Below the pieces are notes generated by a model. The model searched no databases. It was not told the DNA's origin and saw nothing but the letters and a program-made list of their open reading frames with translations. A stretch of DNA of 51,407 bases, taken from the IMG/VR virus record IMGVR_UViG_3300025723_000058, positions 1 through 51,407 of that record; one strand, written 5' to 3'. This stretch comes from a virus. Its lineage: Duplodnaviria > Caudoviricetes. The position numbers and the translations under genes are program-made. Shown here piece by piece: positions 1 through 51,407 of the stretch. The first letter of the stretch is position 1. Each line of letters opens with the position of its first letter.

Positions 1-513
1 TGTCGGACTATCATCAATTAAATTAACTTGCATAGTTTCAGTAATCGGAATAACAGAATGTTTAACGTCACCATTAATTTCTTCATAAATGTTAGCCTCA
101 GATTTAGAAATTCTAACTAATACTTGATATGAGTTCCTTACATGCATAACATTTGGAATTTTATAAACAACATTACCCATTTCAGATGTATTTTTATAAA
201 CCCTATTGTTAGTAACATTGATAATATTTGGGCCATTTGGTGCCTCTATAGCTTTCTTTTTGTGAAAAGCTAGTACCACAACCTCAGTATTTTTATTATT
301 ATCTTCAGTTGTCTTAACCAATGGCTTAGATGTAATGTTTGGTTCAACTTCTGGTTGATTTGTACCGCTAGGTGCATCTTGGATTAAAAACTTTGATTTA
401 TTTTTGTTTATTTCCATTGACGATGCGCCAGACATCCCTATTTTTGTTTTTTTCACTGAGGAACATGAAAATAAAAGCATTATTGCCGCTATAATTGTTA
501 AAATCTTTTTCAT
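1..513 (-). CDS. Putative lipoprotein, truncated by window edge
   Basis: Hand translation from ATG 513: MKKILTIIAAIMLLFSCSSVKK..., signal peptide with lipobox; open to position 1; ATGA overlap with upstream stop. Confidence 0.7.
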   Translation of the reverse strand, partial: MKKILTIIAAIMLLFSCSSVKKTKIGMSGASSMEINKNKSKFLIQDAPSGTNQPEVEPNITSKPLVKTTEDNNKNTEVVVLAFHKKKAIEAPNGPNIINVTNNRVYKNTSEMGNVVYKIPNVMHVRNSYQVLVRISKSEANIYEEINGDVKHSVIPITETMQVNLIDDSPT

Positions 514-1067
514 ACTTTTTCCACATTTAAAATTTTTATTAATCTGTCGTCATAAACAGTATATATTAAACCACTTTGTGACCTAGGTTTACCAATAACC
601 CCACTAACACCACAAATATTTAAAAATTCACTAGTTTCTTTTTTACTACCGAGAGTACCTGTTAATACTTCATACATTGTATTTAAATTCCAATAGTTAC
701 CATAGTCGTTAAATTCATTTTCAATCAATTCAGCATCATCTGTGTGGCCAGCTTTGATTAATTTTTTTACTATCTTCTCAGCAATATGGTGTGGTGTTTC
801 ATCTTCCCAATTATAAAAATCATCTAAACCTCTAATACTTACAGTATATAAATTAAAACCTGTAGATTTCAATTTTCCGATTGATAATTCTTTAGCGTAA
901 AAAACCGCTGTTTCATACGTGTCAGTAAAATAAAGCCCATGACCAAAAATTGATAAACCATCACCGCTACCGATTCTATCAAAATCAAAACGGTCAAAGA
1001 CATGCGGTGAACCATGATAAAATACTTTATCACCACCTAATTCATTATATATTTCTAATATTTTCAT
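510..1067 (-). CDS. ADP-ribosyltransferase-like protein (ART-PolyVal-like)
   Basis: FYHGS...FD...G.G....GHGLYFT...A..YA pattern. Confidence 0.6.
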   Translation of the reverse strand: MKILEIYNELGGDKVFYHGSPHVFDRFDFDRIGSGDGLSIFGHGLYFTDTYETAVFYAKELSIGKLKSTGFNLYTVSIRGLDDFYNWEDETPHHIAEKIVKKLIKAGHTDDAELIENEFNDYGNYWNLNTMYEVLTGTLGSKKETSEFLNICGVSGVIGKPRSQSGLIYTVYDDRLIKILNVEKV

Positions 1068-1068
1068 T

Positions 1069-1713
1069 TTAATAAGTATATTCAGTTAATACTGTATATG
1101 GTTTATTTAGCACCTTTAAAGCTAGTTCAACTTCTTTAAGACATTCATCAATACCACCGCCGCATAACATAACGTTATAATAATTTTTCAATTCGTCCAT
1201 TAGGTCTGGTATCTCCATCGAATCCTTTGCAAACTCTAACAATTGTCTTATATCTTCTGAACCATATCTTTCAACAAATTCATTCCAAAAATCTTCATCT
1301 AATTCTCGACTATCAAATACATCTTTTTCAATCATATATCGTATAAGATTTACTATTTTATCCTCGTCAATATTTCTATCCATACAATATCTAAAAAAGC
1401 CATATCCTTTATCATAAAAATTAGAAAATTGAATTACTTCTTCATTTAATCCATAATCAAATAGCCAATTTTTATAATTATCTTCTGAAATCATTCCAAT
1501 ATTATCACCATTATAAAAAAATGTTAATTGGTCCATTTCTGAAAAATTATCATTTAAAAAACCAATAAAATCATTAATCATATGACTAAAATACTGTTTA
1601 TATTCTGGTTGAACATCAATAACAATTAAATGCTTACCCGATACAATGTTTGCACCGCCTAATTCATTTAACCTATTTATCTCTTCATTTAATAAAAATT
1701 TATCCTTTCGCAT
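1069..1713 (-). CDS. Isochorismatase/cysteine-hydrolase-like protein
   Basis: LIVIDVQ near N-terminus and MLCGGGIDECL near C-terminus; ATG 1713 preferred. Confidence 0.5.
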   Translation of the reverse strand: MRKDKFLLNEEINRLNELGGANIVSGKHLIVIDVQPEYKQYFSHMINDFIGFLNDNFSEMDQLTFFYNGDNIGMISEDNYKNWLFDYGLNEEVIQFSNFYDKGYGFFRYCMDRNIDEDKIVNLIRYMIEKDVFDSRELDEDFWNEFVERYGSEDIRQLLEFAKDSMEIPDLMDELKNYYNVMLCGGGIDECLKEVELALKVLNKPYTVLTEYTY

Positions 1714-2098
1714 AATTACCAGATTTGCTTTCAACCATTTTTAAATTATTATTTCTATCAATTAATAGATACTCATAATCAAGAAGACCAAATTGATTTA
1801 AATGTTCTAAAACTACATTTACGTCAAAAAGTGAACAAGAATATATGTCAAATTGAAATAGTGAAGGTATTGAATTATCCCATATATGTATTGACGAGTG
1901 TGATGTTGCAAGGGTTACGGTACCTGTAAGACCCTCATTACCTTCTTCTGTTACATAAACAGATGTTGGACCTGCTACAACCACCATATTAACCTTATTA
2001 ACTAATTCAGTAAACCAGTTATTAATTACTTGGACATCTTTAGGTGGAGCATTAAAATTACCCTTAATTATTAAATGTAGATGATTTGGTATAAACAT
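1700..2098 (-). CDS. speD: Pyruvoyl-dependent S-adenosylmethionine decarboxylase family proenzyme
   Basis: HLII start, GLTGTVTLATSHSSIHIW cleavage motif, DIYSC. Confidence 0.8.
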   Translation of the reverse strand: MFIPNHLHLIIKGNFNAPPKDVQVINNWFTELVNKVNMVVVAGPTSVYVTEEGNEGLTGTVTLATSHSSIHIWDNSIPSLFQFDIYSCSLFDVNVVLEHLNQFGLLDYEYLLIDRNNNLKMVESKSGNYAKG

Positions 2099-2127
2099 TG
2101 CTTTTAGTTTATAAATATCCAAAAAAC

Positions 2128-2154
2128 AAAAAAAGGATACGTAATGTATCCTTT
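2128..2154 (-). terminator. Intrinsic terminator
   Basis: AAAGGATACATTACGTATCCTTTTTTT hairpin plus U tract right after exonuclease stop. Confidence 0.75.
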
Positions 2155-2158
2155 ATAT

Positions 2159-2905
2159 TTATATAATAAGTTTCTTCGCCTCTGGTGTTACTTTAAACAC
2201 TGGAATGTTATCTAGGCACCACCAAAGATACCCCTTATCAGTCTTAGCTACCTCAGAAAAAACTTTACCCTTATGTTTACCAAAATTTAGCACCGAATCA
2301 ACATTTATTAAATTTGCGGTGTCTTTTTGTTTTGTTTCTGTTAATATTATCTTCTCCCTTTCAGTTGGTGGGTTATGTTTAAGATAAACCATATGAAGCA
2401 ATATCTTACTTTCGTCAATTGCATCTACGCCAGCTCTATGCTTTTCAATATATGGGTCACCATCTTTAACAAAAAACTGATTATAAATTTCTTCAACAGA
2501 AGGTGTTTTTACTTTACCCTTATAGATGTAATTACTATACTTTTTAGCTGCTTTCATTAGACATTCAATATCGTCCATTTTAAATCCAGCAGCCTTTAAG
2601 AATCTAATATCAAATGACTTATTATATGCTGTCATTTTATATGTATCAAAAAGTTGTTGAATTTCATCGAAATATTCTTCCAATGTCTTAGCGTTAATCA
2701 CATCTTCAACAGTTAATGTTGTATTTTTAAATATCCAACAATCTTTATGAATATCTGGGTCAAATCTTTTATCTCGAATAACATTATCAAAGACTAGTTT
2801 TGTTTCATTTGTTTTAGTATCGACTAAAACAATACCTATTTCAACAATAGCGTCTTTCTTAGTATTAAACCCTGTGGTTTCAATATCAACTACTAATAAT
2901 TTCAT
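2159..2905 (-). CDS. DEDDh 3'-5' exonuclease (DnaQ-like) with C-terminal FGKHKG domain
   Basis: VDIETTG, AYNKSFD, HRAGVDA motifs; C-terminal FGKHKGK...YLWW. Confidence 0.85.
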   Translation of the reverse strand: MKLLVVDIETTGFNTKKDAIVEIGIVLVDTKTNETKLVFDNVIRDKRFDPDIHKDCWIFKNTTLTVEDVINAKTLEEYFDEIQQLFDTYKMTAYNKSFDIRFLKAAGFKMDDIECLMKAAKKYSNYIYKGKVKTPSVEEIYNQFFVKDGDPYIEKHRAGVDAIDESKILLHMVYLKHNPPTEREKIILTETKQKDTANLINVDSVLNFGKHKGKVFSEVAKTDKGYLWWCLDNIPVFKVTPEAKKLII

Positions 2906-2958
2906 TATTTTGGTTTTTATGCCAAATATACTAATTTTTTAAAGAAACTACAAATTAA

Positions 2959-3882
2959 TTATTCAATTTCTAAATCGGGAAACTTATTTTTGTAGAATAT
3001 TTTAGCTTGCTCCATTTGTTTTGGCCAGAAATATCCTTGTAGGTGATAAGCATCAAATTTATATTTCATTTCATAGTTTAACCATCTATCATATGTACCT
3101 TCACCCCATTTAGCCTCTAAACGTTTAATAAACTCTTGTTCATTAAAATCCTCAGCAGGTTTAAAAATTCTATTACTCTTCCCATATGATGATTCCCTAT
3201 CAATATATTCAGTTGAAGATTTATGTTGAGCACTCATCATATTAACAAAATCTTTTCTAGTGTATCGTTTCCAAGGTCCGTTGGTTCTTCTTTCTTTATG
3301 TCTAACCTCATTGTACCAAACATATTTAATCATATTTGGATTTAAATCGCCAATAAATAAGGCTTGTTTTTCGTAATTACCAAAAATCGTTTGTCCTAGT
3401 TCTGGTCTATCAGATTTTGAAATACGTTCATCATCGTCTTGTGAGTATTTATCCCTATTTGCCAATCTTTGTTGTTCACGTTCGTTATCATCCTTGAAAG
3501 ATTTCGTATATTCACCTTGAACAAAGTAAGAACGACCACCGACCCATACTGGTGCCTCTAAATCACTTACTTTACTTGAAAATTCAATGATAATACCGCC
3601 ACTAGCAAAACGGTCCTGTATTAATTTTAAATCGACAGAAACAAATAAACCTTTAGGATTATTACCCGATTCATAACTATAAATTCTTCTAGCTCTTTCT
3701 TTACCACTTAAGCCGTGTAATGCTATATATAACCCTTCTTCAAATCTATTAAACCCGTGAAATACCCTTATTACTTCATCATCTTTAATTGGTTTTTCTT
3801 TGAAAAATTGTTTAGAATCTAAGTTAGTATTAATATACCTAACCTCATTCAAATATTTACGAACCATTTGTTTTATATCCAT
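2959..3882 (-). CDS. Hypothetical protein, possible ART-like fold
   Basis: IRVFHG...GLFVS pattern; ATG 3882 follows TATTTAT motif. Confidence 0.45.
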   Translation of the reverse strand: MDIKQMVRKYLNEVRYINTNLDSKQFFKEKPIKDDEVIRVFHGFNRFEEGLYIALHGLSGKERARRIYSYESGNNPKGLFVSVDLKLIQDRFASGGIIIEFSSKVSDLEAPVWVGGRSYFVQGEYTKSFKDDNEREQQRLANRDKYSQDDDERISKSDRPELGQTIFGNYEKQALFIGDLNPNMIKYVWYNEVRHKERRTNGPWKRYTRKDFVNMMSAQHKSSTEYIDRESSYGKSNRIFKPAEDFNEQEFIKRLEAKWGEGTYDRWLNYEMKYKFDAYHLQGYFWPKQMEQAKIFYKNKFPDLEIE

Positions 3883-3903
3883 AGTTATAAATATTTCATA
3901 AAT

Positions 3904-3930
3904 AAAAAAAGGATACCCAATGTATCCTTT
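3904..3930 (-). terminator. Intrinsic terminator ending the tRNA array
   Basis: AAAGGATACATTGGGTATCCTTTTTTT; near-identical to 2128-2154. Confidence 0.8.
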
Positions 3931-3960
3931 AACGTAATATTTACCCACAAATAATCGCTG

Positions 3961-4048
3961 CGGAGAGCATCGAAATCGAATCGAATTCAGCTTTCGCCGA
4001 ACGTCACGCTTAGCAGGCGGACCCCATCGCCATCAGGGTTTACTCTCC
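3961..4048 (-). tRNA. tRNA-Ser(GCT), 8/4 fold
   Basis: GGAGAGTA/TGCTCTCC 8-bp acceptor, CT-GCT-AA loop, long variable arm, 4-bp T stem, G73. Confidence 0.8.
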
Positions 4049-4058
4049 ATTTTAACTG

Positions 4059-4132
4059 TGGTCCTACGGGGATTCGAACCCACGAAGTACCGCTTAGAAG
4101 GCGGTCAGTTTATCCAGTTAGCTTATGGGACC
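4059..4132 (-). tRNA. tRNA-Arg(TCT)
   Basis: Cloverleaf; ACCGC-CT TCT AA-GCGGT; GGTTCGAATCC. Confidence 0.92.
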
Positions 4133-4137
4133 AATTT

Positions 4138-4191
4138 AATAGGGTGTAAAGGTTCTGCCTTACACAAGGTGCGCTTACCTTACTTCCTATT
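4138..4191 (-). ncRNA. Small three-way-junction RNA
   Basis: AATAGG/CCTATT closing stem, hairpins AAGGT/ACCTT and GTGTAAGG/CCTTTACAC. Confidence 0.4.
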
Positions 4192-4193
4192 AG

Positions 4194-4273
4194 TACATAC
4201 AATGAGATTCGAACTCATATCTTCCACTCCAATTACGATTAACAACTTAGAAGGTTGACTCGGCTATGTATGC
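4194..4273 (-). tRNA. Non-canonical D-armless tRNA-like RNA, anticodon TCT
   Basis: GCATACA/TGTATGT acceptor, short linker, CAAC-CT TCT AA-GTTG, long 3' linker with TAATTGG, canonical T arm. Confidence 0.7.
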
Positions 4274-4276
4274 ATA

Positions 4277-4429
4277 TTATTTTTTATACTCTTCACCAAT
4301 ATTATTATCAGTATCCGCATTATCAAATGCACCACCATACTTAACCATATCTTCAAACCATATTGGTAATGTTTTACGTAAATCCAATTTATTTATCAAT
4401 AAATCTTCTAAAATTTCTCCTACTGTCAT
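4277..4429 (-). CDS. Small hypothetical protein (50 aa)
   Basis: Hand translation MTVGEILEDLLINKLDLRK...EEYKK; fills gap between tRNAs. Confidence 0.5.
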   Translation of the reverse strand: MTVGEILEDLLINKLDLRKTLPIWFEDMVKYGGAFDNADTDNNIGEEYKK

Positions 4430-4430
4430 G

Positions 4431-4503
4431 TAGTCCTGTCGAGATTCGAACTCGAAAAAATTGTTTAGGAAACAACTATGATTTCCAATTTCATCACAGA
4501 ACC
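4431..4503 (-). tRNA. tRNA-Arg(CCT)
   Basis: Cloverleaf; GTTGT-TT CCT AA-ACAAT. Confidence 0.85.
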
Positions 4504-4508
4504 ATATT

Positions 4509-4679
4509 TTACTTTAACTCATTTAACTGTTTTCTCAAGTCTTGAATCTTAGTTAAGTAATCACTTACACTTATTTCAGCGGTGTTTGATACTTTTTGTT
4601 TAAGATTTAACTTCATTTCATTTTCGAGAAACTCAATCCTTTCTTCAATCTTCTTTCTTTTTTTATCAATCTTTGCCAT
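4509..4679 (-). CDS. Small coiled-coil hypothetical protein
   Basis: MAKIDKKRKKIEERIEFLE...; ATG 4679 avoids overlap with tRNA. Confidence 0.6.
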   Translation of the reverse strand: MAKIDKKRKKIEERIEFLENEMKLNLKQKVSNTAEISVSDYLTKIQDLRKQLNELK

Positions 4680-4681
4680 AG

Positions 4682-4756
4682 TGGTCTCTAAGGGATTCGA
4701 ACCCATTAGCCTCCTGATTCGTAGTCAGGTGCTCTATCCAGTTGAGCTAAGAGACC
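4682..4756 (-). tRNA. tRNA-Arg(ACG)
   Basis: Cloverleaf; CCTGA-CT ACG AA-TCAGG. Confidence 0.93.
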
Positions 4757-4761
4757 AAATA

Positions 4762-4873
4762 AACATAGTTACTGTACTCGACAACAGCTTGTATAATCAT
4801 CACAATTTTTTAACGTGGTACGGACACTAACTCCACCTGATATTAGTTCTTTTTATATCACATTTACTATGCT
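4762..4873 (-). ncRNA. Multi-hairpin structured RNA between tRNAs
   Basis: AGCATAGT/ACTATGTT closing stem enclosing 3-4 hairpins. Confidence 0.4.
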
Positions 4874-4874
4874 G

Positions 4875-4946
4875 TGGTCCTAAAGCGACTCGAACGCTTA
4901 TCAAATGTTTCGAAGACATCTATCCAATCCATTGGACGATAGAACC
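4875..4946 (-). tRNA. tRNA-Arg(TCG)
   Basis: Cloverleaf; GATGT-CT TCG AA-ACATT. Confidence 0.88.
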
Positions 4947-4951
4947 AAAAG

Positions 4952-5028
4952 TCCCGACAGTGAGATTCGAACCCACGTGTAACCAACTACTCTTTCAACG
5001 CCTTATGAGAGCGAGGAGATATGTCGGG
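4952..5028 (-). tRNA. Non-canonical D-armless tRNA-like RNA, anticodon CAT
   Basis: CCCGACA/TGTCGGG acceptor, CGCT-CT CAT AA-GGCG, linker with TAGTTGG, GTGGG-TTCGAAT-CTCAC. Confidence 0.7.
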
Positions 5029-5034
5029 ATAATG

Positions 5035-5110
5035 CGGACAATGTAGGACTCGAACCCACAACCCTGTGGCTAACAACCACCTGCTCTATCCAGTTAATAG
5101 CTAATTGTCC
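5035..5110 (-). tRNA. tRNA-Asn(GTT)
   Basis: GTGG-TT GTT AG-CCAC; G73. Confidence 0.82.
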
Positions 5111-5122
5111 AATATAAATTTG

Positions 5123-5194
5123 AGGATTGTGAGAATTTCGAAATCTCGACCTGAACCTTAACAGGGTCCTGCTCTGCCTCTGAGCTAACAATCC
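5123..5194 (-). tRNA. tRNA-Asn(GTT), U73
   Basis: GGACC-CT GTT AA-GGTTC; atypical discriminator. Confidence 0.82.
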
Positions 5195-5258
5195 ATGGGT
5201 ATCTATGAACGTTTTAAACCGTGTGCGGACCATAGATAGTCTTATTCGCAACCTTCTG

Positions 5259-5329
5259 CTCTCCCAACAGGGGTCGAACCTGTAATAACTGATTAACAGT
5301 CAGACGTGATACCATTTCACCATAGAAGA
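5259..5329 (-). tRNA. tRNA-Asn(GTT)
   Basis: CTGA-CT GTT AA-TCAG; U1-A72, G73. Confidence 0.88.
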
Positions 5330-5336
5330 ATGTATG

Positions 5337-5426
5337 TAGTGCAGATGGGATTCGAACCCACATTTGATATTATCTCAAGATACCATTACAAGTGTGATGT
5401 GTATAAGACACCGCTGCTACTGCACT
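5337..5426 (-). tRNA. Non-canonical D-armless tRNA-like RNA, anticodon TAT
   Basis: AGTGCAG/CTGCACT acceptor, GGTGT-CT TAT AC-ACATC, long linker with TAATGGT, canonical T arm. Confidence 0.7.
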
Positions 5427-5432
5427 ATATTG

Positions 5433-5506
5433 TGGACACTACTGGGCTCGAACCAGTGACTTCAATGTTATGAGCATCGCACTCTAACCAACTGAGTTAA
5501 GCGTCC
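5433..5506 (-). tRNA. tRNA(CAT), Ile2 or elongator Met
   Basis: Cloverleaf; CGATG-CT CAT AA-CATTG; G1-C72, A73. Confidence 0.88.
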
Positions 5507-5700
5507 ATTTGTTGGAAATACATCTTTACCTTAAGATAAGACATAAAATCTAATTTTTCACTTAAAAGACGTTGAATATTCTCAACATTACCTACATAAA
5601 GCGGAGCATTATCTGCTAACTCTTTAGCAATTTCGATTGTTGTATTCTTAGGAACACCACAGTCGGCCAAAATCTTAATTACTATACTTGTCATATCCAT
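5497..5700 (-). CDS. Small hypothetical protein
   Basis: 67 aa ORF filling inter-tRNA gap; stop lies inside next tRNA. Confidence 0.55.
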   Translation of the reverse strand: MDMTSIVIKILADCGVPKNTTIEIAKELADNAPLYVGNVENIQRLLSEKLDFMSYLKVKMYFQQMDA

Positions 5701-5701
5701 G

Positions 5702-5784
5702 TTGTGACGGTGGGACTCGAACCCACATCGTTCTTACGAACCTGCCGTATCAGAGCAGTGCCTAAACCATTCAACCACGTCACA
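5702..5784 (-). tRNA. tRNA with GAT (Ile) anticodon and long variable arm
   Basis: CTGCT-CT GAT AC-GGCAG; variable hairpin GTTC-GTAA-GAAC; A73. Confidence 0.8.
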
Positions 5785-5935
5785 ATTTTTCTCTAATTGA
5801 TAATACATCCTTCTCAAATATACCTCTTATTGTTTTCTTATCTTCAAAAGACATTCCACAATAAACCAAAGTGTTATTAAGTGTTCTAAAGATGCTCATC
5901 ACTAAAATTTCACCCATTTTATCCTTTACAATCAT
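5780..5935 (-). CDS. Small hypothetical protein (51 aa)
   Basis: Hand translation MIVKDKMGEILVMSIFR...REKL; fills gap. Confidence 0.4.
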   Translation of the reverse strand: MIVKDKMGEILVMSIFRTLNNTLVYCGMSFEDKKTIRGIFEKDVLSIREKL

Positions 5936-5937
5936 TT

Positions 5938-6015
5938 TGGGCGACACAAGGGAATTGAACCCTTAACTACTAGTAAAAGGTGGCTCGACCACCCGTTGCA
6001 ATCCATGCTGCCGCC
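5938..6015 (-). ncRNA. tRNA-like RNA without a proper anticodon loop
   Basis: GGCGGCA/TGTCGCC acceptor, AAGGG-TTCAATT-CCCTT T arm, GGTGG-TCGAG-CCACC hairpin. Confidence 0.55.
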
Positions 6016-6062
6016 ATTTATTTATTTTTAATTATTCTACCTTTAAACCAACCACATATAAG

Positions 6063-6083
6063 GTACAAAAAAGTCAAGGGTGG
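6063..6083 (-). repeat. 21-bp exact repeat, copy 1 (copy 2 at 11031-11051)
   Basis: gtacaaaaaagtcaagggtgg identical at both sites. Confidence 0.9.
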
Positions 6084-6154
6084 GTACCGCTGGAGTCGAA
6101 CCTGCAACCGCCGCCGTATCAGAGCGGTGCTCTAACCAGTTGAGCTAGATACCC
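6081..6154 (-). tRNA. tRNA-Ile(GAT)
   Basis: Canonical cloverleaf; CCGCT-CT GAT AC-GGCGG. Confidence 0.93.
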
Positions 6155-6167
6155 ATTAAAAATCAAG

Positions 6168-6258
6168 GGTGTACGATGGGATTTGAACCCACGATGTTTG
6201 ATTAAATCGCATTCTGCTTCACAGGCAGATTCCTTCGACCACTCGGACCACGCACACC
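6168..6258 (-). tRNA. tRNA-His(GTG) with long variable arm
   Basis: G-1:C73; TCTGC-CT GTG AA-GCAGA; about 20-nt variable region. Confidence 0.82.
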
Positions 6259-6266
6259 ATATACTA

Positions 6267-6416
6267 GTCTTGGTAAAGGGATTTGAACCCTCAAATTGGT
6301 GACTAATCCAACTATTATTTTCATTGTCATCTGGTTTACTAAAGCAGGTCTTCCATAAATGGTCCAAATACTTTCCTCAAACAGTAATCTCGTTTACCGA
6401 TTCCGACACACCAAGA
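6267..6416 (-). tRNA. tRNA-like gene with about 60-nt insertion in the anticodon loop
   Basis: TCTTGGTG/TACCAAGA acceptor, D arm, AGTTGG/CCAATT variable arm and T arm intact; anticodon loop interrupted. Confidence 0.6.
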
Positions 6417-6421
6417 TAATG

Positions 6422-6509
6422 CGGAGAACGTAGCAATCGAAGCCAGCCCAACTTAATGGGTTCTTGTTTTCCAAACAAGCGAGAGCCACCTGCTCTTCCT
6501 TCGCTCTCC
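6422..6509 (-). tRNA. tRNA-Ser(GGA), 8/4 fold
   Basis: GGAGAGCG/CGTTCTCC, CTTGT-TT GGA AA-ACAAG, variable arm, TGGC/GCTA 4-bp T stem, G73. Confidence 0.8.
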
Positions 6510-6516
6510 AAAAATG

Positions 6517-6588
6517 GGTGTAACCACGGTATCGAACCGAGTTCTTCTCCTTCACAGGGAGACGCTTCACCTTAAAGCTTGAAACACC
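6517..6588 (-). tRNA. tRNA-His(GTG)
   Basis: G-1:C73; TCTCC-CT GTG AA-GGAGA; U-U mismatches in acceptor. Confidence 0.8.
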
Positions 6589-6592
6589 ATGT

Positions 6593-6678
6593 TGGAATAT
6601 GTGGGATTCGAACCCACGGAACCACCCAAGGTTCGCCTGTTTCGCACAGGTGCTTTAAACCACTCAGCCAATATTTCC
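6593..6678 (-). tRNA. Degenerate class II tRNA, probably Ser(CGA)-like
   Basis: Good D, variable and T arms; loop TG CGA AA lacks U33; bulged acceptor; A73. Confidence 0.55.
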
Positions 6679-6680
6679 AG

Positions 6681-6769
6681 CGGTGAGACTCGGAATCGAA
6701 CCCAGAAGCCAGCTTTTAACCGACACGGCTGTTTTCAAGACAGCTGCCTTACCGTTAGGCTACCTCACC
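6681..6769 (-). tRNA. tRNA-Ser(TGA)
   Basis: GCTGT-CT TGA AA-ACAGC; long variable arm; G73. Confidence 0.9.
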
Positions 6770-6797
6770 GTATATACTAAATTTCACTATTTAGTTG

Positions 6798-6944
6798 CTG
6801 ATAGGGGAGGATTCGAACCATCCATGTTGAGATTAGGAACAGAACATATCGCTACCGTGTGGTCAACCCATTATTCTGTCTTTATTTCTTTATCAACGCC
6901 TCCGAGACAAGGAGGTGCGTCTGCCAAAATTTCGCCACCTATCA
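6798..6944 (-). tRNA. tRNA with GTC (Asp) anticodon and about 75-nt variable region
   Basis: TGATAGG/CCTATCA, G73, CCTCC-TT GTC TC-GGAGG, TTCGAAT T loop. Confidence 0.7.
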
Positions 6945-6954
6945 ATTTATTGTG

Positions 6955-7055
6955 CACGTAAAATAGGATTTGAACCTATGCGGAGACCTAACATAAATGT
7001 TATATATCTCAGTAGGGTTGGAACCTACCACCTTCGACCACTCGGTCATTTACGT
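6955..7055 (-). tRNA. tRNA-Trp(CCA) with about 32-nt variable arm
   Basis: GTAGG-TT CCA AC-CCTAC; GAGAT/GTCTC and TAACAT/ATGTTA variable stem; G73. Confidence 0.78.
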
Positions 7056-7522
7056 ATATTATTTTTACCAGAATAAGTGTCTGTTTGACTATGACAGTTT
7101 GGACATAAAAATCTTAAATTTTCAACCCTATTATCTTTATGATTACCATTTTTATGGTCAAGTTGTAAAACAATTTGATTACCAAGCCATGTATCTTTCA
7201 CTGTACAATGGTTACCAGAACATTCATAAACTAATATTTTTTCATTTACTAATCTTTTTTTTAATCTTCGCATATTTTGATAAGTGGAATTTTCAACTAA
7301 AATATCTTTTAAATCTATTTTAGGTCCAATTATACTATTACCCTTATTTTCATAAACTGGTGGTGTAATACCGAGTCTTATACAATGATTTTTAAATGTT
7401 TTATATGCACCAGAACCATTTGAGGCAACATTTAATTTTTTTAATATTTCATTAATTGAAGTTGATTTTTCAATTAATAAATTCATTTCTTCTTTAGTTA
7501 AATTTGCGATTTTCATATTCAT
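7046..7522 (-). CDS. HNH homing endonuclease
   Basis: LQLDHKNGNHKDNRVENLRFLCPNCHSQT. Confidence 0.9.
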   Translation of the reverse strand: MNMKIANLTKEEMNLLIEKSTSINEILKKLNVASNGSGAYKTFKNHCIRLGITPPVYENKGNSIIGPKIDLKDILVENSTYQNMRRLKKRLVNEKILVYECSGNHCTVKDTWLGNQIVLQLDHKNGNHKDNRVENLRFLCPNCHSQTDTYSGKNNIRK

Positions 7523-7572
7523 TTATAAATAAATATCTATAAATAGCGAAAAAGACAAACTTAACGCATTCG

Positions 7573-7644
7573 CACGGGTAGAGAATTTTGAAATCCCGAC
7601 ACCTAGTTTTGGAGACTAGTGCTCTGCCTCTGAGCTATACCCGT
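7573..7644 (-). tRNA. tRNA-Trp(CCA)
   Basis: Canonical; CTAGT-CT CCA AA-ACTAG; G73. Confidence 0.9.
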
Positions 7645-7659
7645 GTGTTTCCCGTAATG

Positions 7660-7836
7660 TCAAATAACTGTGTATACTATAATCTTTCCTCTTTCTCTAA
7701 CAAACTTTAGCTCACCAGTATAACCTTGTTCTAAAGATACCTTTTTAAATCGGTCATGAATTTCGTCAAAATCAGTTTCTAAATCTTTTGGCTTCACAAC
7801 ACCAAGCTTTTTATATCTTTTTTCTTCTTCGTCCAT
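7660..7836 (-). CDS. Small hypothetical protein (58 aa), first gene after attenuator
   Basis: Hand translation MDEEEKRYKKLGVVKPKDLETDF...IIVYTVI. Confidence 0.55.
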   Translation of the reverse strand: MDEEEKRYKKLGVVKPKDLETDFDEIHDRFKKVSLEQGYTGELKFVRERGKIIVYTVI

Positions 7837-7840
7837 GTGT

Positions 7841-7876
7841 AAAAAAAACCTCTGATTCTTATGAGTCAGAGGCTTT
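7841..7876 (-). terminator. Intrinsic terminator / putative attenuator
   Basis: AAAGCCTCTGACTC-ATAA-GAATCAGAGG-TTTTTTTT. Confidence 0.85.
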
Positions 7877-7932
7877 CGATATTTTTAGTGATTTAATATT
7901 AGATAGTATTAATATCACTCGATAGCATGACT
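7864..7932 (-). promoter_or_regulatory. Putative antiterminator hairpin
   Basis: AGTCA/TGACT, GCTATCGA/TCGAAAGC (7 of 8), GTGAT/ATCAC and TTAATA/TATTAA nested pairings sequester the terminator 5' arm. Confidence 0.65.
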
Positions 7933-8003
7933 TGATTTCCTGAACGACTATTATTATGTCTCCAGTTAATCGAATTAATCATATTGTTTATGTTTACTAT
8001 CAT
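7899..8003 (-). CDS. Putative attenuator leader peptide (34 aa)
   Basis: MIVNINNMINSINWRHNNSRSGNQVMLSSDINTI between promoter and terminator. Confidence 0.7.
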   Translation of the reverse strand: MIVNINNMINSINWRHNNSRSGNQVMLSSDINTI

Positions 8004-8024
8004 TGTGATAAAATTTTTCTTGTT

Positions 8025-8052
8025 ATTAATAAATATATGCAAATATACGAAA
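8025..8052 (-). promoter_or_regulatory. Composite promoter of tRNA array
   Basis: TTTCGTATATTTGCATATATTTATTAAT: TAnnTTTG -7 element plus TATTTAT; identical to 9570-9597. Confidence 0.75.
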
Positions 8053-8172
8053 AGTTTTTTAATTGTCAAGTTTTTTTTAAACTTTTTTTTTGACAACCTT
8101 TTAAAGAACTCTTATTTTTTATTTACAATGCAAATATACGAACTAATTTTGAATTGGACAAATCTTTTTTTT

Positions 8173-8679
8173 TTATTTTTTTAGAAATTTACCTAATCTA
8201 AGTGCTTTCATTGTAAAGCGTTCAAGAGATTCATTATTATATACAATAAAATCCGCATCATCTTCAGTTATATTGAAGGAGCTTGAATCTTCAACTGGTA
8301 AACGTTTCTCAGCCGATACCCAGATAATTAAATCAAATAAACCTTGCTTACGGCATTCTTCAATTTCAGCGTGGTCTCTCATTCCAACGTATGTATTATT
8401 ATACTTAAGAATTTCTTTAGCTAATCTAGCTTTATCATCCTTATTATAGTCGCATATCATTTGATACCATTCATTACGATGATTAAACCTGTCATTAAAA
8501 CATTCTTCAGATGTTTTATACCCATATTTATCTTTTAGCCTATCAAAGATAAAAATATCACAACATGCTTGAGACGATGAAATAAAACTTAGACCGAAGT
8601 TATCACGTAAAATTTCAGCTAATGTATCCTTCCCATGTCTAGCATTACCGATGATTAAAATTTTGATTTTATTTTCCAT
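8173..8679 (-). CDS. P-loop kinase, dNMP-kinase-like
   Basis: ILIIGNARHGKDT Walker A; GMRD..E. Confidence 0.7.
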   Translation of the reverse strand: MENKIKILIIGNARHGKDTLAEILRDNFGLSFISSSQACCDIFIFDRLKDKYGYKTSEECFNDRFNHRNEWYQMICDYNKDDKARLAKEILKYNNTYVGMRDHAEIEECRKQGLFDLIIWVSAEKRLPVEDSSSFNITEDDADFIVYNNESLERFTMKALRLGKFLKK

Positions 8680-8680
8680 A

Positions 8681-9136
8681 TTATTTTATAAGTGTTTTAG
8701 CTTTAGTTAAATTTTTTATTGCGGAATCAATTGCGTTAACGTTACCATATTCACAATTAGAAAGTATTTGACTTGTTAGTATAACAAGCGCATTGAAATG
8801 GTTAACATGGTTATTATCAAAAGTATGTGTTTTAATCCATTCAGTTAATTTCTTTTCTAAGACATCAGCTGACCCATCACCATCAAATGGTTCATCGAGG
8901 TAAAGGATTAATCCACCATCAGCATTGATAATTAGTTTATTATCACCAATTTCCTGATATGTACCCCAATTATTAAAGTGGGCCGCAAACTTAAGTTCAT
9001 ATTTATTATCTTGAACTTTTTGACTTTCAAATATAAAGGGTTTAGACGTACTAATATCAGAAAGTTCATCTAAATCCATGTCCAGACTATTTAAAAAGTC
9101 TATAATTTCATTTCCGTTGATTTCATTTATATTCAT
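8681..9136 (-). CDS. Hypothetical protein
   Basis: ORF in operon arrangement. Confidence 0.6.
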   Translation of the reverse strand: MNINEINGNEIIDFLNSLDMDLDELSDISTSKPFIFESQKVQDNKYELKFAAHFNNWGTYQEIGDNKLIINADGGLILYLDEPFDGDGSADVLEKKLTEWIKTHTFDNNHVNHFNALVILTSQILSNCEYGNVNAIDSAIKNLTKAKTLIK

Positions 9137-9172
9137 ATGCAAAGATACGAATAATTACGAAATAGTGCAAAT

Positions 9173-9202
9173 AAAAAAAGGCTAATCTTTCGATTAACCT
9201 TT
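9173..9202 (-). terminator. Intrinsic terminator ending second ncRNA cluster
   Basis: AAAGGTTAATC-GAAA-GATTAGCCTTTTTTT. Confidence 0.8.
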
Positions 9203-9211
9203 AATTTTTTC

Positions 9212-9264
9212 AGAATGAGTTTGTTTCTTTACCTAGAAGATTTTTTTATTGCAGTATTCATTCT
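9212..9264 (-). ncRNA. Stem+CWGCAA element A
   Basis: AGAATGA-ATA-CTGCAA...TCATTCT-G. Confidence 0.5.
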
Positions 9265-9269
9265 TTGTG

Positions 9270-9339
9270 TTGCAGTGGCTGGAGTTGCACCAGACTGTAA
9301 GCTTATGAGGCTTACCTGCTACTATTACATTACCCTGCT
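9270..9339 (-). tRNA. Degenerate tRNA(CAT), initiator-like
   Basis: TAAGC-CT CAT AA-GCTTA; 1:72 mismatch; TGCAACT T loop. Confidence 0.6.
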
Positions 9340-9340
9340 G

Positions 9341-9412
9341 TAGCGAGAGAGGGAATCGAACCCCCGACCTAAAGGTTATGAGCCTTCCGAGCTACCTCTG
9401 CTCCATCTCGCA
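9341..9412 (-). tRNA. tRNA-fMet(CAT)
   Basis: U1:U72 mismatch, GAGC/GCTC D stem, GAAGG-CT CAT AA-CCTTT. Confidence 0.85.
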
Positions 9413-9414
9413 AG

Positions 9415-9482
9415 TGCATCTTCCAGATTCGATACTGGATTAACCCCCTGAATGGGGCCGTGTTCACTTACACTAAAGATAC
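9415..9482 (-). tRNA. Atypical tRNA-like RNA, anticodon ambiguous (TCA or TTC)
   Basis: GTATCTT/AAGATGC, GTGT/ACAC D stem, GGCCCC-ATTCAG-GGGGTT, CCAG-TATCGAAT-CTGG. Confidence 0.5.
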
Positions 9483-9489
9483 ATAAATC

Positions 9490-9547
9490 GGAATCAACTT
9501 GTTTTTTATCAAAATTAAAAAATTGTTTAGTTTGCTGAACTGATTCC
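9490..9547 (-). ncRNA. Stem+CWGCAA element B
   Basis: GGAATCA-GTT-CAGCAA...TGATTCC-G. Confidence 0.5.
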
Positions 9548-9569
9548 TTAAATATTTTTAAGACCTTGA

Positions 9570-9597
9570 ATTAATAAATATATGCAAATATACGAAA
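9570..9597 (-). promoter_or_regulatory. Composite promoter of second ncRNA cluster
   Basis: 28 bp identical to 8025-8052. Confidence 0.75.
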
Positions 9598-9628
9598 GTT
9601 TTTGTTATTTGTCAAATTTATTTTTGAA

Positions 9629-9838
9629 TTATTTTAAATTATTTTCAAATGGCGTTAAAACGATGAAAATTCCATGTTTTTTATTAAGATAATGAATAAC
9701 ATTTATTACTTGATAATACTTTTTATCGGTATCAAGATAAACTAATTCATTTAGTCTAGGTATTACAAAGAGCTGTTGTGTTTTCATTACGTTCCATTTT
9801 TCATCAATAAACGTTAATGAGTATTTCCTTTTGAACAT
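9629..9838 (-). CDS. Hypothetical protein
   Basis: 69 aa ORF with ATG start. Confidence 0.6.
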   Translation of the reverse strand: MFKRKYSLTFIDEKWNVMKTQQLFVIPRLNELVYLDTDKKYYQVINVIHYLNKKHGIFIVLTPFENNLK

Positions 9839-9926
9839 TTTAATTTATTTTTATAACTATACTAAAATATTTATAAGTGTAAATCTATTTATAAGTATAA
9901 TAACAAACAAACTAAAATTATAACCT

Positions 9927-10055
9927 ATGGGATGCGGATGTAAAGGTGGTAAAAAAAACGTAAATAGTACAAGTACTACTACAACCACAACAATAACTAA
10001 CCAACCAACTGTTACCGTAACAACAGTTACTGTTCCAACAGTTAAAACTAATTAA
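9927..10055 (+). CDS. Small MGCGCK / Thr-rich protein (42 aa)
   Basis: Hand translation; TATTTAT motifs upstream, terminator downstream. Confidence 0.6.
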   Translation: MGCGCKGGKKNVNSTSTTTTTTITNQPTVTVTTVTVPTVKTN

Positions 10056-10060
10056 TTTAG

Positions 10061-10087
10061 AGGGGACTTTTAAGGGTCCCCTTTTTT
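10061..10087 (+). terminator. Intrinsic terminator
   Basis: AGGGGACTTT-TAAG-GGTCCCCTTTTTT. Confidence 0.75.
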
Positions 10088-10172
10088 AATAAGTTTAACC
10101 CATAATAAAGCGACTTATTATAGGTGTTGATTTCTTTACCCTAGGTTACAGGGAGAATCTAAAAAGAATAAT

Positions 10173-11000
10173 TTATATATTAGACCAAATTAAACCTCGT
10201 TTAATTTTACTAATTGTTTCTTGCTTAATATTAAATTGTTTAGCAATTTCATGTTGAGTGATTTTTGTCTTAAGTAATTCTTTAATTACTTTAACATCTT
10301 CTTCACGCAATTTACTATTTTTAACTAACTCACCATTAATATTAGTGAATTTACCTCTGACCCAACCTTCAGATTCATAGTCAGTTAATTGAGAAAATTT
10401 AATCTTTTTATTGAGAGAATTTTTAGTTACCCAAATGGTACCAAATTGGGAATTTTTTTTACCTAATTGACCAATTTTATTAGATTCACTAATTTTTAAC
10501 TTAGTATCGTCTGAGTGATTTTTATTTACCCAATCAAATCTTAACCCAATTTTCCAAAAATTTATTTTACCTTCTGAGATAGCTTTTTCAGTATTTTCTT
10601 TACACTTTAAAGAAAATGAATTTCTAAAATTAGTATCGGTTAATAATTTACTTTTAAATGAACTACTCCCAATAAGTGAAAGTTTCTTATAATGTTCTTC
10701 GCTAATAAATCCACCATCACCACCACCTTTTAAATTCATACACATGTCATCATCTAACACATCTTGTGTAATAGCAGCTTTTTCAGCTTCAACTAATAAT
10801 TCTCTTGTATCAAAGAACTCTAGGATTTCTTTCTCATGGTTATCCTCACCATGCTTTCTAATACTATATCTTAATCGCTTTCCAGAACCCAAATAACCAT
10901 CTTCTAAGTTATTTGTGCTATGCATTCCTATATAGTATCTTCCAGTTACCTTACAAGTTGTCTTATAAAGGTAATGTATCGTTTTTTGTTTTCTTGGCAT
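10173..11000 (-). CDS. GIY-YIG homing endonuclease (Seg-like) with NUMOD3-like and HTH domains
   Basis: YLYKTTC...YYIGMH, YLGSG, HSDDTKLKISES, C-terminal QHEIAKQFNI. Confidence 0.88.
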   Translation of the reverse strand: MPRKQKTIHYLYKTTCKVTGRYYIGMHSTNNLEDGYLGSGKRLRYSIRKHGEDNHEKEILEFFDTRELLVEAEKAAITQDVLDDDMCMNLKGGGDGGFISEEHYKKLSLIGSSSFKSKLLTDTNFRNSFSLKCKENTEKAISEGKINFWKIGLRFDWVNKNHSDDTKLKISESNKIGQLGKKNSQFGTIWVTKNSLNKKIKFSQLTDYESEGWVRGKFTNINGELVKNSKLREEDVKVIKELLKTKITQHEIAKQFNIKQETISKIKRGLIWSNI

Positions 11001-11030
11001 ATCTATCTTTTATAATAAATATACTAAAAA

Positions 11031-11051
11031 GTACAAAAAAGTCAAGGGTGG
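11031..11051 (-). repeat. 21-bp exact repeat, copy 2
   Basis: Spans tmRNA 3' end and a TTGACT box upstream of the GIY-YIG gene. Confidence 0.9.
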
Positions 11052-11406
11052 AGCAATTGAGATTCGAACTCAAGTCTTAAATATTCTTCTAATGCTTTCT
11101 ACATGTTTAGAATGATTTTCTTACCACTCAAAATATCTTGATAATCGTGTCAGGTATCAAGAGAACCTACGGTATTTCTTTTACTTCTATAGACCCCACA
11201 AAAAGAAGTTTTTGGTGGTCTACCACCATCGCTGTATTAGGCTACAGCAAGCTCTCCGTTGAAGCTGTAAACAGCTTCGTTAAGGAAATTCTCAGATACG
11301 ATTAAATCGTTGTCTTTTCTTGTTTTAATAGCGAGATTTAAGTGCTTCCATCTAGCACTACATGCTTACACTGTACGACTATACTTAATCAATACCGTGT
11401 TGCCCC
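11049..11406 (-). ncRNA. ssrA: tmRNA
   Basis: GGGGCAA/TTGCTCC-A acceptor with G3:U70, TTCGAAT T arm, about 358 nt, internal tag ORF ending LAVA-stop. Confidence 0.92.
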
Positions 11407-11504
11407 ATATTTTAAAGAACTAATTATAAATATTTCAATTTTTCAGTAAAGTTAAATTGTAGTGCAAATATACTACAATTTAACTAAACTTCCAAATTTA
11501 TTTT

Positions 11505-11846
11505 TTATTTGTACTTATCAAGATTTTTATTCCTATCCCAATTCCTTTCGAAATCTGCTGGATTTAATAAATAGTCCGATAAAGCATTAGCTAAAGTCTT
11601 AGCTTCTTCAACCGCAACAGTCTGACAACCAACTTTAACTATAAAACCATAACTAATTGGCTTGATGTTAATCTCACGAATTTTACTTCCGTAAATATCA
11701 CCTGATAAGAGTTCTGACCCAAACGTAGGTGAAACAGAATCTTCAGAATCAACATCTCTCTCACGAGCAACAAATGCTGTTGGACCTATTGATTCGGATT
11801 GTACTAAATTCTCTGATTGTACCAAACTTTCTGATTGTTCTTCCAT
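11505..11846 (-). CDS. Hypothetical protein
   Basis: ATG 11846 downstream of promoter-like motif. Confidence 0.65.
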   Translation of the reverse strand: MEEQSESLVQSENLVQSESIGPTAFVARERDVDSEDSVSPTFGSELLSGDIYGSKIREINIKPISYGFIVKVGCQTVAVEEAKTLANALSDYLLNPADFERNWDRNKNLDKYK

Positions 11847-11907
11847 TTTTTTCTTTTTTTTTATATTGCAAAGATACAACTTTAATTATAACCTTGCAAA
11901 TTTATTT

Positions 11908-13194
11908 TTAATCAATTAATTCGAAATCAACAACATTAGTTGAATAAATTGAATGAGCCCAAGAAATTTCAACTGCATTCCCTTCTTCAACACAAAAACT
12001 GAAATTACAACCGTATGGTAATTTTACCAAACCAATATAGTCATCATTTTCAGGTTGTTCTTCACCTTTACTAAAAGAAAAGGATGGTAATTCACACTCA
12101 TTTTCAAGGTATTGAATGATAAATTCTGCCACAATAAGTTCATTGGCACCAATGTCAATACTATTTTCAATGTTCTTAAGTGCATTAAGCAATTCTTCTG
12201 GTAAAACAAAGTCAGGGTTATCAATTAAATCAAAAACTTCTGAATACTCACGTTCGTCAATGATTGTTGTCTGAACTCTTTTAGTAATTTCAGTGACAGC
12301 TGGCTTAGTACCGTTCAAATATTTACTGTAATCTATTGGTTCACCCTCAATTTTATCCAAATATGGTAAAAGTTTAGCTATTATATCATTCCGAGAAGAA
12401 TCTACTAACTTTTTAGGTAATTTGTATTTTTTGATTTCATGTGGTGTTTTAGCAAAGAATAATTTAAGTATTAAGGTTGCGTCTCTATCCTTAGCATCAT
12501 ATGCCGCTGTTACATCCTCAATTATAATACTATCAGAAAACCACTTATTACCGTAATATTTATAAGATACATCTGGTATTTTATTGAGTACCTCATTGAT
12601 ATAATCTTCTTTAGATTTACCCTTTTTACCAACATATTTTAATAGGTCGATGTTGTAGTCTCGATTAACAATATTCCCATCTCGGTTTAAATAACAGAAC
12701 ATTATAGAACGCCAAGCATAATTACTTTGAGAAACCTCAATACCATTATAAGTGTTAATTTTAATTCCACTTTCAATATACGCTTTAGAACTTAAATCTT
12801 TATATGGTACGCTCTGATTTTCTATGATGATAACTTCTTGACCATAATAATTATATAGCTTACCAAAAGTTTTCTTTATTGCCTTAGAAACAGAAAACTC
12901 AGCATTAATTTGGTTGAGTTCATCGTCAACTAATGAATCTTCATAACTTTCTTTGTCGATAACAAAATAGCTATTTTTATCATCTAAAGCTAATAATTGT
13001 GTTTCATTCAAAACTTGAATAATTTTACAATTTTTATGCTGACAATAGTTAAATTTTTCTGTATTAAACTTCATATTTTTAATACTTTCAACCATTTCAG
13101 TATCTAAGTTTTTGAAAATAGTATAACCTTCTTCAGTTCTTTCGACAACTAAGTCTTCATACTTAGAAACTTCTTCATCTAATATAATATCCAT
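11908..13194 (-). CDS. Hypothetical protein
   Basis: 428 aa ORF coupled to clpP. Confidence 0.75.
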   Translation of the reverse strand: MDIILDEEVSKYEDLVVERTEEGYTIFKNLDTEMVESIKNMKFNTEKFNYCQHKNCKIIQVLNETQLLALDDKNSYFVIDKESYEDSLVDDELNQINAEFSVSKAIKKTFGKLYNYYGQEVIIIENQSVPYKDLSSKAYIESGIKINTYNGIEVSQSNYAWRSIMFCYLNRDGNIVNRDYNIDLLKYVGKKGKSKEDYINEVLNKIPDVSYKYYGNKWFSDSIIIEDVTAAYDAKDRDATLILKLFFAKTPHEIKKYKLPKKLVDSSRNDIIAKLLPYLDKIEGEPIDYSKYLNGTKPAVTEITKRVQTTIIDEREYSEVFDLIDNPDFVLPEELLNALKNIENSIDIGANELIVAEFIIQYLENECELPSFSFSKGEEQPENDDYIGLVKLPYGCNFSFCVEEGNAVEISWAHSIYSTNVVDFELID

Positions 13195-13901
13195 TATTTT
13201 CTACCTTTAGGTTTGTTTTTAACGATACCGTCAATTATTCCATAAGCCAATGCTTCCTCAGCGGTTAGCCAGAAGTCTCTTTCAGCGTCTTTCATTACAA
13301 CTTCTGGTGCTTTACCAGTATATTCACCAAGCATCTTGAATAAGTCGTTGTTATATTTCTCACTTTCTTCCATTGAGACTCGCATATCTTGGATATTACC
13401 TTCAGTACCAGCAGAAACTTGGTGTAACATAACTTTACTTGATGGTAAAGAATATCTTTTACCCTTTGTACCAGCACCTAATAGAATACTACCCATACTT
13501 GCAGCCATACCCGTATTAATTGTTATAATATCGGAGGAGACATAATTCATTGTGTCAACGATTGAGAGACCTGATTTAACCGAACCACCTGGTGTGTCAA
13601 CATAAATCGTAATATCTTTACTCTCTTGATTATCCAAGAACATCAATTGAGCTTGAACTACCGTTGACATTCTATCATTAACGGGCCCAGCCAACCAAAG
13701 TATTCTGTCTAACATCATTCTTGAGAAGATGTCAATCTGAGTTACCCTTAGTTCACGTTCTTCCAATACATATGGTGTTAATGAACCAGTTACCATTACA
13801 TTGTTGTAAATCTGGCTTTGTAAAACTTCCCAATCACGAAATTGGGTATCGGTTACGCCAAAATGTTTTTTAGCATAAGTGTTAAAATCTGTTCTTATCA
13901 T
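13194..13901 (-). CDS. clpP: ATP-dependent Clp protease proteolytic subunit
   Basis: DIFSRMMLDRI, TPGGSV, GMAASMGS (Ser), MLHQ (His), ERDFW (Asp). Confidence 0.96.
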   Translation of the reverse strand: MIRTDFNTYAKKHFGVTDTQFRDWEVLQSQIYNNVMVTGSLTPYVLEERELRVTQIDIFSRMMLDRILWLAGPVNDRMSTVVQAQLMFLDNQESKDITIYVDTPGGSVKSGLSIVDTMNYVSSDIITINTGMAASMGSILLGAGTKGKRYSLPSSKVMLHQVSAGTEGNIQDMRVSMEESEKYNNDLFKMLGEYTGKAPEVVMKDAERDFWLTAEEALAYGIIDGIVKNKPKGRK

Positions 13902-14194
13902 TATTCGTATTTTCTAGTTGTTACTATTTTTAAAAAAACCTCTTCCAATTCATCGTCATCAAAGTAATAGTTACCACTACCATGAGAATATTGCCAAGTA
14001 TATCTAAATAATTTCTTATCCGATTGACGTTCGACAATTACATTATGACATTCACCATCACAATCCCGACTAGGGTAATCCTCAACAAAATTATAAATTT
14101 CATCATTTAATTCCCAAGGTCCATGTCCAGTATAATCACCCCAAATCTCTGGGTTAATTTTAATTACTTCTCTATTAGTTTTATTTTTACTCAT
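13901..14194 (-). CDS. Hypothetical protein
   Basis: Translationally coupled ORF. Confidence 0.65.
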   Translation of the reverse strand: MSKNKTNREVIKINPEIWGDYTGHGPWELNDEIYNFVEDYPSRDCDGECHNVIVERQSDKKLFRYTWQYSHGSGNYYFDDDELEEVFLKIVTTRKYE

Positions 14195-14442
14195 GCTTCA
14201 GTTGTTATAAACACGGGTGTGTTATCACCCATCCATGCACCAACAATATTAAAATTGTAGTACTCATAAGCGTCTTCGTAGGACATTTCATCTCTTTTCA
14301 TTAGAATGTCGATGATTTTTTCTACTGAATAAGCTACGACAGGGCCAAGATTAATTCTCTCAGCCATGCCGATTATCGCTTCATCAAATCCATCACATAG
14401 TAATGCTTCTGGATTTATTTCTTCAATTTCCTCTCTAGTCAT
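14191..14442 (-). CDS. Conserved phage hypothetical protein
   Basis: DGFDEAIIG...AYEYYNFNIVGAWMG pattern. Confidence 0.7.
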   Translation of the reverse strand: MTREEIEEINPEALLCDGFDEAIIGMAERINLGPVVAYSVEKIIDILMKRDEMSYEDAYEYYNFNIVGAWMGDNTPVFITTEA

Positions 14443-14443
14443 C

Positions 14444-14851
14444 TTAGTTATCTTCTTGACTATTAAGCATCTCCCTAAGAAGGGTTTTAAGGTCTAAACA
14501 CTTCTGATGACCGTATTTAACTAATAATAAGCTGAATGTTGTAAAATCAGGCTTAATGATTGATATTTTGTCTTTTTCAGCATCATAATAAATTTGAGCA
14601 ACTGTTTCCTCAACTACCATAGCTTTTTGTTCATCGCTTAATGGTTCGAAAAGCGTCTCATTTAAAATGATGTAGACATCGTTTGCACTTTCGTGTCTTA
14701 AAAGGTCATTAGCCTTAATTATTTTTGTAACTTCTTTTAGGTCATTATTACCTAACACCTTAATGTTAACACTGTTAAGTGAATCAATTTCAGCTATAAA
14801 ATTGGTGAATAGCTCTTGATGGTCTGCGAATACTTCTTGATAATCTGCCAT
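14444..14851 (-). CDS. Hypothetical protein, weakly resembling phage metallopeptidase-like family
   Basis: ATG 14851; no intact HExxH. Confidence 0.55.
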   Translation of the reverse strand: MADYQEVFADHQELFTNFIAEIDSLNSVNIKVLGNNDLKEVTKIIKANDLLRHESANDVYIILNETLFEPLSDEQKAMVVEETVAQIYYDAEKDKISIIKPDFTTFSLLLVKYGHQKCLDLKTLLREMLNSQEDN

Positions 14852-14894
14852 ATTGTTTTTTGTTTTAATTATAGCAAATATACTAAGAAAATTA

Positions 14895-15923
14895 CTAAGT
14901 TGCAATATTTTCTTTAAGCTCCTTCAATTTTTTAACCAAATCTAACTCTTCAGCGGACATATCCTTATCAACTAGTAAATCCAATTCAAATATCATATCA
15001 CCACGATTAGTTGAATTTAATTGAATCATACCCTTCTTAGGTATTCTAAGAGTATTGTTAACATTACTAAATGGTGGAACAGTTACCCTAATTTTAGTGT
15101 TTTCAATTGTTGTTGTTTCAACTTTATCACCTAATATTAGTTGATGAAAATTAAGTTTAAGTTTTACCCTCAAATCATTACCAATTCTAACAAATTTATC
15201 ATGCTTTAATTCAACAATATTAATTATTAAATCACCAGATACCCCATTTCTTGTTGAATGGCCTTTACCAGACATCAAAAACTGCATCGAATCAACGATA
15301 CCAGCTGGTACATTAACATCTATTGTTTCATTTGAATCAACAACGCCATCACCATTGCAAGTATTACATACTGTTTGATATACTGTACCATTACCATCAC
15401 ATGAACTACAAGTATATTGATTGTGTACAGCACCAAATGGAGTTTGCATTATTTCAACCTTCATACCAGTACCACCACAATCATTACAATTTGTACTACC
15501 ATGACCGCCAGTTGATTTACAATCTGGGCAATTATTCTTCTTCTTATATGAAAATTTCTTAGTAACACCAGTGAATATTTCTTCAAGTGTTAATTTAACT
15601 GATAACGTTAAATTAGGACCCTTATTCATTCGTTGTCCTCTAGGTGTAAACCCAGCACGTTTAAAGAAGTCAGCTATGGGGTCATAACCACTGGCATCGC
15701 CCATACTCTTATCAAATCCTGACATCCCATATTTATCGTATTTAGCCCTCTTATCAGTGTCGGATAATACTTCATACGCTTCGGCGATTTCTTTAAATGC
15801 TTCAGCATCACCACCAACGTCTGGATGACTAGTTTTAGCTAATTTACGATAAGCCTTTTTTATTTCATCTTGAGTTGCAGTCTTGGTAATACCTAAAACT
15901 TCGTAAAAATCCTTTTTAGCCAT
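14895..15923 (-). CDS. dnaJ: DnaJ co-chaperone
   Basis: J domain with HPD, four CxxC zinc motifs, DnaJ C-terminal domain. Confidence 0.95.
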   Translation of the reverse strand: MAKKDFYEVLGITKTATQDEIKKAYRKLAKTSHPDVGGDAEAFKEIAEAYEVLSDTDKRAKYDKYGMSGFDKSMGDASGYDPIADFFKRAGFTPRGQRMNKGPNLTLSVKLTLEEIFTGVTKKFSYKKKNNCPDCKSTGGHGSTNCNDCGGTGMKVEIMQTPFGAVHNQYTCSSCDGNGTVYQTVCNTCNGDGVVDSNETIDVNVPAGIVDSMQFLMSGKGHSTRNGVSGDLIINIVELKHDKFVRIGNDLRVKLKLNFHQLILGDKVETTTIENTKIRVTVPPFSNVNNTLRIPKKGMIQLNSTNRGDMIFELDLLVDKDMSAEELDLVKKLKELKENIAT

Positions 15924-15972
15924 AATTATTTATTTTTTGCAAATATACGTTATTTTTAGATAAAAACCAAAA

Positions 15973-16632
15973 ATGGTATATAGAGTTATTTTAGTTAGTA
16001 ATGGTGAATATAAAAAAACATTTCATCGTAGTAAAACAATTGAAACATGTTATAAGGCATATCATTCATTAATTGAAGCAAATCAAAAGGTTATGTTCCC
16101 TAAAAGATATATAAATACTGGTAAAATAAAACCAGTGGAATTTAAAATTTGCGTAATTAAACCAACTGAGCCTAATGATGTATTTAGAACAGTAAGAGAC
16201 GATTTTGGCCGTACATATACTGAAAAACCAATTGGTGATTGGACAATATTAGCGTCTGAACCTTATGAGGTTGAGGAAGAATTTTGGATATTTGGACGTG
16301 ACCCTAAAGCTAATAGACCAACAATAGAAGATGTTGTTAAAAGATTAATGGTTGGCGCATTTAAGGAAAAAATGGTAAAACAAATTATTGTTGTTCATAA
16401 TAAATTAATTATTTATAATGAAGACCAATTTGATATGGTAGTATGCAAAAACAAAAATGATGCACAAAGGTTGCATCATTCTTTAGCTAAAATAGCTAGA
16501 AAGCAAAAAATTAAAAGTCTTATGTTTATGGGAACGGCAACGCCAGCTACCATTACTCGCATGTATGACTTAATAAAGGAAAGTACTGGCTGGCCTATTC
16601 AAAAGATTAAGCGCACCAGTACTAGACCTTAA
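15973..16632 (+). CDS. Hypothetical protein
   Basis: 219 aa ORF filling the gap, divergent from dnaJ. Confidence 0.75.
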   Translation: MVYRVILVSNGEYKKTFHRSKTIETCYKAYHSLIEANQKVMFPKRYINTGKIKPVEFKICVIKPTEPNDVFRTVRDDFGRTYTEKPIGDWTILASEPYEVEEEFWIFGRDPKANRPTIEDVVKRLMVGAFKEKMVKQIIVVHNKLIIYNEDQFDMVVCKNKNDAQRLHHSLAKIARKQKIKSLMFMGTATPATITRMYDLIKESTGWPIQKIKRTSTRP

Positions 16633-16817
16633 CGTAATAAGTTTTCCAACTTTATTACCAAATTGGCGATTTTTTTATCATTCTCGTCAATCTTTTTTTG
16701 AATGTTATCAGGTATATTTACAACATACTCCGATTTCATTTTTGAATTTGCCCTTTGCAAGGCATCACTTTCACGAATTAAATTATCGTAATAAGCTGCT
16801 TTTTCTTGATTTGTCAT
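16629..16817 (-). CDS. Small hypothetical protein
   Basis: 62 aa coiled-coil-like ORF. Confidence 0.6.
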   Translation of the reverse strand: MTNQEKAAYYDNLIRESDALQRANSKMKSEYVVNIPDNIQKKIDENDKKIANLVIKLENLLR

Positions 16818-16823
16818 TAATTT

Positions 16824-17483
16824 TTAACGCCTTCTTCCGAAAGATGATGACGATGAACCACCAAATGAACTACTTCTTGAGCCGAAGGAAGAAGATGATG
16901 TTGAAGGTCGGCTAAAGGTTGAGGTTGAAGTTCTACTACCAAATGAGGATGAACCGCTTCCGCTTATTGTCGAAGCTGGCTTACCAAATGATGAGGTACC
17001 TGTTGTTACAGATGCGGTCCTATTACCAAATGATGAACCTGTTGTCGAAGTTGTTGTTCTATTACTAAATGTTGAAGTACTTGTAGATGTCCTAGAAGGG
17101 CCATTATAAGTATTCCTAAACGGTGATGATTTCCAAGAACGATACCTAGATGAATTATAGCTATTAAAGTAATTTCGATGGCTTGAATACATACTATTTA
17201 CATAGCCAAAACCGCCATAATTATACCAATTCATAAATTGATTGTAAGCAATTACATACTGAATACCATTCATTACGTAAACCACATCTTGAGTACCAGA
17301 GTATGGGTCGGTAATTACCTGGTAATTTTGTTGAGCCACCACTGGTTGGGCTACAACTTGTTGTGCTACTACTTGTTGTGCTACTACTTGGGGTTGCGTT
17401 GAATAAACAACCGCTGGTTGAGTGTTGCATGATACCAATGTTATGATAACTGCGATAAAAGAGAAACTTAAAAGCTTTTTCAT
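16824..17483 (-). CDS. Lipoprotein with Ser/Gly-rich SSFG-repeat tail
   Basis: Lipobox LVSC, QQVVA repeats, disordered C-terminus. Confidence 0.75.
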   Translation of the reverse strand: MKKLLSFSFIAVIITLVSCNTQPAVVYSTQPQVVAQQVVAQQVVAQPVVAQQNYQVITDPYSGTQDVVYVMNGIQYVIAYNQFMNWYNYGGFGYVNSMYSSHRNYFNSYNSSRYRSWKSSPFRNTYNGPSRTSTSTSTFSNRTTTSTTGSSFGNRTASVTTGTSSFGKPASTISGSGSSSFGSRTSTSTFSRPSTSSSSFGSRSSSFGGSSSSSFGRRR

Positions 17484-17539
17484 TTTTTTTTTATTTTTTG
17501 TTTATAAATTACGTTTGAAATTAAATGAAGGTGTTTTTA

Positions 17540-17767
17540 TTAAACACCTTCTAAATCGTTAATGATTTCAGTATCGGTAGCACCAATGTACCCCAAAACG
17601 TTAAATACTCGAATACCGTCACGAATCTCGCCAGTACTCTTTAAAATTACACACACGGGAATATCAGTACCGATAGTACCTAAACCACGACTTTCCATTT
17701 CCGCAATAGCGGCATCCAAACCATCATAAATGTTTGGGGCACCTTCAATTACAATTCTTTGACTCAT
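17540..17767 (-). CDS. Hypothetical protein
   Basis: 75 aa ORF after GTATATTTGCA promoter. Confidence 0.65.
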   Translation of the reverse strand: MSQRIVIEGAPNIYDGLDAAIAEMESRGLGTIGTDIPVCVILKSTGEIRDGIRVFNVLGYIGATDTEIINDLEGV

Positions 17768-17949
17768 TTTTTTATTTTTATTGTTATTTAATGATGCAAA
17801 TATACAACCTTTTTTGATACCACCAAATTTTTTTTTAAATATAATAATCTTTCTGATAATTTAAGTTAAAATGTAAGATACCTGTAATTGGGTCACGATA
17901 AGGTTTACCTTGCCATTTACGTAATGGTTTAATAAAAAATCGCTGAATT

Positions 17950-18255
17950 TTAAGTAGTAGGATTCTCATCTGGGTTAAGTTTTTCTCCATCCATACCAAA
18001 GTTACTTGAAATATCGTTTATTAGCTTATTTACACGCTCCATTTGTTCTGGAGGTGCAATGATAGGGTTAATACATTCTATTCGCTCTACATCGTCCGTA
18101 GGTAGGAAAAATGCCATAACTTTAAAGTTCTTAGCTTCTATTAGATGATTAACTGATTGTGTAAAATGTTCCATTAGCTGGCGATTTTTCATAATTTGTC
18201 TATCTACATAAAATACTAAGACTAATGGATACGTTGATTCTGTTGTTCCGCTCAT
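17950..18255 (-). CDS. Hypothetical protein
   Basis: 101 aa ORF. Confidence 0.65.
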   Translation of the reverse strand: MSGTTESTYPLVLVFYVDRQIMKNRQLMEHFTQSVNHLIEAKNFKVMAFFLPTDDVERIECINPIIAPPEQMERVNKLINDISSNFGMDGEKLNPDENPTT

Positions 18256-18257
18256 AA

Positions 18258-18437
18258 TTAATTGTTTGCTTCTTTTAGAAAGACAGATATTAAACTGTCT
18301 CTTTCTGATTCACCTAGGGCTAATTCAGCTTTTATTGGTTGATTGTTTATCATTAAATAAACAATATACTGAGTAATTGTTTTACCTTTAAAAACCTTAC
18401 TTCTGTACTCATCAATTGGTTTTACTACTACTGTCAT
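18258..18437 (-). CDS. Small hypothetical protein (59 aa)
   Basis: Hand translation MTVVVKPIDEYRSKVF...KEANN. Confidence 0.55.
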   Translation of the reverse strand: MTVVVKPIDEYRSKVFKGKTITQYIVYLMINNQPIKAELALGESERDSLISVFLKEANN

Positions 18438-18487
18438 TTTTTTATTTAAAATTAGACATTTTTATTTAAAGTGTAAATACAATAAAC

Positions 18488-18515
18488 AAAAAAAGCCGTA
18501 ATAAATTACGACTTT
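18488..18515 (-). terminator. Intrinsic terminator
   Basis: AAAGTCGTAA-TTTA-TTACGGCTTTTTTT. Confidence 0.75.
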
Positions 18516-18529
18516 TATATAACCTTGCC

Positions 18530-18680
18530 AAGATGTGGGAGTATTTACTTCGAACTCTGTTGTGAAGATTGTTTCAAATTAATTAAATAAAACAATTTTA
18601 AAGGGCTGAAACAATATTAAAAGGCCCAACTTTTAGCAATTTTGAACATTTTTTAGATTTTAAATTGCAGTATACATCTT
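18530..18680 (-). ncRNA. Stem+CWGCAA element C
   Basis: AAGATGT-ATA-CTGCAA...ACATCTT-G between TROVE/vWA gene and its terminator. Confidence 0.5.
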
Positions 18681-18690
18681 TTAACAGGAA

Positions 18691-20127
18691 TTAAATTACA
18701 ATCTTCTGATAACGTTCGCTATTAACGACTTCGTTCATCATACTGATAGGTGTAAGGTCCTTACCAGCCAACAAGTTTTTCAACAATGATGGGCTGAAAC
18801 CAGATACCAAAGCTGTACCCTTTTCATCGAAATGAACTGGGCTATCAGTATTTCTAGCGTTAAGATTCCAATATACTATCTTAGGCATTGTGTACCCAGC
18901 AGCAGCATATTGTGCTCTTATCATTTCTTGAGCGGTAGGATTCCAACCACCAACAACGCTTGGATTGAATTGCATATCAGACAATATCAATATCATTGTT
19001 GGCATTTCTTCAACTGGTACATTATACCTCTTAGCTTGACCTAAGATAAGGTTAAATGTTGCTTCTAAGTTTGTACTACCATGCCATTCAGCACGAGACA
19101 ATTGATTGTATCTTTCAGATAACTTACCAGATAAAATCTGCAACTTTGGATTAGTTGAGAAAGTTACAAAAGCATCTTTAAATGGTCCAACATTCTTTTC
19201 AGAAATGTAAATACCCAAAGATATTGCAACGTCAATACATCTTACCAATGCGTTTCCGCCAGCAGAGCATGTCATAGAACCAGAAGTGTCAACAACTGGT
19301 AATAATCTTTCGTTATTACCTAACATATAGTTTGGTAATGCTTTCCATTGCTGGTCAGCACCATCCTTAGAACCATAATTTAAGTTTTTGATGATGTCGT
19401 ATGGGTATACGGCAGCAGCATTAATCTTAGTTTCACCCTTTTCAAGTGAAGCCAAGTATGCTTGGAAACGTGCTAAGTCATTCTTTGAGAATGCTTTCAT
19501 GTAGTCTGACATTGCTTTTGATGGCAACTTAGAATACTCAATAGCAGTCCAATTTTTAGAACACATTAACTGTTCAACAGTATTTGATAGTTCAACAAGT
19601 TTCTTTCTGTAGTCCTTTGGAGAAAGGCCCAAAAAGTTCCTTAGAACATTAGCTTCACGCTTTCTTTCTCTATTACCAACGTTTGGACGTGGCATCCACT
19701 TAGCACAAAGTCCATTCTTTTCGTCAAGACCAGTCCTGATAAGTGCAAGAGCTTCATTTTCAAGCTTAGTACCAATAAGTTGTAATACGTCATCCCAACG
19801 TCCAAATTCTGGAATATGAACTAAGTTCTTAGCAAGAACATCAGAATGGTTATTAGCTAAATACTTAATCAAATCCCTAAAGATTTGTCTTTCACCAGCA
19901 CCACCTCTAACATCACGAGCCCAGAATAACAACCTCAAAGCTGTTAAAGCATCTTCGTTAAAAGCTTTAACGAATGTATTAATAAGTAATTGCTTATCTT
20001 TACCTCTCATCGCACCTATTTGGAAAAATAGGTTTACGCAGTGGTTAAGTGATGAGCTATTAGTTGACATACCATTAGCTGTAAATGTGTCCTTAGTTTG
20101 CATTGCTCTTAATAAACTTGTTGCCAT
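18691..20127 (-). CDS. DUF2828-like TROVE/vWA protein (Ro60-like architecture)
   Basis: RDVRGGAGER, GRWDD, AKWMPR, MIDAS DTSGSM, ILSDMQF, SGFS. Confidence 0.85.
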   Translation of the reverse strand: MATSLLRAMQTKDTFTANGMSTNSSSLNHCVNLFFQIGAMRGKDKQLLINTFVKAFNEDALTALRLLFWARDVRGGAGERQIFRDLIKYLANNHSDVLAKNLVHIPEFGRWDDVLQLIGTKLENEALALIRTGLDEKNGLCAKWMPRPNVGNRERKREANVLRNFLGLSPKDYRKKLVELSNTVEQLMCSKNWTAIEYSKLPSKAMSDYMKAFSKNDLARFQAYLASLEKGETKINAAAVYPYDIIKNLNYGSKDGADQQWKALPNYMLGNNERLLPVVDTSGSMTCSAGGNALVRCIDVAISLGIYISEKNVGPFKDAFVTFSTNPKLQILSGKLSERYNQLSRAEWHGSTNLEATFNLILGQAKRYNVPVEEMPTMILILSDMQFNPSVVGGWNPTAQEMIRAQYAAAGYTMPKIVYWNLNARNTDSPVHFDEKGTALVSGFSPSLLKNLLAGKDLTPISMMNEVVNSERYQKIVI

Positions 20128-20206
20128 AAAAGTAAATTTTAATTGTTTTATTTAATTGAGTGCAAATATACGAACTATTTTTGGATTATGCAAATAAATT
20201 TTTAAA

Positions 20207-20431
20207 TTATTTTTTTTTAATGAATTTTATAAGTATTCCACCCAGTTCAACTTCATACTCATCCATTAGTGTGAAGTTTATCCCAACTGAATTTGTTTTA
20301 TAAAAAAGTTCTTCATTTAGGGCTTTATGTACATTATCTGGTAATTCATACGTTAATGATAACCCAGACTTTATGATTTCATCATTATTAATGATTTCTG
20401 ATATTGATTTAATTAATTCCTCGTAAGTCAT
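20207..20431 (-). CDS. Hypothetical protein
   Basis: ORF in operon arrangement. Confidence 0.6.
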   Translation of the reverse strand: MTYEELIKSISEIINNDEIIKSGLSLTYELPDNVHKALNEELFYKTNSVGINFTLMDEYEVELGGILIKFIKKK

Positions 20432-20432
20432 G

Positions 20433-20669
20433 TTAAAATTTTGTAAACAGATTTAATAAAAACTCTTTAATTTTAGTTTTAAAAGGTTTTTTTATAAATA
20501 TAACTTTATTAGGGTTAGCTTTTATCTCATTACCTAAACCAGACTTAACTTGATTTATAAATTGATGTTTTCGCATCAATGTTTTAGTCATTTCCAATTG
20601 GTTAGCTTTTTCAGCTAAATGTAACTCCCTAGATATTGGGGATGTATTTTCAATTAATTCTAATTCCAT
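20433..20669 (-). CDS. Hypothetical protein
   Basis: ORF in operon arrangement. Confidence 0.6.
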   Translation of the reverse strand: MELELIENTSPISRELHLAEKANQLEMTKTLMRKHQFINQVKSGLGNEIKANPNKVIFIKKPFKTKIKEFLLNLFTKF

Positions 20670-20739
20670 AGTTTTTATTGTAAATATACGAATAATCTTG
20701 ATTTTTTCAAATAAAATGCTTAGATTTAATAAAAAAATT

Positions 20740-21051
20740 ATGAATACACTTATTTTTATCTTAATTTGTTACGGTGCATGTAACAACATTATTTACGGTT
20801 CAGTGTTTGAAGGGTTTAGAGTGTTTATAGCTAAATTCGGCACTGGTGGTTACAGTTTGTACAAATTATTTACTTGTTTTATGTGCTTAGGTACTTGGAT
20901 GGGATTCGCTATTAGTTACATGATGATATTTTTTGGTATAATGCCACCAATAGAGTCTAATAACGTATATGTTACGATATTTTTAAACGGTTTACTATCA
21001 GCTGGCGGTGTATGGTTAGTACATACCTTGCAAGAATATTTAGAGAAATAA
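20740..21051 (+). CDS. Small membrane protein (DUF1360-like)
   Basis: Hydrophobic helices, LFTCFMCLGTW motif. Confidence 0.6.
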   Translation: MNTLIFILICYGACNNIIYGSVFEGFRVFIAKFGTGGYSLYKLFTCFMCLGTWMGFAISYMMIFFGIMPPIESNNVYVTIFLNGLLSAGGVWLVHTLQEYLEK

Positions 21052-21078
21052 AAAAACCCCAATTACGGGGTTTTTTTT
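21050..21078. terminator. Bidirectional terminator
   Basis: AAAAAAACCCC-AATTAC-GGGGTTTTTTTT between convergent genes. Confidence 0.8.
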
Positions 21079-21817
21079 ATAATCCTTTAGAATCTATACA
21101 TTTTTCACAAGCTTCTTCTGGTCCACAATCACAATCAGGCATTAAAGTGTTAGCCATTATAGCTTCACTTATTTTTCTTCTTGGTGGTAATTCAACATTA
21201 ACTTTGGGTTTAACTTTACCATTTAGTTTTTCAGCTTCTCTTTTTCGTCTATAATTCTCGGCCCTAGCTTCTTCTTCTAAAATTTCACGTTCCTCATCAG
21301 TTAAGGGTTGTTGTGGGGTGTCTGGTTGAACATATTCAACAGCTGGTACACCTGGCGAAACAAATACTTGTTCCTCAACAGGGTGTTTAACTTGTTCCAT
21401 TAATGGTTCATTAATTTCATCATCAATATCGAACTCATTTAACGCTGGTACCAGTTCTTCATCCGCAATTGTAAATTTTAATCTACTAAGTTGACTAAGT
21501 GTATGCTTTTTAAATACTTCCTTAAGCTCATTTACTTTAGCACGTAATAAGTCATGTTTTTTCTCACGTTCAAGATTAATCTTTATCACATTCGAAACAT
21601 AATCTAATAACTCATCAAGTCCAATATTAGGATTATCGCTGAATATCATATAATAATTCAACGTTTCGTCTTCACCTTTAATTCTCTTTATTGTATTAGA
21701 TTCGATTAATGTCCAACCAGTTTTAAATATTGTATCAACAACGACTAGTTCTTCAACGTATCGAATACTAATGACGTATGGTTTTAAAGCATTAAGTGCT
21801 TTTTGTAAATTCGCCAT
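21077..21817 (-). CDS. Hypothetical protein
   Basis: 246 aa, C-terminal CxC..CxxC. Confidence 0.7.
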   Translation of the reverse strand: MANLQKALNALKPYVISIRYVEELVVVDTIFKTGWTLIESNTIKRIKGEDETLNYYMIFSDNPNIGLDELLDYVSNVIKINLEREKKHDLLRAKVNELKEVFKKHTLSQLSRLKFTIADEELVPALNEFDIDDEINEPLMEQVKHPVEEQVFVSPGVPAVEYVQPDTPQQPLTDEEREILEEEARAENYRRKREAEKLNGKVKPKVNVELPPRRKISEAIMANTLMPDCDCGPEEACEKCIDSKGL

Positions 21818-21824
21818 GTGTAGT

Positions 21825-22049
21825 TTAGATTTTTATTCCAGTAAAAAATACTGTCAACAAGTAAGCAATTGAAACGCCTAATAGGAGTAACGATTTACCA
21901 CTTAATTTATATTTTAAAACTTCATCTTCGCTTTCCGCACGTCTTGATATTACTAATGTTTGTACGAAATAATAACCATGTCTTATGGTATTAAGCATGG
22001 CCATGAAGAATAAAACCGTAAAAATTTTATTTATGATTTCTAATAGCAT
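21825..22049 (-). CDS. Small two-TM membrane protein
   Basis: Two hydrophobic segments. Confidence 0.6.
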   Translation of the reverse strand: MLLEIINKIFTVLFFMAMLNTIRHGYYFVQTLVISRRAESEDEVLKYKLSGKSLLLLGVSIAYLLTVFFTGIKI

Positions 22050-22051
22050 TA

Positions 22052-22237
22052 TTATACTTTTTTAGACTCTTTCTTTTGTTCTGAAATGTCTTTTCTCAAT
22101 TCTTGTGATAATTGTTTTAGTGTTTGTAGAGATTTTCTAACTCTTACACCAGCAGTACTGTTACCTTTGTTATAAAATTTGATAACATCTTCTTTCATTG
22201 AAGCAACTAAGGCTTCTAATTCGTTAAATTTTTCCAT
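22052..22237 (-). CDS. Histone H1-like (Hc1 family) protein
   Basis: KFYNKGNSTAGVRVRKSLQTLKQLSQELRKDI. Confidence 0.8.
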   Translation of the reverse strand: MEKFNELEALVASMKEDVIKFYNKGNSTAGVRVRKSLQTLKQLSQELRKDISEQKKESKKV

Positions 22238-22460
22238 TTTCTTCTTTTTTTGATTCTGGGGTTATTTTATTTATCATGGTTGTAAACTTTTCTAACATTA
22301 ATTCGTTAGAGACAAGCATACCTAGATACATTTTAATTGTTGTGACTTTTGAATCAATATCCATATCGCTATTAATAGCGTTTTCTAATTTATCTTGTAG
22401 CTTAAGATTTTCAACGCCTAAATCGGCAATTACAACATTTATTACTCTATTTGTGTCCAT
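22224..22460 (-). CDS. Hypothetical protein
   Basis: ORF in operon arrangement. Confidence 0.6.
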   Translation of the reverse strand: MDTNRVINVVIADLGVENLKLQDKLENAINSDMDIDSKVTTIKMYLGMLVSNELMLEKFTTMINKITPESKKEENGKI

Positions 22461-22508
22461 GATGAATAATGTACTAAAACAATACTAAAAATCAAGTATA
22501 TTTAAAAT

Positions 22509-22973
22509 TTATTTTGAAATTAGTGACACATCTAATAATTTATATACCTCAATCATCGTATCAATATCTGATTTACTTTTAATATTGTTATAATCAAATA
22601 TAAAAGACCACAATTTTAATAATTTAGCTTCAACCTCATCTTTTTTTGTTATTGGATAATAAACATCATACATGAAATCAATAAAATAATTATAGACATA
22701 GTAATTTCCTATATCAATACCTTCTTGTTTAAAGTTCTCAATATTCTTATTCCAACACCATTTAAAATGCGCTTCTTGGTCCGATGGTGTCATAACATCA
22801 TCGCCCATGTAAGTGTCAAAAATTAGCATTAATAATGATAATATGAAGTCATTGAATAATTCACATTTATCATACCTAATGCCATTGGTAGCATATAGAA
22901 TCCCTATGCTTTCTTTACTCATCGGTTTGTTAATGTAGTTCAAGAGCTCTAATGTTTTATTTTTATTAATCAT
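22509..22973 (-). CDS. Hypothetical protein
   Basis: 154 aa ORF. Confidence 0.7.
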   Translation of the reverse strand: MINKNKTLELLNYINKPMSKESIGILYATNGIRYDKCELFNDFILSLLMLIFDTYMGDDVMTPSDQEAHFKWCWNKNIENFKQEGIDIGNYYVYNYFIDFMYDVYYPITKKDEVEAKLLKLWSFIFDYNNIKSKSDIDTMIEVYKLLDVSLISK

Positions 22974-23025
22974 AATTTATTATACAAACAATATCCAAAA
23001 AATAAAGATAAAATACGTATAAAAC

Positions 23026-23052
23026 AAAAACCTCATAAAAATATGAGGTTTT
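23026..23052 (-). terminator. Intrinsic terminator
   Basis: AAAACCTCAT-ATTTTT-ATGAGGTTTTT. Confidence 0.7.
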
Positions 23053-23058
23053 GAATTA

Positions 23059-24480
23059 TTATTTATTTTTTATATCTTTGGTTGCCTCTGGAGCCTTCTT
23101 TTTTATCTTATCCCATTCACCATTCTTTGGTGCTGGAGCTTGTGTTCCTTTTTCTGTTGATACTGAACCTTGTACGTGTTTCTTAGCTTCAGGAGCTTGA
23201 GATTTCTTGTTATCTGGTTTAGTTTCTGTTGCTGTAGCCTTTGGCGTACTACCACCTAAATTACCTGTTGGTGAAGCTGCTGCATGTACTTTTATTTTAT
23301 CCCAATGACCTTCTTTTGGTGCTGGAGCTTGTGTACCCTTATCAGTTGATACTGAACCTTGTACGTGCTTCTTAGCATCTGAAGATTGTGAAATTTTTAT
23401 CTTATCCCATTCACCATTCTTTGGTGCTGGAGCTTGTGTTCCCTTTTCTGTTGATACTGAACCTTGAATATGCTTTTTAGCGTCAGGCGATTGTGTAATA
23501 CCTGCGTCATCCCACTCACCTTCTTCAGCTGTTTGTCCTTCAATATCTTCAGCTTCGCCTAATAATTTTTTTGTTTTAGCCCAAATATCAGCAAATGAAG
23601 CGTCTTCATTAATTCTATCCTTACCTCTAACTAAACCAAGAGTATCCTCTGATTTGTAGTTAAATAAGTGTTTCATTTTTTGAACGTCTTCATTAACAAG
23701 TGATTTATCAGATGCAGATAAGATTACTGCACTACCTTCAGTAAGTGAACCTTCCCAACGAATAGTGTATGATTCATTACCGTCAGTCATTTGGAATACC
23801 TTGTTATCTTGTTTATAACTTTCTGGTATTAATTTAAGTGCATTACCTACACCTTTAAACTCATTTTTAAATTTAAGTCTTTTCATAGTTTGTTTTTGTG
23901 TTTTATTTTCATTTACCTCTTTTAATGGTAATGAGTTTGAATTATTATTTGCGCTTTCGAGTGCATAAGGTTTATGACCAGTATCTTTCATTTCAACACT
24001 GTTGTCTTTACCATGCATATAAAATGTCGGTGTTTCCTCAGAACGTTTCTTAGTAGATGCTTTTATTCTCTTAACTAAGTTTTTACCAAATTCTGGGTCA
24101 CCACCTTGACCTTTTTCAACAACATTAGCCCATTCTGGATTATTACCCATTCTACTACTCCCCTCTATCGCCTCTAATGCCCTTTCTTTAAATAAATCAT
24201 CTGGGACCCTATCATATTGAACCATTTCCATACCGTTTAAGGTTTCCATTTCATCATGGTTCTCTTTCTCAGTATCTGAATTGTAGTTAAACTTATTTGT
24301 CCCCATAGATTTACTATCAGGGTCTTTCTTTTTAACATTTTTTTCAAAAGCCTTAACATCCTTGTTAATTGCGGCTACGCCATCCTTATTTGTTTTACTG
24401 TTATCAACTTTCTTCTTTGAATCCTTAGCTTCGGATATAAAGGTTTGTATTAAACAGTCTTTTATGATTTTTTTATCCAT
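23059..24480 (-). CDS. Putative virion-internal protein with C-terminal repeats
   Basis: Three KKHxQGSVSTxKGTQAPAPKxGxWDKIK repeats; TATTTAT upstream. Confidence 0.7.
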   Translation of the reverse strand: MDKKIIKDCLIQTFISEAKDSKKKVDNSKTNKDGVAAINKDVKAFEKNVKKKDPDSKSMGTNKFNYNSDTEKENHDEMETLNGMEMVQYDRVPDDLFKERALEAIEGSSRMGNNPEWANVVEKGQGGDPEFGKNLVKRIKASTKKRSEETPTFYMHGKDNSVEMKDTGHKPYALESANNNSNSLPLKEVNENKTQKQTMKRLKFKNEFKGVGNALKLIPESYKQDNKVFQMTDGNESYTIRWEGSLTEGSAVILSASDKSLVNEDVQKMKHLFNYKSEDTLGLVRGKDRINEDASFADIWAKTKKLLGEAEDIEGQTAEEGEWDDAGITQSPDAKKHIQGSVSTEKGTQAPAPKNGEWDKIKISQSSDAKKHVQGSVSTDKGTQAPAPKEGHWDKIKVHAAASPTGNLGGSTPKATATETKPDNKKSQAPEAKKHVQGSVSTEKGTQAPAPKNGEWDKIKKKAPEATKDIKNK

Positions 24481-24502
24481 TTCGTATTTTATTATAAATA
24501 TC

Positions 24503-25756
24503 TTACTTTTTCAATAAAGGTTTAGTGTTAAGTAATTTTGTTTCGATAATTTTTTTAACCTCAGCAACACTTTTACCTGTCTTTTTAGCTATTGTCTCAT
24601 ACATCGCTTCAGATGCTACAGAATTTTTAACGTTAGCCATCTTTCCATCAGGATATTGAGTTTTAGCTGCACCACGCCAATTAGCTTTATTTTTAGCCCA
24701 GATTGCTGGTTGTGTATATTGTCCGCTCGCACTAGATTGTGGTGTGCCAGCAGTTGATGTCATTTCATCAATTGGTTGTTCTTCTTGACTCGGATTCATA
24801 CCCAATGGAGCGGTAAATGCCCCTGAACTAGCGGCACCTGTTGTTTCCGCAACTTCTGGTGTATTAGTTACTGAACCTAAATATTTTATAAGTTCTCTAC
24901 TCTTACCATATAATTTAATAAGTGCCGCTTTTAAACTATCATCAATTTTAACCAAATCTTTTTGGTTGTGTAGGAAATCATCAACCCCAACGCCACTTGA
25001 TATTGAACCAATATTTTGATTAACGTAATCGGCAACGTCATCTACATTAAGATGGTATTGTGGGTTCGGTAATTCTTCTCTTGGTATGTTTTCATAATCG
25101 AATACATATAGACCGTCTTTACCTTGTAAAATAGCTATTTCTTTATTCATTATAAGACCCTTGAATATTGGTTCAGCATTTGAAATTTGTACATCTGAGC
25201 TATCTTGATTCCAAGGTGAGTTAGGGTCATTTTCGGTTCCAGCTGGATAATTACTAGCCTCATCGGTTTGAGTCTTAAATGGTTCACCAGTATTATCTGG
25301 GTCAAGATATGGCATTAATGAATCTTTTTCAGCTTGTGAAGTTTGTGTTGCTGGCTTAAATCTATCTGGGTTATATGAGGAAGCTTGATTCCAAGGTGCT
25401 TTAGGGTCTTTAGCGATTAAATCAGTTATTTTACCAATTTCTTCTTCCTTTTCTTTAGATGCCATTTGTGCGTCTGGACTGAATCTTCTTTTAAAGAAAT
25501 TCTTAATCTTAATCATACCACCACCAATTGTTGCAACAATACCAACAGATGTTAGATAACTAACTATATCACCCCATGTTATACCATGTTGTTTAAAGAA
25601 AGGACTTAAACCAGTTTGAGACGGGTTTAACCAAATTTGTTTTATTAAATCGTGAACTGCTTGATGAACTTCTGGTGATAAAATATTTTCATTAATATTT
25701 TGCTTGTTAGTAAACAATCTGTTATATTGTTCATTCGTAATTCTAATTTTTTTCAT
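24503..25756 (-). CDS. Hypothetical, probable virion protein
   Basis: MKKIRITNEQYNRL start; ETTGAASSGAFTAPL motif. Confidence 0.7.
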   Translation of the reverse strand: MKKIRITNEQYNRLFTNKQNINENILSPEVHQAVHDLIKQIWLNPSQTGLSPFFKQHGITWGDIVSYLTSVGIVATIGGGMIKIKNFFKRRFSPDAQMASKEKEEEIGKITDLIAKDPKAPWNQASSYNPDRFKPATQTSQAEKDSLMPYLDPDNTGEPFKTQTDEASNYPAGTENDPNSPWNQDSSDVQISNAEPIFKGLIMNKEIAILQGKDGLYVFDYENIPREELPNPQYHLNVDDVADYVNQNIGSISSGVGVDDFLHNQKDLVKIDDSLKAALIKLYGKSRELIKYLGSVTNTPEVAETTGAASSGAFTAPLGMNPSQEEQPIDEMTSTAGTPQSSASGQYTQPAIWAKNKANWRGAAKTQYPDGKMANVKNSVASEAMYETIAKKTGKSVAEVKKIIETKLLNTKPLLKK

Positions 25757-25757
25757 C

Positions 25758-25994
25758 TTAGTTTGCTTTGTTTGATAAACTACCTCTCCAGAATGCTCTT
25801 TTATTCCAAAGTGTTTTATATAATTGAGTCAAGACATTTTTTGTTATTTCAACAACTTTAGTCTCAAGTTCTTGCTCGTTTTTTATTCTATCCTTAACTA
25901 TTCTTTCAATCTTATTTTTGAACTCAGCACTATCCATATAGACCTTAATACTTCTGTCAATATCTGATTTACTTAATTCTTCGTTGATTTTCAT
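25758..25994 (-). CDS. Hypothetical protein
   Basis: 78 aa ORF. Confidence 0.65.
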   Translation of the reverse strand: MKINEELSKSDIDRSIKVYMDSAEFKNKIERIVKDRIKNEQELETKVVEITKNVLTQLYKTLWNKRAFWRGSLSNKAN

Positions 25995-26084
25995 GTTATA
26001 TAATTTGATATTATATAAATATACGTATATAAACGAAAAAAGAGACTATTTAGGTCTCTTTTTAATATTCATCTTAAATTATTT

Positions 26085-26513
26085 TTATTTTACTATCACA
26101 TATAGTAAAGCGGCGATTAATAATCCAGAGCCAGTTAACATAAATGTAGATTTTATCTTCTGTCGATTGAGCTGTCTTTTTAAATCTTCCATAGTTTTAG
26201 TTAAGTTAGCGTTCTGCTCATTTTGTAATACTTGAACCCTAACATTTAGCGTATCTTTAAGTTTAAGTATTTGAACTTCATTTGTTTTAGATGAAATTAT
26301 ACTATCTTTTAAAACTAAGTTTTTTTGATACAACGAATTGTCTAATTTACATGCGTTTAATTCAGCGTTTAATGAGTCTTTCCTGATTAAATCATCAGCA
26401 ATCTGCTTAGCGACTCTCTTTGATATTGTGATACTATCCTTACCTGCCGTAACGGTTTGCGAAAAAACTGTCAAGTTGAGAAGAAGTATAATTGTTAATA
26501 GTAGATATTTCAT
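26085..26513 (-). CDS. Signal-peptide coiled-coil membrane protein (spanin-like)
   Basis: N-terminal signal, coiled coil, C-terminal TM. Confidence 0.5.
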   Translation of the reverse strand: MKYLLLTIILLLNLTVFSQTVTAGKDSITISKRVAKQIADDLIRKDSLNAELNACKLDNSLYQKNLVLKDSIISSKTNEVQILKLKDTLNVRVQVLQNEQNANLTKTMEDLKRQLNRQKIKSTFMLTGSGLLIAALLYVIVK

Positions 26514-26850
26514 TTTTATACGTTTTGTTTAATTTTGTTATTTGAGTGTTATTTTCTTCAATCAATGAATTATTGTAATCAACATTATCATTTAATTTTG
26601 CTTGGTTTTCTTCAAGACTTGTCAATTTACTATTTAACGATTGATTATATTTAGTTAAGGAATCAATTGTTAATTGTATTGTTGCGTTATCCTTAAGAGT
26701 TTTTTTAACCTCGGTTGGAGTTCTGGTAATGTAAAATAAGTAGATGATAAAGGCAATACCCCCAACAACTATTATATCAACCAATAGTCTTCGGTTAATG
26801 CTCTTTAAAAAATTTAAGATGGTTTGAAACGCCGCTTTTAGCTTTTCCAT
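26440..26850 (-). CDS. TM-anchored coiled-coil protein (spanin-like)
   Basis: N-terminal TM then heptads; overlaps next gene. Confidence 0.5.
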   Translation of the reverse strand: MEKLKAAFQTILNFLKSINRRLLVDIIVVGGIAFIIYLFYITRTPTEVKKTLKDNATIQLTIDSLTKYNQSLNSKLTSLEENQAKLNDNVDYNNSLIEENNTQITKLNKTYKNEISTINNYTSSQLDSFFANRYGR

Positions 26851-26864
26851 AAAACAGTTTTTTA

Positions 26865-27053
26865 TTAATTATTATGTGTACCACACCATGGACAAATTGG
26901 TAGTGATTTCTTTTTCTTATGTATTGTTTGAGTAAAGAATTTTTTACAGTTTTTACATTTAATCCACTTAGCCGTTTCGTCTTTTGGTTCACCTTTAGTG
27001 GCCATTTCGTTTTTAAGACGCTCGAATTGGGATTCAGTAATAATCAGTTTCAT
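26865..27053 (-). CDS. Small zinc-ribbon protein
   Basis: CKNC...CPWC. Confidence 0.65.
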   Translation of the reverse strand: MKLIITESQFERLKNEMATKGEPKDETAKWIKCKNCKKFFTQTIHKKKKSLPICPWCGTHNN

Positions 27054-27487
27054 TATTTAGCTCTATATTCAGTATTTAGTTTTTGCGCCCATTCTCTAGT
27101 CCAATTCTGATAGTAACCATTTAGCTTTTGTATAGTTGCAATTAGTTCATCATCAAGATATATTTGAGAAGCTTGTCCTTCAGAATCAGTTATTGAAATC
27201 ATTAATTTCATCGCTTTAACTGACATGAAGAAATTTATACCAGAATCTAAACGCCCTTCAAATTGAACGTCTCTATCTCTAGGGTAAATTTTAAATTTAG
27301 TGATTTGAACTCTAGGGTCAACAGAATCACTAACCTTTTTAACTTCTTCTTTATAAACTGAATCGTTTGGTGCTGGCGAAATTTCATCGCCGCTCTCATT
27401 ATTATTTTCGGTTAATAAACCATTTCTTAAGACCTGAATCATTTTTTGGGTCTGTTCATATTCGTTTAATATGTGTTTATTTTGCAT
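27053..27487 (-). CDS. Hypothetical protein
   Basis: 144 aa coupled ORF. Confidence 0.7.
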   Translation of the reverse strand: MQNKHILNEYEQTQKMIQVLRNGLLTENNNESGDEISPAPNDSVYKEEVKKVSDSVDPRVQITKFKIYPRDRDVQFEGRLDSGINFFMSVKAMKLMISITDSEGQASQIYLDDELIATIQKLNGYYQNWTREWAQKLNTEYRAK

Positions 27488-28085
27488 CTTCTAACTTGTT
27501 TTTAAAATCTTCGAAAGGCCATGCTGGTGTTAAATCTATGTAGTATTTATCAACATTACTTTTATACAAGATACCTTGATAATCATAAATATTTTCAATC
27601 TTTGTATTATGCGATAATGCAACCTTAGGTATGTCAAAATCACCACAAAGTTTACTAACCAGTTTTACCACCGAATCTAATTGTTCATCACTGTATGGTG
27701 CCCAATAAACTCGACCTCGCCATTTTTTTGTAATAACGGATTCCGATTTATTATAAATATGTCCCAACCAATCAATAAACCCAATATCTTCAATTTTATT
27801 AAGATAACCAACGTTTTCCAGTAATATTATAATACTCTCATCGTTTAGTTGTTGATTTGAAAAATAATTCGATGTGTGTTTTGCGTTAAAGTGGCTATAA
27901 ATAGAACCAGCCGCATCTATTGTAAATGCAGCTGTTTTTTTATATTTTCCATTATATCTAGTAGTCCATTTAACAAAATTTTGTTCTGGAGTACTGGCCA
28001 TATTACCTAGTATTATTCGCTTCTTAATATTATCCGTATTAATGTAGTTTTTTTCTGGTAATTGGAATTTAGTATTTAGTTCCAT
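27477..28085 (-). CDS. N-acetylmuramoyl-L-alanine amidase-like protein (degenerate)
   Basis: AAFTIDAAGSIY, LNDESIII, YSDEQLDSVVKLV pattern. Confidence 0.6.
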   Translation of the reverse strand: MELNTKFQLPEKNYINTDNIKKRIILGNMASTPEQNFVKWTTRYNGKYKKTAAFTIDAAGSIYSHFNAKHTSNYFSNQQLNDESIIILLENVGYLNKIEDIGFIDWLGHIYNKSESVITKKWRGRVYWAPYSDEQLDSVVKLVSKLCGDFDIPKVALSHNTKIENIYDYQGILYKSNVDKYYIDLTPAWPFEDFKNKLEDAK

Positions 28086-28087
28086 AT

Positions 28088-29365
28088 CTAACGTTTGAAA
28101 TAACCACCATATCTGTTCCTAGTATTAACTCTTTGAACATTATTTGTTGGAATACTACCAACGAAACCTCTTTTTTCCCTAATATCATCTAATTCAATCC
28201 TACCGTTAGGTATAACTGGTCCTCTTTCTTGTGGTTTAGATTCAATTTTAGGTTCAACAACAGTTTCAACTACTGGTTCAGGTTCATTTAAAATATCATC
28301 AGTGGTTTTGCGGATGTTATCAATTTCCTCATTTTGAATTTTACTTAGATGTTCTTCAACAGATAAACTAGGTTCTGGGTCAGATACTATTGATTCTGGC
28401 TCAGATACTTCAATATTTGAGTTAGAAAGATTTGGTTCGTGAGCTTCAATCTCTCTGATTAACTCAGCACCTTTAATTGGTGGGAATGAATGCCATTCCA
28501 ATTCTGGGGCTTCAACATCTTCGTCACCATAGTCATTAACCTCATCCAATATTTCATCTGGTTTTTCTCTTTCTTTCTTTTCAATATCAAGAACCTTATT
28601 AGTAGCTATTACTAATGCAACCGCTAATGGGTCAAATACAAAAATTAATAAAAGAATAAACCAGTTAATTATTTTGTCCATCGGATAACCAGTTAATTGA
28701 GCTAGATATTTTAAAGGTCCGATTTCACTTGTTGAATTACCCTTAGCCTTGGCTTCAATAGCTTTGTTAGCGTAGTAGTTAACAGAATCATTTAAGCTAC
28801 TATTTTTGCCATTTAATTGGTCAATTTCCCCATTTAATGTTTGTACTTCTTTAGATGATGCATCAATATCGGCTCTAGCATGTCCTTGGCTGGCATTACC
28901 TTTCGCAGCATCTATTCTACTTTCTTGAATTGTTCTAAGTGATGATAATTGAGAAAGTCTAGCGGTCTTTAAGTCAATAATTTTTTGATTATCACTTATA
29001 CTTTTTTCAAAAAGACTTTTTTTATTATTTAAGACGTTAATAGCAGCATCACTAACCTCAACATTTGACGCTGTTTTCTGATAGGCATTTGATAGGAACC
29101 CATAAATACCTGCGGATGTAATACACACTAAAATTGTAACGCCAATAATTAGGTATAATCGTAATGACTTACCTAATTGGTTCCAATATTTTTCCAATAA
29201 ACTAACTGCTATAACCTTACTAAATTCTAAACTAGTTGCCATTATAATAACAGCAAGACTAGCACCAGCAAATAATTGACTAAGACCAAATACAGAATAA
29301 TATGCCGCACAACCAGCTACAAGGGTAGCGGCAAGAGCTACTAATGTGCTAAATTTTAGTTTCAT
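28088..29365 (-). CDS. Multi-TM coiled-coil membrane protein
   Basis: N-terminal TMs, GIYGFLS, EIGPLKY, LIFVFDPLAV. Confidence 0.75.
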   Translation of the reverse strand: MKLKFSTLVALAATLVAGCAAYYSVFGLSQLFAGASLAVIIMATSLEFSKVIAVSLLEKYWNQLGKSLRLYLIIGVTILVCITSAGIYGFLSNAYQKTASNVEVSDAAINVLNNKKSLFEKSISDNQKIIDLKTARLSQLSSLRTIQESRIDAAKGNASQGHARADIDASSKEVQTLNGEIDQLNGKNSSLNDSVNYYANKAIEAKAKGNSTSEIGPLKYLAQLTGYPMDKIINWFILLLIFVFDPLAVALVIATNKVLDIEKKEREKPDEILDEVNDYGDEDVEAPELEWHSFPPIKGAELIREIEAHEPNLSNSNIEVSEPESIVSDPEPSLSVEEHLSKIQNEEIDNIRKTTDDILNEPEPVVETVVEPKIESKPQERGPVIPNGRIELDDIREKRGFVGSIPTNNVQRVNTRNRYGGYFKR

Positions 29366-30195
29366 TATTCGTTTATCAAATTATATAAGTTGTGTGCGTT
29401 ATGTCTAAGTTTTCTTAGAGCTTTTTCTTTAATTTGTCTAATGCGTTCTTTTGTCAATGAAAAATTTTCACCAATCGCCTCAAGTGTCATCGGTTCACAT
29501 TCAGTATTAATACCAAAATATGATTCTATAATTATTCTTTCCCTATCGTCTAATATTGATAAAGTTTCAGACAATTCAGACTTTAATCTTTCATCAACTA
29601 TTAGTTTATGTTCATCATCAGATTTATCGGAAATCAAATCAATTAATTCATCACCGTCCTCATTTACCTTATCATTTAATGATGTACAAACAGAGTAATT
29701 CATTAAGTCAACTGGTTCCATATTTTCATCCAATATTTCACCATATATCGGTTCACGCTCATTTTCAAATTCAAATTTTTCAATCTCTTTTTTTAGAGAA
29801 TGTAACTTGTTAATTACATTTGCTGGTAATCTTACCATCCTAGCGTTTTCATTAAGACTTTGAATAATTGATTGTTTAATCCACCATACAGCATAAGAGA
29901 TGAACCTAAAACCACGAGTATGGTCAAATCTTGATGCCGCTTTTACTAACCCATAATTACCTTCACTAATTAAATCAGCTAATGGTAATCCTTGATTTTG
30001 ATATTCTTTTGCTATTGATACTACAAACTTTAAATTAGCTTGTACTAATGTCTCAACAGCATCGGTATCACCCGACTTAATTTTTAGTGCTAATTCGACC
30101 TCTTCATCAGGGCTTAATAGCGTTGTCTTTCTTACATCTTTAAAATACTTTACTAAACTTTCTTCTTCTTCAAAATTTACAAATTTGTTAACCAT
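29365..30195 (-). CDS. RNA polymerase sigma-70 factor (RpoD/SigA family, no region 1.1)
   Basis: ANLKFVVSIAK, DLISEGNYGL, RFISYAVWWIKQ, TKERIRQIKEKALRKL. Confidence 0.95.
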   Translation of the reverse strand: MVNKFVNFEEEESLVKYFKDVRKTTLLSPDEEVELALKIKSGDTDAVETLVQANLKFVVSIAKEYQNQGLPLADLISEGNYGLVKAASRFDHTRGFRFISYAVWWIKQSIIQSLNENARMVRLPANVINKLHSLKKEIEKFEFENEREPIYGEILDENMEPVDLMNYSVCTSLNDKVNEDGDELIDLISDKSDDEHKLIVDERLKSELSETLSILDDRERIIIESYFGINTECEPMTLEAIGENFSLTKERIRQIKEKALRKLRHNAHNLYNLINE

Positions 30196-30284
30196 TCATT
30201 TTTCATATTACCGCAATTGTTATTATCCATTGGATATACAAATATACGAAAAAAATGGCAAAAGTCAAGTTTTTTCTGCCATTT

Positions 30285-30797
30285 TTACTCACTATTCGCT
30301 AATTTACTTAATACTTCCTTATCGTATTCTGACAAATTGTCCACACCTTTATCTATAATTGAATTGAATAAATTATTCTTTTCTTCTTTAGAGAGAGCTT
30401 CAATTTCGTCTAATTGGAGAGTATCTTCCGCTTCTTTATTTTCAACCAAATCATCTGATGTTCGACCAGTTAATTCATACATGAAATTTTCACTCTTTTC
30501 TTTAAGATATTGCTCCCTATCCTCAGTTAAAAAACCAAATAAACCGTCATTAATATCTTTCTTTAAGAAATGCACACCAGTATTTTCGTTATTCAACTTA
30601 AACACCATAAAATTGACGTTAATTGACCTTAAATACTCAGTTATCTCAGTTATCTCCATTACCGATGTAAATGTTGAAATAATTACACCTTTAGAATCTA
30701 AGGTGTTAGGCTTAGATTCAGCCATTTTAAAAATATCGGGTAATTTTGTCCTATCAATCTCACCCATTAAAACCAAACAATAATCCGTAAACTTCAT
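30285..30797 (-). CDS. Hypothetical protein
   Basis: 170 aa ORF after promoter motif. Confidence 0.7.
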   Translation of the reverse strand: MKFTDYCLVLMGEIDRTKLPDIFKMAESKPNTLDSKGVIISTFTSVMEITEITEYLRSINVNFMVFKLNNENTGVHFLKKDINDGLFGFLTEDREQYLKEKSENFMYELTGRTSDDLVENKEAEDTLQLDEIEALSKEEKNNLFNSIIDKGVDNLSEYDKEVLSKLANSE

Positions 30798-30843
30798 CTT
30801 ACTTTTTTTTGCAAATATACAATAAACTGGCCAAATATAAAAA

Positions 30844-33195
30844 TTATTTAATTCTTACACTTGAAATATTATCTGGTTTCAATACTGTAACTATGTTATC
30901 ACCCCAATCCTTCACAATATCATTATGTGTAATTAGAAAAACAATATCATACATCGCCTTTATTTTATCAAATAACGGTTTCAATTTTTCAATGTTTTCA
31001 TTTGATACTTTACCTAAAATTTCATCAAATGTAATAAAGTTTGGCATTGGTAAATTTGAAACTTTACCCAAAACGCTTCTAAGTGCTAAACTAGATGCTG
31101 TCTTTTCAAGACCGCTACCAGACTTTAACAATTTAGATACACCATCCTTATTAATTAAAAATTGTACATCGTTCTTATCATCTATAAATATCTCAACTTC
31201 GAAATCACAACACTCATCTAGCAATCTTATTACTTCAGCGTTTATGATAGGGAGAACTGACCTTAGAACCAACTTACTAATACCTTTCTTACCGACTAAC
31301 TCAATATAAACCTTGAATATTTTTTCAATTTCTTCTTCCTTTTTAATTTGGTCAATTAATTTAGTTTTTGTTTCTATCGCCGCTTTATTGTTAGCTATAT
31401 CTATTTTTATCTTCTGAATTTTAAGTTGAATATCATCTTTACTGTAGTCAGCAACAGTAAGTTTAGTCTTTACCATAGATACTTCAGTATCAACACTTCT
31501 ATTAAATTCAATAGCCTCTTCGTTTAACTTATACTTATTTAAGTCGTTCTGTTTTGTTAGTACTTTATTCCTTAAGGAACCAACCTCAACTTCAAGTCTA
31601 TCCCTATCTAATTCAGTTCTATTTTTAGTGTCAACTAAACGCTTAGTTTCATTTAAAACCGCTAACTCCTCTTGAATCCTAGTCTGGCGTATAATAATTT
31701 TTTCAATTTCATCATCTAAAATTGAAATCATCTTGCGATGGCTCTCGATATGTTCAGTATTATCAACATCATCTAATTTACGATTACACGCTTTACAGAT
31801 ACCACCCTCAATTAAGTCTTTAATAGTGTTCTCAAGTCTTTTAATTTCACTTCTTTTAGTACCTAATGAAACCATTAACTGATTGTTTTCAACTGTTAAC
31901 TTATGATGTAAATCTTCATCAAAGTTTATAACGCCAATAGCGTTTATCGCATCATTTAAGTCTTTAATTTTAGCTTTTAAAGCTGTTCCACTAGTTATTA
32001 TATCTTTTATCTCAGATTCTAATTTAGATGGGTTTAATGCGCTAATAACGACATCAATTGAAATCTTACTGTTAAGTAATCTATCATTTTCGTTTTTCAA
32101 TCTTTCAATATCATCTTTAACCTCTTCTAATCTAGTAATAAGAGTGGATTCAATATCTTGTCCATTGATAACTTTTTCCTTATGGTCTTCAATTTCTTCA
32201 GTTAATGTTAAAATGTCGTAATCATTTGATTTTTTCTTTTTATCAAATTCATTATACATTTTTCTAACAATAGCTTCTTTGGTTTCTATAACTTCTAACC
32301 CGATTAATCTAGTTAAAACTTTACCACTTTCACTATTTGTAAGGCCAATAAGGTCTTCCAGATTCTTTTCGGTTGCCAAAACAAGCATCTCAAAATCTTT
32401 TTCGCTACCAATGGTTGCTTTTAATTTAGCGGTAGTTCTACTAGCGTCCTCTTCATTCATCTGACTTTCTTCACCATCAGGTAATATCTCGTAATAATTA
32501 ACCTTATTGGTAACATTCCACTCCCCACCCTTTTTAAGTGTTCGTTTCATTTTTCTTTCAATGATAACATCTTGGCCGTCAAGTTCAATCATACCACGAA
32601 CTAACAATTCGTTTTTATCTGAATATGTATTAAATATTTGTTCGTTTTTTTCAGTCTTGGTAGTACTACCATGGAGTAAAAACTTAATGGCATCAATAGT
32701 AAGAGTTGTTTTACCGCCTTGATTGCTTGGGATTGAATTAACAACTGTGAGCCCCTTTAATTTATTGAAAGGAACGTAATTGTTTTCACCAAATGATAAG
32801 AAATTATTAATTGAAAGCCATTTAATTGACCAACTATTTTGATTTGATTGGCTATCCTCAATGTTTAACTCGGCATTTACTTTATCGTCAAGACTGATTA
32901 AACGTTCAAAATTAACATTTTTATTTTCTCGTTTAAGCCATTCTTTCATTAACTCACGTTGATAAGACGTGTCCATAATATTGTCAATGTTAGCACCAGT
33001 AATCTCGATTATTTCACCGTTATTACTGAATTTAACTGGACGATAAATAACATCAACGTTATTCTTGTTTACACCATATTTTTTACTAAAATGTGACTTA
33101 ACTCTACTCTTAGCTTCCTTACTATAATTTTCAGGTTTATCATCCCAATACACCTTAATCCTAGAATAAGGCGACATATTTAATTTATTCTCCAT
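30844..33195 (-). CDS. SbcC/Rad50/gp46-like ATPase
   Basis: NNFLSFG, NQGGKTT, CKAC hook, SGLEK, FITFDE, LITH. Confidence 0.92.
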   Translation of the reverse strand: MENKLNMSPYSRIKVYWDDKPENYSKEAKSRVKSHFSKKYGVNKNNVDVIYRPVKFSNNGEIIEITGANIDNIMDTSYQRELMKEWLKRENKNVNFERLISLDDKVNAELNIEDSQSNQNSWSIKWLSINNFLSFGENNYVPFNKLKGLTVVNSIPSNQGGKTTLTIDAIKFLLHGSTTKTEKNEQIFNTYSDKNELLVRGMIELDGQDVIIERKMKRTLKKGGEWNVTNKVNYYEILPDGEESQMNEEDASRTTAKLKATIGSEKDFEMLVLATEKNLEDLIGLTNSESGKVLTRLIGLEVIETKEAIVRKMYNEFDKKKKSNDYDILTLTEEIEDHKEKVINGQDIESTLITRLEEVKDDIERLKNENDRLLNSKISIDVVISALNPSKLESEIKDIITSGTALKAKIKDLNDAINAIGVINFDEDLHHKLTVENNQLMVSLGTKRSEIKRLENTIKDLIEGGICKACNRKLDDVDNTEHIESHRKMISILDDEIEKIIIRQTRIQEELAVLNETKRLVDTKNRTELDRDRLEVEVGSLRNKVLTKQNDLNKYKLNEEAIEFNRSVDTEVSMVKTKLTVADYSKDDIQLKIQKIKIDIANNKAAIETKTKLIDQIKKEEEIEKIFKVYIELVGKKGISKLVLRSVLPIINAEVIRLLDECCDFEVEIFIDDKNDVQFLINKDGVSKLLKSGSGLEKTASSLALRSVLGKVSNLPMPNFITFDEILGKVSNENIEKLKPLFDKIKAMYDIVFLITHNDIVKDWGDNIVTVLKPDNISSVRIK

Positions 33196-33454
33196 AAATG
33201 TTTGTATTCGGTTTTTGATTTTTCTTTTTTTCTGGTGTTTTAATAACCTCAGTCTTTGGTTCAGAACTAGACTCAACAATTGGTTCAACGCTTATTTCCT
33301 CAACTTTTTTAACGTTAATTTGCGGAGCTACACCAAATTTTTCAATAGTAAAACCCTGACGCATACATTTTATCATAAAAGCATCATAATCAGTAATGTT
33401 ATTAGCTTTACAATACAAGTAAATTTCAGTTCTTAAATCCTTAGGTATTTCCAT
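33185..33454 (-). CDS. Hypothetical protein
   Basis: Coupled ORF. Confidence 0.65.
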   Translation of the reverse strand: MEIPKDLRTEIYLYCKANNITDYDAFMIKCMRQGFTIEKFGVAPQINVKKVEEISVEPIVESSSEPKTEVIKTPEKKKNQKPNTNIYGE

Positions 33455-33674
33455 TTGGGAATGTTTTATTTACATCCTCTTGTGTTTGGTGAAAGAAACA
33501 AACTTCATTAGTGTGTTCATCAACATAAAGTGCCACAATAGGTTTATCAACACGATATACCATGCTATCGTCATCTTCTGGGTCCAAATACCCAACTTCG
33601 CCGTTTACTACTTCAAAGGAATCAAATTCTTCTGGAATGCGATTAACGAAATCTTTTAATTCTTTAAATGTCAT
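33441..33674 (-). CDS. Hypothetical protein
   Basis: Coupled ORF. Confidence 0.65.
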   Translation of the reverse strand: MTFKELKDFVNRIPEEFDSFEVVNGEVGYLDPEDDDSMVYRVDKPIVALYVDEHTNEVCFFHQTQEDVNKTFPNGNT

Positions 33675-33696
33675 TTTGTTTTGTTTTAGTTAATAA

Positions 33697-34509
33697 TTAC
33701 AAATTAGTAATTACCTCAGTATTATTAGTTAAATCCTCTAAGGATTTTATTTTAAAATTGTAGAGTGAATAAGGGTTATAAACATCATATTCTTTAAAAT
33801 TTTTAGTTTCGACATCCCAAACAAGAAACCCATGTTTACTAACGTTTTCGCCAAAATTTTGTTGTATTAAAGAACTAGGATAAGCAATATTAATACCCTT
33901 ATGAACAAAAGCTTGGCGTTTATGAATATCGCCAAGCATTACAGCATCACAATTATTGAAAATGTCTAATGACGCACCGTGTTCAAACTCATAACCAATA
34001 TCTGTTTTAGCATTTACTATTGGCGCATGAAATAATCCCACGTAGAATTTATCATCACCAAACTGCACTCTTGCAGATTCAATATCGGGTCTAGCATTCT
34101 CTTCAAAAATTGAATATACGCACCAAACAACATTATCGTCCAGATAACATTTTGACTCTTTAAAATAATTTACATTTAAGTCTCCAAGAAATTGAACCAT
34201 TGGTGTGATACTATCCATCCTATCTTTATTATTTTCAAGTAGGTCATGGTTACCAGCAATAATTATAACTGGTGCAATTTCTTCAAGTTGTTTTATAAAC
34301 CAAGTACCAAGAATTAATTGTTCGTTTGATATAACAATCTTTTGATGTACCAAATCACCCACAATAACTATCCTAATTTCGTCTCTAGTATAGTCTTTGA
34401 CTAATTCCTTTACTTGACCAATAAATGCCTTAAAAACGTCTTTATATTCCTCATGGAGCCTATATGTACGTATGTGTATGTCAGCTAGATGTATAATTTT
34501 TTTAATCAT
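33697..34509 (-). CDS. SbcD/Mre11/gp47-like metallophosphoesterase
   Basis: ADIH, GDLVH, GNHD, FH, GDIH motifs. Confidence 0.92.
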   Translation of the reverse strand: MIKKIIHLADIHIRTYRLHEEYKDVFKAFIGQVKELVKDYTRDEIRIVIVGDLVHQKIVISNEQLILGTWFIKQLEEIAPVIIIAGNHDLLENNKDRMDSITPMVQFLGDLNVNYFKESKCYLDDNVVWCVYSIFEENARPDIESARVQFGDDKFYVGLFHAPIVNAKTDIGYEFEHGASLDIFNNCDAVMLGDIHKRQAFVHKGINIAYPSSLIQQNFGENVSKHGFLVWDVETKNFKEYDVYNPYSLYNFKIKSLEDLTNNTEVITNL

Positions 34510-34575
34510 AGTTTTGTTTCGTACAAAGATACGTTTTTTTCTTTATGTTTGCAAATATTTATTGTAAATTACTAT

Positions 34576-35076
34576 ATGCAAGATTTCATAAAAATAAAGT
34601 TAAGGGAAGCCTTAGGTGTACCAACGGCAAATGTACCTGCTAACGTTCAAATTACCCCAGAAGAAGCATCTATGATTAAGAGTATTAATTATAAAGATAT
34701 TCTCTTAGATGAAGGTGAACAAAATGGTAACCTACTTTATATTAATGTAAGTTTTACCAATGAAGCATTAAATAAAATTTCAGCTGGAATTAAATTTCAA
34801 ATTCAGTTAATACATAATACGTATTTTCAACCGCATATGTTTTTATCCGAAAACTTACAAGGTTTAGGTTTAGGATATAAGATTTTAAAATGTTTTATTA
34901 GTGAATTTGGCCATATTTACTGCGGTAATGGTAGAACAGTTAACCCTGATGCAATAAATAAAATATTAGGTAAATTATCTAATGACCCAGAATTTATAGC
35001 GTTTAACGGTAAAAACGGTATATTAATCGCAACTAAAGATAACCCTGATATTGAAAATTTAAAAAAGATTATCTAA
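34576..35076 (+). CDS. Hypothetical protein, possible GNAT fold
   Basis: LQGLGLGYKIL acetyl-CoA-binding-like motif. Confidence 0.5.
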   Translation: MQDFIKIKLREALGVPTANVPANVQITPEEASMIKSINYKDILLDEGEQNGNLLYINVSFTNEALNKISAGIKFQIQLIHNTYFQPHMFLSENLQGLGLGYKILKCFISEFGHIYCGNGRTVNPDAINKILGKLSNDPEFIAFNGKNGILIATKDNPDIENLKKII

Positions 35077-35084
35077 TAATTGAT

Positions 35085-35867
35085 TTATGCAGCTTTCATA
35101 ATGTTGTAATAATGCATTTCGATTAACTTTTGTGCTTCTAATCTCATATACATTATTTGTATTTTTTGAAATTCCATCTTTTCTTTATCCCAATACATTA
35201 CATAAATTTGTCGACATCTTCTTTTCGGAAATTCTAATTCATACATTCTAGCATAAATTGAAAGTTGTAAAGTATAAATACTCCACTGGCAGTTCTGCAT
35301 GTAATCGAAAGGTTTTAATAAAGTCTCGTATCCGAAAGGGTTATAAAAATTAAATACCCGATTTGTTTTATAATCGCCAACATCAAAGAAAACATCATCA
35401 ATGTCAACAATTAAATCACTCATACCAGCCAGCTCATATTGTTCACTAAATAATATACGTTCTGGCCACATAGCTCTACCTTCATCAATTTTCAAGGCGT
35501 TAAATGAATCAATTACTTTTTGTTCAAATTGACCCTCTTCGTTATCTTCAGGAAAATACCATTTATTTGCCAATAAGTACTTTTCCATAATGTTATGTAC
35601 TCTAGTACCATAAACATTAGCCTCATCATTTAACATTTGCCAATAATCTAGTATTTCTTGTTGGGACATACCAATATACCTCTCTTGCTTAACTGAGTCC
35701 ATTTGTTTGGTTATAGCTAAGGAAACAGCTTGTGCATCAAAATGAGGTTCAATTGATGACAATGTAGTTGTAACTGATTTATATATTTTACCTGTCACCC
35801 TATGGTGATACTTATGCTCTATTGGCTCAAGGAAGACTGGTCCTTCCCACATTTTTGCTACACTCAT
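35085..35867 (-). CDS. PD-(D/E)XK exonuclease
   Basis: SVTT, GTRVH, E...AGMSD...DYKT, QLSIY. Confidence 0.85.
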   Translation of the reverse strand: MSVAKMWEGPVFLEPIEHKYHHRVTGKIYKSVTTTLSSIEPHFDAQAVSLAITKQMDSVKQERYIGMSQQEILDYWQMLNDEANVYGTRVHNIMEKYLLANKWYFPEDNEEGQFEQKVIDSFNALKIDEGRAMWPERILFSEQYELAGMSDLIVDIDDVFFDVGDYKTNRVFNFYNPFGYETLLKPFDYMQNCQWSIYTLQLSIYARMYELEFPKRRCRQIYVMYWDKEKMEFQKIQIMYMRLEAQKLIEMHYYNIMKAA

Positions 35868-35907
35868 TTACTTTTTTTTAAGTACAAAGATACTAAAAAA
35901 AATAATT

Positions 35908-36846
35908 TTATGCAACTAATTTATGTGCGGTGCCCAGTAATGTGATTATTCCCTGTCTACCAAACTTTTGATTTATCAATGATGGGTCGTATTCTTCTTT
36001 AAGTTCTATTATCCTAATTCTACCAAATAAATTACCAAAATTTAACTTATCATATAGTAATTTAGCATCTTCTTGTGCATCACCATCAAGTAAAACGACA
36101 ATATTTGCGCTAGATTTTTCATGTAGTTTATAAAGCAATTCATCTGAAATATATTTACCGAGAAGTGGTATTGAGTTTGGGATAACGATATGGTCAGTTG
36201 CACCTTCAACTAAATAAATTGTTGAATCCCAATTAATATGGTATTCATTAAATATTATTGACTGTTTTTCAACTTCAGGATTAAGATATTTTATCTTGTT
36301 ATATTTCTTATCAAACCATCTAGCGATAAAGTAGTTTAATACTTTATCCTCATCGTATGATGGAATTATTATCCTATTAAAATACTGACCTCTGGTTGTA
36401 TAACCAATTTCATATTTTTCAATAATATCTTTGGTGATTCCACGTTCGGCTAAATAATTCATAGCTGAAGTATATTTGAAATCACGATATGTGCAGTCTT
36501 TTAATTGTTTATATCCTTCGGGTAAGGATACGGAGATATGTATTCGGTCCTCTTTAGATAAGAACGCTTCTGGTTTTAAGAGTTTATAATCACGAAGATG
36601 TCGCTCATTACCATATTTTTTAATTAATTTAATAATTGAACCATACATGTAATGGGTATCTTTACATACCCAACACTTAAAAACATCCTTATCATAATTT
36701 ATTTCAAGATTACCTTTACCATCACCAAAGGGCATACCTTTATCACGAGAACATGCTGGGCAGTCAAAACTTATTTGTCCAGAATCTTCATTATGTTTTC
36801 TTGGCTCACCTAAGAAACTCTCTAATATACTTGAAATATAAGGCAC
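35908..36846 (-). CDS. DNA primase (zinc finger plus TOPRIM)
   Basis: CPAC...CWVC, YLAERGI, RIIIP, LVEG..D, LDGDA. Confidence 0.9.
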   Translation of the reverse strand: MPYISSILESFLGEPRKHNEDSGQISFDCPACSRDKGMPFGDGKGNLEINYDKDVFKCWVCKDTHYMYGSIIKLIKKYGNERHLRDYKLLKPEAFLSKEDRIHISVSLPEGYKQLKDCTYRDFKYTSAMNYLAERGITKDIIEKYEIGYTTRGQYFNRIIIPSYDEDKVLNYFIARWFDKKYNKIKYLNPEVEKQSIIFNEYHINWDSTIYLVEGATDHIVIPNSIPLLGKYISDELLYKLHEKSSANIVVLLDGDAQEDAKLLYDKLNFGNLFGRIRIIELKEEYDPSLINQKFGRQGIITLLGTAHKLVA

Positions 36847-36882
36847 ATGGCAAATTTACGAAAAATAAATCTATGATGCAAA

Positions 36883-37533
36883 TTATTTTTTCTTTGGTAC
36901 CCAGATATTTTCTTTATGCATAAAGCCAATAGTTGCTGTATATGCATCAGTCATATCAAAATTTTCAATCTTTAATTTATTTTTTTTATCGTAAAACCAA
37001 GGAATTTGTGGTTCTAAATCGGAGACTAATTCCCAAATAATCATTTTTTTGTCGGCATCAAAATCATACCCCCCAAAAAGTACGGGTTCACTTTTAGCTA
37101 TTTCCTTTTCAGTTCTAGCAGTTCCATCCTTTTTAGTTTTTCTTACCGCCAATAGCTCTGGAAACGCATATTTTCTAGCATCGTGAGAAGATATAAAGTC
37201 TGGTACAACACCTAATGTTTCGTAAACAGACCTAGCTATCATACCATTAAATCGTAATAATGTCGCAATTGTATAGACATTATTTGATTGTAGAAGGGGT
37301 TCTTCAATAATAACTCTATTGATACCAACATCAACGTAATTATTTAAAAACTCTTTTTCAAAAATCCTAGCTTTTTCAAAAAGTTCTTCCATTTTTGATT
37401 CAGGAGTTGGTTTAACTTTTGGTGTTACATGATGTAACAATTTCAAATCACCACTTTTACCATTATCTTCAAATAGGGCAATACCGATTGTCTTTGTTGA
37501 GACATCAAGTCCAAGTATTAAATTATTTTCCAT
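36883..37533 (-). CDS. RuvC-like Holliday junction resolvase
   Basis: ILGLDVSTKTIG, VIIEE, DMTDA. Confidence 0.8.
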   Translation of the reverse strand: MENNLILGLDVSTKTIGIALFEDNGKSGDLKLLHHVTPKVKPTPESKMEELFEKARIFEKEFLNNYVDVGINRVIIEEPLLQSNNVYTIATLLRFNGMIARSVYETLGVVPDFISSHDARKYAFPELLAVRKTKKDGTARTEKEIAKSEPVLFGGYDFDADKKMIIWELVSDLEPQIPWFYDKKNKLKIENFDMTDAYTATIGFMHKENIWVPKKK

Positions 37534-37582
37534 TTATAACAAATTTTTGGAGAATATACTTGTTTAAATAAAAAAATAAAGG

Positions 37583-38779
37583 TTATATTGTTAAATTGAT
37601 TGATAATGCAAAAAAATCATTAATTTTCTTTACTAATTGTCTATCAGTTTTAGCAACAGCTATCAAATTATTCGCCGCATCATATAAACCAACCTCAGTA
37701 ATTCTAGGTGAATCTGAAATTGTAAATGTTGGGTTTGTTGAGGTACCAAATTCACCTCTATTAGCTAAACAAGTAATATTTTGTTGTACCACGGTTGATA
37801 CACTACTGAATGATACCGTTGTTGCTGTTACAGCACTAAAACTATTTACTATTGTTGGGTTAGTGATTACTAAAATACCCTTATCAAGATAAGCAATACC
37901 AACAATTGTGTCAGCTGTTAGGTTTAAATTAGTATTTGTTTGTCTATTTAAAAGACTTTTACCATTGACTGAGAATGGTTTTACCGTATTATATCCAGTA
38001 CCCCAACTTAATGTTGGGTCACCACCATTTGGTGTCATTATGTTATCAGATACTAAAAATGCAACATTACCGAATAAAGATGCATCAGCTGACGGGTCAA
38101 CATAGTTAGCATCTTGAGTGGCCAATGAAAGATTTATATTTTCAAAAGTACTATATAATGTATATGACGTTCCAGCTGATGTTGAAAGAACAGCTTTAAT
38201 TGATTTACCGTCTAACATTTCACCATATTGTGAATTATTAATTGCAATAGCTAAAATAGTTGTTGTTGCGATACCACTTAATGCTGTATCAGAATAACCA
38301 CCATATGTTGAGGTAACGCCAGTTAAATTATTATCGCTAGTTGCGTTTAATGAAAGATTAAAACTATAAAATAAATTAACTAAAGGGTCGGTATTAACAT
38401 TATTCCTATTAATAACATTCTGAGTTAAATTGTTATTTGTAACTGTATTTAATCCTAAAGGTACATAAGTCAATGTAATACCTGATGATTGTAGTTCAAC
38501 ACGTTTTCTAATATCACCAGTTGAGTTAACTATTAAATTACTCTTAATTGTTGCGTTTGAACCAACACTATTACTAGATGAGGATGTAGCACCAATATTA
38601 CCGCTATTAGTTGGTACTTGACCAGATAACAATGGTAATGCGGCATTATAGTTGGCATCTGAATCACCAAGACTAAAATAAGTTATTAAACCATTATCGG
38701 TTATTATTATTTTTTGTCTACCTAATGGTGTTAATTTTGCCGTTAAGTTTAAATTTGCTGATGAATTATTATATCCCAT
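37583..38779 (-). CDS. Tail/baseplate-associated structural protein
   Basis: LTPLGR...FSLGDSD start, ITEVGLYD...LIAVAK end. Confidence 0.7.
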   Translation of the reverse strand: MGYNNSSANLNLTAKLTPLGRQKIIITDNGLITYFSLGDSDANYNAALPLLSGQVPTNSGNIGATSSSSNSVGSNATIKSNLIVNSTGDIRKRVELQSSGITLTYVPLGLNTVTNNNLTQNVINRNNVNTDPLVNLFYSFNLSLNATSDNNLTGVTSTYGGYSDTALSGIATTTILAIAINNSQYGEMLDGKSIKAVLSTSAGTSYTLYSTFENINLSLATQDANYVDPSADASLFGNVAFLVSDNIMTPNGGDPTLSWGTGYNTVKPFSVNGKSLLNRQTNTNLNLTADTIVGIAYLDKGILVITNPTIVNSFSAVTATTVSFSSVSTVVQQNITCLANRGEFGTSTNPTFTISDSPRITEVGLYDAANNLIAVAKTDRQLVKKINDFFALSINLTI

Positions 38780-38790
38780 GTTTTCTATTG

Positions 38791-40935
38791 TTAAAAATCT
38801 AAGCTTAACTCAAACATTATTGTATCGTTTGAGGTTAATTGTACTGGTTGACTAAGTTTACCTATTACAACCAAATTATTGTTATTATCATAAATACCAA
38901 CCTCAGTTACTTCTATTGGTGGTGGATTAGTTGATAATTGTGTGCTCCTAGTTGGATTGGTTGTAGTAGTAAATTGAGCGGAATTTACACTAATATCAAA
39001 TATAGTCTTATATATATTTGAACCAATGTATGTTTGTATATTACCATAGAAGAATCGTTCATCACCAAATTGTAAAATACTTGTATTTGTGTTTGGTGCC
39101 ATTGATAAACTCTGTGTTATATCATATATAGTTGATGCTGTACCGATTGCTGATGTTAGTATGAAATTGTTAGCAATTGGTAATTGATTTTCTAATAACT
39201 TAGGGTCTATTGTCTGACCAGAAACGCCAGTAATTAATGTTGATGTGTAATCATAGGTTTTCCAACTACCAGAATCTGGTCTAACATTTACATCGTTAAC
39301 TATTTGATAAAGTAATTTGAACTTATTAGCGTAAAATCCTAACCCATCATAAGTTGCGGATTCTAATTTTCGCATATAAGGGAATTGATTTAATGCGTTA
39401 ATTGCAAATTGTACATCCATTGACGTAGGTGTTGTATTTGTAATCTTGATATATGTTTGACAAGGTAAAGTTGGTGTAAATCCGCTCGCTGATGAATTAT
39501 CAAGAGCATAAGTTAAATACATTGTTTGGTCAACACCTAAAATACCTGTTGTACCTATAGGCTGTGTAAGCGTAGCTGATAATGCTGGTAATGTCCATGA
39601 CCTGTTTGATTTGTATGATAACGCCGCAACAATTTCATCATTATCTATAATAATCATTTTCAATTGTGGTAAAACTTTACCAATAACTAATGGTGTGGAG
39701 TTTCCTATATATGTTGGATTTTCAATTAAAGGTATGTATTGAATATTACTAGTTCCAATAGTTTGTGTTGCACCACTTGATATAAATGACATTCCCATTG
39801 TTGTTCCAGATGCAGTACTATAATTAGCCCTATGATACATTAAATCTGGTAATGTAATATTTACCATTTTATTATTTGTTGTATCAACATATAGAAAATC
39901 ACCGTAAAGGTTAGATATTGTATTATTTGTATAGTGAATAATTGAAATTGACTTGCTGACAACATCAAGATAACTATAACCAGTACCATTACAATTGACT
40001 TGTGATTCAGTGGAGTTTATTTGAGTTAAATATTCTAAATATGGGCTCTTAGTTCCAGTATAGGTATATGAACCAAATTTAGTAAAATTCTCGTATAGAT
40101 TAGTTGTTGATAATCCTGTAATACCAGCTAAATTTTCAGTGAAGACATTATTCATATTCCAAACTTTAACATCAGAACATGTTATGTTTGTTGCTGAATC
40201 AAAAGATAGTGTACCACTATCCCAATATGCTGTTGATGTTGAATTACCAAAAGTGTTTGCAATTTCACCATTTGGATAGACGAATGCGTATGAGTTACCA
40301 CTATATATTGAAAAATTTGGTAAATTTCTATCAAATGTTACAATGACTGAACCTGTTGTTGTGTATCCAGTATTTTGAATTTTATACCAAAGATTTACAT
40401 TTGGTACTGTATTATCTATAGCTGATGCATTATTACTTACATTAGTATTTAAATTAAGTCTAACAAAACTTGATATGTCTAATACATAACCATAAGGTAT
40501 AATTACTGAAGTACCGCCTGTTAATGTTGAGTTTGGAACAGCAATTACCGATAAAGTATATGGTGAACCTGTTTGTGTTGTGTAATTTGTTGTATTATTT
40601 ACAAAAAATCCTCTTTCAGTTGCCTGATTATTCACCGTAGCTTGAACAACATTAATATTGGCTGGTGTTAACGCATTTAAATTTGACCCACCAACTGGAG
40701 TGATGAATGATTTAATATTTGGTTGTAAATCAAATGTTCTAAACACTTTAGAAGTGGCCGATAATGTAGGGTCTGTTGGATTAGCGTTAACTAATAGTTC
40801 CCTATTATAATCAATTTCAGAATCACCGATAGCCCAATATGAAAAATTCAATTGCCCTTGCGCTAATTTATTTCTACCAATATCTGTCAATTTTATTGAA
40901 ACGAATGGTGATGTACTTGGAATTATATATGACAT
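38791..40935 (-). CDS. Tail/baseplate-associated structural protein, paralogous to neighbour
   Basis: LTDIGR...WAIGDSE start, VTEVGIYD...LVVIGKL end. Confidence 0.7.
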   Translation of the reverse strand: MSYIIPSTSPFVSIKLTDIGRNKLAQGQLNFSYWAIGDSEIDYNRELLVNANPTDPTLSATSKVFRTFDLQPNIKSFITPVGGSNLNALTPANINVVQATVNNQATERGFFVNNTTNYTTQTGSPYTLSVIAVPNSTLTGGTSVIIPYGYVLDISSFVRLNLNTNVSNNASAIDNTVPNVNLWYKIQNTGYTTTGSVIVTFDRNLPNFSIYSGNSYAFVYPNGEIANTFGNSTSTAYWDSGTLSFDSATNITCSDVKVWNMNNVFTENLAGITGLSTTNLYENFTKFGSYTYTGTKSPYLEYLTQINSTESQVNCNGTGYSYLDVVSKSISIIHYTNNTISNLYGDFLYVDTTNNKMVNITLPDLMYHRANYSTASGTTMGMSFISSGATQTIGTSNIQYIPLIENPTYIGNSTPLVIGKVLPQLKMIIIDNDEIVAALSYKSNRSWTLPALSATLTQPIGTTGILGVDQTMYLTYALDNSSASGFTPTLPCQTYIKITNTTPTSMDVQFAINALNQFPYMRKLESATYDGLGFYANKFKLLYQIVNDVNVRPDSGSWKTYDYTSTLITGVSGQTIDPKLLENQLPIANNFILTSAIGTASTIYDITQSLSMAPNTNTSILQFGDERFFYGNIQTYIGSNIYKTIFDISVNSAQFTTTTNPTRSTQLSTNPPPIEVTEVGIYDNNNNLVVIGKLSQPVQLTSNDTIMFELSLDF

Positions 40936-40983
40936 AGTTTGTTTTTTATAATAAATATATTTCTTTTAGGTTATTTGTAAATA

Positions 40984-43647
40984 TTAGTAAGTGTTTAATG
41001 CATTACTTAAAATTGTTATTGGTACTGTTTCACTATATGCAACTGATACAATTGGGTCACCGCATTTAGATGGATAATTCTTAGTATTTTTTACCCTATA
41101 ATAAAGATTCGTTCCAGCATCACCAGTAAGTGACAGATAACCACTATATGATACAACATTAGTACTATATGGTATTACACTACTTACAGTATATGTTGTA
41201 AATGTGTTACCAGTACTATATTGAATTTCAAAATTTCCATAATTACCCATTGGCGGATACTTAATATGCCAATTAAGTAAATTATTATTCGAATATACAC
41301 CATTAATAACGCTAGATTTAGGGTTATATATTACTAATACAATATCATCAATATATAATTTTCCATTTAAGATAATTCGATTTGGATTTGAAGATGATTG
41401 ATAGTAATCTATGTTATTGACCAATGTAACACCGTTTAACATTAGAACAATTGTTGTATTTGTAAGTGGTGTGTTTTGTAAATAAACCTCATATTTCCCA
41501 GTTGTTGTGTTATAATAGTAAGTTGAATTACCATGGTTATTTGTTGTACCGCTTGGTATAATTGAATTAACGTATATTGATTCAGATGTTAAGGCGATAG
41601 AACTTGATTGGTTATATGTAATAGTAATTACATCTTTAAGGTTTATTGGTCCTAAGAATGTTAATACTTGACCACTTAGTGTATAATCGTAACCATTCGC
41701 CAAAGTTAAACCATTTAAGGTAATAATTGGTTGACCGTTATATGTATTAACTAATGTAAATGTACTACCAGTATATGTGTATGTATTATCGGTATTACCA
41801 ACAATTATAACTTGCTGTGACAAACTTAAAGCTCCAGTAACAGCATTATTTGACAGTTGTGGTTGTGATTGTGAAAATATTGGTGAATCGGCACCATATA
41901 TTGCAACAAAGTAAAAATCAGTATCTGGATTATAAAAACTAGAAAATGAATTATTAGTATAGTTAATTGTGTTTATTTTAATACCAAGAGCATCTAAATA
42001 TTTAGTACCAGCATCACCGATAACATAACCTTTAACTAGATAATCACCATCACTAGATGCACTAAATGTTACAGCTTGAATTAATAAGTTAGTACCAGAA
42101 AAAGCTGAATAAGCTATGTTTGGACTTCCATATACTGGTGGTGCTGTAAATACATTTGACGTTGGATTAAACTGATAAATATTATAATTAAATGTTGCAT
42201 TATTAGTTATAAATGAATTTGTATTACCCGTAAAATTAAACGTAAATGGTATTGTGGTACCCGTATTTGGGTCCATAACATATACACCATTACTACCGTT
42301 AGTAATAGTTGGGAAACTAACATCAACTATATTAAAAATATCACCATTACAATTACCAGTACATGTAGTTTGAAAATTTTGTTTAACTATTTTACTACAA
42401 GTATAAGCTGTTGTACATGTATTTAATGAATAATCAGATGGACAAGAATAACCAAAATTAGGACCTAATTCCCAAGTTTTACCAACATAATTTTTAGTTG
42501 TAAAAATAGTATTAGCTTCAGTACTTGCCGTAGATGTTGCACCTGTTAATGTTGAAAAACTACTTGGATAGTAAATTTCAGCACCAAATGAACCTAAAGT
42601 ACCAACTTGATTAGACCCCAGCATTTGAATAATATTACTTCCTGATTGAAGAGTAACTGGGAAAATACTCCATCTTTTGAAATTAAACGATGAACTACCA
42701 CTAAAGTTAACTATTACTTGACCGTTTAAAGTAAATTTACAATCGTTATCTGATGCTAGACCGATATAATAAGTCCCACCAGATAAAATATTAAGACAAT
42801 GCGCAAAACCAGCATAATTTGGTTCGTCAATTGGAAGTATACCGACATTATTTAATCGTCCATCAGTTAGATTACCAGAATTAAACCAAAAACTATTACT
42901 AGAAGATACGTGTGTGACTGGATTAATAGAGTTAGAATTGGAATCTAATAATAAACCGCTTCCATTATAGGTTAATGGGAAATTACTTAAAGTATCTAAA
43001 TTAGGGTAGAAGTATGTACCATAATTACCGTAATCTGAACTTGTATTACCCAATGTTATTGTTGACCCAGTACCATTAAAAACACTTGGTATAGAACTAA
43101 CTTGTTCACAACCATCATTTGCTGGCGTTGGTACAAAACCACTAGGGCATGTGAATGGTGGGACATATTCAAAATTACCTATTACTTCAATTCCAATATC
43201 CAAAGTTTGTACACCATAAGGTTTAACAACATCAAATGTGTTACCACTAATTGTGTAATCATAGTTTAATGTTGTTAAGGCTGACCCAATTGACTCAATA
43301 AATAATGCATCCGTTGGTACCCCAGTGATTGATGATGAAGTAAAAAAATTTTGACTATAAATTAGATTACTATTCGTATATATATTTGTGTTCCAAGTAG
43401 AACCTGTGAAACATGAAGCCGCTAAAGTTGTTCCAGTACAAGATGCCGTTGCCGCTGTTAAAAACGTATTATAAGGTATATTACTAACACTAAAATAACT
43501 ATTTCCACACTGTACTTTTGTTGCCCCACTAATATCAAATTGTGGGGTGTAAAATATTGAAATATCAGAACTAGTGTTAATTAAATTAACGCTTCTATTT
43601 CTGGTAAATGTGTTTATTTGTTCATATATCCTCTCTTGGTATCTCAT
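40984..43647 (-). CDS. Large S/T/N-rich structural protein
   Basis: Beta-rich composition; two LNGxxL...DY repeats. Confidence 0.65.
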   Translation of the reverse strand: MRYQERIYEQINTFTRNRSVNLINTSSDISIFYTPQFDISGATKVQCGNSYFSVSNIPYNTFLTAATASCTGTTLAASCFTGSTWNTNIYTNSNLIYSQNFFTSSSITGVPTDALFIESIGSALTTLNYDYTISGNTFDVVKPYGVQTLDIGIEVIGNFEYVPPFTCPSGFVPTPANDGCEQVSSIPSVFNGTGSTITLGNTSSDYGNYGTYFYPNLDTLSNFPLTYNGSGLLLDSNSNSINPVTHVSSSNSFWFNSGNLTDGRLNNVGILPIDEPNYAGFAHCLNILSGGTYYIGLASDNDCKFTLNGQVIVNFSGSSSFNFKRWSIFPVTLQSGSNIIQMLGSNQVGTLGSFGAEIYYPSSFSTLTGATSTASTEANTIFTTKNYVGKTWELGPNFGYSCPSDYSLNTCTTAYTCSKIVKQNFQTTCTGNCNGDIFNIVDVSFPTITNGSNGVYVMDPNTGTTIPFTFNFTGNTNSFITNNATFNYNIYQFNPTSNVFTAPPVYGSPNIAYSAFSGTNLLIQAVTFSASSDGDYLVKGYVIGDAGTKYLDALGIKINTINYTNNSFSSFYNPDTDFYFVAIYGADSPIFSQSQPQLSNNAVTGALSLSQQVIIVGNTDNTYTYTGSTFTLVNTYNGQPIITLNGLTLANGYDYTLSGQVLTFLGPINLKDVITITYNQSSSIALTSESIYVNSIIPSGTTNNHGNSTYYYNTTTGKYEVYLQNTPLTNTTIVLMLNGVTLVNNIDYYQSSSNPNRIILNGKLYIDDIVLVIYNPKSSVINGVYSNNNLLNWHIKYPPMGNYGNFEIQYSTGNTFTTYTVSSVIPYSTNVVSYSGYLSLTGDAGTNLYYRVKNTKNYPSKCGDPIVSVAYSETVPITILSNALNTY

Positions 43648-43889
43648 TAGTATGATAATTGTATATTTGAAACTGGTAATTTATATTGATTATTAAGACC
43701 GTATGTTAGTTGTATTGAATTTGGTGTTAATGTATCTACATTAGTAAAATTCTGTAAATATCCCGTAAATCCGTTTACTTTAATAAAGTCATTTTGGTTA
43801 ATTTTAGCTTTAATTAACCCAATTATGGTTAAATCGCTTGAGTAATTACTCAAAAATGTTGCTGTTATTTGTTTTATTATTAATGGCAT
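43647..43889 (-). CDS. Hypothetical protein
   Basis: Coupled ORF. Confidence 0.55.
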   Translation of the reverse strand: MPLIIKQITATFLSNYSSDLTIIGLIKAKINQNDFIKVNGFTGYLQNFTNVDTLTPNSIQLTYGLNNQYKLPVSNIQLSY

Positions 43890-43900
43890 ATAAATAAATA

Positions 43901-46900
43901 TTAAACTGTTACTAATGTTACTAATAATACAGCGTTTGAATTTGGTTCGACTACTGGAGTGCTGAAATTAACATGTGTTACGTCTTGATAGTTTCCACCA
44001 AAATAGTAACCACCCTTAACATCATTTTTATTGATTGTTCCACCGAAATGATTAATCTTATACGCACCTATTTCACCACTGATTACCTTAGTATAATCGA
44101 AGGCTGTTGTAGATGATACCGCTAAAGAAATAGTATCGTTATTATTATTTAATACAACATACGGTAAACTACCAATACCATATGTTGCGGATGTGTTGTT
44201 TATTGTATAAGGTGAAACTGGTATACTTAATACATTATCAGGTCCTATTTTATTTAATAATCTAGTTGTTGTTCCGCCTATTTCGTTAACAGTAATAGTT
44301 AAATATTTACTATTATCGAATGAAGGTGCTTGGTTATTACCGAATAGATAATAAACTACTCTAGGGACATTAAATGTTGCTGTCGCTGAACATTGATTAT
44401 CTGTTGTTGTGGCGGTTACAGTATATGTTGAACCTGGTATTGGATTCACCGTTTGACCAGACACTATTGTTGAATTAATATTGTTTGACCAAACATAATT
44501 AATGTTACTTGGTGAAGAAGGTACTAACGCTATTAAAGATGAATAATCATAATATGTTGTACCATTTACTTCATATACATTAATTGGTGAAATAACAACT
44601 GATAAGTTGCATTGTTGTGTTGGAACAGTAACAGATAATGAGTTATGGCAACCATAAATATCAACAACATTTATTTGATATGTTCCACCAGATAATCCAT
44701 AAATAGTTACTGATTGATTATCATTCATTGTACCACTTTGTATTATAGATGTACCACTTACCGCTGAATATGAAATAACATTAGTTAAACCGCCATGAAC
44801 ACTTTCAGCACCGTAATCTTTTACAATAAATGTTATTGAACCATCACCAAGTAAATATGATGATTCAATCGTTGTTGCACTTATAAAGATATTACATGCT
44901 GTTTCGCCAACAGTAAATGTTGTGCTGGCACTACAATTGTACATATCAATAACACTCAATGTGTATGTATCAGCTGAAAGATTATTAAATGTTGGTAAAT
45001 TTAATTGATTTTGACCCTGTGATACAATAGAATTTGTCATTGAACTCAATGTATAGCTAATAGGGTAATTTGCACCATTTAATGTTGTTATTACATAACC
45101 ACCAGAATTATTAGGGTACGCATCATTATTTAAACTTGATGTTAATGTTAATGTACATGTATCTAAAGAAATTGTTTCGATTGCAACGGCAGAACAACCT
45201 CTTGAATCAGTAACGCTCAATGTATATGTATCGGCAGATAAATTCGTAAATGTTGGTATTGATGAAACTAAACCCTCACTATAAACTAACATATTCGAGT
45301 TAGATGCACTTAATGTATATGTAAAATTACCAACGTTACCAATTAATGTACTTGTTAAAATACCGCCAGTATTATTAGGGTATGCATTATTTGCAACAAA
45401 CATTGTTAACTCTAAATTACATACAAAATTAGCGGTTGACGTAACAGTACCAATAAATTCTGAACCGCTATTATATTGAATAATATAACCACGATTGAAT
45501 GTATCATTAGCTTGTTGGTTCATAAATTGCGAAACATTGCTTGAACCGCTAACAATAACGCTTGTTGTAATATCAACATTACATGTAATACCTGAACATG
45601 GACTTAATACTGGAATAACTTTATCTGTTGTACCCAGTAATAATGTTGAATTTCGATATTTAAACTTTTGTGAATCAAATAAATGATTACCGTAAACTTT
45701 ACTAGAGGCCCAAATTGTTGTTGATGGCATTACTTGTTCTATAATATCTACCCAGTATCCACCAATTAATTTTGAAAAATTAATCATTGCAACGTAATCA
45801 AATTGATTAGATTGTTTACCAGAATAATTTAAAGCGTTCATATACCTATCGTATAATAACCTAAGTGTTGGGTATGCTGATATTGTTTTTCTATTCTTAG
45901 CGTCAATAAGTTCAGATTCTATATATTTTTCGAAGTTTTCAACCGTTGTTACCGCACTTAATGATTCAGTCATTAAATCGTTAATATCAATAGGTTTATC
46001 ACCACAACTATCACTTACACAAACCTCATTTGAGTTACAATTATCAATTTCAATCATCATTGTACCCACTGTTGTACCAGTTAGTAATGAAGGATTATTT
46101 AAAATGTAATTCCAAACATCTGTCTCCACAGCCTTAGCTATATCAATGTTTAAATCAATTTCTTTAGTATTTATAACTTGTAAACCATTATCCAATCTAT
46201 AATCTGTTTGTCTTTTAGATACTAAATTATTAATATTTAAGACATCAAATTTACGCTCTTCTGGTGAGTTTGTTAATACCCAAGATTTTTTATTATCAAT
46301 AATTTTCTTTAGTTCAAAACCTGGTGATTGACTCACAAAAATATCATTTCTACTAATATGTTTACAATTTCTATTTATCTCAATATTATCTAACAAAACA
46401 TATGTATTAATTGAAGTTCCGCTTACCGTTACACTAATATTAATGTTTTGATTAGTGATTGCCGATATGATTGTTTCGTCAGTTATTTTTTTATTATAGT
46501 TTGCCCATGTTGATGATAAACCAGATAGAATAATACTATCATAGTCGGATGTTAACGCTGAAAATCCTGATTGTTGTTTTAAAACATTGAAGATAGCACT
46601 TAATGCTGTTGAACAATTAGACAATGGTAAATTATTATTTGTTACTGGATAACAAGTATCATCATTTGGTACTTCACCGCATAAATATAATCCTGTTGAT
46701 GCACCGCTTAATGTTGTTAAATAGTTAAACGTATTACCACTACCTATTGGTGTAAAAAGTTGTTCTGAATAAACGGATGTATAGCTAATTGTTGGACCGT
46801 TATTTACAACATTCAAATCTACGGATGCTCCAATTGATTCAATTAAATTAAGTATATTTGAATTAGTTGGATTTGTGTTTAGGAAAGTTAATAAGTCGGC

Positions 46901-47056
46901 GCAGTCGAATTTGAATAAATAATCAAAACTAATGTCTAACGTACAAACTTCGTCTGGTGTAACAATAAACATTTCACCACTATTACCATTTGGATTTAAA
47001 ATGATATTAAATGGAGGATTATATGTTAAATTCTTGCTGTTGTATAAACTTGCCAT
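43901..47056 (-). CDS. Large structural protein with SprB/Ig-like repeats
   Basis: Three NLSADTYTLSVxD..GC-type repeats. Confidence 0.7.
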   Translation of the reverse strand: MASLYNSKNLTYNPPFNIILNPNGNSGEMFIVTPDEVCTLDISFDYLFKFDCADLLTFLNTNPTNSNILNLIESIGASVDLNVVNNGPTISYTSVYSEQLFTPIGSGNTFNYLTTLSGASTGLYLCGEVPNDDTCYPVTNNNLPLSNCSTALSAIFNVLKQQSGFSALTSDYDSIILSGLSSTWANYNKKITDETIISAITNQNINISVTVSGTSINTYVLLDNIEINRNCKHISRNDIFVSQSPGFELKKIIDNKKSWVLTNSPEERKFDVLNINNLVSKRQTDYRLDNGLQVINTKEIDLNIDIAKAVETDVWNYILNNPSLLTGTTVGTMMIEIDNCNSNEVCVSDSCGDKPIDINDLMTESLSAVTTVENFEKYIESELIDAKNRKTISAYPTLRLLYDRYMNALNYSGKQSNQFDYVAMINFSKLIGGYWVDIIEQVMPSTTIWASSKVYGNHLFDSQKFKYRNSTLLLGTTDKVIPVLSPCSGITCNVDITTSVIVSGSSNVSQFMNQQANDTFNRGYIIQYNSGSEFIGTVTSTANFVCNLELTMFVANNAYPNNTGGILTSTLIGNVGNFTYTLSASNSNMLVYSEGLVSSIPTFTNLSADTYTLSVTDSRGCSAVAIETISLDTCTLTLTSSLNNDAYPNNSGGYVITTLNGANYPISYTLSSMTNSIVSQGQNQLNLPTFNNLSADTYTLSVIDMYNCSASTTFTVGETACNIFISATTIESSYLLGDGSITFIVKDYGAESVHGGLTNVISYSAVSGTSIIQSGTMNDNQSVTIYGLSGGTYQINVVDIYGCHNSLSVTVPTQQCNLSVVISPINVYEVNGTTYYDYSSLIALVPSSPSNINYVWSNNINSTIVSGQTVNPIPGSTYTVTATTTDNQCSATATFNVPRVVYYLFGNNQAPSFDNSKYLTITVNEIGGTTTRLLNKIGPDNVLSIPVSPYTINNTSATYGIGSLPYVVLNNNNDTISLAVSSTTAFDYTKVISGEIGAYKINHFGGTINKNDVKGGYYFGGNYQDVTHVNFSTPVVEPNSNAVLLVTLVTV

Positions 47057-47060
47057 GTTA

Positions 47061-49106
47061 TTAATTACCTTTTATTAGAATGCTTACTGCTTTAGCTTGA
47101 TTAGGTTTTGGACATCCAAAACATGTACTCTCTAAGCGATTATATGGGTCATCAATTATAGTAATGTCAGTATTATTTGTGACATCAGTATTTGTTGAAT
47201 CAATTATGTTAATATATGTACCACCACTATATAAGTCAAAGGTACCTGAATTATAATTTGTAAATAAATTAATTGTATCGGTTGTTTCAGTAGATGATGA
47301 GATTGTTACTGCACTAAAATTGGGAATCAATTTTCTAAATTGATTGATATATGTGTAACCGCCATCATAAGGACCAATATGTGGGTTATTACCGCTTGTA
47401 ATATCCAAAGTTGAGTTTTGACCACCTGTTTCTCTGTACCATAATCCTTTTGATTGGAAATACATGCTTGGAGTATTGCTTAAAGGCTTCGGATTTCCAC
47501 TAATACTTACTGGATAAACAGATATATCAGGATTAAGATTATTAAGGCTTAAAACGCTTCTAAATACATCCATATCAATAACATTTTGCGCAACATAAAC
47601 GTACTCATTAAATGTTATTAATCCTTGCGGTGTACCAATGAATTTAAATAAAAATTCAATCGCTTTTCTAGTACCTTTGGATTTCCATATCCATGGGGAA
47701 TTTAATATTATTCGCCTCCAAAGCTCAATATCAGCTTCAACCATTGTAAGACCGACAGATTGGCCAGCATATGTTGTTGGTCTTGGGTGTAAATAGTTTT
47801 TAAGTAAATCATTCTCTAAAATAGATGATACCAAATTCCAACCTAAAATATTAGCTAAACTCTTTAAGTATACATCTGGAGTATTATCATTCTTATCATA
47901 TGACACTGTATTAACAAATCTTATACCTTGAATAAAGCGATTAATTTCATCAAATTCAACGCCATAGATTGTCAATGTTTTATTCATTTTTTGGTCGGTA
48001 GAGTCTTGATTATATGAGTCAACAACAACGCTTGATGTGTCAAATTCTGTTATTGATTCAGTAACCAAAAATCTAACCATTAAATTACTTGTCGTATCAT
48101 CGAAATCAGTTGATATAGTTAATAATTTATTAGCGTATGCAGCATATGCATCAGTATCAAAATCTATGTTATATCCATCACTTGTCGGCCAAGTAATACT
48201 ATCCTTTGTATAAACTATAGCACCAGTATCGGTTTTAACTGTAAAGTTAAATTGTGCTGTAAATTTAGGTGTTGTAAACCTATTTAAAAGGTAATATTGA
48301 AAGTCTGGTAATGAATTATAGAAAAAATCCTCTTGGGCTTTATTTGGTTTAATATGATATGTTAAATAGCCATTACTCATACCTGAAAAACAATCACCGC
48401 TCACACTTATATTAACAATATCATTAGTTGTATATGTTGAACCAGTAAAACCGATAATAGGATATTCATTACCGCCATACAAAATTGAATATTGATTATA
48501 ATTTAAAGCTATATTCCTAACGGTATTACTAGCGTTAAATGTGTTTAATAATGAACCTTTAGCTAAGTAATTTAATTGGAAGTTATTTACTATCACATTA
48601 GTACTAACCATAAAGTTTGATACTTGAGTAATAGGGTTATAGGTGTAATTTTGAAATGTTACACCACTTTGAGTAATGTAATCTGGTGGTAATGAATAAA
48701 CTGGATTTACATATAATGATGCTGGCCAATTTGTGATTATACCTTCAAGTGCTACCCTGATATATTCCGATAATGAATTAAATAAAACGTAATTCTTAAG
48801 TTCTCGCTTGTCAAGATTCAATATAACACCTTTATTATTGGTGAGTATATCAATGCTTGATTGTTGGCTTGAATTAAGACTGTTTAACGTTGTATATTGT
48901 GAAAAATTATTAGTTACAAAAATTTTATCAACCTTTGGGTCAAGATTTGTAGTAACATAAAAGTTACCCATGGTAAACAATGGGGTACCACCATTACTAG
49001 CCAGTTGTAAACCAACTAAATCAGGTGTAAATGGGGTATATTCAATTGAATTATTATATACCACTTTCTGTGCGTAACCAAGTACTTTTATTCTATTACT
49101 ACTCAT
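47061..49106 (-). CDS. Baseplate-wedge-like structural protein
   Basis: WKSKGTRKAIEFLFKFIG motif. Confidence 0.65.
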   Translation of the reverse strand: MSSNRIKVLGYAQKVVYNNSIEYTPFTPDLVGLQLASNGGTPLFTMGNFYVTTNLDPKVDKIFVTNNFSQYTTLNSLNSSQQSSIDILTNNKGVILNLDKRELKNYVLFNSLSEYIRVALEGIITNWPASLYVNPVYSLPPDYITQSGVTFQNYTYNPITQVSNFMVSTNVIVNNFQLNYLAKGSLLNTFNASNTVRNIALNYNQYSILYGGNEYPIIGFTGSTYTTNDIVNISVSGDCFSGMSNGYLTYHIKPNKAQEDFFYNSLPDFQYYLLNRFTTPKFTAQFNFTVKTDTGAIVYTKDSITWPTSDGYNIDFDTDAYAAYANKLLTISTDFDDTTSNLMVRFLVTESITEFDTSSVVVDSYNQDSTDQKMNKTLTIYGVEFDEINRFIQGIRFVNTVSYDKNDNTPDVYLKSLANILGWNLVSSILENDLLKNYLHPRPTTYAGQSVGLTMVEADIELWRRIILNSPWIWKSKGTRKAIEFLFKFIGTPQGLITFNEYVYVAQNVIDMDVFRSVLSLNNLNPDISVYPVSISGNPKPLSNTPSMYFQSKGLWYRETGGQNSTLDITSGNNPHIGPYDGGYTYINQFRKLIPNFSAVTISSSTETTDTINLFTNYNSGTFDLYSGGTYINIIDSTNTDVTNNTDITIIDDPYNRLESTCFGCPKPNQAKAVSILIKGN

Positions 49107-49108
49107 TA

Positions 49109-50026
49109 TTAAACTGTTGTGATTGTACTAAAATTCTTACTAAAATCTATGTTATTTCTTTGTTCTCTAATTTCAAATAATGGAACCCCACTAAATGAAT
49201 CCTTAATTTCATATAAGTCATATTGAGCATATATCTGATTACTAAAGTTGTATATGGTATATATGCCATCTTCAAGTGATTTACTTTGATTACCAAAGAT
49301 ACCATACGCCAATGTTTCAATGTCATTATCAACTAATTCTAATTCAATCATAATAGGGTTAAAAAATGTATTTGTTATAATAACTTGTTGATTTGGTTGA
49401 CCGATAAATGGTACCGCATTTGCATTTACTATAGATGATGAATTAGGTGTAACTGTACAGAAAACCAATGTTGAATTATCGTTAAAACGATACCTAATTG
49501 CTTTTTGGTTTGAATCAGTTAAATTTTGGTTAACCGCCTCAGCTCTATTATTTGATGTAATTATAGTGAATGTGTTGTTCACTTTGGCATCTGTGGCGGT
49601 CAAATTTAAATATTCAACTCTATAACCAATTAAACCATTATTTTCAAATCTGTTTGTTAGGTTTGTAGGTATTGAAGAAGTGTCAAATAATAACCCTTTA
49701 ACATTAGGATAGGCAGATAATACACCAATATCAACGATTGAGGTTCTAATTTCAATCGGTTTAATGATTATTGTATAAAATCCTTTAGCGTTAAAAATAT
49801 TAACTGGTAATTTCAAGGTATAAAGTCCACCAAACATCTCAAAACCGCTTACATTTGATTGTGTACGATTTGGGTTATTAACCTTAATTAAAACATCACT
49901 AGTATTGGTAATTTTAGTTAGACCATTACTTTGTGTATCCCTAGACGGTGTGTAATCATAAAAAATTTCAATATCATCTGGGGTTACATCCGCAGGTCTG
50001 ATTATACCATATGTTCCACTGGCCAT
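49109..50026 (-). CDS. Putative structural protein
   Basis: Context and composition. Confidence 0.65.
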   Translation of the reverse strand: MASGTYGIIRPADVTPDDIEIFYDYTPSRDTQSNGLTKITNTSDVLIKVNNPNRTQSNVSGFEMFGGLYTLKLPVNIFNAKGFYTIIIKPIEIRTSIVDIGVLSAYPNVKGLLFDTSSIPTNLTNRFENNGLIGYRVEYLNLTATDAKVNNTFTIITSNNRAEAVNQNLTDSNQKAIRYRFNDNSTLVFCTVTPNSSSIVNANAVPFIGQPNQQVIITNTFFNPIMIELELVDNDIETLAYGIFGNQSKSLEDGIYTIYNFSNQIYAQYDLYEIKDSFSGVPLFEIREQRNNIDFSKNFSTITTV

Positions 50027-50027
50027 A

Positions 50028-50858
50028 TTATAAATTTATTAATTGTTCTTTTGTTATTGAGCATTTTGCTCTTTTAAGTAAATTTTCTTCCCATGGAATA
50101 AATTCTAAATTATTTATGCTTCCAATAATTTCTGGTTTAATATTATTTTTAAAACCTTCAATAATTGAAAATTTATGGTCTAAATGGTACGCACCGTTCA
50201 CCCCAGATTTACCTCTTTTATCATAATTTATTAAGTTTTCAATAGGTTGTTTATTTGTAATTCGTTTTACCGCTAATTCATATTTATAATATTCATCAAT
50301 TTTATCAATAAAATCACAATATGGTATACCACGATACCTTTTAACTAAACCAGCTGATACACCAATACTTTTATTTCGCCTAAATCCAGAATTATTTAAA
50401 AATTTATTAATATATGATTCGGTTAATCCAGTTTCTAATGATATTTCATAACAATTTTTATACTCATTAAGATATAAATTTTTAATTTTTTCTTTTTGTT
50501 CTTCAGTTAAAATTAATTTAACACCATTACTATTACCAACCCTTAATATATTATTTTTTTTTAATAAATCTTTAATTGGTGTTTTTGATACATTAAATAA
50601 TTTTGCAATTTTTTCACATGAAAAACCATTTAAATACAAATCTTTAATCTTTTCAATTTCTAAATTTGAAAATTCTTTTTTAATACTATCTCTACCTTCA
50701 ATCCAAACATTATTATTAATTAATATTTCTTTTATATTATTTTTTTTACGACCTAATTCAGTTGCTATTTTAGTAAATGATATACCAGATTTATATTTTG
50801 AAATAATTATTTTAATTTCAGATATATCATATTCTTTTTTTGTATATTGATTACTCAT
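50028..50858 (-). CDS. HNH-type endonuclease with three N-terminal HTH repeats
   Basis: G.S..KIA repeats; YHLDHKFS...NLEFIPWEEN..K. Confidence 0.8.
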   Translation of the reverse strand: MSNQYTKKEYDISEIKIIISKYKSGISFTKIATELGRKKNNIKEILINNNVWIEGRDSIKKEFSNLEIEKIKDLYLNGFSCEKIAKLFNVSKTPIKDLLKKNNILRVGNSNGVKLILTEEQKEKIKNLYLNEYKNCYEISLETGLTESYINKFLNNSGFRRNKSIGVSAGLVKRYRGIPYCDFIDKIDEYYKYELAVKRITNKQPIENLINYDKRGKSGVNGAYHLDHKFSIIEGFKNNIKPEIIGSINNLEFIPWEENLLKRAKCSITKEQLINL

Positions 50859-50902
50859 TTCTTTTTATTTTTAATATACGTTAATACTTTTATAAGTAAA
50901 AA

Positions 50903-51407
50903 TTACTCTTTTGTTAAGTTAAAAAATCCATTACCATACCTAGATAATTCGCCAAGTGTAGTAACTTCTGATAATTTCATGTGTTTTTCAAAGACATTTG
51001 TTATACCTCTATCTATAAATACATCACTTTTAACTTCTGGTATTGATGTAATACCAAATAGATAATCATTTATTTTAGTGATGGCGGATAATGACGTATT
51101 AGTACTATTTAACCCCTCGCCAACATATGAAATTGTTGTTATATTTGTACCAGTGAAATCTTGATATAGTATTCCACTAGATTGTTTTGTTGTACCACTA
51201 TTAACATCGTATTTATCAACCCCAAAGGAATATGTAATTGGGTTAGATAATGAAGTTACCACATCAACACCACTAATTGTTTTTCCGATAAAATTAATAT
51301 AATCCTCGCTGTTAACATAAAAACCTACTTGATATGGTGATTGTAAGCTATATGTTTTAACATCGTCAAGATATGATTGTGTATTACCAGTTATTACTTT
51401 ATTATCG
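50903..51407 (-). CDS. Putative structural protein, 5'-truncated
   Basis: Frame open from window end to stop at 50903. Confidence 0.65.
   Translation of the reverse strand, partial: DNKVITGNTQSYLDDVKTYSLQSPYQVGFYVNSEDYINFIGKTISGVDVVTSLSNPITYSFGVDKYDVNSGTTKQSSGILYQDFTGTNITTISYVGEGLNSTNTSLSAITKINDYLFGITSIPEVKSDVFIDRGITNVFEKHMKLSEVTTLGELSRYGNGFFNLTKE

Follow-up and report, generated by a model that had tools for sequence, protein, structure and literature searches.

The window, by which we mean the whole stretch of DNA analysed (51,407 nt), is an entire 51.4-kb virus record and a piece of a large phage genome. Its phage genes include a sigma factor, DnaG, SbcCD, DnaJ and a ClpP-like gene, and a tmRNA is also present. 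A minus-strand tRNA array runs from about 3950 to 7650 and contains three genes of unusual layout, here termed rewired, at 4194..4273 (anticodon UCU, Arg), 4952..5028 (CAU, Ile2 or Met) and 5337..5426 (UAU, Ile). The initial annotation had located all three exactly, and all lie on the minus strand. By consensus match only, the best sigma-70-like site upstream of the array falls at 8042..8069 (minus strand, 11/12 matches) and a terminator-like hairpin with a U tract closes the array at 3908..3930 (minus strand); 20 sigma-70-like sites and four terminator-like hairpins were counted, against shuffle means of 15.6 and 2.6. BLAST of the array and comparison of the primase found no close cultured relative of the window: the array matched canonical tRNAs only, and the primase reached at best 33% identity (Flavobacterium phage immuto). 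A BLAST query with the rewired UCU gene by itself returned 6 partial matches.

Directly downstream of the rewired UCU gene lies a tRNA-Arg(UCU) gene of canonical layout (4059..4132, minus strand, 40 bits in Rfam), which has four mismatched stem pairs spread over the acceptor, D and T stems and is possibly decaying. Two minus-strand tRNA-Ser-like genes (3957-4049 and 6421-6511) combine an 8-bp acceptor with a 4-bp T stem (8/4 type), carry the anticodons GCT and probably GGA, and were detected neither by ARAGORN nor at the Rfam gathering cut-off. The same strand holds two tRNA-like genes of 145 nt whose D arms are class II-type and whose variable regions are structured and oversized (6268-6413 and 6800-6943), as well as a tRNA-Ile(GAU) with a long variable arm and a class II-type D arm (5702-5784) beside a normal tRNA-Ile(GAU) (6078-6155). 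A tRNA-like RNA at 5940-6015 (minus strand) consists of an acceptor, a T arm and two short hairpins with no proper 7-nt anticodon loop, and was rejected as a member of the rewired class by our family model, R1. A CAU tRNA at 9271-9338 has a 6-bp anticodon stem and an odd T loop, and the end of an HNH endonuclease gene (7046-7522) overlaps the 5′ end of the tRNA at 6955-7055.

The three rewired genes share a 7/7 acceptor stem, T8-A9, a 7-nt anticodon loop with U33 and a purine at position 37, a 5/5 T stem with TTCGAAT, and A73; none encodes CCA. Spacers of 6 (TCT), 5 (CAT) and 5 (TAT) nt follow the TA, and linkers of 23, 21 and 34 nt hold TAATTGG, TAGTTGG and TAATGG, respectively. The anticodon stem has 5 bp in the TAT gene and 4 bp plus a T-T pair in the other two, and the UCU acceptor contains three G-U pairs. 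In the UCU gene (long subtype, anticodon 4251-4249), the 5′ strand of the D-stem, CGA at 4260..4262, pairs with 4236-4238, part of a segment 3′ of the anticodon arm (4229..4238) that comprises the partner strand TCG and the relocated D-loop TAATTGG. The adjoining segment 4219..4228 spans the A20 equivalent at 4228, a short strand that pairs with GC at 4263-4264, and the U48 equivalent at 4219. The CAU gene (short subtype, anticodon 5007-5005) carries the partner strand GAG, paired with CTC at 5016-5018, and the D-loop TAGTTGG within 4977..4992; G15 at 4987, U20 at 4982 and C48 at 4977 give the compensated G15-C48 form. The UAU gene (long subtype with a small inserted hairpin, anticodon 5405-5403) carries the partner strand TTG, paired with CAG at 5414-5416, and the D-loop TAATGG within 5362..5391, with U20 at 5382 and a 21-nt linker ending in U48 at 5362. 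Family model R1 scores the UCU gene, a member of its training set, at 70.7 bits, the CAU gene at 70.4 bits and the UAU gene, whose closest relative is L084, at 60.5 bits.

A structural descriptor combined an acceptor with a T arm, placed the anticodon arm 10-15 nt after U8 and required a GG, but not TARTTGG, within the linker. It returned exactly three matches in the window, the three rewired genes, and none in dinucleotide shuffles (500 of the array and 40 of the window). Together with dissection of the sequences, this verified the parts of the common plan that the initial annotation had proposed for the three RNAs. Standard tools mostly fail on these genes: ARAGORN left two undetected and misread the third as Val(CAC), only the TCT gene reached the Rfam RF00005 cut-off (34.3 bits), and Rfam holds no family for the rewired class. 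In the RNA run (share 0.11), where contigs show presence only, no contig lay over the three genes.

Four scans of IMG/VR and one of metagenomes brought the rewired family to at least 214 distinct members, including the three in the window. The first pattern, which combined an anticodon loop with free anticodon, TARTTGG and a T loop, recovered at least 119 IMG/VR loci. Of the further scans, one required NAT anticodons, so its 7 members are no free anticodon sample, and another used a pattern that was mostly noise (16 members from the 121 loci listed). Rows were dropped from the set in three rounds (9, 4 and 7); these included matches such as L024 and L047, which are canonical tRNAs with long variable arms, and two true members, L013 and L640, that the descriptor mis-parsed or missed. 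Among the 214 members, themselves a sample of the matches listed and not a total, 161 carry Arg anticodons (UCU 70, ACG 56, UCG 26, CCU 6, GCG 2, CCG 1) and 51 carry Ile/Met-type anticodons (UAU 25, GAU 20, CAU 6). Thus 212 of 214 fall into these types though most scans left the anticodon free, as do 44 of the 45 new members from a scan with no anticodon-loop term. Their anticodon loops are fully canonical, and 97 of the 214 encode CCA. The remaining two members have the anticodons UCA and CCA. The former (L087, 282-369) combines UCA with A20, is closest to Arg(UCG) members (0.84) and, from these features, is a possible UGA-to-Arg reader; the latter (L712) carries G20.

Sequence comparison gives the strand order of the class as acceptor, U8-A9, one D-stem strand, anticodon arm, a bulge of 3-10 nt, the other D-stem strand, the D-loop U-A-R-N-N-G-G-20, a linker ending in A and then base 48, and the T arm. 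The strand that follows U8-A9 pairs beyond the anticodon arm, on its 3′ side, and the partner strand leads into the D-loop. The canonical D hairpin (10-13 with 22-25) is absent, only 5-6 nt following U8-A9 in the window genes. The initial annotation had called the RNAs D-armless, which was wrong: pairing statistics and RNAalifold reveal a D-stem of 2-3 bp that is present but re-routed.

The evidence for this stem includes an alignment of 107 of the first 112 members; it was made with MAFFT from sequence only, and five members with long inserts or a mis-parse were left out. Run blind, RNAalifold returned the acceptor, anticodon and T stems plus a 3-bp re-routed stem, 20 pairs in total. Pairing in the first three stems was selected by the descriptor, and only compensatory changes count there; the re-routed stem was in neither the search patterns nor the descriptor. 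Its three positions are paired in 107/107, 107/107 and 89/107 aligned members, with two-sided changes in 17, 62 and 49 and at least four pair types at each position. Counted over 27 distinct strand combinations, paired cells number 72 of 81; shuffles give 37.6 on average and at most 52. The pairs hold in 94, 93 and 45 of 95 later members and in 212, 212 and 142 of the 214 listed, the third pair being non-standard in 72 of these. The top 19 pairs by APC-corrected mutual information are 18 stem pairs followed, at rank 19, by the Levitt pair 15:48, which joins a D-loop base to the base before the T stem and reads A-U in 196, G-C in 12 and otherwise in 6 of the 214. All such counts overstate independence, given the relatedness of the members and the fact that one subtype accounts for five of 14 records.

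Long-subtype members show further pairing between the bases after A9 and a strand 3′ of the D-loop (40 and 44 of 48 cells; 23/32 on distinct combinations, shuffle p 0.002), which leaves the D-loop bulging from the 3′ side of a single long arm; the UAU gene of the window shows a compensatory G-C swap in this extra helix. The bases for G18-U55, G19-C56 and U8-A14 are present but invariant and partly fixed by the search patterns. Folded as single sequences, the window genes give the re-routed pairs a probability of 0.01-0.10 and prefer other folds by 2.6-7.2 kcal/mol; as a control, two of eight canonical D-stems in the window score as low and six score better. The initial annotation had suggested an alternatively wired tRNA class and named covariation among homologues as the check. 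That suggestion is supported: the re-routed stem and 15:48 covary in at least 214 distinct sequences. As judged from these comparisons, the rewired genes are real, not chance matches, and constitute a distinct structural class of tRNA gene.

The base after GG tracks the anticodon. It is A in 160 of 161 listed Arg-type members and, among the 51 listed Ile/Met-type members, U in 45, A in 4, G in 1 and C in 1, after correction by eye for the mis-parsed L114 and L680; the split is present in both the short and the long subtypes. Bacterial Arg identity elements are listed as A20, C35, U/G36 and A/G/U73, and U20 and A73 are listed as bacterial Ile determinants (Table 1 of PMC9976931). Matching these, the window UCU gene has A after GG, C35, U36 and A73, and the UAU and CAU genes have A35, U36, A37, A73 and U20; A73 is found in all 51 listed Ile/Met-type members. 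Position 38 is A in the CAU gene and C in the UAU gene, as in the canonical Ile(GAU) genes of the window. In E. coli, minor Ile determinants are C4-G69, C29-G41 and A38, with lysidine at C34 for CAU. Of these, C4-G69 is absent from both Ile-type genes of the window.

Nearest-neighbour sorting did not separate Ile from Met for the CAU gene, whose nearest neighbour is an Arg(CCU) member (0.75) and whose next is an Ile(UAU) member (0.72). We lean slightly towards Ile2 over Met on sequence grounds, because the class otherwise has only Arg and Ile anticodons and because the CAU and GAU members of L110 are mutual nearest neighbours. Since the position-20 split holds in both subtypes and the nearest relative of the CAU gene is an Arg(CCU) member, the sequences suggest that anticodon and position 20 changed together more than once. 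For a synthetase to read base 20 together with the anticodon, the moved loop would have to lie at the elbow; the split is the strongest indirect sign of both the fold and charging.

The rewired class looks phage-borne. With a Sugarland-like member as query, 271 cultured-phage records match, 247 of them over at least 80% of its length; FelixO1 is among the carriers, and of the 40 rows listed, 35 are without tRNA annotation there. A cellular origin was considered and rejected, as only 4 of the 119 GTDB loci listed (38/64 parts scanned) hold a member. These four (L301, L308, L332 and L355), three of them with other tRNA genes alongside, may belong to prophages or to phage DNA binned in error. An obligate link to homing endonucleases was likewise rejected as a general explanation: by a crude motif test, 7 of 73 members with enough flank have such a motif nearby and none of the three window genes does, although the association is seen in FelixO1 and Sugarland. 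In phage T5, an anticodon-armless derivative of the class (L241, 17433-17504) lies inside the annotated RNAX ('stable RNA with unknown functions'), whose 5′ part has the same tail and stem with no anticodon arm. Another member (L034) matches the canonical tRNA-Arg of T5 in its T arm and in 13 of 14 acceptor bases, consistent with descent of the class from an ordinary tRNA-Arg. The change could have arisen by tandem duplication of the D and anticodon arms and subsequent loss of the outer halves.

We then compared rewired with canonical genes in 13 of the 14 IMG/VR records with a completeness rating of 90% or more (all but G017; 20 stretches around arrays) and in FelixO1. In the stretches read, a canonical gene with a matching anticodon accompanies only one of 16 rewired genes and is missing for the other 15, although the records are not independent and tRNA genes outside these stretches may be missed. 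A canonical UCU gene is found in one of nine records with a rewired UCU gene, versus four of five without one. In the stretches read, the only Ile(GAU) gene of one record (G018) is rewired, another record (G026) combines one canonical with three rewired Arg genes, and the rewired gene of FelixO1, at 25951-26029 of NC_005282, is the only UCU tRNA in its array. The suggestion in the initial annotation that a UAU anticodon would read AUA without TilS is plausible but not peculiar to the rewired class, since canonical tRNA-Ile(UAU) occurs in 4 of the 13 IMG/VR records. The window is the exception to replacement, its rewired UCU and CAU genes being redundant with genes of canonical layout; its UAU gene is the only UAU tRNA there. 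Across 36 window ORFs, AGA accounts for 191 of 367 Arg codons (52%) and AUA for 336 of 1018 Ile codons (33%).

Together, these data make it likely that the three genes encode functional tRNAs for Arg and Ile whose backbone follows a second topology; we favour function as tRNA-Arg and tRNA-Ile because the cloverleaf is lacking but the elements of the tertiary core and of identity are in place. The RNAs would be processed from the array transcript and receive CCA by addition. With the D-stem closing around the anticodon arm and the D-loop 3′ of it, a normal L shape is the probable outcome, which would be held by U8-A14 and by contacts of G18 and G19 with the T-loop. Host synthetases would then probably charge the UCU tRNA with arginine and the UAU and, presumably, the CAU tRNA with isoleucine, and ribosomes would use them to decode AGA and AUA codons during infection. 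The wiring may be kept since its changed core surface escapes host tRNA-cutting defences, or it may be a neutral isomer that replaces the canonical gene. The first of these is a guess that we hold tentatively: phages might spread a second tRNA topology with the same elbow and identity pocket, built from re-ordered strands, that is charged, decodes normally and evades defences cutting tRNA-Arg and tRNA-Ile. Escape from nucleases that read the loop alone is not expected, as the anticodon loops are canonical.

The initial annotation had left open whether such RNAs are functional or decoys, and the position-20 switch and the replacement pattern favour the functional side. L-shaped decoys, perhaps charged, that stay off the ribosome and soak up anticodon nucleases or aminoacyl-tRNA-modifying toxins would fit the presence in the window of UCU and CAU genes in both layouts, the fully canonical anticodon loops that bait would need, and the anticodon-less derivative in T5 RNAX; some irregular tRNAs are described as unused in translation in the accessible part of PMC5389517. 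We nevertheless regard decoys as unlikely, given that a rewired gene usually replaces the canonical one (15/16) and that identity bases, discriminator and stem lengths suited to synthetases and elongation factor are conserved among members with six Arg and three Ile/Met anticodons. Still less probable is that one or more window copies are decaying relics of a family functional elsewhere. The T-T pairs atop two anticodon stems, the three G-U pairs in the UCU acceptor, the strong alternative folds and the redundancy in the window point that way, but all three genes keep every family feature and show compensatory changes (G15-C48 in the CAU gene, the extra-helix swap in the UAU gene), U-U at the top anticodon-stem pair is common in the family (20/107), and broken stems are found in the canonical UCU neighbour instead. 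Truly D-armless, flexible tRNAs of mitochondrial style, with an incidental GG and no canonical core, would account for the low single-sequence probability of the re-routed stem and are compatible with GG and T-loop bases that, being invariant, do not covary, but we consider them very improbable because a molecule lacking a canonical core and elbow would hardly explain the covariation of the stem and of 15:48 or the position-20 switch.

If working tRNAs are indeed built this way, the textbook cloverleaf is not their sole wiring, recognition by synthetases, processing enzymes and the ribosome depends on shape and a few surface bases and not on the order of strands, and phage tRNA inventories are undercounted for Arg and Ile, the family being widespread and mostly unannotated in cultured-phage records. 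The rewired scaffold may also serve engineered tRNAs and help to define the tRNA features that anti-phage nucleases recognise. To our knowledge, the arm order of the cloverleaf has been treated as universal outside mitochondria. A literature search, whose scope excluded subscription and older T5 literature, found no description of the rewired layout, and the sources used to judge novelty were without the structure of B. cereus tRNA-Other (PMC3399842, available in part) for comparison. The candidate DNAVirus_2961, given in the accessible portion of PMC10690425 as 56 nt and overlapping tRNA-Arg calls, could be a fragment of the rewired class.

Several known RNAs depart from the standard tRNA form in other ways. 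The tRNA-like domain of tmRNA presents a tRNA elbow in a non-cloverleaf layout. The Y RNA YrlA does the same, as far as the available part of PMC10424219 describes it. Neither has a decoding anticodon arm, which the rewired RNAs possess, and the three RNAs have no Rfam match to either. Allo-tRNAs and 8/4 tRNA-Ser/His (Mukai et al., PMC5389517, in the part consulted) are also missed by standard finders and also occur in phage tRNA clusters, where an 8/4 or 9/3 acceptor branch is combined with a conserved cloverleaf. By contrast, all three window genes are 7/5 and have changed core wiring instead; two 8/4-type tRNA-Ser genes lie in the same array. Mitochondrial D-armless tRNA-Ser shares with the rewired class the lack of a D hairpin between acceptor and anticodon arms, having lost the D-arm and become flexible, according to the accessible text of PMC7609411, which makes no mention of phage or permuted tRNAs; the rewired class, in contrast, keeps all D elements, covarying and moved only. 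With canonical Arg and Ile tRNAs (RF00005, e.g. T5 tRNA-Arg(UCU)), the class has in common the 7-bp acceptor, 5-bp T stem, U8-A9, 7-nt anticodon loop, 15:48 pair, GG, and A20 or U20, yet RF00005 and ARAGORN mostly fail on it. Compared with their cloverleaf, the rewired D-stem is wrapped around the anticodon arm and followed by the D-loop, which gives a three-way junction in the secondary structure.

Follow-up and report, generated by a model that had tools for sequence, protein, structure and literature searches.

A predicted ribosome-mediated attenuator in front of a phage tRNA array, with a leader that follows the tRNA content downstream

The stretch of DNA analyzed, hereafter called the window, is a whole virus record of 51,407 nt. 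Its genes include those for a primase, SbcCD, a sigma factor, ClpP, DnaJ, a tmRNA and homing endonucleases; of the 32-34 ORFs that were scanned, none was identified as a capsid gene. Relatives detected via a kinase gene that adjoins the element described here reside on contigs that reach several hundred kb in length, so the window represents part of a huge phage. All four sequencing runs that contain at least half of the words of the region, among the 24 runs listed, are freshwater metagenomes, and one of the four may be the source of the window. All 24 runs are represented by contigs only. In the single RNA run among them, the pieces listed span parts of the tRNA array, and no ends, strand or level can be read from them. 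When 50,697 phage records were searched with the leader, both as protein and as DNA, no cultured relative with a real match was found, and the array matched these records only via its HNH gene or single tRNAs. The host is probably a member of the Bacteroidota, as judged from its TAnnTTTG promoters and from the absence of Shine-Dalgarno motifs when compared with the Bacteroidetes promoter consensus given in a published description (PMC6847099).

The features discussed below are listed in Table 1. The array contains tRNAs for Trp (two), Ser (anticodons TGA, CGA, GGA, and GCT), His (two), Ile (GAT twice, TAT), Met/Ile2 (CAT, two), Asn (three), and Arg (TCG, ACG, CCT, and TCT twice), besides three atypical tRNA-like elements, an HNH gene (7522-7046) and small ORFs. 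For several anticodons, ARAGORN or Rfam was silent or gave another call, and the triplet was read by hand; some calls in the array will be wrong since ARAGORN was used at a relaxed threshold. Genes for amino-acid synthesis or aminoacyl-tRNA synthetases, as would be expected in an amino-acid operon, are not located downstream of the leader. Within the array, TAnnTTTG is matched imperfectly at two sites, 7563 and 5822.

The first-pass annotation had read eight amino acids from this array. Seven of them (W, S, H, I, M, N, and R) stand, whereas Asp was rejected as a monitored residue: the 141-nt element that had been taken for an Asp tRNA was called by neither ARAGORN nor Rfam, the single Asp codon of the leader is codon 30, beyond the predicted sensing zone, and the Asp tRNAs of relatives are located in another array than the one for WSHIMNR. 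The loop of the 141-nt element is kept while its stems change in 15 loci. Leu, which might be represented by the irregular element of 148 nt, was left out of the matched set.

Elsewhere in the window, the promoter type of the leader is found in front of the tmRNA gene, which would fit the theme as tmRNA rescues stalled ribosomes, and in front of a gene for a DUF2828/DUF7788 protein. It also precedes a separate tRNA unit, with Met-CAT tRNAs at 9412-9340 and about 9338-9268 and a terminator at 9202-9177, in which no leader was detected; a structured-looking stretch (~9480-9415) precedes these tRNAs.

Table 1. Location of the genes and predicted elements in the window.
Feature	Position	Strand	Basis and remarks
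478-aa DUF2828/DUF7788 protein	20127-18691	-	PHROGs annotation RNA-binding; leader-type promoter upstream
tmRNA	11406-11046	-	Rfam; behind promoter type shared with the leader
Separate tRNA unit	9615-9177	-	Near-identical promoter, two Met-CAT tRNAs, terminator
Upstream tandem promoter-like site	8129..8161	-	TTG at 8161, TAnnTTTG at 8138; Bacteroidetes consensus
Main promoter-like site	8040..8069	-	TTG at 8069, -7 element 8047-8040
Leader ORF, 34 codons	7899..8003	-	Predicted sensing zone, codons 2-21; A at -3, no Shine-Dalgarno
Hairpin I inside leader	7934..7971	-	Fold; ~codons 11-23
Predicted antiterminator	7864..7932	-	7932-7919 pairs with 7879-7864, including the terminator 5' arm
Intrinsic terminator hairpin and T8 tail	7841..7876	-	MFE and centroid folds; -14.6 kcal/mol
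58-aa ORF directly behind terminator	7660..7836	-	Similar ORFs after the terminator in several relatives; no family match
tRNA array, 3.7 kb	3958..7644	-	ARAGORN, Rfam, hand reading
141-nt tRNA-like element	6940-6800	-	GTC triplet in TTGTCTC loop, pyrimidine at position 37, very long extra arm
148-nt irregular tRNA-like element	6415-6268	-	Imperfect anticodon arm, perhaps GAG; found in 5 loci
79-nt irregular tRNA-like element	6016-5938	-	CGA-type loop; found in 5 loci
Terminator-like site closing array	3908..3930	-	Terminator scan

Between promoter and array lies a short ORF with a plausible start context. The promoter is present as annotated before, but the span then given (8025-8052) covers only its -7 element and misses the TTG as well as the tandem site. 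Re-reading of the ORF confirmed that 28 of its 34 codons, including 20 of the first 21, specify W, D, S, H, I, M, N, or R, and that K, E, F, and Y are absent. Among codons 2-34, 27 of 33 belong to the eight-residue set, with a background of 0.377 in the long ORFs of the window (binomial P = 3e-7). None of 20,000 nucleotide shuffles reached this score (mean 14.0, SD 2.9), and neither did any of 12,131 33-codon windows of the long ORFs, the best of which scored 22. When the set is restricted to the seven residues, codons 2-21 match at 19 of 20 positions (P = 5e-9, for a zone that was picked after the data had been seen). The matches of individual codons to array anticodons, which had also been pointed out, were rejected as separate evidence; they add little to the match in residues, given that hardly any isoacceptor of these residues is missing from the array. 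The leader peptide has no match in Pfam.

The terminator, proposed earlier ahead of the array, is present in both the MFE and the centroid fold, although a simple terminator scan did not list it. The predicted antiterminator is a long imperfect hairpin of -16.6 kcal/mol, calculated for a transcript cut in the terminator loop, and it encloses a hairpin at the stop codon (7919-7887). Four pairings between the end of the leader and the terminator arm had been suggested. Two of them, AGTCA/TGACT and GCT/AGC, indeed invade the arm, whereas GTGAT/ATCAC and TTAATA/TATTAA pair with the spacer that follows the stop codon.

Folding with a ribosome footprint, a check advised in the first-pass annotation, supports a switch in the model. 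On the cut transcript, the probability that the 5' arm of the terminator is sequestered is 0.69 with the ribosome at codons 2-20, and it drops to 0.43 at codon 21, 0.20 at codon 22 and ≤0.10 from codon 23 onwards. Thus, the permissive zone ends where the matched codons end. By computation, the antiterminator excludes the terminator and stays free when a ribosome is stalled on the control codons. On the full transcript, however, the terminator prevails wherever the ribosome is placed (P about 1.0). Control must therefore be kinetic, and the switch would depend on kinetic trapping and on the coupling of transcription to translation.

The analogy with trp and his attenuation drawn before holds in part. 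The sensing zone coincides with the matched codons in the fold, but a four-segment arrangement, with a 1:2 hairpin competing with the 2:3 antiterminator, was not found. Hairpin I ends at 7934, the antiterminator starts at 7932, and the two coexist in the fold. Therefore, an untranslated leader is predicted to allow readthrough rather than super-attenuation. Hairpin I, whose outer stem shifts register among relatives, could possibly be a pause hairpin for RNA polymerase. It is formed by the segment encoding a W-R-R-N-S block that is highly conserved in the focal leader family.

Among 161 kinase-anchored loci, 52 homologous arrays, which form a redundant set, were visible. A leader and a terminator precede 50 of them (49 detected in one pass and L063 in another). 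The two exceptions are L055 (16545-16700), where the leader has lost its start but antiterminator and terminator are kept, and L143 (7380-7440), where a terminator is present without a leader. Two leaders in tandem are found in L023 (at 15422 and 16982). In L181/L182, the same leader and array are located on both strands of one 7-kb contig, which may reflect either an inverted duplication or an assembly artefact. A tRNA with a CTA anticodon (Pyl according to ARAGORN), often accompanied by a Cys tRNA, is found near the kinase gene in L005, L009, L012, L020, and many other loci but not in the window; possibly, it is an amber suppressor.

In a set of 40 distinct leaders of the focal family, duplexes of the 3' part with the leader's own terminator arm are more stable than those with the arms of other leaders (-13.8 vs. 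-9.8 kcal/mol; 0/20,000). In three of the eight sequences of the window's subfamily, AGTCA:TGACT is replaced by GGTCA:TGACC, an exchange of A:U for G:C. A count of antiterminator pairs in fixed columns provides modest support, with 71% of the cells paired and 16 two-sided changes, in two of seven pairs, in an alignment in which subfamilies, including that of the window, are out of register. In the leader part of the alignment, 177 of 178 gaps are multiples of three, a number that is partly forced by selection and derives from rows that are not independent.

A DNA pattern that fixes only five start codons and the ends of the terminator, leaving the rest free, matches 55 viral loci, 51 of which have tRNA genes on the same strand within 1.3 kb downstream. 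Two looser patterns gave many non-leader matches, and their loci were still passed to the leader detector. Together, the kinase-anchored loci, the loci from the virus scans and the window yielded 115 distinct leaders in 32 families, a conservative grouping since one of these families, chained together by single linkage, contains 51 leaders. Across these leaders, TAnnTTTG is found within 90 nt upstream in 88 cases, A is at -3 in 104, and an SD-like motif is present in only one; the terminator hairpin follows the stop codon at a median distance of 23 nt.

The first-pass annotation had called for a comparison of leader composition with array content in related phages, and its outcome is strongly positive. 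With one representative for each of the 32 families, the fraction of codons 6-20 that match the own array is 0.62, vs. 0.285 ± 0.026 after shuffling (maximum 0.39; 0/20,000). Conversely, 0.98 of the amino acids of an array are found in its own leader, vs. 0.68 after shuffling. Matched codons are concentrated in the predicted permissive zone (264/427 vs. 59/231 after the zone, in 28 leaders). The duplex of the leader with its own terminator arm has a mean of -13.9 kcal/mol in the 32 families, vs. -9.2 for non-cognate arms; however, a leader's own arm gave the best of the 32 duplexes in only 12 families, and in several families it did no better than a non-cognate arm. Comparison of the loci shows that promoter-like site, leader, terminator and array are conserved together, that leader composition follows array content, and that the 3' part of the leader is complementary to its own terminator arm.

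Two near-complete relatives, G001 (100% complete at 368 kb) and G002 (86% at 306 kb), were analyzed in their tRNA-bearing stretches. Each has four arrays, for WSHIMNR, CVL, FEDA, and QKPGYT, which together cover all 20 amino acids; these arrays also contain a few stray tRNA calls from the relaxed threshold. Each array is preceded by its own promoter, matching leader and terminator. In the eight leaders, 10-15 of codons 6-20 belong to the own set and at most five to any other. Smaller clusters (Met-CAT pairs, CTA/Cys, and Leu/Phe) have promoters and no detected leader, and a promoter-like site is located inside the WSHIMNR array of G001; so, gating is not universal. Three leader/array pairs lie within 3 kb in L075. 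In other phages (L322, L350, and L196), one long leader with most amino acids precedes a near-complete tRNA set, or the code is partitioned in other ways.

The same DNA pattern yielded 78 matches in 185,579 prokaryote genomes, none of which has a tRNA gene on the same strand within 1.3 kb downstream. Ten of these, picked by eye, have residue-rich leaders, and the downstream protein belongs in all ten cases to enzyme families of amino-acid metabolism or sulfur assimilation. Therefore, the architecture is that of ordinary bacterial attenuators, here pointed at tRNA genes. These predicted attenuators of Bacteroidota and other bacteria precede trpE, metY-type sulfhydrylase, cysK, hisG, leuA, aroB, pheA-like, DAHP synthase, and sulfite/nitrite reductase-like genes. 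They share with the phage element an M-K/R-T-x-N type of start, a similar leader length, a similar distance from stop codon to terminator and the richness in cognate residues, whereas same-strand tRNA genes within 1.3 kb downstream are found only in the phage case. The phage element might descend from such cellular attenuators.

In the attenuators of ilvGMEDA, thr, trp, his, leu, and pheA, a short leader is rich in control codons, antiterminator and terminator are alternative structures, and the position of the ribosome is the read-out; in the trp attenuator, super-attenuation occurs when the leader is untranslated. The phage leader resembles those of the ilvGMEDA and thr type in its control codons and alternative hairpins. 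It differs from them in being phage-borne, in preceding tRNA genes rather than synthesis enzymes, in covering seven amino acids at once, and in the lack of a competing 1:2 hairpin and of predicted super-attenuation; moreover, the genetic code is divided in relatives among four units of this kind. T-box riboswitches bind tRNA directly, with one specifier each, and act via a terminator and an antiterminator. The phage element would likewise sense tRNA status via such structures but, unlike a T-box, it has no match to a T-box or riboswitch in Rfam, whether the gathering score is applied or E values of up to 5 are allowed. A cryptic tRNA L-array operon is reportedly controlled by a protein repressor. 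This operon is a spare tRNA array tied to translational stress, and the text that describes it contains neither "attenuat" nor "leader" (PMC8421152). The tRNA-Tyr of phages T5 and SP15 counters retron-Eco7, a case of a phage tRNA replacing one destroyed by a defence system, for which the expression level matters; a strong promoter is described and the same two terms are absent from the text (PMC11555353). No description of tRNA genes controlled by leader-peptide attenuation was found in the literature searched, which excludes most subscription papers.

Based on conservation and co-variation, together with the modelled folds, the element is likely a ribosome-mediated transcription attenuator that would turn on the W/S/H/I/M/N/R tRNA array when decoding of the corresponding codons slows. 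The leader would be translated by host ribosomes while the transcript folds under kinetic control. When decoding is fast, the ribosome would move past codon 22, upon which the antiterminator would melt, the terminator would form and RNA polymerase would stop at 7841. If any of the W, S, H, I, M, N, or R codons were decoded slowly, the ribosome would be held upstream, and the 3.7-kb array would be transcribed. The phage's own tRNAs may then restore decoding and shut the array again, thus closing a negative feedback loop. The trigger would most likely be the loss or overload of functional tRNA, caused by host anticodon nucleases or by the demands of infection. Such loss makes better sense as a trigger than amino-acid starvation does, because additional tRNA would make up for a shortage of tRNA but not for one of amino acids.

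Alternatively, the element might sense the translation state in general: any failure to translate the leader, whether by blocked initiation, ribosome inactivation, antibiotics or host shut-off, would open the array, and the matched codons would only tune the response. Consistent with this option, the antiterminator still forms when the ribosome is absent or at the first codons because hairpin I does not overlap it, and both alternative hairpins are retained in the start-less L055. However, a non-specific sensor would have no need of four different leaders in one genome, each of them matched to the array behind it, and we regard this option as unlikely. It is very improbable that the terminator passes a constant fraction of polymerases as a fixed dosage element, with the leader as a relic of a captured host attenuator: dominance of the terminator at equilibrium, the existence of host attenuators that share the start pattern and the spacing, and the two arrays without an intact leader would fit, but a relic would not be rewritten to suit array content in 32 families, nor would it keep its cognate antiterminator pairing. 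Hardly more can be said for a ligand-sensing arrest peptide, or for direct tRNA binding as in T-boxes, since the conserved W-R-R-N-S block that could speak for them also forms hairpin I, unrelated peptides use the same architecture, and Rfam gave no match.

On balance, it seems plausible that these huge phages run a full tRNA-surveillance circuit, in which the 20 amino acids are split among a few arrays and each leader test-translates its own codon set. Cleavage or exhaustion of any host tRNA would then switch on the matching replacement block, as an inducible and self-limiting counter-defence.

Codon compensation, decay of host tRNAs and defence nucleases have been considered as reasons for the presence of tRNAs in phages, and a built-in sensor makes this question testable. 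If the mechanism is true, the leaders would list the tRNAs that the phage monitors, and each leader would report which tRNAs fail during infection and when. Leaders could also help to check the anticodon calls of odd phage tRNAs, and they would serve as compact reporters, provided by nature, of toxins and defence systems that target tRNAs. The principle of attenuation would thereby be extended from enzymes to tRNA genes, in a feedback loop that acts on the decoding pool itself.
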